Source: Deltaproteobacteria bacterium (GTDB taxonomy: Bacteria; CG2-30-53-67). From it: 20,000 bases of DNA. Under the pieces are notes generated by a model that saw only the letters and a list, made by a program, of their open reading frames with translations, did no database searches and was not told where the DNA came from. Each line of letters begins with the position of its first letter. The first letter of the stretch is position 1. The translations under genes were made by a program, and so were the position numbers. Positions 1 through 20,000 of this stretch are shown one piece after another. The DNA is taken from NCBI GenBank assembly GCA_013151235.1, contig JAADIO010000019.1:51926-71925 (forward strand), in the 5' to 3' direction.

Positions 1-2485
1 GGACAAGGTAGCTGGATGTGGAGTGTTCATCGCCGAAGGCGAAGCGCTTTCCTTTCAGGTCGGCAATGGAATGAATGGGGGCTCCTTTCCGGACGGCAAT
101 GACGGAATGGTAGAAGGGCATGTGATTGCGAATGGCTTTCAGAATAATACGGGCACCGTATCTCTTCTTGGCTTCCACATAGGTGGAGGGGGTGAGATAC
201 GCGAGATCGTATTTCCCGGCCCCGAAATCGTTGAGTGCCGTTTTGAAGTCTTCGGCTACGGCAATCTTGACCGGCCTGTTCATTTTCTTTTCCAGATACC
301 GGGCCAATGGAGTAAACCGAATCTCCATCTTGACACCCGATTCGAGGGGAATGACACCCAGGGTCAGGCCCTCCGTTTCTATGTTGTGCGTTGTATGATG
401 GACTTCCCTTTGCAACTCTTCATTATAGAGAGCGAGGGAATTGATCGCGGTGCTAAGGTCATCGGTCAGGTTGATGGATTCTTCCGTAATGTTCCGGATC
501 CGCTCGATGGAATGGACAATGAGTTCACTCCCTTTCCCCTGTTCGCGAATGGACCGGTTGATCTCCTGAATTTTGAGGATCATATTTTCGATTTCATGGG
601 CAACCCGCCGGCTTCCCATTGATTCATCGGCCATTGATTTTTTTAATTCACGGGCAAACCGGCTCACCTGTGCGACCATCCCGCGGATGACCTCGCCTCC
701 CTTATCCTGTTCCTCCACGGCGGCGGTAATCTGCTTGGTGTGTTCATTGACGTTCCGGATTTCCGTGTCAATGTGCTCGATCGACTTGACCTGTTCGATG
801 GCGGCTTTCTCAATTTCCCAGGACATCTCGCTCGACCGTTGAGACTGCTGCAGGATTTTGCCGAGGGCCTCCTTTGTTTCTCGGGAGAGTTGAACCCCTT
901 TTTGGACCTCTTCGACACTCAGGTGCACCCCCCGGGCGATGGCATCCGTTTCCGACTGCACATCGGAGATGACCTCTTCGATCTGGTCGATCGAGGAGGC
1001 GGTTCGGTCGGCCAGCGCCTTGATCTCATCGGCGACAACGGAAAACCCTTTTCCCTGTTCACCCGCCTTGGAGGCGATGATGGCGGCATTCAGGGCCAGG
1101 AGGTTGGTCTTCTCCGCCACTTCGTCAATGACGTTCAGGATTTGCCCGATCTTTTCCGATCGTTCATGCAGGATATTGACCATTCGGTCTGTCTCTTCCA
1201 CCGACTGCCGGATTCGTTCCATTCCTTCAATGGTTTCCTGCACTGCCTTGACGCCCAGTTCCGATGTCTCCAGAGTACTCTTCTGCGAAAGGGCGGCCGA
1301 TTCCTTTGCCAGTCCTTCAACCGCCTTAATGGATGCGTGCATTTCAGAAACGGACGAAGTTGAGGTTTCAATGGAGATACTGAGTGCGTTCAGATTGTTT
1401 CGGCTTTCACCGATCGAACCGATCATCTTGTGAATAGATTCCGAGGATTCTTCAATCATGGAAAAAAGTTCATCACTTTGCTGTGTGATCTGGTGGATGG
1501 AGTCATCCATGGCTTGGATCGATTTGGAGGACTCTTCGCTCGAGTGGGAAAGGCTCTGAACATTGGCGCTGATCTCCCGTAATGTGGCGGACATTTCAAA
1601 GATGGAGGACGAGGTGTCGTCCGAGGCGGATGCCTGGACCCGGGTCCCTTCGTAGATTTCCTTATGACAGTTGCGGATCAGGCGGGTGGCGTTCTCACAG
1701 TTGTCGGCGGAGCGGGCGATCTTGTTGAGCATGTCGTTATGGCGCTCCAGGAAACAGTTCATCAGGTAGGCGATTTTCGGGAGGGGGTAGAGGACCCCTT
1801 GCCAACCGCCCAGATTCATTTCCAGTATTGTGCCGGGATCGGAACGACCCTGCTGGTTCAGTGCCAGCAGAATTTCCTTCAGGGTCAGCAGATGGTTCCG
1901 AATTTTTTCTGCAAAGAGATTTTGAAGGAGCAGGATCAGCAGCAGGGTCACAAGCATCATGAAAAAGACCAGCGAAACGGAAGGCAGTCCCGATGTGCCG
2001 AGTCGGTTTACTTTTCCGCTCTCCGTTTGCTGGATCCGGGTCATGATCTCCGTCAGTTCCATTGACACATCCGGGATGGTCATGCTCTTTTCCCTTGGCC
2101 AGGCTGCTGCGGGAGAATCCTCCAGATAGCGGAGCGATTCCATCTCTTTTTGAAGGGTGTTCAGGGATGAAAAAATATCCTCAGGGAAGAGTGATTCCGA
2201 ACGGATCTGTTCCAGCCAGACGGAAGTCCGGGGGAGGAGCGCCTGGAGAAGTTCCTGTGGAGGACGATCGGGATTGCTTCCCTCCGTCAGAACATAAGAG
2301 AGTTCCTCCCATGAACTGCGAAGAGAGGCGCCTTCGGTCAGCCGATCGTTGCAGGTCCGAAGGAACGCCAGACTCCCTTCAACCGTTTTCGTGGTTTGAA
2401 TGAGTTTGCCGGCGAACCAGAAGACCAGTGCAGCCAGAATGAGAAAGGGAACGGATGCTTTGAAGCGTTCAGTCTTCAATGACAT
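1..2485 (-). CDS. Methyl-accepting chemotaxis protein (2 TM, long 64H-like signalling domain) fused to a C-terminal PhnD-like phosphate/phosphite/phosphonate-binding domain; 3'-partial, runs off the left edge
   Basis: Translated by hand; not in the ORF track because there is no stop in the window. ATG at 2485 follows AAAGGAGAG. N-terminus [26 protein letters not shown] (TM1); TM2 [21 protein letters not shown]; hairpin tip [40 protein letters not shown]. From about 372 to 1 it reads [10 protein letters not shown]...[12 protein letters not shown]...[11 protein letters not shown]...[10 protein letters not shown]...[22 protein letters not shown] (PhnD-type). Confidence 0.92.
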
Positions 2486-2525
2486 GGAAGGGGTCTCTCC
2501 TTTGTGTCGGTGCCGTCATTTCGAT

Positions 2526-5006
2526 CTACACCTTGAATTGATTCACCTCGTTCTGCAGGGATTCCAGCATCTGCGTCATCTCGTTGATCGAGGCCGTCAT
2601 CCCCTGGATCTGTGAACTGTTTTTCCCGTCGATCTGAACGATTTTCTTGATGTTGCTCAGAACCATCCGTGACTGGTTCGACTGACCTTCCGTGGCCCGG
2701 GAGATCATCTGGCTTTTGTAATTGACTTCCTCGATGGCTTTACTGATCTGGCCGCTTCCTTTCGACTGTTCTTCCATGGCCCGGCTGACGTGGATGGCCA
2801 TTTCCCGGAAATGTTCAATATTCTCCATAATCTGCTTGGAGCCCTTACGTTGCTCCTGGGTTCCCTTTGCCATCTGGCGCAAGGCTTCGGTGATGCTCGA
2901 CACGGCCTCCTGAACGACTTGGCTTCCTTTGTTTTGCTCGACCGTGGCCCGGGCGATTTCCTCAATCATGTTGCTCGACCGGTCGACGCTTTCGACAATC
3001 TCCCGAAGGGATTCTCCGGCCTTGCGGGAGAGGTCCATTCCTTCCGTGATCGAGGAGGCGCTGACTTCCATGGCATGGACCGCCTCGCCGGTCTCCTTCT
3101 GAACGTTCCGGATGACGTCGGCAATATCGCTGCTTGAACGGGCGGAACGATCCGCGAGGGCCTTGATCTCATCGGCTACAACGGCGAACCCCTTCCCATG
3201 TTCTCCCGCCTGGGCGGCGATGATGGCGGCATTCAGGGCCAGGAGGTTCGTCTGGTCGGCGACTTCGTCGATCACTTTGAGAATCTTGCCGATGGCGGCC
3301 GACCGTTCCCCCAGCTGCTTGATCACCCGGGAGGTTGCATCAAAGGTTTTTCGTATTTTTTCCATCCCCGCCTGGGTCTTTTCGACGACGGCCATTCCGT
3401 CCTTTGCCTTGGCTGCGGCCTCCTTGGATATGGCCAGGGATTCCTGGGCATTGCGTTCCACTTCCAGGATGGTCCGGGCGATTTCTTCTGTTGAGGAGGA
3501 GGTCTGCTCGGCGCCTACAGACAGGGAATCGATGTTTGTCGAAATGTCGTTGACCGATTGCAGCATCTGGACGATGGAGGTGGCGCTGTCGTCAATGGCC
3601 TGGGAGGTCTCCTTTGTGTTTTCCGCGACTTCATCGATGGAGGCGCTCATTTCCATAATGGAGGAAGAGGCCTCTTCCGTACTCTTGGCCAGGGCCGAGG
3701 TGTTCTCGAAAACCTCCCGGTTCATTTTGTCCATATCGTCCATGACCTGGGCGATTTCACTGATGGCGCTGTTTTGTTCATCCGCGCCGGCAGCCACCTT
3801 GTTGGTGCTGAGAATCATCTCCCGGGAGGTTTCGGAGACGGCGATCATGGTCTCCTGAATTTTGCGGACAATGTTCTGAATATTTTCGATAAAGGCATTC
3901 ATCCAGTTTGATAGATCTTGAATTTCCTCATGGGATTTTACATGAATCCGACGGGTCAGGTCTCCCTCTCCTTCGGCGATATCCTTGAGAAGATCAGCCA
4001 TCGTTCCGAGGGGTTGAAAACTTTTCCGGAGGCTGAGGAAGATCAGTATTGCAGCCAGAAGAAAGCCTGCGATCGAGACCAGAATGGAGCGATTCTGGGT
4101 CTGCTCCAGTGCGGAATCCACGTCGGTGTCATCCGTGAGGAGGGTGACAATGCCGATCTTCCGGCCGGAAAAATCTTTCAGGGGAAGAAAGGTCGTATCG
4201 AGAGACTGTGTCTTGGTATCATGGGCGAAACGGCTCACTTTGTCCAGCCGCTTGTCCAGATCAACATCCTTGAGAATTTTCAACTGCAGGTTCTCATTGG
4301 TGCTGGCCTGGAGCAGCATCCCGTTGGAAAGGCGCGTCCCCTTCGCCTTTCCGGTAAACTCTTTCCGGAGGAGGAGACTGGCTTCGTAGTGAAAACGGTT
4401 CTTCAGCTCTTCGAGGAAGGGAAGAAAACTTCCTCCGGCTTCGACGATGCCCAGGAATTTTCCTTTCCGATAGATCGGCTTGAGGAGAAAAAGATAGGCC
4501 CGGTTCCCTTCCAGCTCAATGCCGGAAAGTTCCTTTTTTCTCCGGAAGGCCTCCCGGACCATCGGCCGTTCTTCCAGGACGTTGTTCCCGAAAACGGCCG
4601 GATCGTGGGCCTGAAAGAAAATGATGCCGGGCGGTATGTAGAAGGTCAGCCGGGAAAAATTCCCCTTGGATTGCATCAACTGAAAGGCGGGCACGGTGCT
4701 GATAATCATGTCCTCCCGGTCCCGTTTCTGAAGGTCGGTGATAATCTCCGGCAGCCCGGCTGTAATGAGGTCGAGTTTGTTCTGTAACTGCTGGTACTGC
4801 TTGTCCATGATCGTCTGGAATAGGGTTTGATCTTTCTCCATGTCTTTGGCTTGCATGGCCGATCCGAGCTTATTGTTTCCCAACCAACCGGAAAAAGCGA
4901 TCATGGCGGCCACGATGATCATGGCCGCGAGGGCCAGGAGTGTCACCTTTCCCTTGAGGGTTCGGAAGGGGTTGAGCCTGTGTGCGAGATCGCTCCATCG
5001 GTTCAT
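2526..5006 (-). CDS. Methyl-accepting chemotaxis protein, periplasmic double-Cache-like sensor + HAMP + 64H-class signalling domain (826 aa)
   Basis: Two TM helices flank a periplasmic region of about 270 aa. [27 protein letters not shown]...EEIQDL; tip [30 protein letters not shown]. About 225 residues lie on each side of the tip (32 heptads each). Confidence 0.95.
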
Positions 5007-5076
5007 CTTTTCCTACCTGCCTTTCTACCTCGATGGTTTTGAAAGAAGTTCGCCTTCTGAATTTCTGAGATGGCGA

Positions 5077-5553
5077 TTATTCGATTGTTGTGACGATCCG
5101 GACCTTTCTGCTTGTGACATCGCTCTTCAACAGGTAGCCGATGGCATTGGGGTCTTTCGCCACCCGGGCCTGCATGAGGGGCGCCGACCGGACCGTTTTG
5201 GGCGGGTTCTTGGCCGTATTGGCGATCTTCTTGCCGGCCCACTCCATGGCAACCTTCCGGGCTTCTTTCTCCAGGACCGCTTCGGAAAATTTTTCCCGTG
5301 CCGGGTCCTGGGTGCGTAGATCATAGAGGCGGATCTTTTTCCCGTTCGGCCAGTTAAGAATGTCATTTTCGTAATAGTGTTTGACTTCTTCTATGGAGAG
5401 CGCTTTCACGGGATTATCTGCGTTCACGATCACGACGACCTCTCCCGCTCCGGCCGGGCTTGTCAAATAGAACAAAAAGGACAAAGCGGCCATGGACATC
5501 ACGGTCGTCAGTGCCGCTTTCCTGAATATCCTTTTCCTGTACTTTTCCTGCAT
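5077..5553 (-). CDS. Small exported PstS-like (class II periplasmic binding fold) protein, 158 aa
   Basis: ATG at 5553 follows GGAGGAG. Signal peptide ending ...SPAGA; motifs VVVIVNADNPVKALS...W.NG and VAKDPNAIGY are typical of the short phosphate-ABC-SBP-like proteins found next to porins. Confidence 0.8.
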   Translation of the reverse strand: MQEKYRKRIFRKAALTTVMSMAALSFLFYLTSPAGAGEVVVIVNADNPVKALSIEEVKHYYENDILNWPNGKKIRLYDLRTQDPAREKFSEAVLEKEARKVAMEWAGKKIANTAKNPPKTVRSAPLMQARVAKDPNAIGYLLKSDVTSRKVRIVTTIE

Positions 5554-5607
5554 GGTATCTCCTCCTGCGATGTTGTCCTTGGGGCTGAACCCTCCTCTTC
5601 TCATAAT

Positions 5608-6729
5608 TTAATTCCCTCCCAGGTAGACCGCAACGGAGAAGAGGGTCTTCGTATAATGAACATCCGAAGCGCCTTCATCCTTTACGAAATGGTGTTCAAT
5701 CTTTCCGACCACATTGGGTGTGAAATGGTAATTCAGTGCCACCGTGTTGGTGGTCATCCGGTTATTGTTCTCCCGCTGGTCGGGGTCGTACCAGTCATAA
5801 CGGTAACCGACGGTCCATTTCCGCCAATCGTAGGTTAGCTGGGAATACCATCCGATGGTCTGTTCCGTGGTGCCGGCAACCAGCCGGGTATATCGTTTTG
5901 CATACTCGCCCTGGAATTTCAGATCCTGCCAGGCCAGTCTGGCATCGGCTCCGAGGATCTTCACCTTGTTGTCGTTTTCATCCCGGTTCTCCCGGTCGTA
6001 GGAAAACCCGATTTCCGCATCCGACAGGAAGGGGAGCTTGAAGCCGAGGTCGGCCCCCCATGACTTGTCCGTATTGATGTCGCCGTGTCCGGGGTTTTCG
6101 CCGGAACCGTTGGAGACATAAAAGAGATAATCGGTGGTCACGCCCCCTTGGTAATGGCTGCCGTAGAACTGAAGGCCGTCATTGGTATGTGGAAAGATAA
6201 GTTGAGTGACCAGTGTCGGTTGTTCCTGGGTGAGAACGAAGGGGGGGTAGTGTTCCACATTCCAGATCCCGGCCGGATTGAGAAAACGGCCAAGGCGGAA
6301 GTTGACGTAGCGGTTGTGGCTGTATTCCAGCGTGAAGACCTCGACGAAGATCTCTCCGGGATAGGTCTGTTCGGAAGGCTCTATTTTCGGGGCGTCCTCG
6401 AACTCAACCTCCGAGAACAGCCGCCACTGCTCCGCCAACTGTTTGCTGAAAAAGAGGGAAAGGTGATGGAGGCGGAATTCACTCCGGGCATTTGCGGCCT
6501 GGTTGTCGGTCAGGTTGAACTCTCCGTCGGCATAGCCGCTGATGTCTACAAGATTTCCGATCCGGCTTGTTGTATCTTCGTTCTGTGCTTCTAACAGCTC
6601 GACCTTGGTCTTCAGATTATCGATTTCTTGCTTGAGATCCTTGATCTCTCCGTTGGAAACGGCCGAAGCGCGGAGCGGAGAGAGAAAAAGTATTGCAACG
6701 ATCAGTAACAGGTACCTTCTTTTTGTCAT
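5608..6729 (-). CDS. Outer-membrane beta-barrel porin with N-terminal coiled coil (373 aa)
   Basis: Signal peptide (…PLRASA); coiled coil IKDLKQEIDNLKTKVELLE; amphipathic beta strands (FSEVEFED, FRLGRFLNPAGIWN, GYRYDWYD); aromatic C-terminal strand FSVAVYLG. Confidence 0.85.
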   Translation of the reverse strand: MTKRRYLLLIVAILFLSPLRASAVSNGEIKDLKQEIDNLKTKVELLEAQNEDTTSRIGNLVDISGYADGEFNLTDNQAANARSEFRLHHLSLFFSKQLAEQWRLFSEVEFEDAPKIEPSEQTYPGEIFVEVFTLEYSHNRYVNFRLGRFLNPAGIWNVEHYPPFVLTQEQPTLVTQLIFPHTNDGLQFYGSHYQGGVTTDYLFYVSNGSGENPGHGDINTDKSWGADLGFKLPFLSDAEIGFSYDRENRDENDNKVKILGADARLAWQDLKFQGEYAKRYTRLVAGTTEQTIGWYSQLTYDWRKWTVGYRYDWYDPDQRENNNRMTTNTVALNYHFTPNVVGKIEHHFVKDEGASDVHYTKTLFSVAVYLGGN

Positions 6730-6798
6730 GATCCATCCTCCAATTACGGTCCATGATAAACTTAGCGTTCAGTTTCTTCCCCCCCAGGCAAGCGGGCA

Positions 6799-6840
6799 TC
6801 ACCCCTTTCTTCTATAAATCTTCCACCGGCGGTTTTCCAT
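6799..6840 (-). CDS. Possible 13-aa upstream ORF (MENRRWKIYRRKG) between cheW and the porin gene
   Basis: GGAGGAG Shine-Dalgarno 6 nt before the ATG at 6840; TGA at 6801-6799. Support is sequence pattern only. Confidence 0.25.
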   Translation of the reverse strand: MENRRWKIYRRKG

Positions 6841-6883
6841 CAGATGCTCCTCCATCACATGGTCCGGCTCGGCGGAATCCTGT

Positions 6884-7408
6884 TCAGGCGGAAACGGTTT
6901 CTTCCATTCGGCAGATCTTTTCGATATCCATGAGGATGATCATCCTGTCGTTCACCCGTCCGACGCCGGTGATATATTCTGCCTCCACCCCGTTCAGGAT
7001 CGGCGGCGGGGGTTCGATGGCGGATGCGGAAATGCGGGCGGCGCTCGTGATGTCGTCTACGAGGAGTCCCACCTGCTCTCCCTGATGATTGACGATGATG
7101 ATCCGGGTCCGGTGGGTCTCTTCCCGTGCCGGAAGGCCGAGCCTCCTTTTCGCATCGAAGACAGGCAGAATGTTTCCCCGGAGCGAAAGAATTCCCAGGA
7201 TGTATTCCGGCGCTCGGGGAATCGGGGTCAGCTCGGTGGGAATCGTAATCTCTTTGATCTGCATGATGTCGACGGCGTATTCCTCTTCGGCGAGTTTGAA
7301 TCCCATCAAGGTGAGAAAAGACTCCTCCCGGCTTTTCTCCTGCAGTTCATCGGCGCTTTCATTAGCCCTTTCTTCCATGCAGGTCTCTTTTTTTTCTTCG
7401 CTGTCCAT
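6884..7408 (-). CDS. cheW: Chemotaxis coupling protein CheW
   Basis: FKLAEEEYAVDIMQIKEI...TPIPRAPEYILGILSLRGNILPVFD...VGLLVDDI is the canonical CheW pattern. Confidence 0.96.
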   Translation of the reverse strand: MDSEEKKETCMEERANESADELQEKSREESFLTLMGFKLAEEEYAVDIMQIKEITIPTELTPIPRAPEYILGILSLRGNILPVFDAKRRLGLPAREETHRTRIIIVNHQGEQVGLLVDDITSAARISASAIEPPPPILNGVEAEYITGVGRVNDRMIILMDIEKICRMEETVSA

Positions 7409-7417
7409 TGTTTCCCC

Positions 7418-8383
7418 TTATTCTTCTACCGAAATTTGCTCCAGACATTCTTCGGAGACGAGTATGCGATTTTTTCCGGTTCCTTTGGCCTGGTAGAGGG
7501 CTTGGTCGGCGGCCATGATCATGGCGTCAATGGTGTCGATCTTCCCTTCGATGAAGCAGGAAAGCCCGCCGCTCAGGCTGACGGGTATGGTCTCTCCCTG
7601 AATCGTAAAAGGGGTTTTGGCAATGACCTTTCGGAGTTTCTCGGCCGCCCTTTCCGCATTGGCAATAGGTGTTTGCGTCATGAGAAGGGCAAACTCCTCT
7701 CCGCCGTAACGGGCAAAGATATCGGTTTGCCTCAGAACGCCCTGCAGTCGCTCACAGACATCGCGAAGGACCTGATCGCCGGCCTGATGACCATAGGTGT
7801 CATTCAAATTCTTGAAGTCATCGAGGTCCATGATGAGAAAAGAAAGAGGTGTTTGATAGCGTTTTACCCGGCGGATCTCCTGGACCATGCTGGTCATCAG
7901 ATACCGCCGGTTGTAGATTTCCGTCAGCGCATCGGTGTTGGAAAGGTTTGTCAGCTGTTGATTGGCCTTCTTCAATTGATCGTGGAGCAGCTTCAGTTCA
8001 AGATGAAGCCGGACCCGGGCCGAGAGCTCTGCATCATCAAAGGGTTTGGTCAGGTAGTCGCTGGCCCCTTTCTCCAGTGCCCGGTTCTTCTTTTTCTGTT
8101 CTCCTTCGGCGGTGAGCATGATCATGGGAATGTTTTTCAGTTCCGGATGATTTTTCACAAGTTCCATCAGCTTGAATCCGTCGATCTGGGGCATGATCAG
8201 ATCGCAGATGACCAGATCGATCGTTCCCTTCAACAGTTCCTTGTACCCTTTGATCCCGTCCTCCGCCTCGATACAGTCGACCGCCGGGTCCTTTTCCTGT
8301 TGCAGGACCTTCCGGATCCGGTTCCGGATCATTTCGGAATCGTCCACGATCAGGATCGTGGCTTTCTTTTTCGGTTCCGTCAT
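7418..8383 (-). CDS. Response-regulator diguanylate cyclase (REC-GGDEF, WspR/PleD-like)
   Basis: REC: ILIVDDS, DLVICDLIMP, YLTKPF. GGDEF: TDALTEIYNRR, DLDDFKNLNDTYGHQAGD, RQTD I-site followed by ARYGGEEF. Confidence 0.95.
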   Translation of the reverse strand: MTEPKKKATILIVDDSEMIRNRIRKVLQQEKDPAVDCIEAEDGIKGYKELLKGTIDLVICDLIMPQIDGFKLMELVKNHPELKNIPMIMLTAEGEQKKKNRALEKGASDYLTKPFDDAELSARVRLHLELKLLHDQLKKANQQLTNLSNTDALTEIYNRRYLMTSMVQEIRRVKRYQTPLSFLIMDLDDFKNLNDTYGHQAGDQVLRDVCERLQGVLRQTDIFARYGGEEFALLMTQTPIANAERAAEKLRKVIAKTPFTIQGETIPVSLSGGLSCFIEGKIDTIDAMIMAADQALYQAKGTGKNRILVSEECLEQISVEE

Positions 8384-10416
8384 TCGGCAACCGCCTTCCG
8401 GGTGGCTTCCTCAATAAGGGCGCCCACGTCGAGGACCAGTACAGCCTGCTTGTCTCCCAGCTCCGTTGCCCCCGCAATGCCGGGAATCCCCTTCAGGGTC
8501 CGGCCGACGGCCTTGATAACGATCTCCTGTTTGTCGAGGAAGTCATCCACGATGATGCCGATCTTTTTTTCCGCCAGCCCGGCCACGACGATGTGTGACT
8601 TTTCCATGGAGCGGCTGTTGTCTCCGGGAAGCCGGAATGCCTCCTGGAGCCGGATCAGTGGGAGCGTCCGGCCTCGAAGCTTGATCACTTCCCGCTGCTC
8701 AATGGTCTGGATGCTTTGCCGGGGGAGGATCAGGTTTTCCGTGACGGCATTTAACGGGATGGCAAAGATCTGGTCCGTGCATTGGACGATCAGGGCCGGG
8801 ATGATGGCGAGGGTAATGGGAAGGGTGATGGTAAAGAGGGTCCCTTCGCCGGGTTCGGTGTCGATGTCGATCATACCCCCCAACAGGGTGATGTTCTTTT
8901 TCGCGACATCCATACCGACCCCTCGTCCGGAGACCTCGCTCACCTTCTCCGCCGTGGAGAATCCGGGCAGAAAGATCAGGTTCAATGTCTCCTCTTCGGT
9001 CATGGATTCGTCTTCCTCCACCAGTCCTTTTTCGATCGCTTTCTCCCGGATCTTTTTCACATCGATTCCTGCACCGTCTTCTTCAACTTCAATAATGACG
9101 TGATTCCCCTCCTGATATGCCCTCAGTTCGATGGTTCCTTCCGCTTGTTTTCCAGCGGCTTTTCGAACCTCGGGGGTCTCGATACCGTGATCAATGGCAT
9201 TCCGGATAATATGCATCAGGGGGTCGGCCAGCTCTTCGATGACCATCTTGTCGAGTTCCGTATCCTCCCCCGAAGTTGCAAAGCGGATCTGTTTTCCCGC
9301 GTCATGGGAAAGTTTACGAACGATTCGGTTGAGGCGGTTGAAGATCTGTCCGATGGGAATCATCCGGACTTCGAGGACCCCGTCTTGCAGTTCTGTAAGT
9401 TTTCGTTCCAGAACCTCCACGGCTTGGTGAAAGCTGTTTGCCAGACCGGCCTGTGCCTCCGCCTGCCGGAGAGTTTTGATATTTGCTTTGAGGATATCTT
9501 TGCTCTGGATCAGTTCTCCGACAACGTTCATCAGGTGGTCCAGCTTGCCGATATCTACGCGGACTGTCCGGGTCAGGCCCTTGATGTCGCTGACGAAGTT
9601 CTCGCTTCCCCTCGCAGGGGCCGTTTCCGTCGGGGTGGGAGGTTCGCTGTCTTTCACCGGGGCATAGTTGATCTCCTCGATTTCGGCCGACTCAAAGGCG
9701 GAAATTACCGAAACGACCTTCTCCTGCTCTTCCTGGGAGCCGACGATGAGTGTGAACTGAATGCCCGATTCGGGACTGTCGCCGGTACTGGGAAGGGTGG
9801 TGATGATCTCTCCGATTTCGGAAAGACCGGCGGTGAGCTTCTGCAGGTCCTGGTCGAAGGTCGCGAGGTCAAAGGAAATCCGGATCTTGTAGAGGTGATC
9901 TCCCTGCTCGATATTTGCCAGCAGGCGGTGTTCTTCGTATTCCGTCAGGACCTCGATGACGGCCGGTGAGATATTGCAGGTTTTCAGAAGAGACTCTTCC
10001 TGGGCCCCCTCCGTGTCTGCGTGCAGGACCGCTTCGATCCGGGCTAAGGCATCTTCGATCGGGAGATCATCGTTTCCCTCTTCCCCGATTTTCAGGATCA
10101 GCCCGTTTAAAGTGTCAAGACTCTCGAAAAGGCAGTCCAGGACGGGGGGTGCGAGTTTCAGTTTCCCCAGACGCAGACTGTCTAACATATTCTCCAGGTT
10201 GTGACTCAGTTCGGAGACCTTGGTGAATCCAAGCATGCCGGAGAGCCCTTTCAGGGAATGAGCCCCCCGGAAAATCCCGTTGATGATCTCCGGGTTGATC
10301 CGGGCTGAACCGATCCCTTCTTCGAGGTGAACGAGGTTGTTTCCGATCCCTTCGAGGATCTCTTCCCCTTCTGCGAGAAATTCAATGGTCGCTTTTTGCT
10401 GGTTTGAATCCATCAT
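8380..10416 (-). CDS. cheA: Chemotaxis histidine kinase CheA
   Basis: Hpt IFRGAHSLKG; dimerisation TVRVDIGKLDHLMNVVGEL; HATPase HIIRNAIDHGIE, DDGAGID-like box (EEDGAGID), SGRGVGMDV; C-terminal CheW domain. ATGA overlaps with both neighbours. Confidence 0.98.
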   Translation of the reverse strand: MMDSNQQKATIEFLAEGEEILEGIGNNLVHLEEGIGSARINPEIINGIFRGAHSLKGLSGMLGFTKVSELSHNLENMLDSLRLGKLKLAPPVLDCLFESLDTLNGLILKIGEEGNDDLPIEDALARIEAVLHADTEGAQEESLLKTCNISPAVIEVLTEYEEHRLLANIEQGDHLYKIRISFDLATFDQDLQKLTAGLSEIGEIITTLPSTGDSPESGIQFTLIVGSQEEQEKVVSVISAFESAEIEEINYAPVKDSEPPTPTETAPARGSENFVSDIKGLTRTVRVDIGKLDHLMNVVGELIQSKDILKANIKTLRQAEAQAGLANSFHQAVEVLERKLTELQDGVLEVRMIPIGQIFNRLNRIVRKLSHDAGKQIRFATSGEDTELDKMVIEELADPLMHIIRNAIDHGIETPEVRKAAGKQAEGTIELRAYQEGNHVIIEVEEDGAGIDVKKIREKAIEKGLVEEDESMTEEETLNLIFLPGFSTAEKVSEVSGRGVGMDVAKKNITLLGGMIDIDTEPGEGTLFTITLPITLAIIPALIVQCTDQIFAIPLNAVTENLILPRQSIQTIEQREVIKLRGRTLPLIRLQEAFRLPGDNSRSMEKSHIVVAGLAEKKIGIIVDDFLDKQEIVIKAVGRTLKGIPGIAGATELGDKQAVLVLDVGALIEEATRKAVAE

Positions 10417-10796
10417 GACGGACTTGCTTCCTTTAAGAGTGTCTTGACGGCGGACTGCAGGTCTTCCGCGTCAAAGGGCTTGGTAATATAGGTGTCGGCG
10501 CCCAGTGCCATTCCTTTCTTCCGGTCCTCCGCGCTCTTTTCCGTGGTGACGATGATGAGAGGGGTCTTGCTGTACGTTGGATGCTTCTTGACGAAGTTGA
10601 CCAGTTCCAGTCCATTGATGTCCGGCATGTTTATGTCGGTGATGATGAGATCGAACTGCCGGGCCGGCAGGATTTTGAGCGCTTCAAAGCCGCTGGCCGC
10701 CTCCGTGATGTCGCAGTCGCAGAGGTCCTCCAGTGTGGAGGCGATGAGCGCCCGCATTGTGGATGAATCTTCAACGATCAGTATGCACGGGTTCAC
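10413..10796 (-). CDS. cheY: Single-domain response regulator CheY (127 aa)
   Basis: GTG start at 10796 after AAAGGAG; ILIVEDS, DLIITDINMP, YITKPF. Confidence 0.92.
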   Translation of the reverse strand: MNPCILIVEDSSTMRALIASTLEDLCDCDITEAASGFEALKILPARQFDLIITDINMPDINGLELVNFVKKHPTYSKTPLIIVTTEKSAEDRKKGMALGADTYITKPFDAEDLQSAVKTLLKEASPS

Positions 10797-10827
10797 GGAT
10801 AGTTGCTCCTTTGTGTCAGGCGGATAG

Positions 10828-12156
10828 TTAATGCCGTTGCATGTCGTGCAGCTTCCGCTCCAGGTCGGAACGGTCCAGGACCATCCCCGCCTGGATGATG
10901 AAGATCTCCAGCGCTTCAATGTCGCCGATCGGTTCCCGCTTCTCCCCGTTGTCCCCGTAAAAGAGGGCCAGGGTTTCCGTTCCGCTGTTGACCGGAATCA
11001 CCAGAGATTCTTCCGGTTTTATGCCGCCGAGGGTTTCAAGGAGAACGGTATTCCAGCGGGTGGTTCCCGCCAGAGGTTGCACAACCCGGGCCCGGCGACG
11101 GATGGCTTCCGTCAGGATCGAGTCTTCGGCGGCGGGGATGACCAAGTTCCGGATCCGGTCATTGGCCTGGTTGTCTTCGCCGGGGAGACCGAACTGGCCG
11201 AACCCCCGGATCTCCCCGTCCCGGATAACGAAAAGGGCGGCGCGGCTCAGAAACTCCGAAGCGTAGCGAAGGATCAGCAGCAGGACCTCCGAAAGGCTGC
11301 TCGGGCCTTTCAGTTCTTCCACCATTGCTTTTAAACTGACGATCTCCTTCTGTTCCGTCTCGGGTTCCGGAAGTTCCATCTCGTCGCCGACTTCGAGGAT
11401 CAGTTCCTCCAAAAAGTCCAGGTCCTTCTTTTCTGAAGGGGGTGCTGCTTTTTCTTCAACAAGGGAGGCTGTGACCTTGTTTTCCGCCGTGTCGATCTCG
11501 TCCTGGACCGATTCCCAGAGTCCTTCGGGGTGACCGTCCGCGGGGGGTGGTCCTTCCGGTTCGGAAAGGGAAACAGGCGAATCCTCCATGAGAGAGGCAA
11601 ACCCGATCGGTCCTTTTGTCTCAGAACCGGAAGCTGCCTCGCGATGTTTCTCCTCATCGAGGAGCCTCAGTCCTTCAATAATCAGGTGCTGTGTCGGGAT
11701 GCCGTCCCGGAGGACAAACTCGGACGGGTAGGGTGGAAGAACCTCTTTCGGAGAAGAAAGGAGCTTGAATTCAAAATGCCCTTCATCCCATTTCAGCAGA
11801 TCAAAGATCACCCGCTGGATATATTCCATAAGAATCGGCTCAATCGTTTCCCTGGGAATGACCCGCTGTCGGACCAGGATCGTGGCCAACGGTTCCATGG
11901 TCTGTTCCTGGATCGAAAGAGCGGCATCCCTTTGCGCTTCAGTGATCAATCCTCTGGAGATGAGAAATACCCCGAGGGGAGACCGGTTGGGCGAGCTTGA
12001 GGCCTTGATGATGTTTCCATCAAGGAAGGTGATAGCGGCTTTCTGTTCCGGATGCTCAGCGGAGACGATTTTGAGGATACCGGTCCTCTTGCTCAGCGTG
12101 ACGATCTGAAAGATATCCGTCAGGGGAAGATCGACTAAGTTCCCGACAAGACTCAT
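10828..12156 (-). CDS. DUF4388 (PATAN-like) domain protein with acidic linker and C-terminal GAF-like domain
   Basis: N-terminus MSLVGNLVDLPLTDIFQIVTLSKRTGIL...LGVFL...LLKWDEGHFEF...LIIEGLRLLDE (DUF4388). C-terminus LLILRYASEFLSRAALF...GFGQFG...ALFYGDN (GAF-like). First gene of the che operon. Confidence 0.85.
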   Translation of the reverse strand: MSLVGNLVDLPLTDIFQIVTLSKRTGILKIVSAEHPEQKAAITFLDGNIIKASSSPNRSPLGVFLISRGLITEAQRDAALSIQEQTMEPLATILVRQRVIPRETIEPILMEYIQRVIFDLLKWDEGHFEFKLLSSPKEVLPPYPSEFVLRDGIPTQHLIIEGLRLLDEEKHREAASGSETKGPIGFASLMEDSPVSLSEPEGPPPADGHPEGLWESVQDEIDTAENKVTASLVEEKAAPPSEKKDLDFLEELILEVGDEMELPEPETEQKEIVSLKAMVEELKGPSSLSEVLLLILRYASEFLSRAALFVIRDGEIRGFGQFGLPGEDNQANDRIRNLVIPAAEDSILTEAIRRRARVVQPLAGTTRWNTVLLETLGGIKPEESLVIPVNSGTETLALFYGDNGEKREPIGDIEALEIFIIQAGMVLDRSDLERKLHDMQRH

Positions 12157-12297
12157 GGAAGAGTCCCCACCTTAAGTCGGACATCGAGTGGCTCAGTCAG
12201 GATGACCGGGGTACATGAAGCCTCCGGGGGATTCCCGGGGGATGAATTTTGTTTTCAGTTTGTGCCCGTGCGTCCGGACACGCAGGTCGTGAATTTG

Positions 12298-12326
12298 TTT
12301 ACAAACGATGCGGATTCCGTTATAAT
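12298..12326 (+). promoter_or_regulatory. Sigma70-type promoter candidate directed toward selB
   Basis: TTTACA (12298-12303), 17-bp spacer, TATAAT (12321-12326). The inverted repeat CGGATT/AATCCG overlaps the -10 box. Confidence 0.55.
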
Positions 12327-12556
12327 CCGTCAACGCTTTCGCTTATTTTTCAATATGTTTCGTTGTTGCCGAATACCATCGATACGGCAGGGGCGATTGT
12401 ATCGACGCCGGAACCCTGTAACGGTTTCTGTCTTATATAAACGATGATGAATAAAAAACAGATGGTAATCACTTGTTTTATTAATATTTTATATCATTTT
12501 ATCGTCTTGAAGTAAAGTCAAAAATTGTGTGATACTTTTTTGGCGGGGGGAGATCA

Positions 12557-12715
12557 AGGGGCAAAGGCAAGGGGCAGAGGGGCAAAGTCACAGAGGGACA
12601 AAGCAACGTAAAAGGCAAAAGCGGAAAGCGGCATCTCGCAGAGGACGCAAAGGGCGCCAAGGAAAAACAAAATCGAGAAAGCAATTTACCATGAAGCAGA
12701 TGAAGGCCATGAAGA
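12557..12715 (+). repeat. Purine-rich composite periodic repeat block upstream of selB
   Basis: 8-bp GGCA(A/G)AG(G) units at 12557-12603; 9-bp triple CGCAGAGGA-CGCAAAGGG-CGCCAAGGA at 12637-12663; 9-bp triple ACC-ATGAAGCAG-ATGAAGGCC-ATGAAGA at 12688-12715. Confidence 0.85.
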
Positions 12716-12784
12716 AGACCGATGCCGGGTATAAACCCTGTCGCGTCCCGGTTTAGCCGGGACGGGGAGCGGAAAGCGGAACCT

Positions 12785-14689
12785 ATGAAACACCTTATCC
12801 TGGGAACCGCCGGCCATGTGGACCACGGAAAGACCGCCTTGGTGCGCGCCCTGACCGGAGTGGACACAGACCGTCTCGAAGAAGAAAAGAAACGGGGGAT
12901 CACCATCGTCCTCGGGTTTGCCGAGATGGAACTGCCCGGCGGGATCCAGGTGGGGATTGTCGATGTACCGGGCCATGAGCGGTTCGTCAACCAGATGCTC
13001 GCCGGTGTCGGTGGGGTTGATATGATCATGCTTGTTGTGGCCGCCGACGAGGGGGTAATGCCCCAGACGCGGGAGCATTTCGATATCTGCCGCCTGTTGA
13101 ACGTCCGGAAGGGACTGACGGTGATCACCAAGACCGACCTTGTGGATACGGAATGGCTCGCACTCGTACAGCAGGATGTGGAAGGCCTCATTGAGGGGAC
13201 CTTTCTGGAGGGAAGGCCGGTCTGCCCGGTTTCCGCGAAGACCGGGGACGGGATGGGTGCGCTGAAAAAATCGCTGGCCGAAATTGCCGGGGAGGTGGAG
13301 GACCGGGATTCCCGCGGGATCCTGCGTCTCCCCGTGGACCGTGTCTTTACCATGAAGGGATTCGGAACGGTGATCACGGGGACCCTGCTCTCCGGCAATG
13401 TGAAAAACGGAGAGGCCGTGGAGATTCTGCCGGGCGGGCTCCAGGCCCGGGTTCGGGGGATGCAGGTTCATTCCAAATCGGTGGAGGAGGCGCTGGCCGG
13501 GCAGCGGACGGCCCTGAACCTGCAGGGGGTGGAGAAAGAGTCGATCCGCCGGGGGGATACGGTCACCGTCCCCGGTCTGCTGACCCCGACCTATATGGTC
13601 GATGCCGTGGTAACGCTTCTGCCCGATGTGGAGAAACCGCTGAAAAACCGTTCCCTCATCCGGTTTTATATCGGGGCGAGCCGAGGGGTCGGCAACATCG
13701 TCCATCTTGACCGGGAACAGCTCATGCCGGAGGAGCAGGGCTATGCGCAGATTCGTCTGCGGGAACCGGTGGTCGCCATGGGGGGGGACCGCTTTATTCT
13801 CCGCTCCGTCTCGGAGAACCGGACCATCGGGGGAGGGGAGATCCTCGACCCGCAGCCCCGGAAGCACAAGACCTCCGATCCGTCCGTGGTTCCCTCCCTG
13901 GAAGTCCTGAAAGAGGGAAGTCCCGAGGAGAAGGCCGTTGTTTTTCTCCGCCATGCCGGATTCTCCGGAATGGACCTGGCCGGTTTTCGTTGCCGTCTCC
14001 CCTTGGCGAAGGGGACGGCAAAAAAGATCCTCCAGCGGCTCCGGGAGCGTGGCGAGGCGGTGACTCTCTTGGCTGATACCCTGCATCTGCTCCATATGGA
14101 TCATCTTAAAAAGATTGAAAAGAAGACCTTGTCTGTCCTGACCGGCTATCATCGGAGCAAACCCCTGGAGCCGGGGATTCCGAAAGCGGAGCTGGCTTCC
14201 CGGCTCTCAACGATGATCGGGGAAAAGGTTTTTCCGTCGATCTTGAACCATCTTTCCCGCGGGGGGAAGGTGATTGTAGAGGAAAACCGGGTCCGTCTCC
14301 CGGAACACAAAGTTTGCTTGACCTCCGAAGAAGAGGAGGCGGCCCGTAAGATCGAGGCTCTTTATAAAGAGGCCGGGCTTGCTCCTCCCTACTCAAGAAA
14401 GCTTTCCGGAGAACTCGGATTAGAGGAAAGTCTGGTTGCCGAAATCCTGCGGCATCTCGTAGAACGGAAAAGTCTGACCCATATCCAGGGAGATCTCTTT
14501 ATGGACACAAAGGCACTTGAAGCGGGGAGGGAAAAGGTGCGGGCCGTTCTCGAAGGAGAGGGAGAAATCAGCGTTGCAGGGATGCGGGAACTTTTGGGAC
14601 TAACAAGGAAATACCTGATCCCCCTGTTGGAATACTTCGACGGGATCGGGTTTACGGCGAGAAAAGGGGATGTGCGGGTTCTGCGATAA
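12785..14689 (+). CDS. selB: Selenocysteine-specific translation elongation factor SelB (634 aa)
   Basis: [17 protein letters not shown]...EEKKRGITI...DVPGHERF...PQTREH...TKTD GTPase motifs; C-terminal winged helix ending [14 protein letters not shown]...RKGDVR. Confidence 0.98.
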
Positions 14690-14696
14690 AGAATCG

Positions 14697-14810
14697 AGGG
14701 GCAAAGGCAAGGGGCAGAGGGGCAAAGGCACAAAGGCACAAAGGCACAAAGTTAAAAGCAAAGGCAATCACAAAAAGCCTTCACCATGAAGGGCATGAAG
14801 GAATTGAAGA
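14697..14810 (+). repeat. Second copy of the purine-rich composite repeat block, downstream of selB
   Basis: 14697-14727 is identical over 31 bp to 12557-12587, followed by three GCACAAAG units. ACCATGAAGGGCATGAAGGAATTGAAGA (14783-14810) parallels 12688-12715. Confidence 0.88.
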
Positions 14811-14872
14811 GATCAAAACCAAAGGCAAAAGCAAAACTTATGGAAAGAGCAAAGTCAAAGGCAAAAAGCGAA

Positions 14873-14904
14873 GAACCACGGGGAACACGGGGAGTCACGG
14901 GGAA
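14873..14904 (+). repeat. Left arm of 32-bp inverted repeat enclosing the GxxExxY gene
   Basis: GAACCACGGGGAACACGGGGAGTCACGGGGAA (three CACGGGGA units); its reverse complement matches 15320-15351 at 30/32. Confidence 0.95.
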
Positions 14905-14908
14905 GGCA

Positions 14909-15316
14909 ATGAATACAGCCGATAAAACGCAAAAACGGCTGGTAGACTGTGATGACCGGTTAATAGATGTTGTTCTTGATGCTGCAACGTCGGTCCATTG
15001 TGAATTAGGACCCGGTTTGCTTGAATCCGTTTATGAAAAGGCCTTGATGGTGGAATTGGATGAGCGGGGAATTCCGGCGGAATGTCAGACTCTGATTCCG
15101 GTCCGTTATCATGGTCAGGACCTTGGGATGGGGTTCAGAGCTGACATCCTTGTCGATCGCTCTTTGTTACTGGAATTGAAGTCAGTCAAAGAAATCATCC
15201 CGATTCATATATCCCAAGTGATTACCTACCTGAAACTGTTGGGGCTGAAAAGAGGGTATCTGTTGAACTTTAATAAGCGGCTGATGAAAAATGGGATGAA
15301 GAGAATCTCTATCTGA
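14909..15316 (+). CDS. GxxExxY family protein (PD-(D/E)xK nuclease-like), 135 aa
   Basis: VHCELGPGLLESVYEKAL (GxxExxY), FRADILV...LELKSV (PD-ExK), QVITYLK...GYLLNF...GMKRI. ATG 14909 was chosen because the longer N-terminus in the ORF track is only translated repeat. Confidence 0.93.
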   Translation: MNTADKTQKRLVDCDDRLIDVVLDAATSVHCELGPGLLESVYEKALMVELDERGIPAECQTLIPVRYHGQDLGMGFRADILVDRSLLLELKSVKEIIPIHISQVITYLKLLGLKRGYLLNFNKRLMKNGMKRISI

Positions 15317-15319
15317 GGT

Positions 15320-15351
15320 TTCCCCGTGACTCCCCGAGTACCCCGTGGTTC
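15320..15351 (-). repeat. Right arm of 32-bp inverted repeat enclosing the GxxExxY gene
   Basis: TTCCCCGTGACTCCCCGAGTACCCCGTGGTTC begins 3 nt after the stop codon; an extra CCCCGTGGTT lies at 15393-15402. Confidence 0.95.
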
Positions 15352-15412
15352 AAGCTTTTCGGGGGTTGCTTTTGGGGGTTTTGAAAAAAATCCCCCGTGG
15401 TTAAAAGGTGTC

Positions 15413-15880
15413 ATGTCCTCTGATCTTTACACACAGGCGGAATCGCTTTACCGTTGCGGCGAATACAGGCGTGCGAAGCTCCTCCTGAAAAAGGAGGTCC
15501 CCCGGTCCGATTGTGATCCCCGTCTTGTTTCCCTCTACGGACTCATTCTTGCCCGCTTCGATGCAAGCTTCTACGGTTTTTCCCGCGGGCTCAAATGGTG
15601 CGGAGCTGCGCTCAAACGAAATCCCGATGACCCCATACTTCGTCTCCACCTTGGACTCGTCTATCTCTTCCACGGACTTCGTGCCCGGGCCGTCGTTCAT
15701 CTCGATGCAGCGCTCGCCATGGCCCCCGACGACCCGGCGGTCCGGGAGGCCCGGGGCCTCATGGGGTTTCGCCGCCGGCCCGTGATTCCCTTCCTTTCGC
15801 GGAAAAACCCCCTTAACATTCTTCTCGGTAAAACAGCCGTTTGGCTGAAAAAGACGTTTTCCCGCGAATTTTCTTCTTGA
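15413..15880 (+). CDS. Small tetratricopeptide-repeat protein (155 aa)
   Basis: TPR-like helices (AALKRNPDDPILRLHLGLVYL...AALAMAPDDP); C-terminal GFRRRPVIPFLSRKNPLNILLGK motif that I recognise from deltaproteobacterial TPR proteins; AAGGTG precedes the ATG. Confidence 0.75.
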   Translation: MSSDLYTQAESLYRCGEYRRAKLLLKKEVPRSDCDPRLVSLYGLILARFDASFYGFSRGLKWCGAALKRNPDDPILRLHLGLVYLFHGLRARAVVHLDAALAMAPDDPAVREARGLMGFRRRPVIPFLSRKNPLNILLGKTAVWLKKTFSREFSS

Positions 15881-15987
15881 CGGATCGAATATTCGGGTTT
15901 TATGATTGTTGAATATGATTGCTTTTTATTGGGTTTGTATGTGTGTTTTTTCCAGTTTTTTGGAAAGAACATTTTGACTTTTTATTC

Positions 15988-16016
15988 TTGACATATCTAA
16001 AAAGCACTGATATATT
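15988..16016 (+). promoter_or_regulatory. Near-consensus sigma70 promoter for the cyc2-like gene
   Basis: TTGACA (15988-15993), 17 bp, TATATT (16011-16016) with extended -10 TG at 16008-16009, in an AT-rich intergenic region. Confidence 0.7.
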
Positions 16017-16224
16017 TCTCAACCAATTAATCATATATTTCATGTAACTATCAGTTTTAACAAACATTAACCGCTTTTTCGCGGGGTGTCGGGATCGTAT
16101 CGGGTACCTTGCTGATCGATCCGGAAGGGGGTGATCACGGAAAACAAAACGTAAAGAATTGTTTGGAAAGGACAAGCTTTGTGTTTTAAGAGGACAGACA
16201 ATAAAAAATTCAAGGAGGACAGAC

Positions 16225-17463
16225 ATGAAACGTTTATTTCAAGGGGCGGTGCTCGCCCTGTTTGTGTTTTCAGTAACGCTGGTCATGGTTTCCGGTGATG
16301 CCGAGGCCATCCCGACCTTCGCCCGGAAGTACAATGTCGAATGCAGCATGTGCCACACCATCGTCCCGAAACTGAACCGGACCGGCTATGAATTCCGTCT
16401 CGCCGGTTATCGGATGCCGGACCAGATCGGCGAAGATGCCTCCAGCAATTTCAAGCTCGGAAACTTCTTCTCCGCCCGTATCCAGGCCGGCTACAAGTAC
16501 ACCAACCACAATGATCATGCAAAAAATAGTGATTGGAACAACAGTGATCTCTATTTCAAGGAGTTCACGATGTATCCTCTCTCCGGTTCCTGGGGAAAGA
16601 ACTTCGGCTCCCTGGCCGAGATCAGCATGGCTCCGGGCGACTCTCCAGAACTAGAAAATGCCTATGTCCGCTATGTCAACGGGAACAAGGACGCCTGGTG
16701 GCAGGCTCGTGCAGGATTGATGCACGCATGGGAAGGCTTCGGCGCCTCCGACCGGCCCCTGGGCCTCAGCCGACCCATGTTCCAGACAAACTCCGGGGCA
16801 GGTGCTTTTACTCCCTGGACGGACGAAATGGCGGCCGAGGTCGGCTACAACATGGCCACGACCGGGACCTCTGTTGCTCTCCGGATGAGCAACGGGATTA
16901 CCCAGGATGGCGGCCCGGCGCAGAGTATACAGACGGCCGGCGGCGACACATTTAAGAAAGATAGTTCGATAACCGGACACAACGACAAGAGCTATTCCCT
17001 CGTCGTGAACCAGTTCATCAACGACGACTCCGCTATGACCCTCTATTACTACAGGGGGAATGTTCCGTATACCGCTACGAACAAGGACACCTTTACCCGC
17101 TTTGCCGCCTATGCCAACTTCTGGGCGCTGCCCGACCAGTTGAACCTCCTCGCCGGTTACGGCTGGGGCAAGGACGATCTGGCCGACAGCAGTGCTGTCG
17201 ACTTGGGCAAAAGCAAGGGGTACTTCGTTGAGACGGACTACCATGTTTCCCCGACCTTTGCGCTGGCGGCCCGTTTTGATAAATGGGATCCATCCAACAA
17301 GAACAGTGACGACAAGGTCAGCGCCATTACCCTTTCCGGGAATGTCTTCACCATGGAAGGGCTTCAGCTCATCAGCGAGTATCAGCATAAGAAGAGTGAT
17401 GTGACAGGTGGTGGAAACGACAAGGACGACTCGATTAATTTGAGGATGATCTACATCTGGTAG
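16225..17463 (+). CDS. cyc2: Cyc2-like outer-membrane monoheme cytochrome c-porin fusion (412 aa)
   Basis: AAGGAGG RBS; signal peptide ending AEA; then IPTFARKY-NVE-CSMCH-TIV-PKLN-RTGYEFRLAGY (Cyc2 N-terminal signature); beta-barrel body with C-terminal aromatic RMIYIW. Confidence 0.8.
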   Translation: MKRLFQGAVLALFVFSVTLVMVSGDAEAIPTFARKYNVECSMCHTIVPKLNRTGYEFRLAGYRMPDQIGEDASSNFKLGNFFSARIQAGYKYTNHNDHAKNSDWNNSDLYFKEFTMYPLSGSWGKNFGSLAEISMAPGDSPELENAYVRYVNGNKDAWWQARAGLMHAWEGFGASDRPLGLSRPMFQTNSGAGAFTPWTDEMAAEVGYNMATTGTSVALRMSNGITQDGGPAQSIQTAGGDTFKKDSSITGHNDKSYSLVVNQFINDDSAMTLYYYRGNVPYTATNKDTFTRFAAYANFWALPDQLNLLAGYGWGKDDLADSSAVDLGKSKGYFVETDYHVSPTFALAARFDKWDPSNKNSDDKVSAITLSGNVFTMEGLQLISEYQHKKSDVTGGGNDKDDSINLRMIYIW

Positions 17464-17501
17464 TCCTGATTTCATCGAGTTGCCGAGGTTGTTACCTCAT
17501 G

Positions 17502-17532
17502 CCGGGGGTCCCCATCGGGCCCCCGGTTTTTT
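17502..17532 (+). terminator. Intrinsic terminator after the cyc2-like gene
   Basis: Stem CCGGGGGTCC / GGGCCCCCGG with a 5-nt loop, followed by TTTTTT. Confidence 0.85.
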
Positions 17533-17544
17533 ACCCCACCCCAA

Positions 17545-17568
17545 AGGGGTCAAGTCTGCTCTTGGCTC
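17545..17568 (+). repeat. Solo copy of the Y1-transposase element end
   Basis: AGGGGTCAAGTCTGCTCTTGGCTC is identical (24/24) to 18850-18873. Confidence 0.92.
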
Positions 17569-17765
17569 ATCTCGTCTTTCCGGTTCTCGGTACAACGTTA
17601 CAACTTCTTGACTCGATTGACTTTTTCGGTTAGTTTTCCTTCGACGTTGAGGTGACCTGCCGGGAGGTATGGCCCTGCCGGATGATTGTCGGAAGGTTTC
17701 TGTGGTCATCAATAATGGCCGGGAACGCCGATACAGCCTGTATGCTTCCCTGCATGGGGTTTAAG

Positions 17766-18849
17766 ATGGGACGAAAAAAAGGGGCTTCAAAGATCGGCAA
17801 ACTCCGGATCGGCGACAGTTGGAATGCCATTACGATCATCGCCCTGTCCCAGAGCAATCCCTTAAAGGCGATTGCCGAGTTTGTGGAGAACAGTATTGAT
17901 GCGCATGCCCGGCATGTGACGATTACCCGGGGCCGCGAAAAGGGGGTTGCCTACCTCCGGATTGTTGATGACGGCGACGGCATTCCCAGGGACGCCGAGG
18001 GGGTGCCCAACTTTAAAGATGTGGCTACTCACATCTGTGATTCAATTAAACGGCAGTTGAAGAAGGAGGGGGCATCGAACCTTCAGGGGGAGTTCGGGAT
18101 CGGTCTTCTCAGTTTCTGGACCGTCGGGGAGGAGCTGCGGTTGATCTCCGCTTCGGAGGAGGGGAAGTCCTATGAAATGGTGATGCGGAAGGGATCTCCC
18201 GGGTACAGGATCGGGCGGAGGTGTTTGCTGATTGCATCGGGCGGGACGGAACTGACGATTTCTCCCCTGCTGCCGGGGGGTCGCCATTTCAACGGGGAGA
18301 AAATTCAGCGTTATCTTGCCTCGGAACTGCGGGACCGGATTCGCCGCTCCGGCGTACGGGTCCGAGTGATCGACCGGACGGCCCGGAAGGAGATGATCGT
18401 GGAGCCCAGGGAGTTTTCCGGGCGGCTTCTTCATCAGCTTCCGGAGACCTTTTCTTCTTCCGGCGAGATCTACCACGAGATTTATATCAGTGAGTCGAGT
18501 AACGAAAATCGGGTGGGGCTCTACCGTGCCGGAACGCGGGTGTTTCCCTCGCTGACTGATCTGGAACCGTTCAACCGGGAGCCGTGGAACTCCGGCTGGC
18601 TGGAGGGGATGGTTGATGTTCCTTTTCTGAACCTGACGCCGGGTACGCGGAGCGGCATTATCCAGGATGAACGGTTCGCCGATTTCTGCGATGCGATGAA
18701 ACCGTTGGAGGAAAAAGTTTCGGAGATCGTGGCGGAACAGCGACGGGCTGAGGAGGAACGGGCAAGCCGAAAGATCCTGAAGACGGTGCAGAATGCCCTG
18801 CGGGAGGCGATCCTTTCTCTTCCCCGGGAGGAATATGAAGGATCTCGCG
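17766..18849 (+). pseudogene. GHKL (HATPase_c_3 / Hsp90-MutL-MORC-like) ATPase, apparently 3'-truncated at the transposase element
   Basis: Bergerat motifs AEFVENSIDA, IVDDGDGI, GEFGIG. After ...LPREEY the frame enters the element end at 18850, so the remainder to the stop at 19082 is antisense transposase sequence. Confidence 0.72.
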
Positions 18850-18854
18850 AGGGG

Positions 18855-19832
18855 TCAAGTCTGCTCTTGGCTCTCCTCTACCTTCTTTTCTATCCGTTTC
18901 ACCTGGTTACGCAGGGAAGGGGTCTGTCCCAGTCGTCTCTTGACTCTTTCGATGCTGCTACTGACGGAGCTGTAATTTTCAATATCAAAGATTCTGCCGA
19001 TTTCCACCAAAGTTGCCCGGCAATGACGGCGTACGAGGTAAATGGCAATATTCCTGGGCAGGTTTTCTCTCCCCCTCCGTGAATGGAGGAGCTGTTGCCG
19101 GTTGATCATGAAATGGCGGATCACCTCTTTGATGATTGCCTCGGGTGACGGCGCCAGAACACGTGATTCCGGAATCTCGTTTTGGAACCGGAGTTTTTGA
19201 AACTGTTCTTTGATCCGATTCTTAAAGGAGTCACTGCCCAATATGGATGGCAGATTTTTTAATGAATAGAAATGTTCGACCGTATCGGGGATTCTTCCGG
19301 TCACGAATTCAAGGTAAGCGGACCGGCTGTCCTTTTGTCCGGAAAACATGGAGATCAGCCCATCCTTATATAGCCACTTCCATTTTCCGGCGCTGGAAAG
19401 GTAGCCTTTGTGGCTGCTCCATGCAAAGTCTTCCATCTCCTTTGCCAGCCCGGCATCTATGGGATTCCTGTGGATATAACGCAGGACGTCGAGGAGGTAT
19501 GAGTCGGCATCAATCAGTACGGCTTTGTATCTCCCGCGGAAGAGAGAGCCGTCCGTTTCGTACGTCCGGTTGAATCTCTGTGTGTAGAGACCGTTGAGAT
19601 GCCGCATGCAACGGGCGAGGTTGCCGTCCGGTGTTTGCACCAGAAGATGGTAATGGTTGGGCATCAGACAATATGCGGATACTTTGAGGTTCCACATTTT
19701 GGATGTGTCCCGGAGGATTTCCAGAAATCCAAGATAGTCTGAATCGGACAGGAAGACCTTCTCCCTTCTTCTGCCCCGATTCATGACGTGATACCATGCT
19801 CCGGGATATTCTACGCGCAAAGGTCTGGACAT
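18855..19832 (-). CDS. Y1_Tnp (REP-associated tyrosine transposase-like) with C-terminal DnaA-like HTH, 325 aa
   Basis: RPLRVEYPGAWYHVMNRG; HUH motif YCLMPNHYHLL; catalytic YIHRNP; WSS; C-terminal PRNIAIYLVRRH...TLVEIGRIF...YSSV. The stop codon lies inside the inverted repeat. Confidence 0.93.
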   Translation of the reverse strand: MSRPLRVEYPGAWYHVMNRGRRREKVFLSDSDYLGFLEILRDTSKMWNLKVSAYCLMPNHYHLLVQTPDGNLARCMRHLNGLYTQRFNRTYETDGSLFRGRYKAVLIDADSYLLDVLRYIHRNPIDAGLAKEMEDFAWSSHKGYLSSAGKWKWLYKDGLISMFSGQKDSRSAYLEFVTGRIPDTVEHFYSLKNLPSILGSDSFKNRIKEQFQKLRFQNEIPESRVLAPSPEAIIKEVIRHFMINRQQLLHSRRGRENLPRNIAIYLVRRHCRATLVEIGRIFDIENYSSVSSSIERVKRRLGQTPSLRNQVKRIEKKVEESQEQT

Positions 19833-19838
19833 GATGAC

Positions 19839-19867
19839 AATGTAGCATATTCGACGAGAAAGGTCAA
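19839..19867 (-). promoter_or_regulatory. Sigma70 promoter candidate of the transposase, probably leaderless transcript
   Basis: Minus strand TTGACC (19867-19862), 17 bp, TACATT (19844-19839) with extended TG; the ATG at 19832 is only 6 nt downstream. Confidence 0.55.
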
Positions 19868-19902
19868 CGGCAGACTTGACCCCTTACCTTCGGATGGACG
19901 TC

Positions 19903-20000
19903 TCACCTCTTTGAGCGAACCCGGATCTTTCCCGAAGGATCGTCAATAATGGTTCCGATCCGGTGGGAGGCGAGGGCTCCCACCTTCTGTAATTCTTTGA
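19903..20000 (-). CDS. 3' end of a gene entering from the right; C-terminus resembles the PurM-like superfamily (SelD/HypE/ThiL)
   Basis: Minus-strand translation KELQKVGALASHRIGTIIDDPSGKIRVRSKR* fits the '..G....IG.(V/I)....G.I.V' tail. Only 31 codons are visible. Confidence 0.4.
   Translation of the reverse strand, partial: KELQKVGALASHRIGTIIDDPSGKIRVRSKR

Follow-up and report, generated by a model that had tools for sequence, protein, structure and literature searches.

The window considered here, the whole stretch of DNA that was analysed, is 20,000 nt long. Between selB and the gene of a TPR-repeat protein, it carries a small gene of the GxxExxY family that is enclosed by two inverted copies of a short repeat module (Table 1). 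The two modules, here called arms, and the gene between them form a cassette that extends from 14873 to 15351.

Table 1. Features of the selB-TPR region (positions in the window)
Feature	Positions	Strand	Description or evidence
Second patch of cassette-type repeat mosaic, upstream of selB	12540..12760	+	repeat comparison
selB	12722..14689	+	selenocysteine-specific elongation factor; TIGR00475 (3.4e-126, aligned from residue 26); GTP_EFTU and SelB wing domains in Pfam; upstream, co-directional
Purine-rich mosaic of other dispersed modules	14690..14872	+	CAAAGGCA runs, CCATGAAGGGCATGAAGG module, AAAAGC leader
Left arm	14873..14904	+	GAACC terminus and three CACGGGG units (14877, 14886, 14896)
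GxxExxY / PDDEXK_3 gene	14909..15316 (stop codon included)	+	135 aa; family HMMs
Right arm	15320..15351	-	inverted module copy, three units, GGTTC terminus
Outer extension AAGCTTTTCGGGGG... and further partial unit CCCCGTGGTT at 15393-15402	15352..15404	-	repeat search (I5, D12, D16)
TPR-repeat protein gene	15413..15880	+	Pfam TPR_14, TPR_19; downstream, co-directional

A repeat search of the window gives two arms of 32 nt that lie 415 nt apart and are complementary at 30 of 32 positions (94%). Their local-alignment score of 27 corresponds to z = 16.7 when compared with 100 shuffles of the upstream flank. The fit around the gene is close. The ATG (14909-14911) stands 4 nt past the end of the left arm, and the right arm begins 3 nt after the TGA (15314-15316).

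Each arm consists of three CACGGGG units. In the left arm these occupy 14877-14883, 14886-14892 and 14896-14902, a period of 9 and then 10 nt. The last of them also forms a Shine-Dalgarno-like GGGGAAGG stretch 5' of the ATG. The right arm is pyrimidine-rich on the sense strand and therefore anti-Shine-Dalgarno-like. The peptide EPRGTRGVTGK is encoded both in the open reading frame 14786..15316 (+) and in the frame 15226..15414 (-). When the gene is read from 14786, the extra N-terminal part consists of translated repeats only. Outside the arms, AAAAGC and GCTTTT are complementary to each other and represent the conserved leader of a dispersed repeat family.

The mosaic that precedes the left arm contains the direct repeat families D1-D8 and has BLAST matches on many contigs. 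About 70 nt of it are held in common with the spacer upstream of selB. That spacer is itself a purine-rich mosaic (12540-12785), and the listed start of the selB frame falls inside it. Because the family match begins only at residue 26 and 12722 sits within the mosaic, the start of selB is probably the ATG at 12785. The closest named match to selB has 66% amino acid identity and comes from a record labelled as an uncultured Nitrospirota genome, which makes an origin of the window in this phylum probable.

The protein of the cassette matches PF13366 PDDEXK_3 with an E-value of 1e-38 (132.7 bits, cut-off 22) and TIGR04256 GxxExxY with 3.5e-38 (130.5 bits, cut-off 35). Searches of Pfam and NCBIfam return only these two families for the gene and no known transposase family. 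The initial annotation, made from the sequence, had described a 30/32-bp inverted repeat tightly around a GxxExxY gene, three units per arm, the peptide on both strands and the outer AAAAGC/GCTTTT extension; all of these are present, and both family scores lie above their cut-offs.

GxxExxY/PDDEXK_3 is a large family that crosses phyla, and the survey table of PMC3424549 gives the function of PF13366 as unknown. The residues of the PD-(D/E)xK site (E39, D79, E89 and K91) are intact and, in an alignment, invariant in 19 homologues. G34, Q103 and N120 are likewise invariant in these homologues and Y42 is nearly so. An AF2 model of the protein has a mean pLDDT of 94.5. Structure searches with it bring up only PD-(D/E)xK-type nuclease domains, namely BpuSI (Z 7.7), SSO0001 (Cas4-like, 7.6), 3ijm (7.6) and Hjc (6.2). 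None reaches Z of 8 or more and no single match stands out. A Foldseek search with the same model found no match at E of 1e-3 or below, and a sequence search with the protein found no relatives of solved structure.

The gene is single-copy in the window's genome, which comprises 2.62 Mb on 73 contigs, and related genomes have 1-8 matches each. Six of 72,556 plasmid records match the family, and there was no match in the phage collection that was searched.

Dispersed modules and orthologous spacers

The arms are ordinary members of a repeat family. A pattern scan of the 2.62-Mb genome finds 28 copies of the arm module, of which two are the arms of the cassette and the other 26 are singlets. The consensus is a AAAAGCAT-type leader, then AACC, three CACGGGG words and AA. 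The two mismatches between the arms fall at positions that vary across the family. When the genome is compared with itself by BLAST, it yields 15 inverted pairs of 22 nt or more with an identity of 85% or above and a distance of 100-3000 nt, and only the cassette pair is built of the CACGGGG module.

The 26 singlets sit in intergenic spacers, within mosaics of other short purine-rich modules. Their orientation is biased. Among the 23 solo copies for which a crude gene caller gives an upstream gene, the purine-rich strand is the sense strand of that gene in 19 (p = 0.0026). Other types of module, with CATGAAGG, CGCAAAGG and CACGGAG words, are also present. Since the genome has one GxxExxY gene, these types are without a cognate gene of their own.

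Several contigs of the window's own genome (G000), namely C9, C37, C42, C52, C64 and C66, end in or beside a CACGGGG module that is followed by another shared segment. Thus, the modules appear to break the assembly. Two further repeat families, GTCGAAGGGCTTCGTGAC... and CCGTTCGTGGTGAGC..., form long inverted pairs 2.1-3.0 kb apart (contigs C2, C6 and C43). Rfam gives no relevant match, and no rRNA, in 12300-16200, nor a relevant match at two other repeat loci.

Related genomes allow the site of the cassette to be compared. In five of them (G001, G003, G004, G005 and G006), selB and the TPR gene have matches on one contig, and no GxxExxY match lies on those contigs. G001, G004 and G005 align well over both genes, whereas G006 has a partial TPR match and G003 one of only 31 nt. 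In G001, which belongs to the same genus, the selB-TPR spacer is 358 nt long, compared with 713 nt in the window, and holds a different inverted pair made of CACAGAG, CGCGGAG and CACGGAG words. In G005, which belongs to another genus, the spacer has a CACGGGG left arm and two copies of the right arm, without the gene. The right arm and its flank in G005 are 90% identical to 15322-15373 of the window. Matches at this site are confined to arms and flank, and no gene remnant was found there.

Three further spacers with solo modules were compared with G001, G002 and G005. The first is an empty gap of 8 nt in G005, while G000, G001 and G002 each have a module mosaic there, the three being unrelated to one another. 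In the second, the words are CACGGAG, CACGAAG and CACGGGG in G005 (contig C51, locus L211) compared with three times CACGGGG in the window's genome (C15:19425-19447). The third has one and a half words in G005 and two modules in G002. The main matches of the flanking genes at the compared spacers have 72-84% DNA identity. Modules are therefore gained, lost and remodelled far faster than the flanking genes diverge. Despite the different words, the flanks of the two modules at the second spacer are nearly identical, which points to homogenisation of words within a genome.

The number of modules also differs widely between genomes. A tandem pattern (CACGGGG, 1-4 nt, CACGGGG) has 45 matches in the window's genome. 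Four genomes from other groups, whose GxxExxY genes have CACGGGG arms as well, have 13, 163, 191 and 35. The reversed pattern, used as a control, has 0-5 matches in these five carriers. There are 11-37 matches in the relatives G001, G002, G005, G009 and G013, 1-6 in four further relatives and none in the remaining 21, which include four genomes of the same family. CACGGGG tandems are thus absent from 21 of the 31 genomes searched.

One model for such repeats is that they serve the host. The modules would be regulatory or structural elements of spacers, such as standby sites or mRNA stabilisers, and the GxxExxY protein would be a domesticated maintenance enzyme or a passenger. The solo modules do follow transcription (19 of 23), their units are purine-rich and Shine-Dalgarno-like, and at one spacer an orthologous module was kept in another genus with its units changed. 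However, host-serving elements are hard to reconcile with the fast turnover and the presence or absence of modules at orthologous spacers, including the one that is an empty 8 nt. Their patchy occurrence and the position of the closest proteins in other phyla also speak against the model, which is considered improbable.

Packaging of homologous genes

Inverted repeats around the gene are not peculiar to the window and recur beside homologues in many bacterial phyla. Among 95 homologous loci whose flanks were sufficient, 64 have a significant flanking inverted repeat, with significance set at a score of at least 14 and z of at least 6. The remaining 31 have no significant inverted repeat. The 95 were drawn from 100 loci with a match of at least 95 residues, which came from 30 relatives, a single-protein scan and a pattern scan at one genome per species. 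The pattern scan contributed the best 80 of 594 confirmed stretches, with a pattern taken from a six-row alignment; because all of its loci came by way of the peptide GPGLLESVY, this sample is biased to one motif. The count excludes the window's own loci, L020 as a duplicate, and loci that had been retrieved for a different purpose.

The repeat-flanked loci have a common layout. In 41 of the 64, the right arm begins within 20 nt 3' of the stop codon. Purines make up at least 60% of the left arm in 43 of 65 pairs, the window's own included, and no more than 40% of it in three. Arms share an architecture of two to four C-R-Y-N-R-R-G words spaced 8-10 nt apart. From locus to locus the words themselves vary; they include CACGGGG, CACAGAG, CGCAGAG, CGCAAAG, CACCAAG, CACGACG and others. 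When neighbouring genes are called crudely as longest open frames, the upstream one points the same way as the cassette at 38 of 40 callable loci (p = 1.5e-9), and the downstream one does so at 33 of 42.

Another alternative is that the gene of the window landed by chance between two existing copies of an abundant repeat. The repeat is indeed abundant in the spacers of this genome. Nevertheless, the orientation of the right arm is shared by only four of the 23 solo copies whose upstream gene was called, just 4 and 3 nt separate the arms from the start and stop codons, and the packaging recurs at 64 of 95 loci. A chance juxtaposition is very unlikely.

Some individual loci depart from the common layout. 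At L011 (G007:C180), the GxxExxY gene lacks its 3' end, and its shortened frame runs straight up to the right arm. This locus is a natural deletion form that retains both arms. At L004 (G005:C3), the only GxxExxY gene of G005 has a complete ACAGGAT-type hairpin at each side, unlike the usual one arm per side, and one hairpin repeats the other in direct orientation. Finally, L032 and L033, from two genomes labelled Propionivibrio, have a cassette at the same site, with proteins 55% and 57% identical to that of the window. Their arm words differ, with CACGGCG/CGCAAAG at one and CACGACG/CACAACG at the other, and both arms of each pair changed together.

Arm type can be compared with the phylogeny of the protein. 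A quick IQ-TREE analysis was made of 95 proteins, with one locus excluded for an internal stop. On this tree, arm type requires 45 changes, compared with a mean of 56.0 when types are shuffled; none of 200 shuffles gave a value as low. The five genes with CACGGGG arms form one clade (SH-aLRT 85; as low in none of 500 shuffles). It consists of the window's gene and L035, L047, L048 and L049, the latter from records labelled Elusimicrobia, Sulfuricellaceae and, twice, Gemmataceae, so that by these labels its members belong to four phyla.

The proteins most similar to that of the window are the other four with CACGGGG arms, at 59-65% identity. The GxxExxY proteins scored in the genus-mates and in other relatives are 37-48% identical and have other arm types. 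The gene of G005, which was read outside the identity scoring, likewise has arms that are not of the CACGGGG type. The clustering of arm types shows that the arms are co-inherited with the gene, which is not in itself a demonstration of recognition. With the closest proteins in other phyla, this inheritance is therefore not purely vertical.

The pairing of modules with genes is looser. The relatives G001, G002, G005, G009 and G013 all have GxxExxY genes, and none of the CACGGGG clade was found among them. Because these five genomes have modules and no gene of the clade was found, the pairing is not one-to-one, with the reservation that their assemblies may be incomplete.

Gene-less copies were examined in the carrier with 191 tandem matches. 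There, 15 loci were selected for forward and reverse matches lying close together, and all 15 are gene-less doublets. Each runs from TGAACC through three words into a variable loop of about 30-130 nt, and then through three inverted words to GGTTCA. These termini are the same as those of the carrier's own cassette and of the cassette in the window. The loops differ among the loci, apart from two small subfamilies, and are not remnants of the gene. No consistent target-site duplication was found at the cassette of the window or at these 15 doublets.

A further model is homing-type invasion. Here the nuclease would cut gene-less doublets of its own type, and repair would paste the gene into the loop, so that the arms would be target and homology rather than the ends of a transposon. 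Homing endonucleases of the PD-(D/E)xK fold do exist. The gene occupies the place of the variable loop between identical termini, and in G005 the corresponding site has these arms and lacks the gene. Efficient homing, however, predicts many copies of the gene, and there are few (one here, 1-8 in relatives) compared with many gene-less copies. Arms of 30 nt would also provide only short homology for repair, and the loops of the doublets are unrelated to the gene. Invasion of this type is accordingly given a slim prospect.

The cassette in its predicted transcript

No sigma-70-like promoter was found in 14400-15700. The arms pair with each other in the predicted RNA of 14850-15375, in the MFE as well as in the centroid structure. 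The folding energy is -202.5 kcal/mol (z = -6.78), and none of 100 shuffles was as good. The predicted stem would mask the Shine-Dalgarno-like last word of the left arm.

Another model thus places the function of the arms in RNA, after the manner of an intervening sequence. A stem in the selB-TPR transcript would loop out the reading frame and hide its ribosome-binding site, and cleavage of the stem by RNase III would make the insert tolerable in operons; the protein would have no part in the movement of DNA. The pairing of the arms agrees with such an element, as does the left arm, with its Shine-Dalgarno-like stretch and its end 4 nt from the ATG. Orientation agrees as well, since cassettes lie in sense behind the upstream gene at 38 of 40 loci and solo modules have their purine strand in sense in 19 of 23 cases. 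So does the layout of 23S rRNA intervening sequences (PMC4990558), which can carry an open reading frame of the S23p/four-helix-bundle kind. These resemble the cassette in being a small reading frame within stem-capable inverted repeats, about 430-480 nt long and inside a transcription unit. Unlike them, the cassette lies between selB and the TPR gene rather than in rRNA, and its frame encodes a predicted nuclease fold rather than PF05635. The window's genome has one partial match to the four-helix-bundle family TIGR02436.

If the arms were maintained as an RNA stem, their mismatches might be expected to preserve G-U pairing. There is no excess of changes compatible with G-U on the sense strand (51 compared with 41, p = 0.35), nor does Rfam provide a match. 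The model also leaves unexplained the link between arm type and clade, the spread of gene-less copies and the conserved active site. As a full account of the cassette it is unlikely. An RNA role of this kind is nonetheless compatible with a selfish cassette, and both may hold together.

Models for mobility and comparison with known systems

The favoured model, held with moderate confidence, is that 14873-15351 is a promoterless selfish cassette that rides on an operon, and that the dispersed modules are its gene-less relatives. The cassette would be a PD-(D/E)xK (GxxExxY) nuclease gene between inverted three-unit modules with the fixed termini GAACC...GGTTC. Its gene-less forms, single modules in the window's genome and hairpin doublets elsewhere, would be spread over intergenic spacers. 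The nuclease would recognise the phased units and cut at or near the arms, and cutting would move or copy the arms together with whatever sits between them. Transcription of the gene would depend on read-through from selB, and pairing of the arms in the mRNA would mask the ribosome-binding site and keep synthesis of the nuclease low.

Evidence for a selfish cassette comes from several sides. The bracket around the gene is tight and not due to chance, being the sole CACGGGG inverted pair with a z of 16.7. Dispersed arms accompany a single-copy gene, as in REP/RAYT systems. Packaging is general, arm types cluster on the protein tree, and all four other hosts of the clade carry dispersed CACGGGG tandems. 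Doublets have the termini of the cassette, and the gene is absent from the site in relatives. Orthologous spacers turn over, and the active-site residues are invariant among the homologues. The lack of a detected promoter and the co-orientation with upstream genes point to dependence on host transcription.

Against this, the form that carries the gene is single-copy here and shows no consistent target-site duplication, and the 26 singlets are not readily made by a mechanism based on hairpins. There are orphan types of module, and five relatives have modules with no cognate gene found. About a third of the homologous loci (31 of 95) lack a significant repeat, and the fold is a generic one, with a best Z of 7.7. 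No vehicle for transfer is evident from the plasmid and phage searches. The orientation bias of cassettes and solo modules equally suits a constraint at the level of RNA.

The initial annotation had offered a compact selfish element of about 480 bp, or a long RNA stem, and had envisaged gene-specific inverted repeats beside many GxxExxY genes. The discrete cassette is borne out by the flanked loci, and the stem by the predicted pairing of the arms. The expectation that the gene would not be conserved at this locus also holds, since none of the five relatives with selB and TPR matches has a GxxExxY match on that contig. What does not stand is a lone element whose arms are private to the gene. 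Because the arms are members of a 28-copy family, the layout is closer to that of REP/RAYT than to a lone transposon with unique ends.

A broader model can be put forward tentatively. GxxExxY proteins would be the enzymes of an undescribed class of bacterial mobile DNA. As minimal PD-(D/E)xK nucleases, they would read phased arrays of 7-nt words at GAACC...GGTTC termini, and they would move or copy the arms and their cargo into short gaps behind co-directional stop codons. A literature search outside supplementary files found no description of a pairing between GxxExxY genes and repeats.

Being linked both to phased inverted repeats and to dispersed gene-less copies, an orphan family, GxxExxY/PDDEXK_3, gains a testable role. 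It would also account for the origin of the spacer repeat mosaics that break assemblies in many uncultured lineages. If the broader model is true, such elements would seed populations of gene-less modules and shape the spacers of operons in many phyla. If the enzyme moves the repeats, this would be a second partnership of repeat and nuclease, with a fold different from that of RAYTs. A small nuclease that reads sequence might also serve as a tool.

Like a MITE and its autonomous insertion sequence, the cassette exists as gene-carrying copies and far commoner gene-less copies with shared terminal inverted repeats. Unlike those elements, it has no known transposase family and no target-site duplication was seen. 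The loops of its gene-less copies, unlike those of MITEs, are not deletion remnants of the gene.

An integron cassette is a promoterless single open reading frame, sense to host transcription and bounded by an imperfect inverted-repeat sequence, with one attC downstream. The GxxExxY cassette likewise is a promoterless single frame, lies in sense behind host transcription and has imperfect inverted repeats as its boundaries. The differences are that its arms stand on both sides of the frame, that the locus is without integrase or attI, and that GxxExxY cassettes are scattered singly between housekeeping genes.

The closest known parallel in layout is the REPIN/RAYT system, in which, as PMC3116915 and PMC3337134 describe it, REP doublets occur with a single-copy REP-associated tyrosine transposase. 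In both cases a single-copy gene of a nuclease type is flanked by inverted copies of a dispersed extragenic repeat. Likewise, gene-less inverted doublets capable of forming hairpins occur, here in another carrier, and the type of repeat tracks the clade of the gene. Compared with these accounts, the enzymes differ in fold, a predicted PD-(D/E)xK fold in the cassette and HUH Y1 in RAYTs. The arms of the cassette are three phased 7-nt words, whereas REP sequences are self-palindromic. Finally, 26 of the 28 modules in the window's genome are singlets, mostly oriented with transcription, and the nearest proteins are found in other phyla.

A RAYT was also considered as the mobiliser of the modules and rejected. 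None of the five PF01797 matches in the window's genome has phased modules close by, and the inverted repeats at these genes are different ones. One of the five Y1_Tnp (PF01797) matches lies in the window itself, at 19464-19799 (-). Elsewhere in the genome, at G000:C27:23917-25643, inverted repeats of 31 nt bracket a Y1_Tnp gene and include a near-consensus TTGACA ... TATAAT stretch.
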